Under the pieces are notes generated by a model that ran no database searches, was not told the origin of the DNA, and saw nothing but the letters and a program-made list of their open reading frames with translations. The translations under genes and the position numbers were made by a program. A stretch of DNA of 63,815 bases, filler included, from Corallochytrium limacisporum Hawaii (taxonomy: Eukaryota; Protista; Pluriformea), in the NCBI GenBank assembly GCA_002811645.1. It is 5 parts of 5 records of this genome, joined end to end, with 100 filler letters (N's around TTAATTAATTAA, not from the genome) between each part and the next. Parts side by side here need not be neighbours in the genome. Positions count along the whole stretch, not along the records: positions 44,456 to 56,296 come from PDIP01000139.1; 4 more parts are not named here. One strand, given 5' to 3'. Positions 1-63,815 of this stretch are shown piece after piece. Position 1 is the stretch's first letter; every line of letters starts with the position of its first letter.

Positions 1-152
1 GTAGTGATGGATGTGGACAAAAAAATTTTTTCTACGACTACGAGATCTTCGATGTCAAGTTAGTGTGAAAAGGATCAATTTTTTCAAGTACGCTTAAGTG
101 TCTATGCAATCGGTGAACGAAATATTTGACAGTGATTCAATGTATAATAGAA

Positions 153-578
153 TTAAATGATAAATTTAGAAATCATAAAATGAGTTACTAAATCACGATT
201 AAGTGTGATCGGGGTTCTCGTTTTCGTGCGATTTGTCTCATACTTAGGAGACAGAGGGTGGTAGTACTTATCACTAACAGGAGATCCATCGTCACCAGTT
301 AAGTCAGGCTGGCAGCACTTGAAATCCATACCGTCACGGTACGCGATTCTGGTGTTGTTTCCAAGGTCTTCATAAATTCCATCAATGGCCCGACCAAGCA
401 GAAGGAGTGCCTTAACAGGAACTTTTGTCGGATCCGGCCCTCTGATTACATCGTCAGTGATTACGGCAAGGCCATATTTGTCCCATGTACATTGGTTACT
501 GATCGGTGCTGCAGCACATTCTGCTACAAGGATCACAAGAATCACTAGGCAGTTTAAATATGTTGGGAGTGTTCTCAT
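153..578 (-). CDS. Small putative secreted protein of unknown function; C-terminus may be read-through into AT-rich DNA
   Basis: ATG followed by a hydrophobic signal-peptide-like stretch (CLVILVILVAECAAA/AP) and a plausible globular region containing a CC pair. The last ~30 codons lie in compositionally different AT-rich sequence. Confidence 0.4.
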   Translation of the reverse strand: MRTLPTYLNCLVILVILVAECAAAPISNQCTWDKYGLAVITDDVIRGPDPTKVPVKALLLLGRAIDGIYEDLGNNTRIAYRDGMDFKCCQPDLTGDDGSPVSDKYYHPLSPKYETNRTKTRTPITLNRDLVTHFMISKFII

Positions 579-3500
579 ATTTCAGAATATCGTTTACTTT
601 GATACCTTTAGTGTCTTTAGTATTCCTCAAGGTAATCATGCTTGCAGAGAGTCTAGATCCTTTAGTACCTGTGTCGCAACTAGTGAGCACATACAGGTTC
701 TGTTGTGTTGAATGGTCACACCTTCCATTCTCCAAGTCCCTTTCCCCTCCCCCCTTCCAGGGACCAGGAAAAACGCCAGTTTACGAGTGGTTTTGCAGGT
801 GGGGGTCCCAAAGGCACTCGGCACCGTCGGGAAGAGCTGGAGGGTCAGTATACTCGAGGGTGGGAGCACAGTAGCCTTGCTCACACTTGCGAGTAAACCA
901 GCCTTCGTCGCCGTGATCATCATAGGGGCCATAAATACTGTATTCACCACTCTCTTGATTCGTACGCTGACAGAATGCAGGACATTCTAAGGAATGACTA
1001 TGCCAGGTCTCAGCGTGCACATTCTAGAGGTGACCGTTCAATCCGAAATGCAAAAAGCGCGAGGGCAGCATCTGAGTGATTCCAATAAAGCCACCGTTAT
1101 ATATCATCTGAGATAGGAAATTAGGCACCATATAGAACAAAACCATGATGAGTATGGAGTATCGGTACTCCACTAGTACTTACTAAGAAAATACCGCCCG
1201 CTATAGAGGAACACGCGGTAAGGAAGGCGGGCGCTTAGGTTCAGGTCCTTTCCCGACCATCACACTCTCCATTTGCGCCGCCTCACTCCACCCCTAGAGC
1301 CGACGGCATTGTAATTAAATTAACTACCCCCGGGGTCCAGGAAACCTGAGAGGGAAAATATTTTGGCACCGATTCACAACAGCTCCTTGCCCCCTTCAAA
1401 CCTAGCACGCGCGAAAGAGGAAAGGGAGATGGGCAGGGCGGGGCTGCCAAGCTGGTCCCCAAGGAATTCTTCGCACTACCACTCTAAATCGTGTGGAACG
1501 AAAGAAGGAAATTAGGAGACTTCGGATTCTTAGGGGGACGCCGATTCCCATAGCGAATGTGCGTCTTAGGGACACAACTATGTGCCCATAACAAAATGAT
1601 GAGGCTGCATTTTACTGGGAATAGAACCAGGACTGCCGCAGCAACAGGGGCGTTTGCCCCAGGGGTTGAGGGCTCCCAGACTGATTGTGTTTCCGGTTCC
1701 GTGACAGTGTGTACGTCTGCTTCAGTGCTTCTGGTTATACCAAACGACTTCTTGTTGCAGATACAAAATTCTGTTCTTAACCCTTTTAAACGTTATGTAG
1801 TTGTGTTTTGCTCTGTTTGACTTATGGATCCGATGGCTCTGGGTGAAACTGAAAATTAACATGATGACGGGACTGCACAATTCTACCTCTATTGTACGGA
1901 GACAAAAAGAAAAACTTCTATTGTCTGGCGGGAGCATGTCCTCAAACTGAGTCATGCGCGCGGGTGAGTTCGGTGCACGAGCACCGCTGTTCCAGTGCTG
2001 TCTTTCTTGTCAATTACGAATCAGTGCCACCTCTGGTCATTGTGGGTGTTCTCGGAGTAAATCGGAGTCATTAGTGTCTGGGAAACTTAATCCTTACCGC
2101 TCTTGCCAAAAAATTCGAAAATTCTTCTTTTCTGATCCGATTGTCAGGGTGATAGTCTGTATAGTACAGGTGTACCAACCAACTGGGTTTTATACCTCCA
2201 TATTCGGCCACCAGTCACTTCCGCTGTCGTCGTGGTAACTCATTGACTCAATCAGTTGGTGTATAAACCATATTCCTAATGTCTATCTAGTATGAGTTAC
2301 CACCCTAGAAGACTAATCGCTCGACCGCGCCATAGCCCGTGTTATGGTTGTGGCCAATAATTGAGTCTTGGCTGCGCAAGGAGTTGCCCCAGAAATGCAA
2401 TTCTTTGAGGTCGCGAATGTAGGAACTAAAGTCTTCTGCTTCTTCAGAGACTACAAAGTACTTACTCTAGTGTATAACACTAGTCAACGTCATACACCAA
2501 ATCGCCATCATGACGTCGTCACGATATGCCATTACCTAAAACTCACCTTGTTCGCGTCCGGCTTTGGTATTGGTAGTGTGATGAGCTCAAGAGCTGGATT
2601 CTGGTTACGACCGCTGTTGGTTCTTGAGTGGTGCTATTACACTAGCCCTGCTTGCTGCACACTCTACAGTAACCATTATGCATGTGTCTCGTGAAGACCA
2701 GTCCGCGGTCCTGCTTGAAAATATTGCTATGTCCTTTGTCCTCGCTGGTTGCTACCGCCATCCGCGTGGTTCATCTGCTTACGTTGCAATGTGAAATTCG
2801 GTGTGTTTGTCTTTGGTGTTTTCCCGGGTGATATCTTCCACGACGACAATCCCGATAGAGAAACGTTTATCACAGATCTTTCCTTTAACTTCCTCTCCAG
2901 TCTCCTCTGGATAGTCGATGCCATCACAGCCTATGTGCGCCTAAAACATATTCTTGATCCCGCAGACACCAGGGTTGTCATTGTTGAGTCTAACAAGGGC
3001 ATCGTGGGTGAGACACGTAAGCCTGGTATATGCCTCCATTCCCGATAGCCCCGATAGAGACAAGATGTCGTTGTTCTCAGCTTCAGCAGACCATGAGCAC
3101 CTCCTCGACTACACCGACTTATGCTGCGAATAAATCACATTTCGGGAGTAGGAGTGTAACATTGATGCGAATCAAATCATAGAGGCTAGTAGTGTTCACA
3201 TCGAGGACCCTAGCATGCTTGTCTACTATGTAGGCTTTCCAAAGTTTGGAACATGTGTACCGTGTTATCCTTTCAGCCCAGGATCTTCGTCATAGCGAGA
3301 TACATGGCGAGATCCATTTTACATTAGTCAAGCCATGATAAAGGACCGAGAGGGTCTTGGAGATCTGTGACAGCCCTATTCCGCAATAGCTCATCGTATG
3401 TCGTACCTTGGTAGCAAAACGTGGGGATTTGTGAAGCATGTCATTGAGGCGTAGAAACCACAGTGCTGCCGGCGAATCCGCTCTCCCGGCCCAATCTACT

Positions 3501-4779
3501 ACAAATGTAGCGGGTATCAACTTCTCTACAGATATGATTACTATGTTTGAAAGGTTCCGTGCCTTGCATATGTTTGTGCAAACCCATGGGACCATGGCTC
3601 AATAAACAACCGCAGTCTGAGGAATGCTTATTGTAGCCTTTGGCACCGAATTAGACCATGGCTTGAACGGCGCTGTTGTAGCAGGAGGCGGGACGAACTA
3701 TGTACGGCTCTACTGTACTCATGTCAACGTTGGTGTGGTTGCAATAGTGGTGAGGAAAGAGCGGATTTGGATGGATTTTCCAATTCCGAAAACACATGGA
3801 AGGTGGTCGCAGTATGAGCATGCACATCCTTGTTAATGGCGCACTCTCCTTACATGTGACCATAATGAGCAGGAGCCAACGACACACAGCCTGGGGGAAG
3901 ATATTGCGGAATGAAGTTACGGAAAATCGTATTCAGACTTGTCCGGAATGGGGAAAGAGAAGAGAAGAGAAGCCATGGCAGGCTAATTGGCTTTGATCTG
4001 AGTCATTGTCAATGAAGCATCACACACTTTGGGATCGTTTGAGAGCTTTGGATAGTCAAGATCATGCTGACGTCATTGTGTTCCGATAGACATGCTCGTA
4101 ATGATGGTGGCTTCCAGTTGGTTTGCCTCACAAGGGCTTTGTCAATCAAACCTTGCGGCTTCAAACCACAGTACACTGTTTGGCTTGTTTTGAATATGAT
4201 AGACAGTGCCATGGACAGAACGGGGAATCCACAGCCTTGGCTTCCCCTCTCACCACGCATATGATACTGCCGATGCTGAAAGGGGAATAGTACCTGGTGG
4301 TGGCGATTTGATAACAAACAGGTCCAGTCACCCCTTTGTGAAGTGCTGCGCAGGCAGCGAGCATCACCTTCAGCGTGGGCCTTTTATTAAATCCATTTCT
4401 TCCTACCCGCTCCCCGCTCTCCGTCCGTGTTTCCGTCTGTATCGGACGTGAACAATTGCACAACCCTTTCTCAGGGGCCGAACCCGCCTTCCCCTTCCAA
4501 CAGACATTGGCGACGAGTGATATGGGGATGCGGATATTATGTGAGAATTATGGTCCACCCTCAGCAGCGAAGCTCAGCAGCGAAGGGTATTTTGACTACA
4601 AGGGTAACGCAATATGCCCTGCACTGAATGCAGTGGCACCCATAATTAGCTGTTTGGACCTTGAAAAGTGTTGTGTGCAAAGTGGCAATCTTATCACTCA
4701 AAACGGTTCGCCCACCAGGATACTGCGTTTTTCGCCAACAGGTCAAGCCCCGATCGCGAATGTAATTCTCGCCTAAACG

Positions 4780-5710
4780 CCAACACACAAGCGCACAACC
4801 CGGCACACTTCGCCGAGGAACTCCGTCCCATTTTCCGCTATCGTATTTTCTACGATGGACAAGGAAGGGGCACAACCGATACTGTAACAGAAAATTCGAC
4901 ACGTCGTCGCAGTGGGGCCGGCGAATGGGAATGAACGTAGATTTTGAACTCTTACAACCGTACCCACCAATGGAATTCAATTGAGATAGGATTATTGGCA
5001 CATGATTTTGAGAGCCCCTGATGGAATGAATTCTGAACAAACATGGGGCCCTGGCGTATGGGGCACTAGCGTACTGATTTCAAGCTTCTTTGAGGTACAC
5101 TCGCTATAGAAGTTGGGTAAGGTGGCTTGCACACCTAAGCTTGATTTCTACGCAGAGGCCAACGTGAAGGCATGATTTGAATGTCTAGCCACCATGTTCA
5201 TTTAGGACATCACACAGACCCCAGGACCGTTGCTGCTAACTTCTTTCGATGTTGTATCTGAAGCCACCGATGAAGAATGTACCACCCTACCATAATTGTA
5301 CACTGTAGTCTACGCAACTGCGCGTCCTTGGCTGCTGTTGGTTGGATTGTGAAACGGCCAGAATGCAGGATAGGACCGGAGTAGATCTCAAATTTCCTAG
5401 CGCCGCCGAACCTCATCAAAATGTTACTGGATTTTGGGTGGCAATGAGCGCCCTTTGAGCCTATGGTGGCCATTGCAGTTGCACCACCCTGCCAATCGAA
5501 GCGTGCTTTTCGCTGTCGTTAGGCACAAATGCGGGCGGCATGGGAGAGTTGAAGTCAGCAACGATGTTTATCTACGGCATTTGACATCGCCCTCGTAGGA
5601 ATGGCTGATGACGGAATTTTGAAGTTTGTTTTGAACATGTACCATGCGCCGGTGGGTTGCAAACGGTTTGAATCTGATCGATGGCCAGGTGGCCGCATGG
5701 AGATTTTATA
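4780..5710 (+). pseudogene. Possible decayed GT61-like glycosyltransferase gene
   Basis: Broken-frame fragments HNPAHFAEELRPIFRY (~4793), VGWIVKRPECRI (~5340) and QQRCLSTAFDIALVGMADDGILKFVLNM (~5555-5640) occur in the order of GT61 motifs (NxxH..P, RxxxRxI, Q...ADV.VGxHGAGL...FM). There are many stops and frameshifts. Confidence 0.25.
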
Positions 5711-7037
5711 ACCCATTGACGATTTTCTTGAGCAACTGGATCAATATGTGCTTTTTCTTTATAGGTTCTCTATAGGGTACCTGGGTCGAAGTATCTCATC
5801 AAGTGGCGCAAGAGACGAATCGGACAACGGGTCCATTTTTGGGTATAGTGGTAGGGAACTCCCAACGGAAGGTGTGATCACTTTGTGATTCCAAAAGTCA
5901 GAATCCAAAAATATTATACATTATGTACTATTTCTTCGTTTTTGATTTTGTGATTGTTTCTTAGTCCGACTGTGAGGATATTGCCTGTTTTGCGGTTGGT
6001 ACTGAACCTTCCTCTTCAAGGCGGTGTTTGAGAAAATGGTAGCTTGAAGCAAGGTGGTAGCGTACAGATGGAGGATTGTGTAATGTGTACGGACTGCTAC
6101 CATCCACATCACGAGAGATACCCAGTCGATGATGGACACGGCCCGAACATCATAATAGAAGAAAAACACACAAGGAATTAATCCATGCGTTGCACAGTGG
6201 ACATTGTACGACGGTTACCATCTGCTCAGTTCGCTCAGTGGGCAACGCAGACTGCGGACCGTTAATATATCTCCCAGCGGATTGTATTTTCCATATAGGG
6301 TACGATTCAGGAAGCCTGGGTGAAGAGGGAACAAGCAAGTGTGACAGTGTGATGAGGTGCGCACACCATGCACTGTTGCTCACTGGATTGCAAAACCAGA
6401 CCGTGCGGCAAGATTTAACGCTCTGCATCTGCTGAACCTCACCATCTTTGCGATGATGGCGTGTGCCAACGCGCGCTGTTATCGCGTTGCGAATTGGGTT
6501 TGACGGAAGGTCTCCACTCCAACGCCCCTGTGAACCACCGGAGAGGTGGGGAAAGAAAGAAGGGCGAGAGGGGGGGAAGGGCCAGAGGAAACCCAGAGGA
6601 ATAAAACAAGGCGGGTTACCCGGCGGATCCTCGAACCGCTAGGAAAGTTGCACCAGCAATAATACATAGGTTCACCATACGGAATGAGCTCTTTTAGAGC
6701 TATCTTCTTGTATATCGATCGAAGATGTTGGAGCGCTGTTCTCTTTCGATGCGAATGAATTCTCCGGACACAAACGTAGGCTAGCAACAATTGAGCCATA
6801 AGGGGAACATTGGGTGTGTTAGTTGGTTCCATCGGCGCACAGTATGAACCCTGTTGTTCAGAGTTAAGATGCGTTGAACAAGCATTGAACAAGTCAGCTT
6901 TGTGTTTCGAGGTATTTAAGGACCCCAAGATCACCCCTGTTCAGAGATAGGTAGGGGAATCCATATCGTACCCAACAGGAAACAAGCCGGGGAACGAAGT
7001 TCTGTATCAGCCTGCAAGAAAAAACTACTAGATCATC

Positions 7038-8252
7038 ATGAAGTACACCATTGCTTTCGCTGCCCTGGCCGGTTTGGCCACCGCTGAGTGCCCCAGTGAC
7101 CTCTTGAATGCCGCCAAGACTATGGAAGGTGGCGAAGTTCTCACCGGAATCAACAGTCTGAACGCCGCCGCCTCTGTCAGCACTCAGGTCTGCACCTCTA
7201 TCGACTCTGCCTGCATCAGTCAGGACGACTACACCCAGCTGGAGCAGAACCTGAAGGCATCTATGAACGCTCGCCGTGACTCCGTTAGCGACTATGATGC
7301 GTTTGTTGCAAACCTGGCCCAGCAGGGTGAAGGCCTGATTGGCCTTCTGAAGGATAACGGTGCACCCCAATCCACCATCGACGCTGCCCAAGACTTCTTT
7401 GACCTTCTCGTTGGCAGCATGGTCAAGTTCCCCGACGCATCTGAGGCTTGCTTCGAGGAGACCAACAACTTCTACGTCGGCACCACCTGCCTGACGACCA
7501 GTGCTAACTGGGACACATACGCCACTGTTGCTGGTGACACCGTGTCTGTCAACTACTCCACTGATAGTTGCGCTGCTCTGCAGGCCAGCTGCACTCCTTT
7601 CTTCAGCGGTGTTACTGAAGGTTTCGCTGGCATGGAAGATGCTCTGAATAACCTCCTCTCTGAGCTCGGTTTGCCTCCAGGCAGTGGGCTGATCGACATT
7701 CCCGCGAACATCGTCAAGCCCTGCGGTGACCAGGACTGCAATGACTATGTCTGCAGTGACTACGTTGGCTACCTGTTCAACTCTTTCGGCTATCTCGATG
7801 ACATCATGAACCTCGACTTTGGTCTGGGTATGCGTCGCCGTCGCTCCACCAACGAGGACATCGCCGAGGAGATCCAGCGCTTTGCACGCAATGCCGCCAA
7901 GCTCTCTGCTGCTGCTCCTGAACTGCTCCTGAAGGCCGGTCTTCAGAAGGTTCGCAGCCGCCGTGATGTTGCCACCAGCTTCACTGAGGGTGGCTTCGAC
8001 GCCACTACAGAGGGTGCGAACTCTAACATCGACACCTCCATGGAAGGTGGCGGTGACGACTCGACTACTACCACTACTACTTCCTCCTCTACCACCACCG
8101 ACTCCTCCACCTCCACCTCCACCTCCACCACCTCCACCACTTCCCCCACCAGCGATGAAGACGAGGGCAACGACGACGGTGGCTCTGCCAGCTCTGCTGT
8201 GCCATCCATGGCTGCCCTTGCTGTCGGCCTGATTGCCATCAACCTGATGTAA
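7038..8252 (+). CDS. GPI-anchored Cys-rich cell-surface protein with two furin/kexin sites and a Ser/Thr stalk; possible folate-receptor/glypican-like fold
   Basis: 404-aa ORF with strong C-ending codon bias. It has a signal peptide (MKYTIAFAALAGLATA), RRRR and RSRR sites, a poly-S/T stalk and a C-terminal GPI-type signal (GGSASSAVPSMAALAVGLIAINLM). Confidence 0.92.
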   Translation: MKYTIAFAALAGLATAECPSDLLNAAKTMEGGEVLTGINSLNAAASVSTQVCTSIDSACISQDDYTQLEQNLKASMNARRDSVSDYDAFVANLAQQGEGLIGLLKDNGAPQSTIDAAQDFFDLLVGSMVKFPDASEACFEETNNFYVGTTCLTTSANWDTYATVAGDTVSVNYSTDSCAALQASCTPFFSGVTEGFAGMEDALNNLLSELGLPPGSGLIDIPANIVKPCGDQDCNDYVCSDYVGYLFNSFGYLDDIMNLDFGLGMRRRRSTNEDIAEEIQRFARNAAKLSAAAPELLLKAGLQKVRSRRDVATSFTEGGFDATTEGANSNIDTSMEGGGDDSTTTTTTSSSTTTDSSTSTSTSTTSTTSPTSDEDEGNDDGGSASSAVPSMAALAVGLIAINLM

Positions 8253-8398
8253 ATAACAAAACCAAGAAAAAGCACAGCAAAATGAAGGCCAGCGAGTCCT
8301 TCTGTTCGACGTTCATCCAAAATCTTGCACACAGCGCGCAAGGTAGAATATCACTACCCAGCACCATATCAACCATTCCGCATGAAAATCTTGTAGAT

Positions 8399-8591
8399 TA
8401 ATCACAGAACTTTTAGTAAACTTTTTATTCCTATGCAACAAACCAAAAAATTAAAATTGTCCTGTTTGCAATATTACTATCGTCATTGAAGCTGTAATCA
8501 CAGAACTAAATGAACTTTACTCCTATCGAAACAAACCAAAAAAACCAACAATGGCCCCAGTTTGCAATTTTACTATCGTCCTTGAAGCTGT
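8399..8591. repeat. Diverged tandem duplication, ~96-bp unit x2, downstream of the GPI gene
   Basis: taatcacagaact...acaaaccaaaaaa...gtttgcaat..tactatcgtc.ttgaagctgt starts at 8399 and again at 8495. Confidence 0.85.
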
Positions 8592-8851
8592 GACTATAGC
8601 ACTGCCGCTATTTTTTTTGAAGGAAAGTTGTTGGGAACTTTGGAGTACCACGGTACCGGTGGTAGTAATTACCAAATCCTTGAGCTAGGAGTTGCGCTGG
8701 AGGGGTGTTGGTAGCAGTTCTTGCCATTAAGTTCGCCGCTAGGTGACGGGTCTGGCGGACAAAAATGCGGCCCCGAACGAACGAGGCTTCTGCTGCAGGT
8801 GGGAGAGGGAGACGGCAAACGGATTGGGCCAGGAGGCTGGGAAACGGAAGA

Positions 8852-9047
8852 AAGATTGGGTAAGGGTGAGGGGGGGGGGCCAAGGGTGAAGGAAGATTAG
8901 GTAAGGGTGAGGGGGGGGCCAAGGGTGAAGGAAGATTGGGTAAGGGTGAGGGGGGGGGCCAAGGGTGAAGGAAGATTGGGTAAGGGTGGAAAGGGGGGTT
9001 ATCAACGGGGGAAGCAAGATTGGGTAAAGGTGGAGAAGGGGAGGGGG
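8852..9047 (+). repeat. G-rich ~40-bp minisatellite with G-quadruplex potential and telomere-variant hexamers
   Basis: Unit AAGATTGGGTAAGGGTGAG(G)nCCAAGGGTGAAGG, present as 3 full and 2 partial copies. Confidence 0.9.
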
Positions 9048-10029
9048 ATAAAATCTTGGAAGGCCGGGAAGAGCGGAGCGGAGATGGCAGCGGGACTGTA
9101 TTCCTGATGGAGACCGATCTTTGGGGGAGGGAGTCACCTCTGAGACAGAGAAAATCAAAAAATGAATATATTTTGAATCATTAAATATATTAGAACCCAA
9201 AGTTTCCAACACACTACCATCTGGGCTGGTTGGAATGTACTTGGGAATCGCGGAACAAGAGCACGGTACCTTTCCCGGGATCAGATGTCACCTGCAGTAC
9301 AATAGACAGACCATGAAATGGGGGCTGTCTTTTCACACATGTTGTGCCCTTGCACGATTCGGTGGCGCCCCATACAACAGTCATTCAGGTTATCTTCGCT
9401 ACACTTGTATTCTTCCTCATTGTCTGTACGGCACTAATGCACGTACACCCACACCCGTCATATGATATAAGTGATGTATTTCGTAAGAGCGGAGATGTTC
9501 AGGGGCTGTCCATCTCGTACAGTGGAAACGGCGCGTGTAGAAAAACCCCCACTTCTGGCTTGCGCGCTGAATTGTCACTTTTTTGACCTCGCTCCTGCAT
9601 AACCAGTTTTTCCTTGTATCCCGTATCAGGCCTCTGTCGCTCGGTGTGACGGACTTGGCTGTGGCCTTGTAATTTCCAGCACTACTGCCGACACAGCGGT
9701 CACAGCGTGCCTTGCATTAAGGTAAGGCTAGCGACATGAAAGTCCTCCACTCCCCATGACGGGCAATACGAAGTATCTAATAGGTGTATTCGGAATTCGA
9801 CTCTACCCTGCTGAAACATGCCAACACGAAACTACTGATGGGTGGATCGGGTGAAGAATAGTGCCGCATATATAACACCAGACAAGCCCAGGGGGGGTAC
9901 CTGTGGTGTTTTTGTTCGGACGAACCACACGGCCCTGATGATGTGTAGTTTTGTCACTGTCACTCTGCCACACCTCAGTGGTACAGTAAGCGACAGTGTG
10001 CGCTGTTGCCGTGTAGCAATGAATTTGTA

Positions 10030-10033
<4 letters not shown>

Positions 10034-10093
<60 letters not shown>
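10034..10093. repeat. (TG)~30 microsatellite
   Basis: Uninterrupted TG run read directly from the sequence. Confidence 0.97.
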
Positions 10094-10096
<3 letters not shown>

Positions 10097-13000
10097 TAAT
10101 GTGTGAGCGTGTGTGTGTTACCGTGAAACGTGTATGTATTTGCTGTCAGGGCTCATTAAACTCGCCCCCCTCCTCCACCACATCGATTGTGAACAGGAGA
10201 TCTGGATTTACATACTCCCCTCTCCCCAACCAGTAGGGGGCCAGTGGGTACCCATTCGCCCCCGCAACCCCCCATTTTTCGCGACTTTTTCATACTGTCC
10301 GGTGGAAGGTTTGGCCTTCCGGCCAGACTGCGGTTCCTTGTCCTCTCCTCTTATTCTCTGGCTCAACAAAACCTGCCCAATAAAGGAAGAAAAAACTCTG
10401 CGCAGGAGATCCCCACAAGACACGGGAAGAATACGGAATTTCCTATTGAACAAGGAACGAAAAGGAACGATTGACGGGTAAGAAAAAGAAAAAGCCAAAA
10501 CAACATTGTCGACGTCAATTTGCGAATCTGTTTCCGATGAGCAGGATATCCTGGATCCCCTTGCTGGCTTTGTTTTTTTTTTTGGTTTTTGGCACACAGA
10601 TCCGACGGACTGTCTCAAATCCTTCCGTCTCGCGAACGGCTGTCAATATCTACAAGGCAAGCGGCCGTCATACGGATGGGACATACATGGATGTTGGCAT
10701 GAATCCTGCTCGACATCACCTTACGCCCTTTCTGGAGTTCGCGCAAATTTTGTCGAATTTCTACAACAACGATGTCCAAGTTCCATTCAGGACGACTGAA
10801 TAGCAGCTCAGCAGCAGCGGCAGTGTTGTAGCTCGTGCTGTTTCAACGGCGCGTTATCCCAATAAAGCAACGTCGCTCCCAATGATACCTGTTGCCACAC
10901 ATGGTCTCCTTGCAATCTGTTCTTTGACAGTTCCATCTGTATCAGTGGATGTCCAACTCTCCCGCTCCAGATGCTGCCCTTTCTCGACATAAACTGATGG
11001 CATCTGCGTTAGGACCAGAGTACAACTGCAAGACGACACCTTTTTCTAATGAATGGTCTGGAAAGCTTCAATGGTGCGTGCTGAGTGTCCGTCCTTTCCC
11101 CCTCTCTACCCTGCCCAGCCTCCCCCTTTTTTTCTTTCCTCTTTTTTTTTCTTTTTGTGGATTTAATGTTTTCTCTTTTTTTGACGCCTCTTGTCTGAAA
11201 AAGTTTTGACCTCATATTTCGGTGTGCCTCACCGGCCCCACCACTGCCGCTCCTTGGTGGCTCCTGTGGGCTTAGTTTTCTCGACGTATTCTAGGAAAAC
11301 AAGAGATGGAAAGGTAAGGGCTGGGTCCCTTGTGACTTCTTGCCACCACAACCCCCACAGTGGTTTTGCAAACAATCGACCGTCATATCCCAACAGTAGG
11401 TGAAGGATATTTTTTCAAAGGCTATTCACTATGTAAAGGAGGTTCGTATTCACAGCACACACCCTGAAAGGGTGCAGCGATCAGCCTATCCACTCGCAAC
11501 TATTGCCTGCTTCTCGTGTTCCAAAAGTGTGAAGTGTGGTATAAAATACGTATCTGCGAACACGCTGACGTACCCGCGATAAACTCAACACTTACCTACA
11601 GGCTGACCGACTCACACGGATACCACTCTCCGTATGTATTGATACTGGAGAACTTAGGGGAATCCATGCCATCCCTACAGGTACGGTTACTCTGACTCTT
11701 TCGCTCATCCATGGAAAGGGTGAGCGGGAAACAGGCTGAACGCGAAACTGTGAGAGTTGGAGTGGCAAGGGGACGCACGCCAACCATCACAAGGGCTTCA
11801 CCAGCTTGTGTGCCATGGAAAAGAATGAGCATGAGGCTATAACATGAATGCATGGTGCCAGTAACAAAGTGTATGAAATTCGCCAACTATTGGAGGTACA
11901 GGCAGCACGGCCAACTGTAGAGGAATGGCGCATACCTATTAATGCTTCTCCACAATATACCCCGACCAAAGGTCCAGCACAAATTCGTTCCACTTAACCC
12001 AACTTTCCTGTGGAAATTCACGCCATCGCGAAGCAGAAATCCCACTCCCTTTCCTGGCTACTTGCTGGCACAGTTTTCTTGCCTAACTGTGGGTCTCCAC
12101 TGAGGACCATGATGAGCCTCCATTTCGCAAAGGATGGCCTCATGCTGCAGCGGCAGCGGTGCCTACGCCATCTCTACCTGAATGAAAACCCGCAAGCTGT
12201 CCGCAACGCAGACACACAAAAAAATTACTACTAACCTTCGAGAAACTAAAAACCAAAAGCGGTTTGATTACAGAGTATCTATACCCTTTCAACGAACGGG
12301 GTTCGTGTGAGACAACTAACCATTTGTACATCCGTGTTTACCCTCTTCCCGTGCGATTCGGAGTTTCCGATGTGCGGGTTCCAGTAATCGACATGGACAA
12401 CAATCATCATCACCCGGAAGATTTCTTCTTATAAAGCACAGGGTATTCATTGTAAATCAGTGTGTATTGCATGTCAATGCGGTGGACGGTATAGGCAATG
12501 GCCACGTTATCTATCTTCCTCTCCTCTTGCCCTGTCCACTTCTCATCATCTTTCTCCTTAGAAGAACGAATTAACACCGAATTACTCCTGCCATATCACT
12601 TATCTGCTGCACGTCCCCCTATCCCACCCCGTGCCATTTATGAATTTTACTGAGAGGGTGCATGGGATTAATACACTGACTGACTCCCTATGGAAATGTA
12701 CGTACGGTTGGATGGACACCCGACACAGTGGATCTCTTCGCAGGTGGTGGTGGTCCGGGTGCTGCCGGTGGATAATAGTAATAGTAGTAAACACAGGTTT
12801 GAGGAGTGGCCAAATAGCGGCGGCCTTCTTTCTGTGTACCCAGACCCTCCAGCTCCGCGAAAATACCTTCAGCCCGCCGCCCCAGGGTCCATATTTTTCC
12901 TACAGCGTGTTGTATGCGTTGGCGGCGTACAACCGGGGGTCCCCCTGCCCTCTGCCCCGGGNNNNNNNNNNNNNNNNNNNNNNNNNNNNNNNNNNNNNNN

Positions 13001-16000
13001 NNNNNNNNNNNNNNNNNNNNNNNNNNNNNNNNNNNNNNNNNNNNNNNNNNNNNNNNNNNNNNNNNNNNNNNNNGGGGCGGGGGTCTTTCCAGCTGAATTG
13101 CGGCAAATGATGGGTGTCAATTTTTCATTCATTTATTATTACTTTGTACCCTCTTAAACAAATGTAGTAATCTTCGTACGGTAATTCCTTGAATACACTC
13201 TGCTCAGTACAATAGCAAGTACCAGCACAGGGTGTCCTAGCAGGTGTATTGGCCTTTGTATGTGCCTGAGTTGTCCCAGGAGGGAAGGGGGGGGGAGAGT
13301 TCAGATGGACGCGGGTGGGTTTTTAGGGCCCTATTCTGTGTAAGGGAGCCCTATTCTTTTTCACTCTTCACCACCAGCACTGTCCCCCCCCTTTTTCTTT
13401 CTCTCCATTTTTTTTGCTTCCTCCCAATTCTTGGGTAATCGATCCTAGATCCCATCCCCTCTCCCCGCTCATCCGCGACTTCCACGAGTTTTCCCTCTTC
13501 CTTCTGGACACTCATCCATTTTTCCGGTCCTCCCCTGTCTTCCCCATCACCAACCATGGACGCAGAGTCATATAAAGTGACGGCGATTCACTCAGGAAAT
13601 TTGGGAAGTGGGTTATTGTTCGACAGGGCCAGAAGAGACGAGGTGGCGGGGGCCAGAGCCTGAAGAAAGGCGGCAGGAGGCACAGAAAGCGCTTTTTTTT
13701 AGGTGTATGAGGTAGTCTGGACTTATGATCGTTGAGAGGAAATGGGGAGAGGAGGAGGGGGGACCGGAGAATTCCGATGGTAATTTTCTGATACTCCTCC
13801 TGTGCTCCTCACAACTATTCTCAGTCATGGCACAGAGAAGCATTCAAAAACGATAGCAGAAACAATGTATCATGTTATCATATGGTATCGGTTCATAGGG
13901 GTTTAGTTGTAGCAAAGTTAGGTGCTACATATTGAACCGCGAGCCTACAAAACGCCTTGAAATATAAGGCGAAAGATATTACGCCACGGAATACAACTGA
14001 GATGCACACGGTGGGATGTGTGTCTCATACGCTTGACGTGGAGTCGGCTGTATGCGTACCCTACCTGCGGGTGTATACGTGGACATGAGATTTATTCGGT
14101 TTATTGTATTGTACAGCTCGGGGACCATGCCCATCGGTTCTTTCTGCTGCATGCTGTGTGTTGTGTCAGATGATGGCGGGAACAGATTACGATGTGGGCT
14201 GTGTTTACAATTTTGTCGCCTTGCTGCCGATGGAGTGGAATACAGTTCTACGTAGGGCAGTCACGATTATTCTTAGAAAACTGATATGCCCTTGAGCGAA
14301 GCAGGGAGCGAGACAACAATCCGAATATCGAACGCTACCAATCTCCGCAGGGGTTGTGCGGCGGCGGGTTTCATGTTTAGTGATGCAGTAGTACCACTTG
14401 TAGTTGTTCAATATTCTACTTTGCTCGAGACCCTCAGCTGTGGACCTACAAAAAACATATGGAGTTGACAGGGTGCGGGTGTGGAGACGGCGACTATTGG
14501 AGGTATAGAGCAAGCAGGACTCCTTCACGATCTCCGCATCATCAACAACAAAGCATAAACATGACAGCTTCGTGCCAGCGATAGATACATAGGGAACAGC
14601 AACACTAAATAGTAAGGTGTGAGACACGAACTACTGATACTACAGAAATTGGGGGTAATCACTTCGACTTGCTAACAGACAAGGTACCATGCTGAATCCT
14701 TCTGAGTGAACTTCAAATATTGTTTAATTGCGCCTCTCCATCAATCACTGCTGCCAACCTGGGCTTATGGTCTATGGATATGGCTGTAACAGCATGAGTG
14801 CTCCTTCCGTTTAGATAGTTGTTGGGTAGTGAAGCAGTGCAACGGTTTGGTTTGGGAAGCAAAAATGTGAGCATGCCGCCACGTTCACATGCGGAGTCGC
14901 TTCGCCTCCAGCGCACACTACGGAGCGCACCCGGGGCGATACACAATACACACAAGCCATACGCCCCTTCCCAATTATCGTTCGCCCACTTGCCCCACGC
15001 TCCTCTCTCCTGGTTCACAGAGCCAACATATCGAAAAGGCAGGAAAATACTGCAACGGTCCGAATAAAGAATTTTTTTGCTGTTACTTTACTTTTTTGGG
15101 CAAAGCATTGCATTCCCGGGTCGCTGCTTGGAGCAAGTGGGGAAACAGTTCTCAGCGATTCCTCCCTAGAGGGGAACAGTAGGGTCTGGAACGAGGTACG
15201 CGGATCGATTTCTCTGATGACTTTGGGAGACCAATTCACGAGTACCAAGTGCAACTTTTGAGAAAAATCTTCTGTGTCGGGTTGAGCCCCTCGTCCTCCC
15301 CCTCTCACCACCTCACCGCAGACCGACAACCCCCCCCCCTTCCTGGGGGCTTTCCGCTCTCATTCCACTACTGACCGCTTGGGGAGAGTTCTAGTGAATA
15401 CCAAGCCAAGGAAAGGAGTGCGCCGCTGATCGGGAAAATTTTGTAACAGTGGGCCATTGCAGCGGCAGATACCGGTTCGCACATTAGTGCAAGTGTGGAG
15501 CGATTCAGTCGTCGTGAGCTTCCGGAGAGTGCCCATAGCTAAAGTCATGGGGGTGGGAGGGGTTCAAGCAAAAAAAAAATAAGGTGAGAAAAAAGTCTAG
15601 AGCGGAACCTGACCAGGATAAAGTGCAAGGGCAAGGGAAGATTCCCCCCCCTCTCTCTCCGGACCCCGGGAATGGGGGGGATGCGTGGGGGAGGACGAAG
15701 GGAAGGGAAGGAGAATAGGACAGAGGGGGGAAAGGGTGGTTTCCCTCGCAGGAGCGCATTTGTAAGGGGAGGAGAAGGGGGGGGAAAGGGTAAGAAAAAA
15801 ACTTTCAAAAAAAAATAGAGGGAGGAGAGAGGCTCCTGCCCCACCAATAATCCTCAGCGACAACCCGTGGTTTCCCTAAGGGAAGGTCCCCCCTGTTTTC
15901 TTCCACTCCAGGGTTTCAAAAGTTGTGGTGCCGCCACCTGGTGCATTGGGTTATGTTTGTCGTCGTGGTTCTCCTTTCCCCCTTAGCTGCTCTCCGAGGC

Positions 16001-16197
16001 CATTGCTTTTGCTTTAATTCATTAATCGATGTGTTTTGCTGGGAACACACATGTAAGCAATACGATAAGTTAAAGCTACTTCAGCTATGTCATTCGCTGC
16101 TTCGCGGGAACGGCGACTTTGCCGAGATCCATAAATCAACGATCAATTCAGAATAGAGAGACAGACACGGAGCAATTTAATTGCTACATTAGAATCA

Positions 16198-17688
16198 ATG
16201 TCTACTGATGTACAGAAACCCATGACAGAGCAGCTTGGTGGTGAGGATCGGGTCCCACAGCCCGTTTCTCGCACCGTCAGCGACAGCAAGGCCGCTGACG
16301 ATGCCTCCTCGGTGGAGACCTGCTCTGCTGCCTCTGTAAAGACCGGAGGTACAATGCATGTAGGAGATGACTTCCGCAACAAGGACGAGGGTGGTAGCCG
16401 TAGTGCTTACCCGAATTATATTTCCGAGCAACTGGAGGAGTACTTCCAGGAGAATGGTGGAGCACGTATGATGATCTGCCCCACTGTGGTAAAGAAAATT
16501 GCAGAAAAGGTTGGACTTCAAAATATTAGCCGAGTCAAGAACTGGTTGTACAATCGCCGTTCGAAGGAGCGTCGTCGCCTCGCTGTTACTGCCCCGCAGT
16601 CCAATGAGTCCGTACAGAAGCCAAAGCTCTTTGCACCACCCCACGCAGCGTGGCGTGGTGCTCCTCCGAGCCTGCCTAACCCCCCGCACTCACGGTCTTA
16701 CGAGTCCGGACCTCCGGCGCCTCCGTACTTTGCTTCTGGTGCGGCTGAGCAGCCTCGGCCTTACATGGCCTCCCCACAGACAGCCATGCCTCGTGACACT
16801 TGGCTGCGCTGCCCGGACGGGATGACCGTGGACCTTTCACGACCACTCACCGCTGCCCCTTCTCCGGCCGTGGTGTCCTCCATGCGCCTGGAGATTCTCC
16901 GTCTGCGTGAACAGTTAGAACATGGTACTTTCAAGCAACCCAGCTACTATGAACTGCCTCGTCCTGCTGTACAGTCAGAATGGCAGGGATCACCACAGCA
17001 GCCCCCTCAGCAGGCACCGCAGAGTACTCCCCGTCAGCACAATCACAACGCAAGCCCAGAAGGTGCCCAGTACACTGAGTCACTGTACTCTGGGCCTCAC
17101 AGCCCAAACAGCCTGCAGTCTCCCCGCTTGGAAGAGGCTCAGGCTAGTCTGATCCCTATGCTGGACCAGATGGTGGGATGTTTGGCATCCAAGGTCACTG
17201 AAGCTGTTTGGATCGACTGCAAGACTGGTGTCGACCGTCCGCTGACCGTAACCACCAAGCTGGCTCGCCATCAGCTTGACGCACTGGTGGGTGGATGGCC
17301 GCTGGAGCACAACACTGAGGCATCTCACCTTGACATTGTTGGCGAGGGCAAGGTTGAGACCTTCCTGCGCCATCGCTTTAAGCAGTCCAACACCATCTTC
17401 CTGCGCTCTTACAATGTGGCTCACGTCGATGCCGACCTCTCCATGGCCTCATCCACTGTGCAGGGCCTGATGATCCGTAGCATCAACGTTGTCTACGTAC
17501 ACGCCTCTGGCGAACTGACCTTGCGCTTCGCCTGCGCCAGCGATGGGCGTCCCGTACAGGAGCCTGCCTCTGCAACACCCGCCACGCAGCAGCAGCCTCC
17601 TCAGCAGGCCCCGGCACAGCCACCGCAGCAGCAGCAGCAGCAGCAGCAGCCGCCTCAGCCTCAACCGCAGCACCACCAGCCCAGTTGA
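16198..17688 (+). CDS. Atypical homeodomain transcription factor with Pro/Gln-rich regions and an unrecognised C-terminal globular domain
   Basis: 496-aa ORF. ISEQLEEYFQEN...KKIAEKVGL...RVKNWLYNRRSKERRR matches homeodomain helices 1-3 (WFxNRR-like). Poly-Q is encoded by CAG runs near 17587-17660. Confidence 0.85.
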   Translation: MSTDVQKPMTEQLGGEDRVPQPVSRTVSDSKAADDASSVETCSAASVKTGGTMHVGDDFRNKDEGGSRSAYPNYISEQLEEYFQENGGARMMICPTVVKKIAEKVGLQNISRVKNWLYNRRSKERRRLAVTAPQSNESVQKPKLFAPPHAAWRGAPPSLPNPPHSRSYESGPPAPPYFASGAAEQPRPYMASPQTAMPRDTWLRCPDGMTVDLSRPLTAAPSPAVVSSMRLEILRLREQLEHGTFKQPSYYELPRPAVQSEWQGSPQQPPQQAPQSTPRQHNHNASPEGAQYTESLYSGPHSPNSLQSPRLEEAQASLIPMLDQMVGCLASKVTEAVWIDCKTGVDRPLTVTTKLARHQLDALVGGWPLEHNTEASHLDIVGEGKVETFLRHRFKQSNTIFLRSYNVAHVDADLSMASSTVQGLMIRSINVVYVHASGELTLRFACASDGRPVQEPASATPATQQQPPQQAPAQPPQQQQQQQQPPQPQPQHHQPS

Positions 17689-20229
17689 TGACCGCTGGAA
17701 CAAGTCTTTTGTTATTTTGTTGACCCACATTTTTTTGTACACTGCATTTTTCCATAGTGAATCCCACGTCCCATCCCGCAACTTACACAAGAATGCTCCA
17801 TCGTAAGGCTATGCACTTAGTTCTTCTATCAACAGCACACACGCAACAACTACTACCACTCAAGCCTAAAGAATTTTTTTAATAATAATAATTCTAAGTA
17901 AATCATTAAAGAAACAATTATATTTCTTTCGTAACCCCAGTGGCCATCCAACGACAAATCGCTGTGCCGTGTTCACATTGTGATTTTTCCTTTTTTCATG
18001 GTTTCATTGCTTCCTCATTATTCACCCCGTACTGGGGCCGTGAAGTCTATTTTCGAAAACTGACTCCCCCTGCCACCGTTCCGAAAAGAGTCGGGTGTGA
18101 AAGGCGGATGGGCTAAGTCTGAGACCAGGGGAGGGCCTTGTGTGTGGTCGGTATTGTACGAGTGTGGGTGTCGGCCTGGCAAGCCTTCATACAATAAGTA
18201 TCCATTCGGGTCGCCGCTAACATCGCAACGTGGACTGATTTAAGATCACACTTCAAGAAGACCAAAGGGAATTTGCAGTGGGCCATTCAGGGGTTTATCG
18301 ACGCCCAGTGGTCAGAACCCGCTGATGGTCAAAATGTCCTAGCCAGAATTGATGTGTGTGTGCTTTGTGGGTAACCCCATCTATCGGGCGATACTTGCTC
18401 CACCTTCCTAATATCCCTGAGAGTGCAGAGGTTGTACGCAGCCATAAGTGGAAGCATGGGAATGAAGAATCAGCTGCTTGCGACCATGAAAAGAGAACAT
18501 CAGCGTCGTCAACATCCACCTACATTAGTGCTCCTGACTTCCCTGTTTGGTTTTGGTATTTTTCGTGTACAGGGTTTCCTGCCCAAGGGATGTCTTGTTA
18601 CTCATGGTGATGTGATGCTTTGACCAGTATTACTGATCGAAATCCACTGCGCTGTGAATATGTCGTCAATTTCACCTTTTCTGCGCAACGTTCTGATCTG
18701 GACGTTCGTCAACACTGTTCATTTACCTGTCAAGGCTTTTCCTGTAGCTGATGCGTGTAACCTGCTCGCGTCCAGCGCACATAGATGTGATAAGACCAGT
18801 TGTTTCCTGAAAGCGGCAGAAAGTGATGCCAGGCAAGCGGCATTTCTCAAGCATGTGATTGCCTTTGATTTCGTTGCTCAGTGAGACAGTGTGTCTGATA
18901 CTATATGTGATTGTCCTGCAGTTGAGGGAGGAAGGGGATGTTCTCTGGCACTACGTGGATATCTGTTTCTGTCTCTCATGACTCAGAATCTCTTAGGAAT
19001 CTTAAGAGGTCTATTGACAGACTGTTGCGCTGTCCGGCTTCTTGTGGTGCGTCGTCCCGATTCCTGCTGGCGAGGATTTTCAGTCTGCAACTCTGCTGTA
19101 GAAACACTGCTCGAGGGGGTGCTGCGTCTCTCCGAAAAGTCCGAGCAGGCGGCTTAATGGGATTTATGGGGCCCCCACCTTTCTCCGGTGCTGGCTCTAG
19201 CATTTCGGAGAATGAGGGAAAACACAACACGGACACTTTACCCCGGGCTGCAGTCAAACCACGGGACAAAGCGCCGGACCGTTGTTTGTGGTTAGACAGA
19301 GTCAGCCTTCGACACTGCCAAGAAAAAAATATTCCACAAAACTCCAGAACGTGAATGGTGCTGCAATTTCAGGAAAACCAAGTGCAATGCATCAACACCA
19401 ACCTCTTAATTCTCTTTCCACTGCATCTGTACGGCAGGGCGGGCTTCCTCCTCGGGGTGACTGGTGGCTGGCGCATGGTGGAAAGAGGAGAGGCAGCCAC
19501 AACCCTGACAATTGGAAAGGGGAGGGAAGAAGAGGAAAGGGGGAGGGGTGCGGAGGCGATTCCTCAAAGTAAAGCAATGGGGCCAATATCCTTTAATTGC
19601 AAAGCATTACCTTATTGTGCATTTTGTATGACTACAGGTGGGCTGTCTGCTATCTCTTTGCTTTTCTTTTTTGTTCCCCTTAACGGTTTTGCTGAATCGC
19701 CCGCCTTCCTGGCCAAGTGCGTAGGTCATTTTTGGGCAACGGAAGAAAGGAGCTTTACCGAGGGCCACGTTTCAACGTTTGGTGCACATGAAGCCAAATA
19801 CCTGTACTAAACACCGACAGTTTTGACGGTAAAATAGAGTGTATGGTGCCAATAGTGCACTTGCGATCAGTATGATGTGGGATTGCTTCGTACTCAACTT
19901 CCTCTTCTCGTTCTCTGAGCTTGTTCCACTTGTCAACAGTAGGCACACCAGTAGGTCATACTGGCCATATCGCGCCCCATTCATTCTTCCGCCCCGGCTC
20001 AGTCGGTCAGCGAAGTTTCCAATTCGGTTTCGCCACCTACGACGGTTTTCTCCGGGAATGTCTCGTTTCATAATGAATCGGTATCGCTTTCAGTGTGGGA
20101 TTGTCTGTTGTCTCTTTTTTTCGTCCACGTTTTCGTTCGTGTGATAAATTTGCGATCTGCATCATATCAAAGCCATAATTGCTTAAATTGCAATGGAGAC
20201 GGACGGGACATCCGCAGAAGTGGATACTT

Positions 20230-20720
20230 TGACTCCATTCATGAGACCGTTGTGTGTGTGTGGTGCGACATCTATCGGACGATATTGATGGGCACTCTGT
20301 GGGTCATGTCTCCGGAAATGCCTTGTGGACGTTGCGCTTCACAGAAATCAGTGAGCATGTACCAACCATGTAAGGTTTCTCGGAGCGGTGCATGGTCCAA
20401 TACTTCGACGTTTCAAGATACTTGAAGTGCAACGTGTTTCTGGCCACTTGGAGAGCAGATATGTAGCACCGTAGCCGCATGTGCGATCACCATCATCATA
20501 CACCCATTTCGTCCGCACAGTGATTGTAGATTTAGATGGGATGTCCCCCGGCAAAATGGGGGGGGCCGCTTTTGGTTGGCACATTCAGGAAGAGGGATGG
20601 GTGGCTGTGGCGACGTACCCGTGCCCTGCAGCGAGCACTCCGGTTCAACTCCTACAAACTGTGTAGGCGAAAATATCCAAAACAGGGGCAGGATGAAGAA
20701 AAGAGTGAAAGAAGATGCTG
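20230..20720 (+). pseudogene. Possible decayed CRAL-TRIO/Sec14-like gene fragment
   Basis: Broken-frame fragments IY..DIDGHSV and TVIVDLDGMS...ATYP resemble CRAL-TRIO motifs (G.DK.G.PV; IxDLxG.S; YP). There are multiple stops. Confidence 0.18.
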
Positions 20721-21390
20721 ATCTGTCATTTCAGGTTGAAGTTGTGCCTTTTCTGTATTCGATAGCTGTGCAGCGAAGGAGGACATCCTGTACGTATTGG
20801 TTGGAATTAGGGAGCCGGAAAGGCTAGCCATCCACACCATGACGTCCCCGCCGCCCGCCTCACATCCCAAAACAACGGACGTGCAGTTCGACGCCCCTGG
20901 TGGGTTCGCTGCGCCCAGCTACACCCACCCATCTGTGGCCGAAATGACCAAGCGAAAAAATATCAGCAGAGGCCAGCTAAGGATGCGAACATGGTACTCT
21001 ATCTATGTCTGTGGATAAGAAGAAGCAACTGACGTAAGTTTTTCATCTGGTATTTTTGCGTTGGGCGGTGGGGAACCCTGGAGAGCCCGCAGAATGGCCA
21101 ACCGTACAAACCGCCGCTTAGTCGTCGCCTCAAACATACCCACAGAGTTGCAGTAGTGAAGAACCAAGAACCTCAGCACAAAAGTGTGAATATTAAGCGA
21201 TTTTCTTCAAAGAAATGAAAAAAGTTGGATTTCGTGTGGGTGGCCACACTGGGCGACAGGGTCGGTGATCCTTGACCACCAAGCTCAACACCCCAACGTT
21301 CCCAGTCCCTGCCTCTCCTCTCCGAAACTCAAAATTGTTTTCTTCACCGCCGTGCACTGCGCATATTTTGAGCGTCCCCGCCGGTATGGG

Positions 21391-21490
21391 NNNNNNNNNN
21401 NNNNNNNNNNNNNNNNNNNNNNNNNNNNNNNNNNTTAATTAATTAANNNNNNNNNNNNNNNNNNNNNNNNNNNNNNNNNNNNNNNNNNNN
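21391..21490. other. Artificial scaffold-joining linker
   Basis: N44 + TTAATTAATTAA (stop codons in all six frames) + N44. Confidence 0.95.
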
Positions 21491-22134
21491 CACGAATTGT
21501 GCAAATTTTTGTTGAACACCGGTTTTTCGAAATTCTGCACTTTTTTATTGAACAGAGGTTGGTACGTTTTACCCTAGGGTACCAAAGTCCGCCGTCATCG
21601 CCGGAGATGCTGCGCGGGTCACGCGCGGTAGAATCAACAATGAACTTTAGTTTTCATGGAATGTTTGAAGTTTACGGTGTCGGTATATGATGCGCTGATG
21701 GAATATTGCGACTTAGGACGCAATGCAAATCGAAATGCGCTCAGGTCGCAAGCGGCACCACTAGTAGCCATCGGTCCGTCCCAACGGAGTGGGAGCGGCG
21801 GCTGTTTCCGCTCTCGCTGTTCTGTGTCATTAGCAGAGATGGAGAGGTGCGATAAAGGGAACAGGAACTTTTGGCTTACTACGGTATCCGCATGCACCCA
21901 CAGGGTAGCAGAATAGGAAATTCGTGACGACAATGAAGATGCATGGGGTTGGTGATGATGGTGCTTATGCGTTTTAAGCTGTCTTTCGTGTCTTTTGTGT
22001 AGGATATGCTTCCTCAAGGACGCAAATGTCTGAGAAGATACCGCTCTGCAATGGGTGGATTGGCGATAAGGATTTTCAGTCTTTTTTGGGGGCCCTGGGT
22101 TCAATGGATTCGCATTCTCTGTTCGAGAGAGCAC

Positions 22135-25100
22135 TCAGTTGGCCGTACCCAAAGGCTGCCGCTGGCGACGTTTCGCAGCATGTGTCGCACCTTTTCCACT
22201 GCCAACAAGGTCCAAGTTTTCTTTGGTGGCAGGAGAGCTGGCTGCTGACGATGCAGCAGCATGGCGCGCGACAGTGGAGACACCATTAACCAGCTTGGTT
22301 CGGAAGAGCACGTTGGCATGGTTGAACATGCCTTCCTTAAGACTGACAACAACGAACTGGGAGTTGCTAAAGTGGCGCTTTAGCATACGACCAATGTTCT
22401 GAGTGTGCGACAGATCAAGGGCGGCGTCGACCTCGTCGAGAATGTACACGGGAGCTGGATTGAAGCGCAGAAGGGCGAGGATGAAACTCAGGGCCACTAG
22501 GGAGCGCTGCCCACCACTGAGTTCTGTGAGACTCTCCTTCCACTTGCCGTTGAAAGCAACGCGGAATTCGAGGCCGTCCATGGCACTGGTTGACCCTTCG
22601 GGGGGCATCAGCGCGGCGGTGACACCAGGCAAAAGGCTCTCCATGATCGAACCAAAGTCTTTGCTGACAGTAGTCTGGGTACGTTCCACGGCGTCGCGTT
22701 TTTTGCGGTTCAGATCCTCGATGGCATGCTCAATCTTCTCTTTGTCCTCCTGGACCTTGGCGTAGCGGGACTTCAGCTCACGACATTCCTTCTCGGTTTT
22801 CTCCAATGTGGCATACACAGAGCGGTTGATTTTACCCTCAAGGTGGCGCTGTTTTTCCTCCAGGGCACGCAAGCGCTTGCTGGCCTGCTTCGGGTTGTAC
22901 CTTGTGTAGTCGTAGTCCGAACCCTCTTGTCCAAAGAGTGGCAGATCCTCCACAACCCACGGGTGCTTACTCTCCAGCTCCCGTGCGGTGGACTGCAGGT
23001 CCTTCTGGTGCCGCTCATTCTCCTTGATCTGCTCATGTAGTTTCTCGAGCGTGTGTCTGTCCTTGTCCTGTTGCTTACTACGACGGTGTGACTCCTGTTG
23101 AAGCTTCTGAATCTCATCGTCCATGGCAGCAGTTTTGGCGCGCAGGTCCGTCAGAATCTGTTCCTTGGTCTCGAGGTCCTCCTGGCACGTTTCCACGGCC
23201 TCAAGCAAACCCGCATGTCGCTTCTCGGTCTCTGCAACCATGTCTTTGCCTTTCTGCACATCCTCCTCGGTGGCCAGCTCGTCAGTACGTAGAGTCTCAA
23301 GCTCCAGTTTCATTTCATTGAGTTGGTCGCGAGCGACCTTTAGTTCCTTCTGGCTCTTGTCCGCCTCCTTCTTGGCTGCAGCAACGTCCTTCTTGAGCTG
23401 GGCAAGCGTCTCTTCGCGACTGCCGCTCATGGCGTCGATACGCTCCTGTGTGGCAGTGACCTCGTCCTTGGCCTGCGCCAACAGCTCGGCATCCCGTGCC
23501 AGAGCCGCCTGGTCATCGTCAATTGCTCTTTGCAGGTCTTCAACCTCCTGCAGCACTGCGTTGTCCGCAGAGCCCGCAAGCTCCGCCTGCAGGCGTGTCA
23601 GTTCATCCTGTGCGGCACTGAGACGATCCTGGGCCGCCTCCAGCGCAGCGGAACCTTCCTCTGCCGCGTTCAGACTGTCCTCAATCTTCTGTAGGGCTTG
23701 CTGCACGATGGCGAGGTGGGCCTGCTCCGACTGCAGGTCAGCAAGGCAGGACAGCATACCGGAGCCACCAGGAGCACTGCCACCTGTCAACGTACCACTG
23801 GGGTCGAATTCCTCACCATCCAGAGTGACCGTGCGGGCCATGACTTGCGGATGGAAGGCAACGCGTTGGGCAGCGTTCATATCTCGCGCCACCAAGGTCG
23901 TACCAAAGATGAACTGCATTGCAGGTTCCAACTCAGCGTCGTAGCCGACCAGGGACAGTGCGGTATGAATGTTCTCTTTACCAACCTCCTGCTCAGCAAC
24001 GGCTATTTGCTTGGCAGAAAGACTGCGCTTGGCAACGTCGTCAAGGGGAATGATCGTAACGCGCTTCTTCAGCTGACCGTGCTTCAATAGCTTCTTGCCA
24101 GTGTCGACGGTGTCGACAATCACATTGTACAGACGTCCACCGGCGGCAATTTCCAGGGCCAAATTGTGCTCCTTGCTCTGCACTGTCACAAGTTGGGCAG
24201 CCCGTCCCTTGACTCTTGATCGATCGAACCCGCGTTCCGGGTCCTTGTACTCGAATTGAATGGCTCGCAGGCGTGAATTCAGAGTTTCCATGCGTTCCTG
24301 GATGGCTTCCAGTTCGGTAGTCTTCTGGGTCCGTTGGCGCTGTAGTGCGCGGACGTCGACGGCGTTGTGATCCTGCTGCGATTGGCTCTGCGCCTGACTC
24401 AGGCCATCAACCTCAGCCTGCAGAGCCTTAATGTCCTCCTCACGCTTGGCTATGGCAGTGCGGACCTTGTCGAGCTTCTTGGAGGATGCACCAGCCTTCT
24501 TCTGGGCCTTCTCCAGGGCCTTCTTGGCACGAGTAGCCTTCTGCTCAGTGCGGACCATAGAGGTCTCGAGATCAGCGACACGACTCTTTGCCTCCATCAG
24601 TTCCGCCATCATGGTTTTGCCCTTGCCAGCCTCATCCACACCAACAGTAGCACTTCGGTACTGCTGCTGCAGACGCTCATATTTTTCGACTTTGGCCAAA
24701 TTCTCCGCATCCTTGGTCCTGGATTGCTCCGTGGTAGTGTCAATCGCATCAGATTTTTCCTTCTGTTTCTGGTGGACCTCCTCAAGAGCCGCAATTACTT
24801 TCGTCAGGTTTTTGCGCTCTTCGTCCAGGTCCTTAGCACCCTGATCAGCGGCCGTCTTGGCCTCGACCAGCTTTCGACCGGCACTCTCGACGGCAGACTC
24901 AGCGTCCTTCAACTCACCACCGCTTTCCATGTCACGCTTCTGCTCAGCAGCCTTGATCTGGGTGGCGAGATCAGCTACTACAGTCTCTGCGTCCGCAATT
25001 TCACGCGTGATCTGGTCCCGACGGCTCTTGGACTGGTCAATCTCTTCCAGTTTGCTTGAAAGTTCTTTCGTTTTAGTGAGATACGCATAGCTCACCACCA

Positions 25101-25797
25101 CGCTCTGCAGGCGAGTAATTTCTTTCTGGTTTGCCTGGAATTCTTGATAGTCGTGCTTCTCCTGCTGCAGTCGATTAAGTTTGGGTAGAATTTCTTCTTC
25201 TAGTAAGCGCCGAATTTCTTCAAGTTTCTTCTGTTTCTTTTCCATAGTGTTCAAGGCTAGTTCGCGCTTCTTTTCAAACATACCAGTGCCCGCCGCTTCC
25301 TCCACCTTGCTGAGAATTTCGATGGGCTTCATGTTGAGGACCTTAGTAATGGTTCCTTGCATGATTAAGAAGTTTGGGTTGTTTACATTCAACTGCACTC
25401 CTTGAAACAAGTTTTCAATCTGGTTCTTCTGAACAACTCGACCATTGATCATGTACTTGTTCTTGCCTCCTATCATCACGGTTCGTGTGACCTGGATTTG
25501 GTCATAGTCACGGTAACCCGGATGACTGCTTTCTTTGTCCGTGTTATTGAACACCAAAGTCACGCTAGCTTTGTTCACTCCGGCCTGACCTTGCTTGTAG
25601 ACGAGATCATTCATACTGCTGGCACGAATGCTCCCCATATTGGAGATACCGAGGACAAAGCAGATGGAGTCCAGGATATTGGACTTTCCACTGCCGTTAA
25701 ATCCTGTAATGGCATTGAAGTGTCTGTCAAATTTGCCGACCTGCACCCTGCGGGCGTAGGATTTGAAGCCGTCAATGACGACCTCTTCGAGATGCAT
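22135..25797 (-). CDS. SMC2: Condensin subunit SMC2
   Basis: 1220 aa. N-terminal IDGFKSY...FNAITGFNGSGKSNILDSICFVLGI, VQLNVNNPNFLIMQG, coiled coils, hinge (GTLTGG), signature LSGGQRSLVAL, and Walker B YILDEVDAALDLSHTQNIG, which is SMC2-typical. Confidence 0.97.
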   Translation of the reverse strand: MHLEEVVIDGFKSYARRVQVGKFDRHFNAITGFNGSGKSNILDSICFVLGISNMGSIRASSMNDLVYKQGQAGVNKASVTLVFNNTDKESSHPGYRDYDQIQVTRTVMIGGKNKYMINGRVVQKNQIENLFQGVQLNVNNPNFLIMQGTITKVLNMKPIEILSKVEEAAGTGMFEKKRELALNTMEKKQKKLEEIRRLLEEEILPKLNRLQQEKHDYQEFQANQKEITRLQSVVVSYAYLTKTKELSSKLEEIDQSKSRRDQITREIADAETVVADLATQIKAAEQKRDMESGGELKDAESAVESAGRKLVEAKTAADQGAKDLDEERKNLTKVIAALEEVHQKQKEKSDAIDTTTEQSRTKDAENLAKVEKYERLQQQYRSATVGVDEAGKGKTMMAELMEAKSRVADLETSMVRTEQKATRAKKALEKAQKKAGASSKKLDKVRTAIAKREEDIKALQAEVDGLSQAQSQSQQDHNAVDVRALQRQRTQKTTELEAIQERMETLNSRLRAIQFEYKDPERGFDRSRVKGRAAQLVTVQSKEHNLALEIAAGGRLYNVIVDTVDTGKKLLKHGQLKKRVTIIPLDDVAKRSLSAKQIAVAEQEVGKENIHTALSLVGYDAELEPAMQFIFGTTLVARDMNAAQRVAFHPQVMARTVTLDGEEFDPSGTLTGGSAPGGSGMLSCLADLQSEQAHLAIVQQALQKIEDSLNAAEEGSAALEAAQDRLSAAQDELTRLQAELAGSADNAVLQEVEDLQRAIDDDQAALARDAELLAQAKDEVTATQERIDAMSGSREETLAQLKKDVAAAKKEADKSQKELKVARDQLNEMKLELETLRTDELATEEDVQKGKDMVAETEKRHAGLLEAVETCQEDLETKEQILTDLRAKTAAMDDEIQKLQQESHRRSKQQDKDRHTLEKLHEQIKENERHQKDLQSTARELESKHPWVVEDLPLFGQEGSDYDYTRYNPKQASKRLRALEEKQRHLEGKINRSVYATLEKTEKECRELKSRYAKVQEDKEKIEHAIEDLNRKKRDAVERTQTTVSKDFGSIMESLLPGVTAALMPPEGSTSAMDGLEFRVAFNGKWKESLTELSGGQRSLVALSFILALLRFNPAPVYILDEVDAALDLSHTQNIGRMLKRHFSNSQFVVVSLKEGMFNHANVLFRTKLVNGVSTVARHAAASSAASSPATKENLDLVGSGKGATHAAKRRQRQPLGTAN

Positions 25798-26053
25798 TGT
25801 TCCGGTTTCGAGAGAAAATACTGTTCACCTACTCCAACTCAGTGGACCGATCTTACTTTTCCCTAGAAGCTTGGGATATCGAAGTACCATTGGAAAAAGT
25901 ACACGAAATTGTGGCTCCCAAGTACGAAAACATCTTGAGAACAGTATTGTTAAGGCTATGAGAGCTATGGTGCGTAGCACCGAACGAGTGCATCCTTCGA
26001 AGTTCCCTTGAGACTCATCGTCCCTTTAACTCTCCCGCACCTCCGAGTCAAAA

Positions 26054-26067
26054 TTTTCCCGCGCAAA
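26054..26067. promoter_or_regulatory. Candidate overlapping E2F site in the SMC2/RAD5 divergent promoter
   Basis: TTTTCCCGCGCAAA contains TTTCCCGC, with TTTGCGCG on the opposite strand, between two head-to-head genome-maintenance genes. Confidence 0.45.
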
Positions 26068-26875
26068 TTTGGCTTCAGCACTTACTGTACTGCAGGTATC
26101 TGGTGCTGGGGAAGCCTAAAGTTCCTCCACCCCCCGGTAGGGGGGTGTTCTTTCCGAGAGTGTTCTGGTCAGCCATCGGTCTTCCCCGGGGGGGGTAAGG
26201 AAATACCAACGGGCAACTTACGAAATAGATCAATATTATTGATAATTGTCCCCACCGATCGCTCTTTCAGCACGCAGCTCACTTTTGCACGGAGATCTCT
26301 TCGGCCCCCTGAGCTCATTGCGGGCTGGGGGGTACCGAACGGAGAACTCAGGCTAAAAAATGGGAGACTACTGCTGCGCAAAGGAGGGAGTCCTTCCGGG
26401 TGGGCCCGCGGAACTGTTCGCGCTCAAAACTCCTGAGCCTCCATGAGACCCCTTCCCGGAAACGTTGTCAGGCTGATCCGGTCCTGGGCGGCTCTTCCAT
26501 CAAAGGCGCTCACTCTGTAATGATAAGTGTCTGTTCTGTGCGTGCAGTATACGAGCAAAAAATAAAGCGTTCAGTGACCCCATGCTAGGTATAGTGTGAC
26601 CTGCCATTTTTGCTTCACCTAATGGGGCACCTATTTGTGCAGAACCACGATATCATCCTTCGGAGAATCTCGGCGTTGGGAAAATCGTTCGGCCAAGCAA
26701 GTTACTACAATTTCTAAATTGAAACAGGGTGCCAGTATCGGAAGATAGACCACTTACACGCTGCAGGATAAAAATGAGATATTCCAAATATGTGAGATCC
26801 TCGTAGGGAAGGATCTCTCCTAAGTGGAACAGAACAATTGTGTCGGCGAGTGAGGGTGAAGGCCATAGCAGCACT

Positions 26876-29800
26876 ATGGCCCCAGTTGCTCATACATCAT
26901 TGTCCGTCTTGGATGACCAGGCCATTAAGGCAATAGCAGATATCATTGGCGATGATGTGCGAAGCAAGGTAAGCAATGACAATGCCCTCACTGGTGAACG
27001 AGAAGTCTACCGTGCTTTACTAAAGAAAGCGAACAATACGATCGAGAACGCGATCTCTTTGTGGTATGAAGGTGACTTGGAAGACACCATGCGGCTGGCC
27101 CGCACTCGGAGCAAGTCTCACCTTTCCGTAAATCTTAAGAAACCTGATAATTCAGAGTATGACCGAGGATTGAATAAGCGTCTGAAAGTGTGCAACGATG
27201 CCATGGACAGTGAGACTAGTTCTGGACTGACAGCAGAGTCGCGGAAGATGGAATCGAGGGATGAGCAGGAGCGCTCCAGATTTGCGACAGATTTTGTCGA
27301 TTTTGCCAGACGCAAGAGCAGAGCAGATAAGAGTAGTAGCAACAGCAGCGGGGATGAAAGTGTTGTAGAAGTGGGGTCACACGATAAGCAACAGAGTGAT
27401 GACAGCGGACACGAACAGGAAAATATCAGGCGTCTCAATGCACTTACATGGCCTGTCAAGCTAGGAGTTCTGCTTGCTTCTGCCTCTGTTGGTCGCTCAG
27501 GACAAAAGTGGGAACCTGAGCAATATTTTGTATTGACCCGAGGCAAGCACCAGCAGCAGAAGGCCGTCGATCGGCGGATGGGAAAGGGTACTGAAGACAG
27601 CCGGACTTCCATAGTCATGGGTAGGAACAACAAAGTAAACAATACTGTCTACTTTCGCACTGATGCTGGAATAGATATTGGACGAGTTCATTCCGAATTC
27701 ACACAGTACCTTTGCCCCATGCTCGACCACAACATCATCACCGTAGACGGACATATTGTGGAGGAAAACCATCGTGCGGAGATGGGCACTGATTTTACAC
27801 TAATTTGCAATGTCTACTTGAATCGCACGGGCCTTCGGATACTCCTAGAGACGGACATTAACACATCGCTGGAGAAAGTGGCCGCGCAGTCCGCAATCAA
27901 AGAGGGTTTCCTCGGACTTCTCGACCAAATGGATGTGCAACCGACCGCAGTGGGATCTACTGCAGGCAGGACGCGCCAGCGTATCCTTGACATTGCTCGC
28001 AGCAACCAAAATGCTAAGGAGGACGAGTTAAATGATGCTGCTGAGAACACTCAGCAGCTAACGAGCGAGGATTTGCTCGGCCTGTACTCTGAAGTCGCGG
28101 ACGTGCGTGACGACATCATGGTGAAACCACCGTCCAAGCATTTCAGAAGCAACTTGCGGCCGTACCAACAGAAGGCTTTGAGCTGGATGATCGCAAGGGA
28201 AGAAGACAGTGGATCGCAGCCATTAGAGCAGGATCTAACTCTGGAAGAAGAACAGAAGCAACAATTGCATCCTCTGTGGGTTGAGTATCAGTTTGATGGG
28301 GCCAAGTACCCCGTGTACTATAATCCCTACACTGGTGAGATGGACTTAGTACGACCACAGGCAGCGAAACGGGCTATGGGTGGCATCCTTGCGGATGAAA
28401 TGGGCCTGGGCAAGACGGTACAGATAATCGCACTTATAACCACCGGCGACGAGAGCATTGCAGACCGCAACGCGGAAAGGGCAACCGCGGCCTCGAAGCA
28501 AAGTGGTACGAGCGTGAAAGCCGATCCAGTAGGACCAACCCTTGTAGTTTCACCACTGTCCCTTGTTACACAGTGGAAGGAAGAGTTGATTTTGCACTCG
28601 GATATCGGTACGGATAAGATTCTTATCTATCACGGCTCTGGGCGGAACGACAAGCTCGATTTTAGGAAGTATCGCGTGGTACTCACCAGCTATGGCACGA
28701 TGTCTTCAGAGTGGGCACTACGTAAAGGCGAGGGCCCCCTACACGCGTTTACTCGCTGGAACCGCATTGTCATTGACGAAGCGCATATGATTAAGAACCG
28801 CAACACACAGGTAAGCAAGGCAGCAACTGCGATGGAGGCCCGGACCCGTTGGTGCCTGACTGGCACCCCAATTCTAAATTCCCTGGACGACATGTATGCG
28901 CTCGTGCGTTTCCTGCACGTTGATCCGTGGCAATCCTGGCCGTTCTGGAACACCCACATCTCCAAGCCATTTAATGAAGAGCGCAGTCGAGAAGCATTGG
29001 ATACAATGAAGGCAGTGCTGCGGCCGCTAGTCCTTCGACGGACGAAGGACATGATGGACGAATCTGGCAAACCTATTCTCACCCTCCCGCCGAAAAACAC
29101 GCTCATGATCCGTGTAGAGCTAAGCCAAGAGGAACGTGAGTTCTACGATGCCATTTTTAATCGCACGTTCACTCGTTTCCAGCAGTTCGAGGCTGCCGGA
29201 TCGCTGCTCAAGAACTATGCCAGCGTTCTTGAATGGATCCTGCGTTTGCGGCAGGCCTGCGATCATCCGTTTTTGACAATGGCCAATCAAGCCAACAAGC
29301 AGAGCGACGTGAACAAGCTCCTAGATTCGAGCCCTTTGGCTGATCTTGACGAGCTTATCAACCGCTTCGTGGAGAACAGCATTGGGAAAGCCAATTTTGA
29401 CTATGTGCGGGCCACAGCGGAGAGTATGAAGACCAACCTTACGAAATTTGCCACTGACACCGAATGTCCGATCTGTTTAGACACAGTGGAGGATCCGTTG
29501 ATTGGTCCATGCATGCATCCGGGTTGCCGCAAGTGCTACGAGAAAGTTGTATTTCAGCTCAGGCAGTGTCCAGTGTGCCGTGAGGACATGATGCTAAGTG
29601 AACTAGAACCACTGCCACTCCCCAAACCCGAGGACGAGGTCCAGTCGACCAGCGATAAAGGCACCGAAGAAGCGGTAGATTCAGGGACAGCATCTGGGAT
29701 GACAGCGGAAGGAACCGAAGCGGGCCTTAGCAAGGAAGCGCTTAGCCACATCGAAGAGTCTTCTAAGATTCGTAGTCTGCTAGAGGATATTGAAGATCAC

Positions 29801-30355
29801 TGTGAGGAGAAGTGCGTTGTCTTCAGCCAATGGACATCCATGCTGGACTTAGTGGAGAAGGCTCTGCGTAAGAGAAAAGTTAAGTTTGTTCGCTTGGATG
29901 GCAGCTGCAATCTCAACACACGGCGTCGCCTGATTGAGGTGTTTATGGATCCCAGCAGTGACGTCACCGTCTTTCTGATCTCTATCCGTGCAGGTGGTGT
30001 GGGACTCAACCTGACGGCAGCAACCCGCCTCCATGTTCTCGATCCGTGGTGGAATGCGCACGTGGAGGAACAGGCCATCAACCGCGTTCATCGGATTGGA
30101 CAAGATAAGCCTGTCACTGTGCGCCGCTACATTGCCAAACGTACCATTGAAGAACGTTTACTGCTGCTACAGAAGCACAAAAGCGCCATTGTCGAAGAAG
30201 CCCTGGCTCTGTCCAAGGAAGAGGAAAGCGCCATGCGCCTGGAGAACCTGAAGCTGTTGTTCAATCCATCTACATCATTAACGCAGAGTCTGGACGATAT
30301 CCACAACACTAGTGCGGATTCATCCGTGTTGCAGCCGCCGCCACAGCCACAGTGA
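26876..30355 (+). CDS. RAD5: Rad5/HLTF-family SNF2 helicase-RING E3 ligase
   Basis: N-terminal UBA/CUE-like segment and HIRAN-like region, LHPLW, YYNPYTGE, Walker A GGILADEMGLGKT, DEAH, C3HC4 RING (CPIC...CMH..C..C...CPVCR), VVFSQWTSMLD and QAINRVHRIGQ. The first in-frame ATG is at 26876. Confidence 0.95.
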   Translation: MAPVAHTSLSVLDDQAIKAIADIIGDDVRSKVSNDNALTGEREVYRALLKKANNTIENAISLWYEGDLEDTMRLARTRSKSHLSVNLKKPDNSEYDRGLNKRLKVCNDAMDSETSSGLTAESRKMESRDEQERSRFATDFVDFARRKSRADKSSSNSSGDESVVEVGSHDKQQSDDSGHEQENIRRLNALTWPVKLGVLLASASVGRSGQKWEPEQYFVLTRGKHQQQKAVDRRMGKGTEDSRTSIVMGRNNKVNNTVYFRTDAGIDIGRVHSEFTQYLCPMLDHNIITVDGHIVEENHRAEMGTDFTLICNVYLNRTGLRILLETDINTSLEKVAAQSAIKEGFLGLLDQMDVQPTAVGSTAGRTRQRILDIARSNQNAKEDELNDAAENTQQLTSEDLLGLYSEVADVRDDIMVKPPSKHFRSNLRPYQQKALSWMIAREEDSGSQPLEQDLTLEEEQKQQLHPLWVEYQFDGAKYPVYYNPYTGEMDLVRPQAAKRAMGGILADEMGLGKTVQIIALITTGDESIADRNAERATAASKQSGTSVKADPVGPTLVVSPLSLVTQWKEELILHSDIGTDKILIYHGSGRNDKLDFRKYRVVLTSYGTMSSEWALRKGEGPLHAFTRWNRIVIDEAHMIKNRNTQVSKAATAMEARTRWCLTGTPILNSLDDMYALVRFLHVDPWQSWPFWNTHISKPFNEERSREALDTMKAVLRPLVLRRTKDMMDESGKPILTLPPKNTLMIRVELSQEEREFYDAIFNRTFTRFQQFEAAGSLLKNYASVLEWILRLRQACDHPFLTMANQANKQSDVNKLLDSSPLADLDELINRFVENSIGKANFDYVRATAESMKTNLTKFATDTECPICLDTVEDPLIGPCMHPGCRKCYEKVVFQLRQCPVCREDMMLSELEPLPLPKPEDEVQSTSDKGTEEAVDSGTASGMTAEGTEAGLSKEALSHIEESSKIRSLLEDIEDHCEEKCVVFSQWTSMLDLVEKALRKRKVKFVRLDGSCNLNTRRRLIEVFMDPSSDVTVFLISIRAGGVGLNLTAATRLHVLDPWWNAHVEEQAINRVHRIGQDKPVTVRRYIAKRTIEERLLLLQKHKSAIVEEALALSKEEESAMRLENLKLLFNPSTSLTQSLDDIHNTSADSSVLQPPPQPQ

Positions 30356-30457
30356 CCAGATACACAAACACAAAGGGTTCATAAACAACACTGACGTCTG
30401 ACCTTCTGTTCTTCGTTAATTGTGTTTTATTTGTGCGCGTATTGGTCATTTTTAATT

Positions 30458-33418
30458 TCAAGCCGAGGCGAAGTACTTGCCACTCTTGAGCTGAACAATA
30501 TGCCGCCCGAGCTTCGCTCCCGGACCATCGAGGAAGCGCATGCCAAACAGTGATTGTTGGCTCACGAAACGGGCCCAGATTGATGCCGACGGGATTTCGG
30601 CGGACGGATCCTTCGCAGTGAAGCTGGCCTGCAGCATCACCATTTCCTTGTCGGTCGGCGACAGCACCTTCCAGCGCAGCTGGTCCATGCTCTTGTCCCA
30701 TTCTGCCTCGGGTGAGGATTCACGGTGGTCCGTGTCAACCTTTACTGGCAGTGCAACCTGCACCTCCAGCGGCTCCACAGGCTCATTGCTACTGTCCGTT
30801 TGGTAACGTTCGTGGAATTTGAGGTAAGTCCGCACTTTGTAGCGTTTCTGAGCTTCACCGTCTCCGTCTGAGGGCGTCCAATTGTCCTCGGTCTCCCACC
30901 AGAACGCCAGACGGACTGGCATCTCGTCGCTGTCTGCGAGAGAATCGCTTCGGTAGCTAGCGACGGTCAGGCGAACGGACGAAGAGTCATTGCCGCGGCG
31001 CTGGAGGCGGTCGATCAGCAATTCACGACTGAGGTGCAGCTTGGATACACCGCTGCCGTCGTTCTCTGAGTCCTCATCCGTTTGCTCATCGTCGTCGTCC
31101 GCTTCTATCTCGAATTTGGAGACAATGTCGTTGGTGTGCGGCGAAGGAAGTTCTCGTTGATGCCGCATTTTGATGATTGGATCTGCTGCTAGTCCCTCTA
31201 ACAGGGACGCTGTACCCGCAGGGAAGTTGAGCATGACCTCACCCAAGAGCTGTACGTTGGCCAGCGATCCACCCTTGAAAAACGCATGCAACGTCTCCAC
31301 CACAGCCACGTCGACATTGATGGACTCCACGGAGCCTGTCTTGTCAATATTCAAAGCACTAAGCGACATAGTGGGTGGCGGTACCATCTTGGATGGCGCC
31401 GCCACGTCGGGCTTAGCACTGGTGGAGCTGCCATCCGTAGGATGTGCCGGTGGATGTCCCCGACGCCGGCTGCGGCCTGACGGTGCTGGAGCGGCCAATA
31501 AAGGCGCGACCGGCGGTGGTGTCGGCCTCGGCTTCACTGGGGGTGGCCCTGCCTTGGCGGGAGTGATATTGGAATCATCTGCTGCGGACGCAGATGGAGA
31601 TGCTGTTCCACTGCTTTCCCCCCCGTCGGCCGAATCCTCACCGTGAGATCTTGGGGTGTGGGTGTCATAGTCACCGGCTGCATTATTTATCTTCACACGC
31701 AGCACAGGGTCCGCTCCTGTGCCGCCGTAGCCCGGGATGCCGCGAAGAGCGTTATTTCCGTCCTCATCGTCTGAAAAGTCCGAGTCTCCCTTGGCACCCT
31801 CTTCAAGTGCTTTGCGGAACGCATCAACCTCGTGTTCATCTGGCCTTACAGTGTATCCCTCCTCATCAACCACCGCTTCCCGATTATTCATAGCTCCGAC
31901 AATGACATCCGTGTTGGAGGTGTTTCCAGTGTTGACGCTGTGGCTGTCCTCATCACGATGGTCTTTGCGCTTCCTGCGAATGCTAAAGGCATGTTTAAGA
32001 CGGGTGCCAACTGTTTTCTTTTCTCGAAATTCCTGGCTACCCGTGTCCGACCGGACGGCGTCAATTCCTATGGAATCACCGCTCTGCGCCACCGTCATTG
32101 AGCGCGGTGTCTGCATAGTGTCCGCAGTGACCACACTACGCGGTGACTGTACGTTCTCAGAGAAGCCTTGTGGCTGCGAGACGTCACTGAAATCCATTTG
32201 TGATCCGTTTAGTCCCCCACCCGAAGATACAGCGCCACTTTGGGAATGGGCTACCGAAGGTTCCCTGCTGAAACGTGGAATAGATGAGCTTGTACCCTGC
32301 CGACCCAGTGAAGGCATATTTTGATTGTTCTGGTGCAGTAAGTATGCATATAGCATCATCTCCGGCGTACTCTCATCCATAAGTGCCAGGGCATTCTCCG
32401 CCTGCTTGATCGACCGTTCGTAGGATTGATTAAGCTGCTGAATGTAAGAATAGATCAGTTCTTTCATTTGCTTCAACTGCGCGTGAACTTCGCGCTGATG
32501 GTGATCCGCTGTGAGCAGCAATTCCTGCGTTAGTTCTCCTTTAGCATCCCTCATAAGATCAGCTGCGAGACTGTTATTAGAATTCGGTATTCCTTGCTTT
32601 TGTCTTTTTTCCAGCTTCTTCTTCTGCTTCTCATAGTTCTCTGATAATCCCCTTATCTTGGCACGTTCCTTTTGCAGATCGAATTGGTCATTCACAGGCT
32701 TCCCGGCCAGATCCGCCATTCGCGTAGCAATGTCAAGACGAAGCATATCCAAGTGATCACGCTGGCTCTCCTCGCTTTTCAACACCAACTGTAAATTGAC
32801 TAGCAACGGGGTGGCCACTCCGTACTTGCTCACTAGACTCTTCTGATCACTGCCTCCCACTAGCGTCTTGAACATTTCGTCATCCCTGCGCTTCTTCTTT
32901 GCCAAATTATCCGCCGTTTGCAGGGTCTTGGCCATCTTTTCCACTCCACGCTGGGTCCTTCCAGTCTCGGCGAGCAATTGCTCAAGGTCACGCACATGTT
33001 CCCCAGCCTTATCTGGGTCACAGTGAGTGTTCAGCAGGTCCATCCCAATAGCCTGCTCAGCAGCAGGATCCGGAGATAAAGATCCGCCAGAGGGGGCAGC
33101 GGCAGACTCCTGCACTACAGGTGCAGTTACAGGACTGTCAGGTACTACTCCAGGGATCGGTGTCCCCGATTCAGAATGAATGGACCCATTTTGGTGGAAC
33201 GAATTCATAGATGCACGTTGAGCAGGTGACGCAGGACCAGCTCCTGAATTATGGGAATGTACACTGCCATTGTTCACTGGTGTTGAAAATCCTTCGTCGC
33301 TGACCAGAGTGGCAAGCCAGTCTCCTGAGGCTGAGGAGGACTTGATGGTCTGTTCTGGCTGCTTTCCGTTGGCAGGTGCTCCGCCGTTCATGGGATCGAA
33401 ATCGACTAAATCTGCCAT
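30458..33418 (-). CDS. Muniscin (FCHo1/2/SGIP1/Syp1-like) endocytic adaptor with a BAR-like domain, AP2-activating motif and mu-homology domain
   Basis: VDEEGYTVRP matches the FCHo/SGIP1 APA motif. VAVVETLHAFFKG...GEVMLNFPAG and the terminal SGKYFA match the muniscin muHD. There is a helical coiled region at aa ~140-350. The ATG is in a Kozak context (atcaccATGG). Confidence 0.88.
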   Translation of the reverse strand: MADLVDFDPMNGGAPANGKQPEQTIKSSSASGDWLATLVSDEGFSTPVNNGSVHSHNSGAGPASPAQRASMNSFHQNGSIHSESGTPIPGVVPDSPVTAPVVQESAAAPSGGSLSPDPAAEQAIGMDLLNTHCDPDKAGEHVRDLEQLLAETGRTQRGVEKMAKTLQTADNLAKKKRRDDEMFKTLVGGSDQKSLVSKYGVATPLLVNLQLVLKSEESQRDHLDMLRLDIATRMADLAGKPVNDQFDLQKERAKIRGLSENYEKQKKKLEKRQKQGIPNSNNSLAADLMRDAKGELTQELLLTADHHQREVHAQLKQMKELIYSYIQQLNQSYERSIKQAENALALMDESTPEMMLYAYLLHQNNQNMPSLGRQGTSSSIPRFSREPSVAHSQSGAVSSGGGLNGSQMDFSDVSQPQGFSENVQSPRSVVTADTMQTPRSMTVAQSGDSIGIDAVRSDTGSQEFREKKTVGTRLKHAFSIRRKRKDHRDEDSHSVNTGNTSNTDVIVGAMNNREAVVDEEGYTVRPDEHEVDAFRKALEEGAKGDSDFSDDEDGNNALRGIPGYGGTGADPVLRVKINNAAGDYDTHTPRSHGEDSADGGESSGTASPSASAADDSNITPAKAGPPPVKPRPTPPPVAPLLAAPAPSGRSRRRGHPPAHPTDGSSTSAKPDVAAPSKMVPPPTMSLSALNIDKTGSVESINVDVAVVETLHAFFKGGSLANVQLLGEVMLNFPAGTASLLEGLAADPIIKMRHQRELPSPHTNDIVSKFEIEADDDDEQTDEDSENDGSGVSKLHLSRELLIDRLQRRGNDSSSVRLTVASYRSDSLADSDEMPVRLAFWWETEDNWTPSDGDGEAQKRYKVRTYLKFHERYQTDSSNEPVEPLEVQVALPVKVDTDHRESSPEAEWDKSMDQLRWKVLSPTDKEMVMLQASFTAKDPSAEIPSASIWARFVSQQSLFGMRFLDGPGAKLGRHIVQLKSGKYFASA

Positions 33419-35412
33419 GGTGATATTTGTCTTTCTTAAGCTAAACAAGCAGTCGTGTGTGATAATAGTGTTGTGTACTTTTTGCTCCTCAGTATATGAG
33501 TTCTAATGCTCCATTTTCTTAGCTTTTGTCCCTGAGTTACTTCCTTGCCCACTACAATGACAGCAGGGTCATTGGAAAGATGGTCGTCCTATGATTTCCT
33601 CAGCAACGTCAGCATTTCCTTTCGGATCTCCTTTTCCAAGTACCAGATTAATTTTAAAAGCTAAAAAATACAAACCGATCCAACAGAAACCGTCAGTCAC
33701 CTCTGAGACCTGCTTATTCTCTATTTTTCTGAATGTTGTTTTCCGAAGCTTGTAAGCAGTTGCCCTCCTGCCTGTCGCTGTCACCCGCCCTCTCGAAGGG
33801 GGGGTTTCCCAGCAGGGGCATCACGACGAGGTCTCGGTCCCTCCCCCCCCCCTGCGCCGGCCCCCCGCCNNNNNNNNNNNNNNNNNNNNNNNNNNNNNNN
33901 NNNNNNNNNNNNNNNNNNNNNNNNNNNNNNNNNNNNNNNNNNNNNNNNNNNNNNNNNNNNNNNNNNNNNNNNNNNNNNNNNNNNNNNNNNNNNNNNNNNN
34001 NNNNNNNNNNNNNNNNNNNNNNNNNNNNNNNNNNNNNNNNNNNNNNNNNNNNNNNNNNNNNNNNNNNNNNNNNNNNNNNNNNNNNCGGCCCCCCTCCCCC
34101 TCCTTTTCCTCCTTTGTCTGCAACCAACCATTTCTCACCCAAGCCCCGGCTCTCCTGATCTCCAAAAAATCCAAGATGTTGAGTCAAATGGGCACACACA
34201 CACCGCCAGCAGATCCCCATCCCCGCTCTCCCCCATCCCTCGTCCCGGTGCCCAATTTTTTCCTCTCCTTGGGCCGAAACCCTGGCGGTGGTACCAACTG
34301 TGTAGCACCACTCGGAGAACTTACTCATGTACTTCCTGTTTTTCTTTTCCACTGTTAGGACAGCGCCAACTCGGCCACCGCCACCGAGGGGTCCTACTCA
34401 CCCTCCCGGGAACACAAACCTGAGCTTATGCACGAGACCGAGAAAAATGATACGACACGTTGACACTAAGGAAAAATAGAGAGGAAAAAGTACGGAGAGG
34501 AGCGGGGTGGGGGACGAAAGGGAGCGGTTAGACAGGTTGGATTTGCGGCTGAGCGCTAGACAGACGATAGAAGACAAAAAATGACTGGTCGTGGTAGGGA
34601 GTTAGTTTCGACAGTTGCGACGCAAAGTGAGTCGGAGGGGGGGGGGGGGCCAAGGGCCAAAGGGGGGGCAGGTGTGTTCGTGGAAAGGAACAACACCTAC
34701 CCCCCCCCCGTTGGCTAAGTGTGAATATGCTCGTAGCTAATGAAGACCGCAACAGAAACGAAAGGGAGTGGGTGGGAGGAGGGGGGCTTCCAGGTGAGAT
34801 GATGAAGGCAACTGACGGAGCACCCGCACAGGTGTGGGCAGACGGCAGACGGTAGACGGTCAAAGAGGATGGGCGGAATGAAAGTTTTTTTGGGTCAGAA
34901 TTAGTGGGACTGGGCGAACACGAAACATGGCACACACGCACACAACACACCAATGCGATGAATTCATTGCAATTACGTTCCTCCTTTGTGCCATTGCCAA
35001 TTTTTTTTTTCAGTGAGCCATTCCTAACGCTGTGTAACAGTTCTCTCTTGGGTCCAATGGGGAGGGGCTGTGACCGGCCGCGGCCCCTGCGGTAGTTACC
35101 GATGGGTGTATGGGAGAGGACGAGGAGCGGAACACGGTAATCCTTGTGGTCGAGGAGAGGGTAGCGAGTGGGTTGAGCTGAGTCTGATTCTACTCGGCCT
35201 CTGAGCTCCGGCAGGATCCACCGGTGGCCGGCACACGACCGCATCACCTGCAGTCGTTAGGAGCCACGGCTGGGTACGGATGCCATATACCATATGCCAC
35301 GGTACATTAGAGCAGATTACAGGGAATGGTATGAGAGTGTGGGCGACCAGTCATGGGCCTAGGAGGGGACTAGTGAGGGGTGTGGAGGCTGTTCCACACT
35401 GATCCGCCAGCC

Positions 35413-35685
35413 ATGGAGGTGCATCTGTTGATGTTCGGGGAGGCCCGTGAGGTCTGTGATTGGCAAAACGGGGAGACCACCGGTCCCAAAGTCTCACTGC
35501 CAAAGTCAGATTGGAGCTCCGGGGTTGAACTCTTGAACCACTTCGTCAACGAATACGCTGCTCTGGACAGAATCCGCAGCACCCTTTGCTTAGCGGTCGA
35601 TGAAGAGTACGTCGAAATGAAAGAAAGGCTGACCATCCAGGCAGAGTCCCAAATTGCTATAATTCCACCTCTTAGTGGTGGATAG
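35413..35685 (+). CDS. MOCS2A: Molybdopterin synthase sulfur-carrier (small) subunit, MoaD/ThiS fold
   Basis: 90 aa. VHLLMFGEARE...LAVDEEY...IAIIPPLSGG with C-terminal di-Gly. Start context is gccagccATGG. Confidence 0.92.
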   Translation: MEVHLLMFGEAREVCDWQNGETTGPKVSLPKSDWSSGVELLNHFVNEYAALDRIRSTLCLAVDEEYVEMKERLTIQAESQIAIIPPLSGG

Positions 35686-36276
35686 TGTTTAGTGTTTTCT
35701 AAAGAAAGATTCACCATGAAACAGGGACTCATTGTTCCACCATCTGCACATGAACCATTGTTACGGTAACTTCATTACACATTTCAGACCGACGGCAATT
35801 CTCCCGTTGTTTATAAGATATTTATCCGGGAATCCATGAAATGTGGAGTCTCATTTTAACCCCCCCCCCCGGGGTACCTCAAGCGTTTCTCGGGCTGCCT
35901 CCCTCCATCCTCACAGTACTTTCGTTACGTTGACTTCTTGAACATAAACAAACCTTTGCGGGCCTCCTGTCTAACAATTGCGAAGATGCGCGGTGAGGGA
36001 ATCGCGTGTTTTTTTCGACCTTCACTTTGGCCAATGTCCGAGTCTCGACACGCGATTGCGAAGCCTCGGGTTTTAAACTACTAATACAACGCAGACCGAC
36101 TCTTTCAACTCAAGGACTACCATTTGCCTCAGCCATTCCATCCAAGTAAGCCCACAGCCGTGCACGGTTTTGGTACTAAAGGAAGACAAATACATTGTAG
36201 CACGCAAACCCCACAGATACGGTTCGGTTCATCCATTCGCGGTGTTCTTGATAGCAGTTTGGGTTGTTATCCAGCC

Positions 36277-36666
36277 ATGGACTCGAAAAGGGACTACGCG
36301 GCGTTCAGCGCTGCTAATGACATCAATACCGGGGATGACGCTGCTGAAATCGAGGTGACCTCTTCAGTTTTGCTCGGCGCTGCTCGGTTCATTCAGCCAG
36401 AGTGTCGAAAGATTGGCGATGCATTCATCCTGTGCAAAGCAAAGAAGCAGGATCCTCAGAAATGCTTGGAAGAAGGCAAAGCTGTGACACAGTGTGCACT
36501 CGGGGTATTTAAGAAGATCAAACAAAACTGCAATGAAGAATTCACAAAGCACTGGAAGTGTTTGGACGCGAACAATCAGAGTTTCCAGTACTGCCGGACT
36601 CTCGAAGCGGAAGCGGATAAGTGCATGCTTGACAAGGTGGGAATTAAGGCCGAGCTGTCGGAATAG
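36277..36666 (+). CDS. NDUFA8: NADH:ubiquinone oxidoreductase subunit A8 (CX9C protein)
   Basis: VTSSVLLGAARFI..EC, FILCK...DPQKCLEEGKAVTQC, C..EF..HWKCLD.NN..FQYCR. Eight Cys in CX9C-type spacing. Start context is ccagccATGG. Confidence 0.93.
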   Translation: MDSKRDYAAFSAANDINTGDDAAEIEVTSSVLLGAARFIQPECRKIGDAFILCKAKKQDPQKCLEEGKAVTQCALGVFKKIKQNCNEEFTKHWKCLDANNQSFQYCRTLEAEADKCMLDKVGIKAELSE

Positions 36667-36932
36667 ACTTGAGATTGAACTAAATGTGGAGCTATCGAAA
36701 ACTTAGTCTGTGTAGGCATTGCAGTAGACACCTGTTAGAGATGTATGGGACGAGTGATTTACTCCCCTCTTGATCTGACATAGTAGAATAAAACTGGGTG
36801 AACGATTACATCACCTCAAACTAACGAACGTAACCATTACATGGAGTGTTCAACGAACCACAAAGCATCACTTTTTTCGCTAGCATACAATGTTGAATGT
36901 AGTTGTCATATTTATCAATATGGGGCTCCCCA

Positions 36933-38537
36933 TCAATCCGTCTTCTTGTGCTCGCTTACGGTGGACTCACCCTCTTCGGTCCTTCCTTCCGTCTTCTTGT
37001 GCTCGCTTGCGGTGGACTCACCCTCTTCGGTCCTGCATCTTATGTCCTCCAGCACCTGTGCCCAGCCTGGGTATTTGCCGTTTGCTTCTTTATCGTCTTC
37101 AAAGAGCTCCATGTGCCGCTGTGCATAAAATGTCGGCATCCAGATGAAGTTGAGATAGGTCAGTACCGAGAATGCGTTCACCACATACTTCAGATACATT
37201 GGGGCCTGTTGGCGCGCCGTCATGTACGCGACGTACAGTGCCAGGCCAGCGACGCCGTTGTTAAGCATGGATTTGTACTTCCAGGGTGGCAAATCATCAC
37301 CGACACCCATCAGTGCACAGGCACCACAGAACAGATAAACGGCCAGGGCGTGGTGGCCATACAGGCCAAAGCTGGCGTGCGTTGGAAAAGACATGAAATG
37401 GCAAAGACCAATGGCATAGGACCCGATCCATGGATGCTGCGGTAAAGTCAAGAGTAGAGCAAACGTGATGAGGTCAAGATCTTGGACACTGCCATATGGA
37501 CCAAGGCATACCCATGTAAAGGCACAGAATACCATCCCGACCAACAAATGAGAGTACACTGGTTTGAGCACAAGTCTGGTTGCCAGGCCCAAGATAACGA
37601 CTATCGTGAAGCCAATGGAAATGTAGTATAGTCCAGTCTCACCCAAAATGTAGTCCCATGGTACCAGCAATCCGGTAAAGGACCAAAATCCCGGATGGGC
37701 TGGGTTCAACAGATCCTTCGAAGAGAACACCGCAATTGGGTCATAGAAAGTGTGAGTCAGTGCAGGCTTGACGACTGCACTCCAGGCCTGCTCCGGTTGC
37801 TCAAAGGGATTCAATCCGGAATCGTATAAGAGTGGACCATAAAGTGCTACAAGGCACAGGATATCCCCCATTGCAAGTTTTAGAAAGGTACCGAGCCGAA
37901 ATCCAGTATACACCACCTGCCCAAGGGTGAAGCCAAGCAGTGGCAGCGCAAAGTATAGAGCATGCCACTCGTAATGGACAGCTAAGGACCAAAAGAACGC
38001 ACCAACAGTCCAATAGCTCTTTTTGAATGCTGACATACCCAACAGCATGAGACCCATCAAGATCTGTGCGTCTCTATCTATCAGGCTGATCGGCTCCACA
38101 GCAGCAGCGAGAATAAGCGCGTCGTTGACGCCAAATCGACGGTCACTGCGGTCAGACGACGGTGCTGCGCGACGCCACACTGGTCTTGCTGTGTCAGCAA
38201 AGTCGGCAGCCCACACAGCGAGGATTCCGAATGCATAGGTCACAACGGCCAAAGCATCCTTCCATGGGATTCCCAAAGGTAATTTGCCGAGAGTGTTTTG
38301 GAAATTCGACACCTTCCACAGGAGCCACGCTCTACCCAAGCTACAGTGTTCTGTCATGGGCAGAATATCACTAATTTTCATAGAATTCATGGTGTGTACA
38401 TTGCACTGCTGCATTAATGGAAATGGATCCGTACCATGCGTGTTCAAGAGATCAATCGCCAATCGGATCACCACTGCACCGAGGATGAAACCCCCTGTGA
38501 ACTGTCGGTCGAGTACCGACAGCCATGCAGACCCCAT
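36933..38537 (-). CDS. ALG6/ALG8-like (GT57) multi-pass ER membrane protein with degenerate catalytic motifs
   Basis: Many TM segments. P.SLID, GAFFWSLAVHYEWHALYFALPLLGFTLG (cf. ALG6 GS..F.LA.NYKQM.LY.ALPFF..LLG), FWS and MSFP...FGL. C-terminal KKTD di-lysine ER-retrieval signal. Confidence 0.75.
   Translation of the reverse strand: MGSAWLSVLDRQFTGGFILGAVVIRLAIDLLNTHGTDPFPLMQQCNVHTMNSMKISDILPMTEHCSLGRAWLLWKVSNFQNTLGKLPLGIPWKDALAVVTYAFGILAVWAADFADTARPVWRRAAPSSDRSDRRFGVNDALILAAAVEPISLIDRDAQILMGLMLLGMSAFKKSYWTVGAFFWSLAVHYEWHALYFALPLLGFTLGQVVYTGFRLGTFLKLAMGDILCLVALYGPLLYDSGLNPFEQPEQAWSAVVKPALTHTFYDPIAVFSSKDLLNPAHPGFWSFTGLLVPWDYILGETGLYYISIGFTIVVILGLATRLVLKPVYSHLLVGMVFCAFTWVCLGPYGSVQDLDLITFALLLTLPQHPWIGSYAIGLCHFMSFPTHASFGLYGHHALAVYLFCGACALMGVGDDLPPWKYKSMLNNGVAGLALYVAYMTARQQAPMYLKYVVNAFSVLTYLNFIWMPTFYAQRHMELFEDDKEANGKYPGWAQVLEDIRCRTEEGESTASEHKKTEGRTEEGESTVSEHKKTD
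36937..37034. repeat. In-frame 51-bp tandem duplication at the 3' end of the ALG6-like gene
   Basis: tccgtcttcttgtgctcgctt.cggtggactcaccctcttcggtcct at 36937 and 36988, encoding RTEEGEST(A/V)SEHKKT twice. Confidence 0.92.
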
Positions 38538-40251
38538 GGTCAAGCTTGGTCAAGCTTGTTCCTGTCTACCGTGCCCTTAAATGTGTAAGACACATACTCA
38601 GTTCAAACATGAGAACCAAAGTACGATAGTATGCGCATTCGCAAAATGATATACCTGTCGCGGTGGACAATTCATCGGGTTCAGAGGCATTCCTTTTCCT
38701 TACCAACGAGACAGTGAGGAAATTGGGCGGGAGACGAAATCTGGAAGTGGGTCTGAAGTTTAATTAGACTCCCAACTCTCGTCGTGGAACAGGGGCCTAA
38801 TTTTATTAGAACATTGATCCTGTTGCGGGAGACAACCAGATGGTTGTCACGGGGCCTCTCCCGTTCACCACACAGCAGCAGTGCCACATGACCATGATCT
38901 GTTTCGTGCTGAAACTGTCGACGACAATTCGAGACCGGGGACGGACAGTTAATAAAATTCGTTCAATAGCTACACTTGTAAAGTACCAACGAAGCCCTGA
39001 AAGGTCACTCTTCGGTTCTTGAAGCCACTCGTGATCCAAAACAGCTTCCTTTGCTCCGGCCAAGCTGCCTCTTAGATCTTGAGCCGTGAATGCTCAAACT
39101 GCATTGAGCCATATTTATCATTCGTCACTAACATCTTACCAACTGTGATGGTGCTGCATGCCGTATCTAGTACTTATGATATATTTATGTGTGGTTTTAC
39201 CGTGCCTGCAGCTCTTTTCATGCAGTGATCTATGAGACGTACGAATGGTGGTTGAAATATTGCTACGTTCACCCGTACTTTGATATGTTAAGTACGGCGG
39301 CGTCGCCGATGATGATATGATAGTAATAATATATCACGAAAGAAGATAAAAAATTCTAACAACCATCTATCTCTATTCTGTTCAAACCTCGAGTACATTA
39401 ACTACTGAAGGGAACCCGGAGGGGCCCGCCATTCAATATCTATGAATGATACAGGGACTCGCCACAATGAAGGGTTTTTTTCTTCTCCTTTGCTTATTGT
39501 ATTTTGGTTTGCAATATATAGATACACAGATTATCAGATCTTCAGGGGCGGCTGGGAATAGAAATGTCATGGTGGGTTAGTACTGCAGTCCTTGTTAGCC
39601 TGACCACCAAGTTTGTAGCACAATAATCGGGTCTTTGCCATTGACCTACCGCTTGCCGGATCCTTTCTGGCAAATGCCTTCTCAAGATGCTCACCGTATA
39701 GAGATCCTACCAAGGAGTTTGCGGAATAGAACAATATTTGGCCACCTGTAGATCGGACGGCGCAATCTTCACGGGTCGAATGGCTTTCCTTTATGGAACC
39801 TTGCCTTACCATCTCTAGGTTTCCCCTATGCTCAAATTCACAGATCTGGGGACTCTTTTGGCTGGAATGTCCGATACAGATGTAGCGAAAGGGGCTGTCA
39901 AGAGTGCCCAGGTGTGCTGGGAACGAAAAGCGGTCAATGGGCCACTGAGGGTGGGGGAAAGGGGGCGGCGGACCCGACAATTTGTGGCCGCTCGTCTTTG
40001 CGGAAAGTAGAATTTCTTCAGGTGGATGTGATGGGCACCGTGTAGCTCAATATCGATCCAATGTTGTAAAGGATACAGATCAGACAGATCATGTTTCATC
40101 GTCGTATTGAGCTCATATGTGACGGACAAGGTCTTCGTTGCTGTGTCTCAGAGGTATTTAATTGATGGTCGCCAGCTGATCCCTTCGTTGCTCGTGGATG
40201 CAAATACGGCCAATACCAAAAAAAACCCTCTACTGAAGAAACAATAACGAA

Positions 40252-40581
40252 ATGATACAGCCCTTTGTCGTGGCGATTGTGTTTTTTGCAATCTTACTTG
40301 TTCCGGCGGTTGCAGCAGCAATCTGTATGTGCAAAACTCGCAACATTCTCTTGGAGCGGCGGACAGGTTCATGGGCTGCAGCACAGTGTCAAAAAGAAAC
40401 AGAAGGTCTGCCAAGCACACTGAAGGACAAGACTGACCTAGACTCTACGGGTCACGATCGTGAACAATCAACCGTAGTCGACATACCGCTGGATAATGAC
40501 GGCACAGCCAGTGAAGACCTGGGGGAGCAATACATTCCACCTAAACACCACACAGACACGACACGCATATCAGTCGCGTAG
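40252..40581 (+). CDS. Small single-pass membrane or secreted protein of unknown function
   Basis: ATG followed by a hydrophobic stretch (FVVAIVFFAILLVPAVAAAI), then CMCK and a polar/acidic tail. Confidence 0.4.
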   Translation: MIQPFVVAIVFFAILLVPAVAAAICMCKTRNILLERRTGSWAAAQCQKETEGLPSTLKDKTDLDSTGHDREQSTVVDIPLDNDGTASEDLGEQYIPPKHHTDTTRISVA

Positions 40582-41205
40582 ACCACCAACATCATTTCAA
40601 CATCAGCGCATGAAATGAAACGAGTAGACATACATACGTACATTATACAATACATACACCTTAACTGTTACTGATGCTCTGACTTATATACAGGATTACA
40701 TATCAGTGACGGGTGCATGAACATGGAACTGGTATCGTAGATCAGGGAGAGACCTCCATAGAATCTAGTCCGCAACCGTGGAGAACACATGTCTGGGTGG
40801 AGTCCCAAGCATCTGAAATGAGCGAATATGAAAACCGGGCCACTGGGTGGTCGGTAGAACGAAAAAGAAGGGGAGTCTATTTCTAGGTCTTGGCCGTCGT
40901 GAGGGAAAATAGGGATACTGGCCAAAGTATGCTAAGACTTTGGGCGAGTGTTCCACGGCTGTACCCCCTAAGAATCTAGCAATTGGTAGGGAAATGGTTT
41001 GCTAACAAAGGGGGATGAACACACCCCTCCGCGATGAGGGGAGTTGCCGCCCTTGCTGCTGAGCCACCGGTGCACTGCACTGTGAATGTGTGACTCAGTG
41101 TCTTCCCGTCAAAACACACGACCATGGTATTTCGAAACCTTAGTCGTGTCAATTTTACAACATGAAGCTTTCATGGAACAAAATAACTGATAAAGTAAAG
41201 GCGAC

Positions 41206-42966
41206 ATGAAAGTCTCCAGTGGCAAAGAGAATTTGGCAACGGCGAACAACAGTCCATGTCAATATCATCATGGAGGTGCTCTGCTGATCGAGAACTTCAG
41301 CCTTGCACACGGGGGCCGAGTGTTGTTTCGATCATCAGACCTCTGCCTTAAACATGGGAGAGTGACAGGTCTTGTTGGCATCAACGGAGCAGGAAAAACA
41401 TCTTTGGCCAAGGTACTCGCATCCAAACAGATTGAAGGATTTCCAAGCCATTTAAGAGTACAGTATCTATCCGCCTCGGACTCTTCACTGGATAAAGTCC
41501 AATTGATGCAGACACCTGTTGAATACATTCAATCACAGGTACATCAACGTTTAGACCAGGTACAGGAACAAATCGATGAGTTGGAACATGACATTGACCG
41601 AAACTCTTTCCCGGAGGAGATGTTGGAAGATGCCACCAACCGTCTTTCAGATCTGTATGATCTTCAGGAGACCTTATCCGATAGAATTCAAGTAGAGATG
41701 GACGATGCTGTTGCACAGATTGGTCTAGTAGAACACATGCACAAGAGTCTGTCCGCTCTATCCAGCGGCTGGCGATACAAATGCCAACTGGTGTCTACTC
41801 TGTTGGTCCATCCAGAACTGTTGATTGTAGATGAACCTTCGTACCTAGATGAAACTGCTATTGAATGGCTTGTTTCTCAATTGAATAGAACAGCACAAAC
41901 AGACAAGGCTATGGTCTTGCTGATCTCGCATAAAGAGTCGCTGTTGGAAACGGTGTGCGACGAAATCCTTTACATCAATGCGGCCAACCAAACATTGACG
42001 TTGTACCATTGTAGTTATTCAACATTCCGGGCCACGCATGAGGCAGAGTTGCAGAGTGCAGCAAGGACAATATCCAGCACTCAAGAAAAAGCACAGGTTG
42101 CAGAGCAGTCATTGAAGAAGGTACAATCGCAGCTAAAGAAACGGGAACAAAATACGAAAACCCTTACCACACAAAATGCCGACCAGCGGTTCATAAAAGG
42201 GAAGAGTAAGGAATCGAAACAAAAGGCTGACAAGTCCGCCGCAGCAAAATTGAGACAATCAAAACGTGACTTGGAACAGCTTGAAAGCATGAAACGCGCG
42301 GCCCAGCGAGAGCAAGTGAAGCCGCTCCATATAGATGGCATGCCTGCTGATGGTACAGTTGCAGTTTCTCTTCACGGAGTCGGTGTCGCTTATGATGGTG
42401 GATGGGTCTTCAGAAATGTGGAGACATCTATGGAAACCACGGATCGTATTTTGCTTACAGGCCCCAACGGATGTGGCAAAAGTACACTGGTGAAGGTGAT
42501 TCTTGGTGAAATGGAACCCACTGAAGGGCACGTTGTGCGCAAGGGGACCTATCTCTACTTTCCACAGACTTGCCTAAGCAGCCTAATCTCAGAAAACGGT
42601 AGCCAGATTGCAAAAGATTTCCTAGGAGACAACATGACAGAGACCATGGCACGGACTGTTCTTGGCGCATTTGGAGTGGCTGGTGACTTGGCGTTGCATC
42701 CAATTGCGTCTTTGTCGGCTGGGCAGCGGGTCCGTCTCTGGCTAGCGAAACAATTACAGCACCATCCCACTCCCTCACTGCTTGTCCTTGACGAGATTTC
42801 CGAAAATGTCGACATCGAAACGAGGGACTCTCTCATCGAAATGATGGCAACATTTGGAGGTGCGGTCCTGATGGTTTCCCATGATCCCGATTTTTGCTCG
42901 GCCTTTAACTATACAAAGACCTGGAACCTGGGGCCAAGAGGCGTCAAAGTCAGCTTTGCTGATTAA
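41206..42966 (+). CDS. ABC-F family ATPase (two NBDs, no TM) with an extended inter-ABC linker
   Basis: NBD1 has GINGAGKT, LSSGW, LLIVDEP and ISH. NBD2 has GPNGCGKS, LSAGQ, LLVLDE and VSHD. NBD1 carries a helical arm insertion. Confidence 0.92.
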   Translation: MKVSSGKENLATANNSPCQYHHGGALLIENFSLAHGGRVLFRSSDLCLKHGRVTGLVGINGAGKTSLAKVLASKQIEGFPSHLRVQYLSASDSSLDKVQLMQTPVEYIQSQVHQRLDQVQEQIDELEHDIDRNSFPEEMLEDATNRLSDLYDLQETLSDRIQVEMDDAVAQIGLVEHMHKSLSALSSGWRYKCQLVSTLLVHPELLIVDEPSYLDETAIEWLVSQLNRTAQTDKAMVLLISHKESLLETVCDEILYINAANQTLTLYHCSYSTFRATHEAELQSAARTISSTQEKAQVAEQSLKKVQSQLKKREQNTKTLTTQNADQRFIKGKSKESKQKADKSAAAKLRQSKRDLEQLESMKRAAQREQVKPLHIDGMPADGTVAVSLHGVGVAYDGGWVFRNVETSMETTDRILLTGPNGCGKSTLVKVILGEMEPTEGHVVRKGTYLYFPQTCLSSLISENGSQIAKDFLGDNMTETMARTVLGAFGVAGDLALHPIASLSAGQRVRLWLAKQLQHHPTPSLLVLDEISENVDIETRDSLIEMMATFGGAVLMVSHDPDFCSAFNYTKTWNLGPRGVKVSFAD

Positions 42967-44355
42967 GTTTAGCAGAGTGGTCTTAGTGATGTCGATGAAT
43001 TGAAACTGACATTTCTTATGGCCAATGGATTCAAGGAATTTGATGCGTTCACAATTGTGAATGAAAAATGTAGCGAATCATTATACTACGTGTTCAAAGT
43101 CTGGTATCCGCTTATGGCTTACCTAGACATGATTAACATGATTGAAACACTAGTCTCGGCTGGATGAAATACACACTGGTGCCTTGAGTAAGGCCCAACA
43201 GAATAATGGCACCCATGCTACAGATCCGGCATGGATCCTGGATGCCACTTGTGAGGTTCGACTGACTTGTTTTGCTCTACCGTCCGTACTCACAGGCGGT
43301 CTCCGCCATGAATTTGGCCGCGGGCTGGAGGGCCATCTGAATCGGTTGCTCTACTGCTGCGGCTCATAGCAACTCCTCGATTTGAACTCTGTGGGCACCC
43401 ACACCTGCCACTTTGCACGTAGCGCCACCTGAGTGCGGCATAACGCCCACCGACATTTGTTGTCCCTGAACACATTTAGAAATACATCGCTTGCTACTGT
43501 AGTGGTGGCAAGCTTGGTTTGCCGCATGTATGTACTCGATCGCAACGGCTGATCTTAAAGGGTACAACCTTGGCTACCCGTAGATGCCAACCAGAATCTT
43601 AATCTTGAGTTGCCGATGGATCAGTACAGACTTGTGCGTCACAATCGTGCAATTTGCCCCTTGAGTGTTCCGTCCCCCTCCCTATTGCCGAGCCCTTCGT
43701 CCAGCGCCCTCAAGTCCCACAACTACAGGGGGGAAGTTCCCCACCTCGCCACAGGTATATAGCAAAAGGACTCGTTGGGACCCGAGGATTTAAGGTGTTA
43801 TATTGGACACTCTTGTGGTTTGTCCTCTGCACATTTCGATTAAAGCCAGTCCGGTGGTACCAGTCGCAAAACTGTACCGCCGCGTGACGGAACCCAGCGA
43901 TAGCCTAAGGGAAGTCCATCCCGCCAACAAACTTGCGCAGTGATGTTGTCACCTCAACTGAAAACCCATATAAGAGCAATAGCAAGGATTGCCATACTTA
44001 CACACGAAGCCCAACAAACCACTCGTCCAGTACGTATTACATGAACATAATTGGTGATGATACTAAAACTGTCCACTTTGATCTGGTGTCGTTGTAGCGC
44101 TACGTTCTGCTGAACGACTTCAGCACAAGTACCAACTTCTATTGATACTACCATACCATGGTAACATTTTCACTGTTTTATGTGTAATCGTACCCAGACA
44201 TCTGAACGCATCCCTTGAATGGGCACACAGCGCACTGATGGCATCGCCTGAGCTACAGATTAGCTACTATCCTCTGAGTTGAATGTATACTCCGTATCCA
44301 ACCAAAATTTTCGTTCGAAAATATATACCGGATCGTGATTTATATGATTATTTAT

Positions 44356-44455
44356 NNNNNNNNNNNNNNNNNNNNNNNNNNNNNNNNNNNNNNNNNNNNT
44401 TAATTAATTAANNNNNNNNNNNNNNNNNNNNNNNNNNNNNNNNNNNNNNNNNNNN
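44356..44455. other. Artificial scaffold-joining linker
   Basis: N44-TTAATTAATTAA-N44. Confidence 0.95.
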
Positions 44456-45306
44456 TTCTCCCTCCCTCCTTATTCCGGTTGATTAAATGTGATTTGGAGC
44501 AATATTTCGACGCAGAGGATAGTATGACCTAACAACTCGCAGGCCAAAGTCCACATTTTGATACACAGATGGCACCTCTCGTGTCTCAGATCCGATAAAA
44601 AATTGACCCCCGACGATTGGCCGTAGGGGCCGGCTGTGCTACTACCCTCTGCGAATGTATAAGGAAGAGGAGTAGAGGAGTTAGCACGTCGTCAGTGTTC
44701 AAGAAGGAATGGGATTGGTGATCAAGCTCAGCATGGAAAGTACCACCTGTACCAGCATTACTGACGACCCGTAAGGGAGAATCCGTTCGAGGACGAAAGC
44801 CATCGTGCCCATCGTGCCCATCGTGCGCATGATTAGAAAACTGAGAACCTCATTGCTTTCATTGGCAGTTCATCCACACCGTTTGTACGCGAAGCGGGGG
44901 GAACAAGACCGTGAGCATGAATGCTTTGGCGGCATATCGATTCGTGGTTTCATTGCCGTATTACCTATGGCCTGACCACAACAACCTGAAACGTACTGTA
45001 TTGGACTCTATCCGCAGTTTTACACTCCAAAATGACCGGCGAGGGTAGAATTCCACTGTGACAAGGAAACTAGTAAAGGTGCAAAGTATTTATTTCTCCA
45101 TGTTGCAAATAGGTAAGGGTGGTGTAGTTCTAAACACGTCGATCCGAAAGCACATGCATGTCCAATTAGGACGCTGAACAGAGTTATCTGTTCAAGAGAA
45201 TTCAGAATGAAACACTTAGGCAATAAGGAAAGGACGTGAATTCGACCAGAGACCCTGAACGAGTTCGTCTTAGGCAATCCCCTGGCTTCGTATCGAAGAG
45301 TCTTCT

Positions 45307-46653
45307 TTAAAATCCCATGTGGGTGGCTGCTTCGCGTCGCTGCTGCCATGAGTTCTTGTTCACACCACAGGTACCATCACTTCCACACGGGTTACCGTTA
45401 CTGCATGGGTGGTCATCATCACAGCGATGTCCTTTAAAGTCACGCTTGCGAAGGATCAAGTCATCCACGGCATATTTCGCCTCACATAGAATGAATTCGG
45501 AGTCACCAATGTTCACGTACTCAGTAGCATAGAGGTCGTCTAGGTCCTTGCGAATCTGCAATGTACCCTTGTCATCCACCTTAAACAAGGGGGAAAAGTT
45601 TTCAAAATTGTCGGAACTGGGGACGTAATCCAGTGGGGTGAACCAGGTGTCATCATCGACGGTCACATTTTGGCCCTTCATAGCAGCAACGTAAGCATCA
45701 AAAATTCCTTCCGCGGACATGGCGATGGTGGTATTGACCTTGGCTGCATCTGGAAGATTGCCAGCTGTGAAGAAGTAGTAATCTCCATACGCTTGCCACT
45801 TTTCAGATTTGTTGGACATGACAAGACCAACCTTGTTTTCGTAGTCGTGTTCGTTGAGAGCCCATTCTCCACCACAGGTGGCTCCAAAATGGTCCATCAG
45901 TGCATGCCTGGGAACACGGGAGTGACCAGTGGCCCACTGATCGCTGAGGAAGTGATCACCAAATGCATTGATCATGTATGCTTCCTTTAGTCCATTCTCA
46001 TCGTAGTTCCACCCGGCTTCAATCGCAGTCCTCACGGCAAGCTTTCTCATAGCCCGCCAAGCCTTTTCGGCATCACCATCATCCCCAAAATGATCGAGAT
46101 TGTGGGTCTGCAGAGTGAGCCAAGAGGAGAGTTCCTCATTGCGGCCCAGTCCGGAAAGGAACAAGTGTATGTAGTCGTTGGGCCAGTCCTTGCCAGGATC
46201 CTCCCCAGCCGCGAGAGCCGCCCACACATGTTCCTTTTGTGCTTCAAAAAGCTTGTTGATAATGAAATTCTGGTATTTCTCTGAGCCAAAGCCGTATTGA
46301 TTTCCGTCGTGCTCGATCTGATAGAAGGTGTTCCAATACAACTGCGCCTGATCCTCCATGTCTTGGTCATCCTGTTTGGTATCACTCAAAGGATCTGTTG
46401 GCAAGCCCACATAATCAGGAATCGCCAGCACATCCCCGTAGGTCACGTCACCAACTCCTGGGAGAGATGCTAGAGGGTAATTTCCAGCAATATGAGTCTC
46501 AGGTGGGGACGTTGGATCCTTCGGATCCGAGAGAAACTTGAGAGTGACCCCGTCGCCAATCCCTTTGTGTTCCACCGATGCAAAGGCGCGTACATGCGTG
46601 GAAACAGTAAGAGCCAAGGCCACCGAAGAGTTGATAAAGTTGTTGAGCTTCAT
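45307..46653 (-). CDS. Secreted Zn-metallophospholipase C of the Legionella PlcA/PlcB/PlcC / Pseudomonas fluorescens PC-PLC family
   Basis: Signal peptide ending at VRA/F, then FASVEHKGIG, TYGDVLA..DY.G, NLDHF, AYMINAFGDHFLSDQWATGHSRVPR, HDYEN..GL and WQAYGD. A small Cys-rich C-terminal module follows an RKR site. Confidence 0.85.
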   Translation of the reverse strand: MKLNNFINSSVALALTVSTHVRAFASVEHKGIGDGVTLKFLSDPKDPTSPPETHIAGNYPLASLPGVGDVTYGDVLAIPDYVGLPTDPLSDTKQDDQDMEDQAQLYWNTFYQIEHDGNQYGFGSEKYQNFIINKLFEAQKEHVWAALAAGEDPGKDWPNDYIHLFLSGLGRNEELSSWLTLQTHNLDHFGDDGDAEKAWRAMRKLAVRTAIEAGWNYDENGLKEAYMINAFGDHFLSDQWATGHSRVPRHALMDHFGATCGGEWALNEHDYENKVGLVMSNKSEKWQAYGDYYFFTAGNLPDAAKVNTTIAMSAEGIFDAYVAAMKGQNVTVDDDTWFTPLDYVPSSDNFENFSPLFKVDDKGTLQIRKDLDDLYATEYVNIGDSEFILCEAKYAVDDLILRKRDFKGHRCDDDHPCSNGNPCGSDGTCGVNKNSWQQRREAATHMGF

Positions 46654-48654
46654 GTTTCTTAATTTTTTGGCTTTTTTTTGTGGTGAGCTGCTCCTGTCCT
46701 TGATCCACAGCAGTCTCAGGTCTATTCCGGTGTTCCAAATACCCGACTGGTTCCACGATCGAAACTTCTGTGGGCGAAGTTTTCGACTTTATTGCGAATG
46801 GTAATTAAGATTCAGAACACAGGCTACGTTTCATGAATTGGACGTTCGAATCTGTGCCAGCAGGCATTACCAGGCATACGGCATGACACCCAACCTCTCC
46901 CGTGCACAGCATCCCCTTCCCCGCCCGCGTTAGGGGAATGTGGGGGCCAGTCCGATCCCTTTCGAATTATAAGAATATTAGGTGCCCCTTTGATATCTAC
47001 ACAATTTGCTGCGCACTCTCTCTCGTGGGGTGCTGCACCCCGAACTGTGACATTCGCCACTCAATGGCCACGATTCATGAGAATTTGTGCTTTGAGGGTT
47101 CCAAGCACAGTGACACCTGCGATGGCAGAGTGAGGAATTGGGTCGTCTTGTGTGGCAGGGGGCAATCGACCCAGGGGTGGCTGGCGTGTGCCAGTGTAGG
47201 ATCACACCTAGAAACCCAGGTCAGATCATTGGGTTTGCGCCCAAGTAATCATGGGAACACCAAGCTAGCACCTTCTACACAGGGATACTACAATGAGTTT
47301 GGTTGTTTCTTGCCCAGAACCACCCACGTACGCTGTCAAACAGTGATTCGGGAGTACGCACACCCCAGTAGTGGAGTATTCAAAGCAACCGAAAAGTAGT
47401 AGCGGTACTCATACCTGAGGCTTTGCAAATGCCTACTTTGCCGCAGTTCAGGCCGAAAGGGTTGTTAGATTGGCAAGTGGGCGCTCTCCATGGAATTCAT
47501 TCTCCAATAATAAAACTATGGGGATCCCTTTTGCTCTGACCAATGGACCGCGGTCATGCTCTGGCACGCCGGTGTGAATTCCAGCACCAGGGTCTCTGGA
47601 AAATGACACCTACACAGATTCTCCCCCGCAAAATATCTCTCCCATAACAATGTTCGAAACGACACCATTCCCTATATTGTCACCGCGTAAATCAATGCGA
47701 GGGCGCGCAAAAGCATCATGGAAGGAAGGACGAAAGCAAGCTTGAGGTTTTCTATGTGTGTGGAAAAATCACCCAGTCCACACGTTAAGGCATCCAGGAG
47801 ATGATATGCGGACGGAACACTGAAAACGTCACTCCTACACGTTGGTTGGCCAGGAGCATTTTGTGTAAATGTACGCAAAGCATTGGAGTGTACCATATAA
47901 TCAATATTGTGTTGGTTGTGCTTTGTCATACCAGTCTCGGAGTACCATTGTTACGTGTCTCTTGCAATCAAAAAAGGGAAGAAACAGCCAAACACTACCC
48001 AACTAATGGCCAGGATCCATGATGAGTGTCAGGAGACGTGAAAAGCGCGTCAGGAAAGGGGGGGGTTTTGGGCCTCCCCAAGGAGAGTAGTTGGAGCCTG
48101 TAGTGAGCTAGAGGGAACAAAGCATTTAGACTTTATCCGCAGTGCGTCAAAATCCATTTTCTTCGGTGACGTAGAGGACGAAAATCCTAGAAATACAAGT
48201 GTTGCTTTCTCCTGCCTCTGGTGGCGGACCCCGGTTGAATTCCTTTTGCCCGTGGCCAGGTTGACGCACTCTGCAGTAGTTTCGGAGTATACCGTCCTCA
48301 GTACATGAGTAATGTGAATACCAACCTCGTTTCAATAAAAGATATCGCAATTTTGCTCAACATAGTGTTTAAATCAACATGATTCGCCATCGCGATCGCC
48401 TCTTCTTGTATGTAAAACCCAGCAAACTTGTACTGAACATTCGTTATGTAATTGAATATATAATGGATATGAGGGACTCATATAATTGTCCAGCAAGGAG
48501 GGTAATCATGCGGACTTTGGATATACTACTTACATGTCCCCAATGGTCCATCCCGACTTCCAATTCCGCTCCCAAGCGGCTGCTGTCAGAAACACAACGC
48601 TCACAATCCATAGGAATCATGAAGCCGGCGCTGTATAGTCAAATCGATTGAAAT

Positions 48655-49003
48655 CAGAGGGGTGCTCCAACAGCTGTCAGACAAATTTCAACCGGTTTCC
48701 TCGCCTATTCCTGCGGCTATGGAAGGGGGCTGTAAGAACGACCAGCAGCGAATACCGATCGCAGTGAAACGCAAGAAGGGTTCAGGCAGGCCAAAGAAAG
48801 GGTCTCAACGTGCTCGTAGAAAAGACTTTGCAAGACGTCTTCACGTTGTCATTCTATTGAACACACTTGATTTTCGTAAACTGCTGTCGCTTGTATATAT
48901 CTTTGGCAACTGTCTAATGTTGCGGGACTATTGGGGTCGACCCGGGAGCTATTACTGTACTATCGAGTCGTACGTGACAAAAAATCAACACCCTTCAACC
49001 TGA
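48655..49003 (+). mobile_element. Decayed Tc1/mariner transposase N-terminal (bipartite HTH) relic
   Basis: Across frameshifts: GVLQQLSDKF / LRLWKGA (HTH1), VKRKKGSGRPKK (GRPR-like linker), FRK / TAVAC / ISLATV (HTH2). No DDE region or TIRs were recognised. Confidence 0.45.
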
Positions 49004-49817
49004 ATCTCGGCCACCTGAACTCCGCACTGATTCGACGCAAAAATTACGACACGACGCACTCCGAGAACCCCCTTGGCTTGCGCTGCGGAGAGTTTGATGC
49101 TAAGTTTGTACGAGAATTTGCCGTTTTTGGACTTTTTCTCGAGACTTTCCTTTCTGTGCTTTCGTTAGAACTCCAATACTGCAACCATGGGACTACGAAG
49201 CTCGTGAACCAATTGTCGAGACAGAGCTGGCGTGAACTGGCGGCAAACACGACACACCACTAGGACTGGCATTTGTACTGAAGATTTTCAGCATTTGTCA
49301 CAGTATTCTTCAAGTTATCGTTTTGACCGCATGTGGCGATAAGTAATACCCCTCTTAATAGATCAATTCCGTTTCTAGAGTCGGAAGCAGGACACAGGCG
49401 GGCCTAGGCATTTACTCTGCTGACTTACCCTGTTGCTACGCGTATGCATCAGAGGCCAATTGGTCGGACTTCATGCGTCACCGCTCATTGCAAAACTGTT
49501 CAGTTCGCAAATTGTTTCTCCGGAAGGCAAGCAGAATTCCTAAAATACCTTTAAGGCGGTTTCTGTTGGGGGTTGCAATTCGGTGGGGAATGCCTTTCGG
49601 GGGTCGTTTCGCAATTCGCTTTTGCGTGTAACTTCGAGTAAGATTCACCGCATCGTCTTCCTCCAGTGTGGTGCTGTTGCTGACTTAAACAATCTTCCTG
49701 TGAACAGAAAGATGGTATTTGAGGGGAATAAAGATTGTGCTCACTGAAGAAAAGGAACCATATCGATCACCCAACTAATTCTGAGTTAAAGAAGAACGAA
49801 GTGTTACAGATCTCATC

Positions 49818-51317
49818 ATGAAGAGTAGAGCACTAGCTACCATATTTGCAGGCGCTACAGGAGCGATCATGGTCAATGCCGCTCCTACTGAGACCAGCTG
49901 GGCTGTTGGTGCTGTCAATGCGACCAATCATGACCTCTCCGCCGGTGGTCGTATCGTCAACAGCGCGAATATTTACGCCAGGAATGATTATGACTGGCCG
50001 GTGAACGGTACCACCTCCATGGCGATCAATGTCACACAGTCAGAATGCAACCTTAAAAACGAAACCATCACCATCAATTTCGACGAGGAGCAAGGTCATG
50101 TCACTTTCATGGTTGACTACATTTACCAAGGAGATGTTTGTAAGATTGTGTTTGTGTCAGCAGAGTCACACGGAGGACCACGGGGCTTCGGCCTCCCGGA
50201 CGATATTGTTCTGGCCATGAGCAAAACCTATTATTCGCAGTCGGTCAATCAATACCTTACCTACATTGAAACATGCACAAAGGATGAGTACATCAACAAG
50301 CAGTCTTGCGGCAACATAGATTTGACGTCTTTTGTAGCTGGTGGCATAAACATTCCTGACACCATCTTTGGCATTGTTGTCGCCACCAACCATGATTTAA
50401 CAGCGGGAGGCAAGATCTCTAACAGCGTAGATTTCTACGAGATAGACCATTACGCTTGGCCAACGGATGGCTCCCTGTACATGATGATTGCGACCGAAAC
50501 CACCACACAATGCAACAAGCAGAACCAAACCATTGATATTGAATTCGAGGAGGGTAAAGGTGACGTCAGTTTTCTGGTCGACTACGTATACGACGGAACT
50601 GGGAACGGCTTTGGATGCACTACCGTGTTTGTAGATGCTATTGAAAAACGGGGCCCAAAAGGTAAACCGATTGCGCACGATGTCGTCATGGTCATGAGCC
50701 AAGTCGATTTCAACACCTCCCCTCCCGCGACCTATATCCAGACATGCAAAAAAGCCGATTTCAAGCAAGAGCTTGCATGTGGCAACATTGCTGCCAACAA
50801 TTTGGGTGGAGGTATCCACGTGCCTTCTCACATCCCAACCACAGGTCACGTTATGGCCAGCAACAAAGATGCCACAATTTTTGGATGGATTGACTTCAAC
50901 GACGCGTTGTTCTACAATCAGACTGAATATCAATGGCCCTCTCAGGCATCATACGGTGTATTGAGTACCACCATGTCCATTCGTGCTCAGAAAGATCTGT
51001 GTAAGACTTTCAAGGATCAGGAAATTATCGTCAGATTTGCAATGAATGAAGGTAGCGTCACCTTCACCGTAGACTACGACTGGGTTCATGGCGGTTGCGT
51101 GCCAATCTTCAAAAAGGTTACCATCCAGGATGGCCCAAGCGGCTCCGCCATTAACCCTGACGTCGTCATGGTTATGACCCATCCAATGAAGACTGCTGGT
51201 GGTGTACCCATTGTGCACATTTCCGACTGCTCCACTACGGAGTTTACTCAGAATGGCGGATGCCCGAATGCTCCCACCGACAGTGTGGCCGGAGGTCTCA
51301 ACCTTCCACCACTATAA
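49818..51317 (+). CDS. Secreted protein composed of three tandem ~155-aa beta-rich domains of unrecognised family
   Basis: Signal peptide. Each repeat follows G.V.A(T/S)N.D...G.I...Y....Y.WP...C.....I.I.F....G.V.F.VDY...C...F...GP.G.....D.V..M...I..C.......C.N......GG...P. Many N-glycosylation sequons. Confidence 0.9.
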   Translation: MKSRALATIFAGATGAIMVNAAPTETSWAVGAVNATNHDLSAGGRIVNSANIYARNDYDWPVNGTTSMAINVTQSECNLKNETITINFDEEQGHVTFMVDYIYQGDVCKIVFVSAESHGGPRGFGLPDDIVLAMSKTYYSQSVNQYLTYIETCTKDEYINKQSCGNIDLTSFVAGGINIPDTIFGIVVATNHDLTAGGKISNSVDFYEIDHYAWPTDGSLYMMIATETTTQCNKQNQTIDIEFEEGKGDVSFLVDYVYDGTGNGFGCTTVFVDAIEKRGPKGKPIAHDVVMVMSQVDFNTSPPATYIQTCKKADFKQELACGNIAANNLGGGIHVPSHIPTTGHVMASNKDATIFGWIDFNDALFYNQTEYQWPSQASYGVLSTTMSIRAQKDLCKTFKDQEIIVRFAMNEGSVTFTVDYDWVHGGCVPIFKKVTIQDGPSGSAINPDVVMVMTHPMKTAGGVPIVHISDCSTTEFTQNGGCPNAPTDSVAGGLNLPPL

Positions 51318-51657
51318 GCAACAAATTGATACGAATTTGAATACTCGGTGCCAACCTCTGTCACAGAATTCAAGAAATTTGAGACAAATGTAGGCTTCAC
51401 AATAAAGGAGGTCTTTTCTCATTTGTAGATAAAATGGGTCGGCCATGTCCCTGCGTTCAGGGTGCCTCAAAGTATAATCCTATTGTTCATCTTGTATCCG
51501 GCATGTGATTTCGGTATTAGAGACAGTATGGGCAACAATTTGTAATAATCTACTTAGTGCATCGGGGGAGGAACTTACTTGGCTATTCTGACGTCGGCGT
51601 AGTGTAATCACCTTCGCCGTCACTGCGAAGGTAACCATCTTTTGGGCCGCTGCGTTG

Positions 51658-51778
51658 CGATGCCTGGGGATCGCTCACTTACTTGTTCCCAGTCCCTACT
51701 ACACTCGCCCCCCTCCCGTCCGATGCCTGGGGAACGTTAACTTTACGTGTTCCCGGTCCCCCTTACACTCTCCCGTCG
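51658..51778. repeat. Diverged ~63-bp tandem duplication
   Basis: cgatgcctgggga...tgttccc.gtccc...tacactc...ctcccgtc at 51658 and 51721. Confidence 0.75.
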
Positions 51779-51803
51779 GGAGTGTGAAATATTAATACCC
51801 AAA

Positions 51804-52391
51804 GCAAAATACCTAAATCTTAGGTGTCCAGCGTCCGTATTGGGACCACTGATCATTTTCCTTGCAATCGCATGCCAAACTAGGGGAGGGTGTATCAGGT
51901 AGGAGGACGTGGTGCCGGTCTTGTATAGGCGAGAAAACTTGGGTATCCCTTGGGGTGTGGTTATAATGTAGAATTGCTTTAAACTCTGATAGAATCTATA
52001 ACTTACAAACGTGACAAATACTGGACTATGGCCAAATATGACCTATAACGGTACCAAACATACTGGCACATCGGCGGTGTAATTGAGCGAAATACCTAAA
52101 TCTTAGGTGTCCAGAGTTCGCATTTGAACCACTGATCATTTTCCTTGCAATCGCATGCCAAACTAGGGGAGGGTGTATCAGGTAGGAGGAAGTGGTGCCG
52201 GTCTTGTATAGGCGAGAAAGCTTGGGTATCCCTCGGGGTGGTTATAGAGTAGAATTTCTTTAAGCCCCTGATGGAATCTATACCTTACAAACGTGACAAT
52301 ACTGGACTATGGCCAAATATGACCTATGACAGTACCCAAACATACCGGAACATCGGCGGTGTGATTGAGCAAAATACCTAAATCTTAGGTG
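51804..52391. repeat. ~283-bp tandem repeat (2 full units plus the start of a third), each unit bounded by the hairpin ACCTAA-ATC-TTAGGT
   Basis: acctaaatcttaggtg at 51811, 52094 and 52376, with the intervening sequences clearly alignable. Confidence 0.92.
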
Positions 52392-52679
52392 CACCTCGTC
52401 ACGCACCGATTGGTTACGGAAACAAGCCAGGCGCAGAACCATCATCTGAGCTTTCCATCAGTTGTGCAGAGGCGATTGTGTATAGATTTCTATCGACGGC
52501 GCCAGCTCTGAAGGGTGGCCTCCTGTATAGTAAGACCACAGGTGGATCTGTATTCAACCAGGAAGATCACGGCAGGTACTTAAAGATCAATGGCCTTTTG
52601 GCCAAGAGTGATGAACAAAGACGAATACAGATAGTTCGAGTAGATAGCATCTCAAAAAGCAACCGAATTTCTATTCAAC

Positions 52680-53615
52680 ATGACGAACACGTTCCTGTTT
52701 GCCCTCAGTGCACTGGCTGCCTCCACGCTCGCTCTTCCTTCTACCTCCGAGGGATTCCAAATCGAAGAGAGAATCCGCAGAGCCAGTGATGGTGGTGATG
52801 GACCTCCCAACTGCACAATTGAAAATCCTGATCTTGTCCATGGAGGAGGTCTTCCCTGTCTGCTTGCATTTACCCAATATGCGCATGACAGTATGATGAT
52901 CCTTCCACCCAACTTCATGAATACGATGTGCGCGAACAAGGGTGCATTTGCTGATGCTCCACTTTGCTGGTTTTATGACCCTCGCCCGATCATCGTTACG
53001 GTTAGCGTCATTGGCGAAGGTGCAGTCGAAACGTATACGGACGGCAAACTTAGAGCGACTACTGACAGCGACTGCGGGGGCGAAGGTTGCGTGGTCAAAA
53101 CAGAGACAGGAGCCTGGGCAATGACATCAACTTCACTCTTGTTGCTTGAGTACGGCACAACCTTCGTAATCAAGCCTGCACCAGGCTACACCTACAATAT
53201 CGTCGAACACCCATCAATCCAAGAGACCAATGGATTCTCGGGACCCGTCCTGAGGCACACGACTTGGACCAAGGAGAACAAGGACGAACGACTTACCGTG
53301 GAATACGTGCCCATCGAATACTCATGTGGCGACTTCAAGACTGAATTCGGATCTGTCTGTGGCGAGTCTCGCATTTATGATGAAACCAAGGACGCCGTTG
53401 AGTGTGGCTTCATTGACGAATGTTCCGTTCAATATGACAACATGTGCTGCATGGAAATGCCTCTGCCTGCATATACCTGTGCCACCTACAGTTTTGAGTT
53501 CGAATCTACCTGTGGCGAGGGTCGCATCAATGACAGCACCAAGGCTGCCGTTGAGTGTGGCAACAAGAAAGATTGCCGCAAAAACTACGACAATCTGTGC
53601 TGCATGGATGCCTGA
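52680..53615 (+). CDS. Secreted protein with a propeptide, an unknown beta-rich domain and two C-terminal 6-Cys modules
   Basis: Signal peptide MTNTFLFALSALAASTLA and an RIRR processing site. Two repeats of the form Y(S/T)C-x10-C-x14-C-x5-C-x7-CC. Confidence 0.88.
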   Translation: MTNTFLFALSALAASTLALPSTSEGFQIEERIRRASDGGDGPPNCTIENPDLVHGGGLPCLLAFTQYAHDSMMILPPNFMNTMCANKGAFADAPLCWFYDPRPIIVTVSVIGEGAVETYTDGKLRATTDSDCGGEGCVVKTETGAWAMTSTSLLLLEYGTTFVIKPAPGYTYNIVEHPSIQETNGFSGPVLRHTTWTKENKDERLTVEYVPIEYSCGDFKTEFGSVCGESRIYDETKDAVECGFIDECSVQYDNMCCMEMPLPAYTCATYSFEFESTCGEGRINDSTKAAVECGNKKDCRKNYDNLCCMDA

Positions 53616-53826
53616 GTATACCTGTGCTTACTACATGACCGAGTTGGTAATCTTATCTTTGAAAACAACATTGTGAGTCTGCGACTTCAGCACCGACTCA
53701 AGCATCGCTTCACAATATATGATGATAATGATCAAAATTGTTCACTTTACTGCATATGTAATCATCATGATGATCATTTATCACTATTTATGTGACCGTG
53801 ACCATGTTGTCGTCGCGGTTGTGTAC

Positions 53827-55179
53827 CTATGCCTCTATCTGATTCTCCCAGTACTCCCGTGTTTTTTTAAGCTGTTCCACACGCTCGGTCAGAGGCGGGA
53901 AGAGCGCGACACCCATGTCGTACCACGGTGCAGCCAAGTTGTCGATAAAGCCTATGGAAAAACGAGGAATGTCGGGAGAGTCACAATCGCTGAAAGCACT
54001 GCATTGCATTCCCAATGCGACTTCTCGATCACCCTGTCTCAATAGCTCGTCCACAATCCGATCAGTCCAGACCTTTGCGAGGTCAAGTGGGCGAGTCGGA
54101 TTGCTAATGTCGCCCAGCTGCATAATCAGTTGCAAACCAAGCGTGCGATCTTGTGTGCTGCTGGGTTCGAAAGGTGTGCTCAAGGTCTCGTACTGTCTCA
54201 TAGTGTCGGCGTAATATGCCGTGTCGGTGGCCAAAATGATTTCAATGCAGTTTCCACGAAACTGGCGTTTCTCAGCTGGATTCAGGTTTTCCCATATCGA
54301 CGATTCCGGGTTCTCAAGCAGTCCAAAGAGAGCTGCCGTATGGTGATTTTCCAGCGGGCTGCGATCATTCCAACGCAACGCCCAGGGATCCCAGGTCTCG
54401 ATCAGGAAGTTGTTCGTCAAACCAGGATGCCCCGCGTCGTGCAGCATTGCGCTGGTCAACAGGGCAAAGACCTCCAAGGACGTGAACTGCTTGTCAATCA
54501 CATACTCCGTTAGCATCAAGAATACTGCCTGCATAACATCGACAGCGTGATAAAAAGAGTGATACGGATTATCTCGGTAAAGCCACTGAGCCCTGAGCAC
54601 CAGATTGGTGAGTTTCTCGGCATCCACTTTGTAGACGTCCATGAAGTCAAAAGCGTGGAACATAGCATCTGCATACTTATACAGATCTGTCTCCGGGACG
54701 CTGAACACATCAAAGGACCAGTTTTGTAGTTCCTCCAGCAGAGTGGAAATTTCGACCCCGGCAGCACGGCGGAGGGCGGGTACAGATTCAGGCTCGGGAG
54801 AACCTAAGGATTCTTCTCCACTGGACTTGCTGCGCACGACTATGGTACCGTCGAAGAAAATATCATAGCCGTCGGGAGCGCGATGCTTGAAACCGCCATC
54901 CAGGTCATCACAGTTAAAGAGAATGTACTGCTCACCGGTCTTTAGATCAACAGCTTGGACAAAGCAGCCCTCATTTTTGTTCATAGAATCACCCATGACA
55001 GAAGGAGGGTCCGCGTCGATAATCGTCAGCTGACTTGTGCTGCCGTCCTCCATGTATAAAGGTAACCGCTCACCAATCTCGAATTGATTCATTTGGCGGT
55101 AAGAAGGTGGTAAAGCAAGACCAGCGTCTGACAGGAGGGTGACTGCGCATGCCACAGCCGCAACATAGTTGAAGATCAT
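53827..55179 (-). CDS. Class I (PDEase_I, HD-type) cyclic-nucleotide phosphodiesterase with an N-terminal signal peptide
   Basis: NWSFDVF, YRDNPYHSFYHAVDV.Q, HDAGHPGLTNNF, LENHH, ILATD, DISNP, QGDRE and GFID. Signal peptide is MIFNYVAAVACAVTLLSDAGLA. Confidence 0.92.
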   Translation of the reverse strand: MIFNYVAAVACAVTLLSDAGLALPPSYRQMNQFEIGERLPLYMEDGSTSQLTIIDADPPSVMGDSMNKNEGCFVQAVDLKTGEQYILFNCDDLDGGFKHRAPDGYDIFFDGTIVVRSKSSGEESLGSPEPESVPALRRAAGVEISTLLEELQNWSFDVFSVPETDLYKYADAMFHAFDFMDVYKVDAEKLTNLVLRAQWLYRDNPYHSFYHAVDVMQAVFLMLTEYVIDKQFTSLEVFALLTSAMLHDAGHPGLTNNFLIETWDPWALRWNDRSPLENHHTAALFGLLENPESSIWENLNPAEKRQFRGNCIEIILATDTAYYADTMRQYETLSTPFEPSSTQDRTLGLQLIMQLGDISNPTRPLDLAKVWTDRIVDELLRQGDREVALGMQCSAFSDCDSPDIPRFSIGFIDNLAAPWYDMGVALFPPLTERVEQLKKTREYWENQIEA

Positions 55180-55789
55180 GGCACCAAGGTTCGTTGACCG
55201 TCTTCACCTAAGTCATGCACTAAAACTATGAAATTACTATTACATAGGAATTTTCGAGTCTAATTTTGGGTCAGTCACAAAATACATTTGTGGGTCAAAC
55301 ATTAACATCTAAGATCTTTCTAACTAGACCAATAAGTACCTATTCAGCCCGTTATGCTATGTGTGCTATTCAATAATGAGTGCCTATTTATGAACAAGGT
55401 ATCCAAGACCAGACCAAGCATCTCTACATACTTCCTGAACCCGAGTATTACGGTGATTTGTATTGCTCATGATTGGTTAATATGATGATTGGTGTATAGA
55501 GAGAGGTTGCTGAAGCCGTGCCCAAGGCAGTCGATCGAGGAAGGGACAAAGACTATTGCTATGGTTATTTTATGGTTATCATTTTCATCAGCAAAAAGAT
55601 TCAAACCTTGCGCCAGCATTAGTGCTTGCGCCAACTGCGGTGGACTCCCCTGTAACTCTTCCTTTTCTCTCTCTCTCTCTTACCCTCCAAGAAATCTAAC
55701 AATCATCACCGCGACCGGGGCGCATCACCATTCACTTTCCATTTAGGGATCATTCATGATATGATTCGGTGCATTGCTATACTTTCCAT

Positions 55790-56265
55790 CATACTAAGGC
55801 TTTCACGACTTGTTTTCCATATATCAAAGGAGCCAATCACTGGTGGCTCTAGACCTGAACCAAGCCCTAATAGTCATGCGACTCCATCGGACCCGGCCAG
55901 CCTATCAGAATGTGGCAGTCCATCAGGTCCATGAGCCCCATCAGCCCCCGACGACCCTGCAGATTCTTCACATCCTTTGGCTCCCGTAACGACGGCAAAC
56001 CATTCAACCCGTATCGAACCTGATCACTATGGTGAAAATGAAAATTAACGCAGCTCCCGTATCTGCTGACGAAGGAGGTGGCCAAAATGACTCGCATCCG
56101 ACAGGCTTCTTAGCATTGTGGGAGCCGTTGTCGTTGGTGTCACCTCACAGATAACATACCAGTCTCATCGACCAACACTTCCACGGCGACCAACTCGGGG
56201 GATCACGATAGTCCGGAAGGCCATAGGATCGGGCCAAGTGACACGAATGACTTCAAAGTGCAACG
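55790..56265 (-). mobile_element. Highly decayed Ty3/gypsy reverse-transcriptase/connection-domain relic cut by the telomere
   Basis: Ordered broken-frame fragments VEVLVDE (cf. VxVYVDD), VNFHFH (cf. VxFLGH), EPKDVKNLQGRRGLMG (cf. P..VK.LQ.FLGL.G) and EPPVIGSFDIWK (cf. .PVL..FD..K). Confidence 0.5.
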
Positions 56266-56296
56266 TTAGGGTTAGGGTTAGGGTTAGGGTTAGGGT
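56266..56296 (+). repeat. Telomeric repeat (TTAGGG)5 at the scaffold end
   Basis: Five perfect TTAGGG units run into the scaffold end, with the G-strand oriented 5'->3' toward the end as expected for a chromosome terminus. Confidence 0.9.
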
Positions 56297-56396
56297 NNNN
56301 NNNNNNNNNNNNNNNNNNNNNNNNNNNNNNNNNNNNNNNNTTAATTAATTAANNNNNNNNNNNNNNNNNNNNNNNNNNNNNNNNNNNNNNNNNNNN
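56297..56396. other. Artificial scaffold-joining linker
   Basis: N44-TTAATTAATTAA-N44. Confidence 0.95.
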
Positions 56397-58623
56397 GTGC
56401 CAAGCTACCAGCATTAATGTCTGCACACGTCGCGCGGAAATTGCAGCACTGATCTGGAGTACAGTTTGTGTTTACATTGTCGTCCCCGAAGCAGTCCGTG
56501 ACACCAGAGTAGAAGCCAGTCTGTTCATCTCCCGACACGGCATCGCATAGACCATCGGTACCAAAGCCGGCACTCTGACATGATTGGAAGTAAGTACAGC
56601 AATCAGACAGCTCGCAATCGACAAGCTCCTCCTCACTGTCCCCAGTGCATACATTTGTGCCAGTGTACACCGCGGTGTCCGCTGCATTGGGACCCTTTCC
56701 AGCACATTCCCCCGGGCTGGTTAATCCAAGGGAGCTGCACGTGTGGGTAAACTCACAGCAGTCCTCTTCGGTACAGCTGTCACCACCCGCATCGCCGTCA
56801 CCAATACAGTTATTCCGGCCTGAATAAGTGGCCGTCTGGCCTGGCTCGCCGACTGGGGCACATGCGGCATCGCTATCCAATCCGAGACTCTGGCAAGTCT
56901 CCTCGAACCTACAACAATCCTGCAACTGGCAATTCACTACGACACCGGTGTCTTCACAGATTCCTTGGTTCTCATTGATGAAGATACCGGCCTTGTTATC
57001 ACTGGCTTGCGTCTGGCACTGTGCGGTGTTGCCGGCATTAAGGTCGACACACGTCACATGGAAGTCGCAGCACTCGTACTCGGTGCAGTCAGCATTCACA
57101 CCGTCCACCAAGCAGTCCGTGACACCATTGTAGAAGCCACTCTCTCCAGTTGGTGCCACCTCACTGCAGGCACCATCGTTGTCGAAGCCAGCAGTGCTGC
57201 AGGTCCTATAGTACGAACAGCAATCATCAGGGACGCAGTCAATGGGCGTACCACCACCATCTGAACAGCCAGATGCGCCTGTGTAAACAGCATTGTCCCC
57301 TACGAAAGGAGCAAATGAGGCGCACTCGTCGTCACTGCCCCGCTCAAGAGATTCACAGGTCGCCGCAAGGCTGAAAGAGCAGCATGTGTCCTCAGTGCAG
57401 TCTTCACCATCGCATGCGCCTGTCGCAGGTCCAATAAACAAGGCGATATAGCCAGGATCAGCCAGCGCCTGGCACTGTGCGGTGTTGCCGGCATTAATGT
57501 CGACACACGTCACATGGAAGTCGCAGCACTCGTACTCGGTGCAGTCAGCATTCACACCGTCCACCAAGCAGTCCGTGACACCATTGTAGAAGCCACTCTC
57601 TCCAGTTGGTGCCACCTCACTGCAGGCACCATCGTTGTCGAAGCCAGCAGTGCTGCAGGTCCTATAGTACGAACAGCAATCATCAGGGACGCAGTCAATG
57701 GGCGTACCACCACCATCTGAACAGCCAGATGTGCCTGTGTAAACAGCCTTGTCCCCTACAAAAGGAGCAAATGAGGCGCACTCGTCGTCACTGCCCCGCT
57801 CAAGAGATTGACAGGTCGCCGCATCGACGATAGAGCAGCATTTATCGAGAGTGCAGTCAACACCACCGACGTCTATCTCCGTGCATTCGCCTTCCACAGG
57901 TCCAATGAAAGTTGCAATCTTGCCAGTACCGGCTCGCGACTGACACTCTTCTGTGTTTCCCGCATTAATGTCTGCACATGTGACCTTGGGCTCCGGGTAG
58001 AAGAGGCAGCAGTCTGAAGGTTCGCAATCGCCTTCACAGACACCGTCTCCTCCAATGTATTCACCCACGTCCCCAGAGGAGGCGGCCTGTGTACACTTGA
58101 GATTGTCCGTCAACTGGAGCGTTGTGCATGTCGCGGGCTGCCGGCAGCAGTCCTCAGCGTAGCAATCCCGAGGGTTACCGCTGGTATCCTTGCAAGTCTT
58201 GCCTCCCAGAAAGACCTCAGTGTCAGGACAGAGGGCGCCCTCCAAGAAGTCATTCAGACTGTCACATGTGTCCGCAGCCCGGCAACATTGAGTAACTGAA
58301 CAGCTTCCATCAATGCAATCAACCTCGCTGTTTTTTGAAAACGGCTTCTGTCCTCCGGTCTCTTCCCGGCAGATCTCATCCGTAAACACATGACGGCATT
58401 TGGGAACGTTGGTACAGCAATTTTGAAGGCAGTTTCCACCAACATTTGGAAAGCAGAATCTACCTTCCAAGGCATACGGACGATCTCCTTCACTGGCAGA
58501 AGAACACTGCTCATCCGTCCCTAAGTTTACGGCATCGTCATCGCACGAATGAGCGGTAGTAGAACTGGCCATCAAGGCCACCACTGCGGCCCCTATTGAG
58601 ACAGTCCCGCTAACTAATCTCAT
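56397..58623 (-). CDS. Secreted or surface protein made of tandem ~50-aa 6-Cys modules; 3'-truncated at the scaffold end
   Basis: Signal peptide, then about 14 modules, mostly of the form TC-x10-C...C...C-x4-CC. The frame stays open up to the gap, and the stop in the ORF track is the artificial linker. Confidence 0.92.
57013..57823. repeat. Near-identical intragenic duplication (355 bp, period 456 bp = 152 codons)
   Basis: 57013-57367 and 57469-57823 differ at only a few bases. Confidence 0.93.
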
Positions 58624-60021
58624 CTATCTCTGTTTGTTAATTGCAAACCGGAAATATCAAATGTGTCACCCTAGTCGTTGGGTTGGTTTGCAGGTCGACG
58701 GTCTAAGCACGACCCTAATATGAACAACACCGACTGCTTCCCACTAGACTTTCCCTAGAATAAAAACCCTCTTTTGCGCTGCGCGGAGTGTGGTCCTTGG
58801 GAGTCTGTTCACAGAATCTCTAGCATCACCGAGTGTACTTTATCACATGTGGATGTTGTCTACTTGGTGTGCTGATATCTGGTCCTATTCTTTGAACAAC
58901 TGGATACACGAGCCTCGCGTTTGCTGGTAGGGTAGAGTTTCTGCCCGCAGAAAAATCAAAATATCCCTGAAGCAAACTAAACAATAGACGCTTCTCGTCA
59001 CAAGAAACTCGTTCCTTCTGTTTGTCACCGAAAGTGTTTGAACTCCACTTTCGGCCCGTATTTATACACTAGAGAATCCGTTGGCTAATGATCGTGTGTT
59101 ACTACTGGGTACATTGTCTGTCATAGCTTGCTGACCCTTTCGGCCTTCTCCTTCTGATTTGCTGTTCGACTCTTCCTCCATCATCATCATCACTGTCGTT
59201 CCATCGGAAATGACGTCCAGCTGTGTGAAACAGTCGCTTGCGAACCAACAGATTCTCGAAGGAAACCATAACTTGATCACACCCTGTTGTTACCATCTGA
59301 CCTTGCCAATTTGTAATCACTGGTTCTGGGTTACAACGGACCGGTGCGAAGTAAGGCACGACCGAGAGCGTTTTGGTGCAAGTGCGTGCCCGTGGTGGAT
59401 AGGGGTCGCGGGCCGAACGCGTTCGCGGTGACCTCTCACCGCCCCTCTCTACCGCTCCACGCGATGCCAGGCACTCACACTTTTCGTGGGCGGTCCTCCC
59501 CGCGGCGCTACTATTATAGTAAATATATGCGATTTAGCCGCAATATTTTGTGATCCAGAGCATTTTCTCACTTGGGCGTCTGGTTCCAGTTGAAGACCGT
59601 GACTTCTGCCCACGAGTCCGTGGTCGTGGTCCACCTTTTTTGGGCCCTTTCCCCCCTCTTTGCTTCCCGGCCACTCTGACAGGTCCCTGAATAAGCACAT
59701 TCATCATATTATATTAAAATATATGAAGCTTATTTCCATAGATTTACCAATTTCGAAATTTAGATGAACACTCTGCCCTGAAACGCAGAGAGTGACTGGA
59801 AACGAGGGATTTGGGGGAACGGGGAGATAGAGAGAAGGTCCCCCCGGGGGAAGACGATAGGGAAGTGAGAGAGAGAGTACGAGACCTGAGAGGAAACAAA
59901 GGAGGGGGTGGGGTTTTGGGGTAAAACCAAAGAATAAAACGCAGCAGAGAAGGAGAGAGAGGGCGGGGGAGGGGGGGGGGAAGGAAAGTTTGATGCGGGA
60001 GAGGAAGGGGGGAAGGAAAAA

Positions 60022-60023
<2 letters not shown>

Positions 60024-60076
<53 letters not shown>
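60024..60076. repeat. (AG)n microsatellite within a purine-rich non-coding tract
   Basis: Pure AG run. Further GA/CA runs occur at ~60330-60415, 60646-60668, 61189-61236 and 62622-62668. Confidence 0.95.
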
Positions 60077-60080
<4 letters not shown>

Positions 60081-62630
60081 TGCGAAATCGAACGGGCAAC
60101 AGGGGAGGAAGGCAGTGAGACAAAGGACGAGGGAGACCGTCCCCTCCCCCCCTCCACTCCTGCCAAGGCCGACAGGGTACGGTGGAGAGGTGCGGCACTT
60201 GGTAGAGTGTTGATTAAGGTAGGTCTTGTTTGGTTGTTGTTGTTGGGACCAAGAACCAAAAAAAAAACAAAAGTGTTACAAGCGCGAAAAATCCCAAGGA
60301 AGGCGAGTGCGAATTGAGCGGAGGGGGGAGAGTGAGAGACATAGACAGAGAATGGAGAGACAGAGAGAGAGAGAGTGAGACAGAGAATAAACACAGAGAC
60401 AGAGAGAGAGAGAGGGAAAAAGGTGGAAGATAGAACGGACGGATGCATCCACCCCCACAGTAGCCGAGGAGAGGAAGGGTGAGTGTGTGGGGGGAGGTGT
60501 AAGCCATGAAGCCCGCGGGGACGTCACATCTGGCCTTCCGTCGCGTAGCAAAAGAAAACAACGGTAGAGAATTCCCTGTGAGTCAGAAAGAATTCCAAAC
60601 ACCAAAAGCACAGGGAAGGAAGATATAGTCCGCAGGGGGGGGGGAGACACACACACACACACACACACAGAGGGAGAAGTTTTAGTACCCAAGCATTCGT
60701 GTGTCGGTCGCTGAGCATGGGGAAACTCTTGGTGAATGTACCGAATTTCGGCTCTGTAAAATTACGCCACTCACGGGTTGTACGATTGTTCCTTCGTTAG
60801 TGTTGTCCTGCCCCCACCTTACTTCTTTCCCCGGTGTGATCTTCGGTGTGTCACCTTTACGTTCCGACCGAGGCGTTGGTTTGCCAAGTGTCTGCGTCTG
60901 GTCCGCGGACCGGCCAGTCCGAGCATCACGCAGTGGCACGAGAGTGAGAGAGTGGAGATCCTGCATACCGGGAGTTTGGAACGAAGACATGAGGTACAGG
61001 TATGATGGTGGCAGATGGACACGGTGCAGTTGGCTCTGTGCGCTTCAGATGCGGGATCAGTGGAGAGTGAGGTGGGGGGCTCGGCAACGGGCTTCGATTA
61101 TAGTTCTCGAACGCAGCAGAGTGCAGGAAAACCTCGAGTAATTTCAGTTCTGAACCTATAGAGTCTCTATTTCTGGCACCAAATGGCGAGAGAGAGAGAC
61201 ACAAAGACACAAGGGAGAGTGAGAGAGAGAGAGAGAAGCGCCGGGAGTGCGGACTGACAAAGAAGTCAAAGGGGGATCACCACGCATCCAATCCAAACAG
61301 GGAACACACACACACACACATACATATCCACAGCTACCATGAATCGAGTACCGGGACCCGTTCTGCACGCGATCCCCGCCAGACCAACATCTGAACACCC
61401 CGTATCGCGTCGGACAGTGGACCTCCGTGTCAAAATGAGTAGAGTAGAGTGCGTCCGATTGCGCATCGCAGAGCCTCATCAGTCGTCCGGTGAAGCGATA
61501 AAGAGAACTAATTGAACACATGTGCCCTTCCTTTCCTGATACCGCATCCATCGTTAGGCGATGGAGTATTACAATACTGGTAATCGGGCGGTCCGTTCGC
61601 AGATAACGCCTATTATTCTTTTACACAGAAACGAAAAAAAAACAGCAGCAAGCGAATACATCCTTAACCCCAAGAGAGAGACCCTTTCGGTTTCTCTTGG
61701 GTTATATATTATGTCCAAAAACTTTACCGGCAATTTGTGGGAACCCGGGGGAGGGGTGAGGGTGCGCGGGAGAAGGAAATCGCTACCAAACAAAATAAGG
61801 AGGTGTTGCTGCGAGCTAATCACTGAAGCGCTCCAGCGGCGCTTTTGCACGATGCATCTGCTGGTTCCCAAACAGCAAAGCCGCACACCCACATGGACCT
61901 CGCTGGTCTCACTCGGGTAGTGGTTGCACTGGGCTTTGTTCCGTTTATTGAATATTTTTCATTTGGTCGAGTAACTCTCCCCAGTGTCTTTCAGTGTTGT
62001 GTTTTTTTCTTTCAAAATTTCCCGGGGAGGGTTAATGTCTCTGTTTGGTCAAAGGGTACCCTGGGGTTAGAGTCCCTTCAGAGGTCTCAGTCCACGCTTG
62101 CTGCGGGCTCCGGGCTCGCGTTGGGCTTTTTTGGCTTTTTTAGGCCAAAGCAGTCGGGGGCCCTCCGGGGGGCTTAGGACCTAAACGGGGGAGATCACAA
62201 TTACACAAATCCTGCGAAATTTTTACAACAAAAATAAGAAAAGGTGACTGGAGGGACGATGATGACAACACAGAACCCGCCCCCCCNNNNNNNNNNNNNN
62301 NNNNNNNNNNNNNNNNNNNNNNNNNNNNNNNNNNNNNNCCCCCCCCCCCCCCCCCCCCCCCTTTTCTTTTTTTTTTTGTGAGCGCGTGCGGCGTAGGTTC
62401 ATAGCCAAAGTACCAGAACTTATAAAAAAGCAATACCCAAGATCTTGTTACCCAGCCACCCATCGGCACACGCATTCTCGCGGTCCCGAAGAACAAAAGT
62501 AAAAATCGGACCAGTAATGTAAAAATGGCTACAAATGTCATTAGCACCAAGAGAAAAGGGCTGAGGAAATACGAAGAAGAACGGAAAGGAAGGAAGGGGG
62601 ATGTCGGGCTGTTCCGAGGCACACAGAGAC

Positions 62631-62668
<38 letters not shown>

Positions 62669-62768
62669 NNNNNNNNNNNNNNNNNNNNNNNNNNNNNNNN
62701 NNNNNNNNNNNNTTAATTAATTAANNNNNNNNNNNNNNNNNNNNNNNNNNNNNNNNNNNNNNNNNNNN
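62669..62768. other. Artificial scaffold-joining linker
   Basis: N44-TTAATTAATTAA-N44. Confidence 0.95.
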
Positions 62769-63815
62769 CCTACCCCCCGCGGAGGGAGGAGAGAGTGAGA
62801 GAGAGGGAGGGGGGGGGGAACATGCCAGGCCAAAAAGTTCAAGAAATATCCCGTCCGCTGACAGAAAGTGCTTTTGACGTGGCAGATTCCGATGGTAGGT
62901 AAGGTCCCTGTCCTCCATTTTTTTTTCACAAATTTTTGTTCGATCCCCGACCGCCTGTCCCGTGTACACCACTACCACAACGTCCCCTTCCAATCGGACA
63001 AAAAAAAAAAGAAAAAAAATACTAGGAAAAGTGAAATGCCAAATTGAAAAACAAAAATCAGGGAGAATAAAAAAGCCATAGAAAAACACTGTGGCAGGGG
63101 GGGGAGCGGGGTGTGGTAGTGGAGCCACTCTTTGCGCCTACCGGTCACTAAGACGCAGAGGAGAGGGATGGTCATGGGAATTGGCAGTGCAGAAGAAAAA
63201 AAAAAGGAGAGGAGGCCGCGGGGGGCGGATGTCGGGGGGTTCCTTTGTTTAAAAAAGAGAGAAGGAAAGAGAAAAGGGCTTTTCATTACAGCGCGTGATG
63301 GGGAACAATTGACTGGGGATGCGCTTGGGGAGAGGGAGAGGGAGAGAGAGTGAGGAGGGGGGGAGGGGAGGGGAAGCGAACAAAGAAAAGGAGACAGGAG
63401 CGGGTGCAGCTACACAGGCGCGGCCAACGAAAACACACCATTTTTTCTTTAGTAAAAAAAAAACCATAACGAAAAAGGCGTGCAAGCCCCAAGGAGGAGC
63501 AACGTAACCGGAAAAAAGGGAGCAAATCGGGGCAAGGCGCTCCAAGTCGGTGCGGATGCTGTTTGGTATCTTGCCGCAGTTCTTTGCGCGAGAAATCCGT
63601 GTGCTGCATGTGTGTGTGACGCCCCGGTCTCTTCTGGACACAAGCAGGACAGGTGTAGATCACGGATGATTCACACTTTACAGGGGAACTACTATGGTCT
63701 ATGTATGCGAGAAGTGTGGAAGTGACTTGCCGATAGGCTGTAACAAGAATTCGCTTTCACCTGGCTTTCGATATAAGCCACCTTCCGAAGGGTGGAAACG
63801 GGACCACGGCCCCCC

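What the first reader, a model, noticed from the sequence alone, without database searches (positions are those of the whole stretch)
53827..55179. Secreted class I phosphodiesterase lacking the invariant glutamine
Seen: signal peptide, a ~115-aa beta-rich pro-region ending in RR, then a full catalytic domain with no TM helix. The metal ligands (YH...H, HD, D of DISNP) are intact, but canonical SQxGFID reads FSIGFID (Ser codon at 53956-53958) and EEFF reads DELL. Known: class I PDEs are normally intracellular (Dictyostelium PDE4 is a membrane-anchored exception), and this Gln hydrogen-bonds the purine of cAMP/cGMP. Inference: a soluble extracellular PDE with a remodelled nucleobase pocket, possibly acting on non-canonical cyclic nucleotides (cCMP/cUMP) or broad substrates. 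That would imply extracellular nucleotide signalling or scavenging.
Basis: partly seen in the sequence, partly recalled or inferred. Interest (0 to 1): 0.78.

Follow-up and report, generated by a model that had tools for sequence, protein, structure and literature searches.

The report
Exported copy of RegA-like cAMP phosphodiesterase
In what is likely a single-celled relative of animals, a chromosome-end copy of a gene for a predicted intracellular cyclic-nucleotide-degrading enzyme carries a predicted export signal and likely destroys cAMP outside the cell; its 'missing' glutamine is shared with the parent gene and with a relative that is likely the published cAMP-specific RegA, so it is no sign of an exotic substrate.

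Summary
In detail: an intact 450-aa class I PDE with a signal-peptide-like start, all metal ligands, Ser408 at the 'invariant' Gln and Leu379 at PDE4D Phe340. The inference drawn from the Gln does not. The nearest relative (62% identical, sister on two trees, present in the same sequencing runs) is a 1210-aa RegA-like PDE with no signal peptide, source-named Clim_evm16s134 (read as Corallochytrium), and it already has both Ser and Leu. The Gln is replaced in 62 of 264 related domains, including dictyostelid RegA (Ala) and the Acanthamoeba protein matching the published cAMP-specific RegA (Val; KM 19 uM). What is unusual is the re-routing: a duplicate 1.1 kb from a telomere, beside three other signal-peptide genes, has lost the receiver region, gained a leader and an orphan beta-rich module, evolved about 2.5-3 times faster yet under constraint, and acquired private changes (Cys393/Cys399, three H-loop Trp, Met-to-Thr320, His-to-Tyr323). 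Best reading: a soluble extracellular, low-affinity, cAMP-preferring PDE (0.55). Secretion and activity are untested. My paper searches listed no soluble secreted class I PDE, and the scan's notes held no earlier case.

The parts
53827..55179 (-). Intronless ORF, 450 aa (P0001): leader + beta-rich module + linker + class I PDE domain
   Evidence: covered by one X4 contig (52704-55213) and, except the first 9 and last 14 codons, by one X3 contig (53870-55152), with no splice joint
55114..55179 (-). Predicted signal peptide, residues 1-22 (h-region 6-16; small residues at -3/-1 before Leu-Pro); absent from the parent paralog
   Evidence: hydropathy heuristics; helix 2-18 in the model; SignalP not run
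54820..55113 (-). Orphan beta-rich module, residues 23-120, with Cys72 and Cys90; origin unknown
   Evidence: strands 38-42, 48-56, 73-78, 84-89; no hit in Pfam, NCBIfam, ESM Atlas or fetched proteins; best fold match Z 4.3, not significant
54760..54819 (-). Low-confidence Ser/Glu/Pro linker with dibasic R137-R138 (54771-54766); possible convertase site, untested
   Evidence: RR is not in the parent
53830..54759 (-). Class I PDE catalytic domain, residues 141-450, 62% identical to paralog P0241; metal ligands intact
53956..53958 (-). Ser408 at the 'invariant' Gln position; shared with the parent paralog
54043..54045 (-). Leu379 at the PDE4D Phe340 clamp position; shared with the parent paralog
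53983..54003 (-). Copy-specific Cys393 and Cys399 in the M-loop; candidate disulfide (inferred)
   Evidence: 0 of 264 other domains have both, 0 of 264 have Cys at 399
54370..54393 (-). Copy-specific Trp263, Trp266, Trp270 in the H-loop region
   Evidence: 9 Trp in the domain is the highest of 227 domains of at least 280 residues
54211..54222 (-). Copy-specific Thr320 (Met/Leu in 240 of 264) and Tyr323 (His in 256 of 264) just after the conserved Thr-Asp
56265..56296 (.). TTAGGG-type telomeric array at the contig end, about 1.09 kb upstream of the start codon; followed by an N-spacer contig join
45307..53615 (.). Context: three neighbouring ORFs (45307-46653, 49818-51317, 52680-53615) with signal-peptide-like starts and no Pfam/NCBIfam family

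Best explanation
This gene is a chromosome-end duplicate of the catalytic part of the organism's RegA-like phosphodiesterase that lacks the parent's receiver region and carries a predicted signal peptide, so it is likely exported as a soluble, unregulated enzyme that would hydrolyse extracellular cAMP to 5'-AMP with modest affinity. Shown: the sister relationship to the paralog, the intact two-metal site, the shared Ser408/Leu379, the telomeric position, and constraint on conserved sites. Inferred: direction of the duplication, entry into the secretory pathway, disulfides (72-90, 393-399), possible release of the front module at RR, and cAMP preference. With Ser in place of Gln the base would be held mainly by stacking on Phe411 plus Asn360, as I infer for other Gln-less RegA-type enzymes. 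Whether the purpose is clearing a cAMP signal or scavenging nucleotide for an osmotroph cannot be told apart here.
For: Nearest of 1.84 billion representatives is P0241, 62% identical, E 2e-126, against about 26-41% for the rest of the best 150. It is sister with support 100 (FastTree, 249 rows) and 99 (IQ-TREE, 58 rows), inside a clade that also holds Acanthamoeba RegA (92). P0241 matches Acanthamoeba RegA over the C-terminal half of the receiver and the following helical region (E 7e-29). Its DNA appears as a diverged same-length piece in runs X1, X2 and X4 (I translated two 30-base loose ends by hand and they match P0241 residues 887 and 991 onward). P0500 (A. castellanii 'cAMP phosphodiesterase', 621 aa) has Val at the Gln site; the paper's 621-aa RegA hydrolyses cAMP, cGMP does not compete, KM 19 uM (PMC3906536). 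PDE5 Q817A loses cGMP affinity 60-fold and leaves cAMP kinetics unchanged (as cited in PMC3069055). Constraint: the copy lost the consensus residue at 6 of 62 conserved columns against 17 of 48 variable ones, p 0.0017. No stop or frameshift in the divergent X4 contig. The species is reported at 0.0 introns per kb of coding sequence (PMC5560861), which makes an upstream exon unlikely.
Against: No secretion predictor was run and the leader has no basic n-region. No activity data. Six otherwise conserved positions changed only in the copy (N208S, L266W, Y270W, H323Y, K354Q, R399C), plus M320T next to the pocket; His at 323 is kept in 256 of 264 domains and Tyr in none, which could cut activity or shift substrate. 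Leu379 is rare (4 of 264) and neither this enzyme nor its parent has been assayed; Acanthamoeba RegA keeps Phe there, so it is an imperfect proxy. Polymorphism against X4 is 6 nonsynonymous to 3 synonymous, pN/pS 0.57, not distinguishable from neutral (p 0.42). RNA status of X3/X4 is the tool's guess. That P0500 is the assayed protein is inferred from species, length, name and architecture; no call linked AGC82269.1 to KC012947.
Confidence: 0.55

Rival explanations
1. Secreted and active, but shifted to another or broader substrate (cGMP, cyclic pyrimidines, cyclic dinucleotides or another phosphodiester). The shift would come from the copy's private changes (Thr320, Tyr323, H-loop Trp, Leu380, Asn414, M-loop Cys pair) acting on an already permissive Gln-less pocket, not from the Gln loss itself.
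For: Branch 0.50 vs 0.17 and 0.38 vs 0.15 relative to the parent, with metal ligands kept. Private changes cluster in loops that border the pocket. The domain is more acidic than the parent's (-23 vs -13).
Against: Purine-clamp Phe411, Asn360, Trp371 and Tyr206 are kept; Ser408, Leu379, Phe407 and Ala368 equal the parent; the S-x-G-F-I-D motif occurs in six other domains, five of them in proteins with a receiver hit. Acidity and Cys gains also fit plain adaptation to export.
Confidence: 0.2
2. Enters the secretory pathway but works inside the cell or on its surface (vacuole/lysosome, wall-bound through the beta module, or uncleaved signal anchor), or the hydrophobic start is not a working signal.
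For: The leader has no basic residue and was scored only by heuristics; the same filter passed 9 of 238 other Met-starting PDE proteins, several of which do not look like cleaved signals. An acidic hydrolase with a pro-like segment also fits a lysosomal enzyme (general knowledge).
Against: No second hydrophobic segment and no hydrophobic C-terminal tail; the C-terminus is not KDEL/HDEL-like; three adjacent genes have similar leaders.
Confidence: 0.13
3. A weak or dead enzyme: either a nucleotide-binding decoy or a subtelomeric duplicate in slow decay.
For: H323Y, N208S and Y270W at columns conserved over 90%; pN/pS not below neutral with significance; telomeric position.
Against: All 12 columns invariant in a 96-sequence alignment are kept, by definition including this protein; losses avoid conserved columns (p 0.0017); the frame is open after about 0.4-0.5 substitutions per site and in a second, divergent data set.
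Confidence: 0.12

Closest known systems
RegA (receiver + class I PDE) of Dictyostelia and Acanthamoeba castellanii (PMC3906536, PMC11988041; P0500, P0421, P0418)
   Same: Same PDE clade; 36% identity to P0500 over 322 residues; no Gln at the 'invariant' site (Val in P0500, Ala in dictyostelid orthologs, Ser here); bulky hydrophobic residue just before it.
   Different: RegA is cytosolic and phosphorelay-activated. This copy has no receiver region, has a leader and an orphan beta module, Leu for the clamp Phe, and private Cys/Trp/Thr/Tyr changes.
Paralog P0241 (source name Clim_evm16s134), 1210 aa
   Same: 62% identical catalytic domain; shares Ser408, Leu379, Phe407, Ala368; same organism by read evidence.
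   Different: No signal-like start; long low-complexity N-terminus with a partial, degenerate receiver match (residues 424-464); keeps Met, His, Tyr, Arg where the copy changed.
Dictyostelium PDE4 (class I, extracellular-facing; PMC11988041 passages)
   Same: A class I catalytic domain placed outside the cell to clear cAMP.
   Different: DdPDE4 is modelled with two transmembrane helices; this protein has none after the leader. DdPDE4 was not fetched or placed on my trees.
Dictyostelium PDE1/PdsA and PDE7 (secreted class II PDEs)
   Same: Functional analogue: soluble secreted cAMP phosphodiesterases.
   Different: Unrelated class II enzymes; this one is class I.
Mammalian PDE4/PDE9 catalytic domains
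   Same: Fold and two-metal site, about 30-33% identity.
   Different: They keep the Gln and are intracellular; not the nearest clade.

Membership tests
Class I cyclic-nucleotide PDE (PF00233) | Profile match above curated cut-off | tested here: met
   223 bits vs cut-off 24.8, profile 1-237 of 238
Class I cyclic-nucleotide PDE (PF00233) | Zn/Mg ligands and catalytic His | tested here: met
   H207, H211, H247, D248, H251, E277, H280, T318, D357
Class I cyclic-nucleotide PDE (PF00233) | All-helical PDE fold | tested here: met
   pLDDT mostly above 90 for residues 141-450; Foldseek E 2e-21 to PDE9/PDE4
Class I cyclic-nucleotide PDE (PF00233) | 'Invariant' purine-binding Gln | tested here: not met
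   Ser408; but the feature is not universal: 62 of 264 related domains have another residue, 15 a gap (set biased to this clade)
Class I cyclic-nucleotide PDE (PF00233) | Hydrophobic clamp | tested here: inconclusive
   Phe411 and Ile375 kept; Phe340 position is Leu, as in the parent
Class I cyclic-nucleotide PDE (PF00233) | Hydrolyses 3',5'-cNMP | not testable with these tools
   needs an enzyme assay
RegA (receiver-PDE) | Catalytic domain falls in the RegA-like clade | tested here: met
   deeper nodes inside the clade are unresolved, so one-to-one orthology with dictyostelid RegA is not shown
RegA (receiver-PDE) | N-terminal response-regulator receiver domain | tested here: not met
   no Pfam or custom receiver hit in P0001; derived from a RegA-like gene, not itself a RegA
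Classically secreted protein | Cleavable N-terminal signal peptide, no further TM helix | tested here: inconclusive
   heuristics positive, no basic n-region, SignalP not available
Classically secreted protein | No upstream coding exon | tested here: met
   in-frame stop 9 codons upstream; X4 contig runs unspliced through the ATG to 55213 with no joint listed (RNA status guessed, contigs only; 2 of 14 loose-end rows were not shown)
DdPDE4-type membrane-anchored ecto-PDE | Two TM helices | tested here: not met
   no hydrophobic window after residue 30

The most novel reading that the evidence does not exclude
A unicellular relative of animals has built a soluble, disulfide-stabilised, convertase-processed extracellular class I PDE by grafting a leader and a new beta module onto a RegA-like catalytic domain at a chromosome end, and its private pocket-side changes retune it to an extracellular cyclic nucleotide other than cAMP (cGMP, cCMP/cUMP or a bacterial cyclic dinucleotide), letting the cell erase or eat the signals of neighbouring microbes.
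Probability: 0.12. Interest if true: 0.8.

Novelty: new variant of a known kind. Interest (0 to 1): 0.42.

Why it matters
If the protein is exported and active, it would be a freely secreted class I PDE, a job that the Dictyostelium review assigns to class II enzymes and one membrane-anchored class I enzyme. It would point to an extracellular cyclic-nucleotide pool that matters to a close relative of animals, and a stable transfection method for this species is in print (search listing only). The by-product may be as useful: the 'invariant glutamine' of class I PDEs is dispensable across the RegA-like clade (at least 17 changes on the tree), so these enzymes are natural tests of how cAMP is selected without it. 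It may also explain why only 3 of 32 PDE inhibitors acted on Acanthamoeba RegA below 100 uM (figure legend; the link is my inference). The finding is a single lineage-specific duplicate, which limits its reach.

Tried and rejected
Assembly or sequencing error at the Ser codon: rejected. Gln loss as an innovation of the secreted copy: rejected, it is in the parent. Upstream exon or longer N-terminus: not seen. Horizontal transfer of the PDE: no support, nearest relative is the organism's own paralog and GC/GC3 (0.51/0.60 in the catalytic part) match neighbouring genes. A shared leader motif with the neighbour 52680-53615 (both read roughly L-A-L-P...F-x-I-x-E-R): shuffle p 0.02 with the signal included, 0.20 without, 12 comparisons made; not accepted. 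Origin of the N-terminal module: no hit in ESM Atlas, Pfam/NCBIfam, fetched proteins or the rest of the window; single-sequence model pLDDT 53, best VIA Z 4.3 to Tudor/SH3-like barrels, no match at Z 5 or more, treated as uninformative. No dedicated large-database search was run with the N-terminal module alone. pN/pS from 9 differences: inconclusive. The run search listed no holder on record as RNA; X3 and X4 are guessed RNA, and contig depth was not used to rank expression. X3 and X4 stop 61 bases apart (55152, 55213), so they give only a weak hint of the 5' end. No whole genome was held, so other paralogs, cAMP receptors, cyclases or ecto-nucleotidases of this organism could not be counted; laying at 80-85% likeness showed no second copy of the 5' part. 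Two GPCR papers gave no species-level statement on cAMP receptors in the passages seen. N-terminal half of a split receiver in P0241: not significant (E 0.21). Paper searches for precedent: (0 papers with Corallochytrium + phosphodiesterase); only listings were seen for most, and subscription papers are not in the library. The RegA alignment in the supplement of PMC3906536 could not be read and may already mark the Gln replacement.

Full report
What is there. Window 53827-55179 (-) is one open frame of 450 codons. It holds a complete class I PDE domain (PF00233, E 5e-66) whose model overlays PDE9 and PDE4. All metal ligands and the catalytic His are present. Ser408 (codon 53958-53956) sits where PDE4D has its purine-binding Gln and Leu379 where it has Phe340. 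PDE4D residue numbers are my labels, partly recalled; Phe340 and Phe372 are named in a passage of PMC13095499. No difference is listed at the Ser codon in any of the five runs whose pieces cover it, X1-X5; X1 and X2 may be the window's own source. The N-terminus has an uncharged hydrophobic stretch (6-16, mean 2.65) followed by G-L-A/L-P, and no later hydrophobic window. No secretion predictor was available. Residues 23-120 are predicted as a beta meander with Cys72 and Cys90, then a loose linker with R137-R138.

Setting. The start codon lies about 1.09 kb from a TTAGGG-type array at the end of a contig. The three ORFs inward of it all begin with signal-like stretches and match no Pfam or NCBIfam family, while further in lie long intronless housekeeping genes (SMC, SNF2-RING helicase, muniscin-like, ALG6/8-like). 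SMC2 is at most 43% identical to anything listed, with Capsaspora the best named hit. The nearest PDE relative carries the source name Clim_evm16s134, which I read as Corallochytrium limacisporum, a free-living osmotroph among the unicellular relatives of animals reported with 0.0 introns per kb of coding sequence (PMC5560861 passages). Two runs guessed to be RNA give unspliced contigs over the gene (53870-55152; 52704-55213) and no cover in the intergenic bins 47258-48439 and 55532-56300, where the DNA run continues. With an in-frame stop nine codons upstream, an upstream exon is unlikely.

Where it came from. Among 1.84 billion representatives the only close relative is P0241, 62% identical over the domain; the other best 150 are about 26-41%. 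P0241 is 1210 aa, has no signal-like start (it did not pass the filter), and resembles Acanthamoeba RegA also in the second half of the receiver and the following helical region (E 7e-29; custom receiver profile hit at 424-464; no Pfam receiver hit). Its DNA shows up as a diverged piece in X1, X2 and X4, so it is a paralog in the same organism. The two are sisters on both trees (100 in FastTree with 249 of 265 domains, 16 dropped as short or gapped at the Gln site and the three columns around that site left out; 99 in IQ-TREE with 58 chosen rows), inside the RegA-like clade. Since the outgroups are receiver-PDEs, I infer that the copy lost the regulatory part and gained the leader.

The glutamine. 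P0241 already has Ser at the Gln site and Leu at the Phe340 site, so neither change belongs to the secreted copy. Among 157 domains from the first representative set, 117 have Gln, 35 another residue and 5 a gap; in the enlarged set of 264, 187, 62 and 15. The second set is enriched because I searched with a Ser-bearing protein and holds a few near-duplicates. The state changes at least 17 times on the tree. Receiver-PDEs of Cavenderia and Acytostelium have Ala, Pigoraptor Ser, Basidiobolus Ala, Allomyces Gly, and Endostelium the same S-I-G-F-I-D as this protein. P0500, an A. castellanii 'cAMP phosphodiesterase' of 621 aa, has Val. PMC3906536 (passages) expressed a 621-aa A. castellanii RegA, the single RegA gene of that genome, and found cAMP hydrolysis, no competition by cGMP and KM 19 uM; equating the two is an inference from species, length, name and architecture. 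PMC3069055 (abstract and sections 12 and 14) reports that Q453E in PDE9 costs about 50-fold in cGMP efficiency and about 5-fold in cAMP, and cites PDE5 Q817A as leaving cAMP kinetics unchanged. Human PDEs hydrolyse cyclic pyrimidines too (PMC3544816 abstract). So losing the Gln predicts lower affinity and, if anything, cAMP preference; it does not predict cCMP/cUMP.

What is special to the copy. Its branch is 2.5-3 times the parent's. Losses avoid conserved columns: 6 of 62 at columns at least 70% conserved against 17 of 48 at columns under 50% (p 0.0017; the middle class, 8 of 33, was left out of the test). That argues for a working protein rather than a pseudogene. The private changes are telling. 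Trp appears at 263, 266 and 270; Met becomes Thr320 and a His kept in 256 of 264 domains becomes Tyr323. These, not the Gln, are the real grounds for a changed substrate or reduced activity. Against the divergent X4 contig there are 9 differences in the frame, 6 nonsynonymous, none at a metal or pocket residue, no stop or indel; pN/pS 0.57 is inconclusive.

Mechanism. Most likely the leader sends the protein through the secretory pathway; the beta module serves folding, tethering or latency and may be cut at RR; the unregulated domain uses its two-metal site to turn extracellular cAMP into AMP, either to clear a signal or to feed uptake (0.55). Rivals: retuned substrate (0.20), retained in a compartment or on the surface (0.13), dead or decaying (0.12). 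Export, processing, activity and purpose are all inferred.

Against what is known. It is a class I PDE of RegA-like ancestry but not a RegA (no receiver). The review PMC11988041 (passages) lists Dictyostelium's extracellular PDEs as two secreted class II enzymes and one two-helix membrane-bound class I enzyme. My searches (listings for most hits) showed no soluble secreted class I PDE and nothing on PDEs of this species; PMC7720076 (passages) and PMC13095499 still call the Gln invariant. The unreadable supplement of PMC3906536 may already show its replacement. A crude filter passed 9 of 238 other Met-starting PDE proteins for a hydrophobic start, so other exported or anchored cases may exist. 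The scan's own notes held no similar finding. Verdict: observation confirmed, interpretation partly supported, new variant of a known kind, interest 0.42.

Noticed in passing
P0241 (paralog, not in the window), residues about 56-86 and 398-470: The parent's receiver looks degenerate: Ser aligns to the conserved Asp of the RegA receivers, only the C-terminal half scores, and a possible N-terminal half lies about 310 residues earlier (E 0.21, not significant). It may be a pseudo-receiver cut loose from phosphorelay.
   Followed up: partly
P0500, P0421, P0418 and other RegA-like PDEs: The 'invariant' Gln is replaced by Ser/Thr/Ala/Gly/Val/Glu/Asn/Met in many protist and early-fungal PDEs, usually after a bulky hydrophobic residue (50 of 62 non-Gln vs 60 of 187 Gln domains, relatedness not corrected).
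   Followed up: partly
window 45307-53615: Three signal-peptide-like orphan ORFs in the last 11 kb before the telomere; 49818-51317 looks like three internal repeats and 52680-53615 ends in two Cys-rich repeats (seen by eye).
   Followed up: no
window 56341-58623 (-): Across the contig join: a 760-codon frame with a signal-like start, 11% Cys, long internal repeats and no Pfam hit, running into the N spacer.
   Followed up: no
window 41206-42966 (+): Soluble two-domain ABC ATPase (ABC-F-like by architecture) with lower GC3 (0.48) than neighbouring housekeeping genes (0.57-0.64); origin not examined.
   Followed up: no
window 21391-21490, 44356-44455, 56297-56396, 62669-62768: Paired 44-base N runs; the one read at 56297-56396 encloses a TTAATTAATTAA spacer. 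They look like artificial contig joins, so neighbourhood across them should not be trusted.
   Followed up: partly
window 52704-55213: One X4 contig spans both the PDE and the convergent neighbour 52680-53615, which would fit overlapping 3' ends; a contig across two genes shows no single transcript.
   Followed up: no
P0321, P0383, P0292: Other PDE proteins with a hydrophobic N-terminus and no later strong TM window by my filter; P0321 also has Glu at the Gln site. Possible further exported or anchored PDEs.
   Followed up: no
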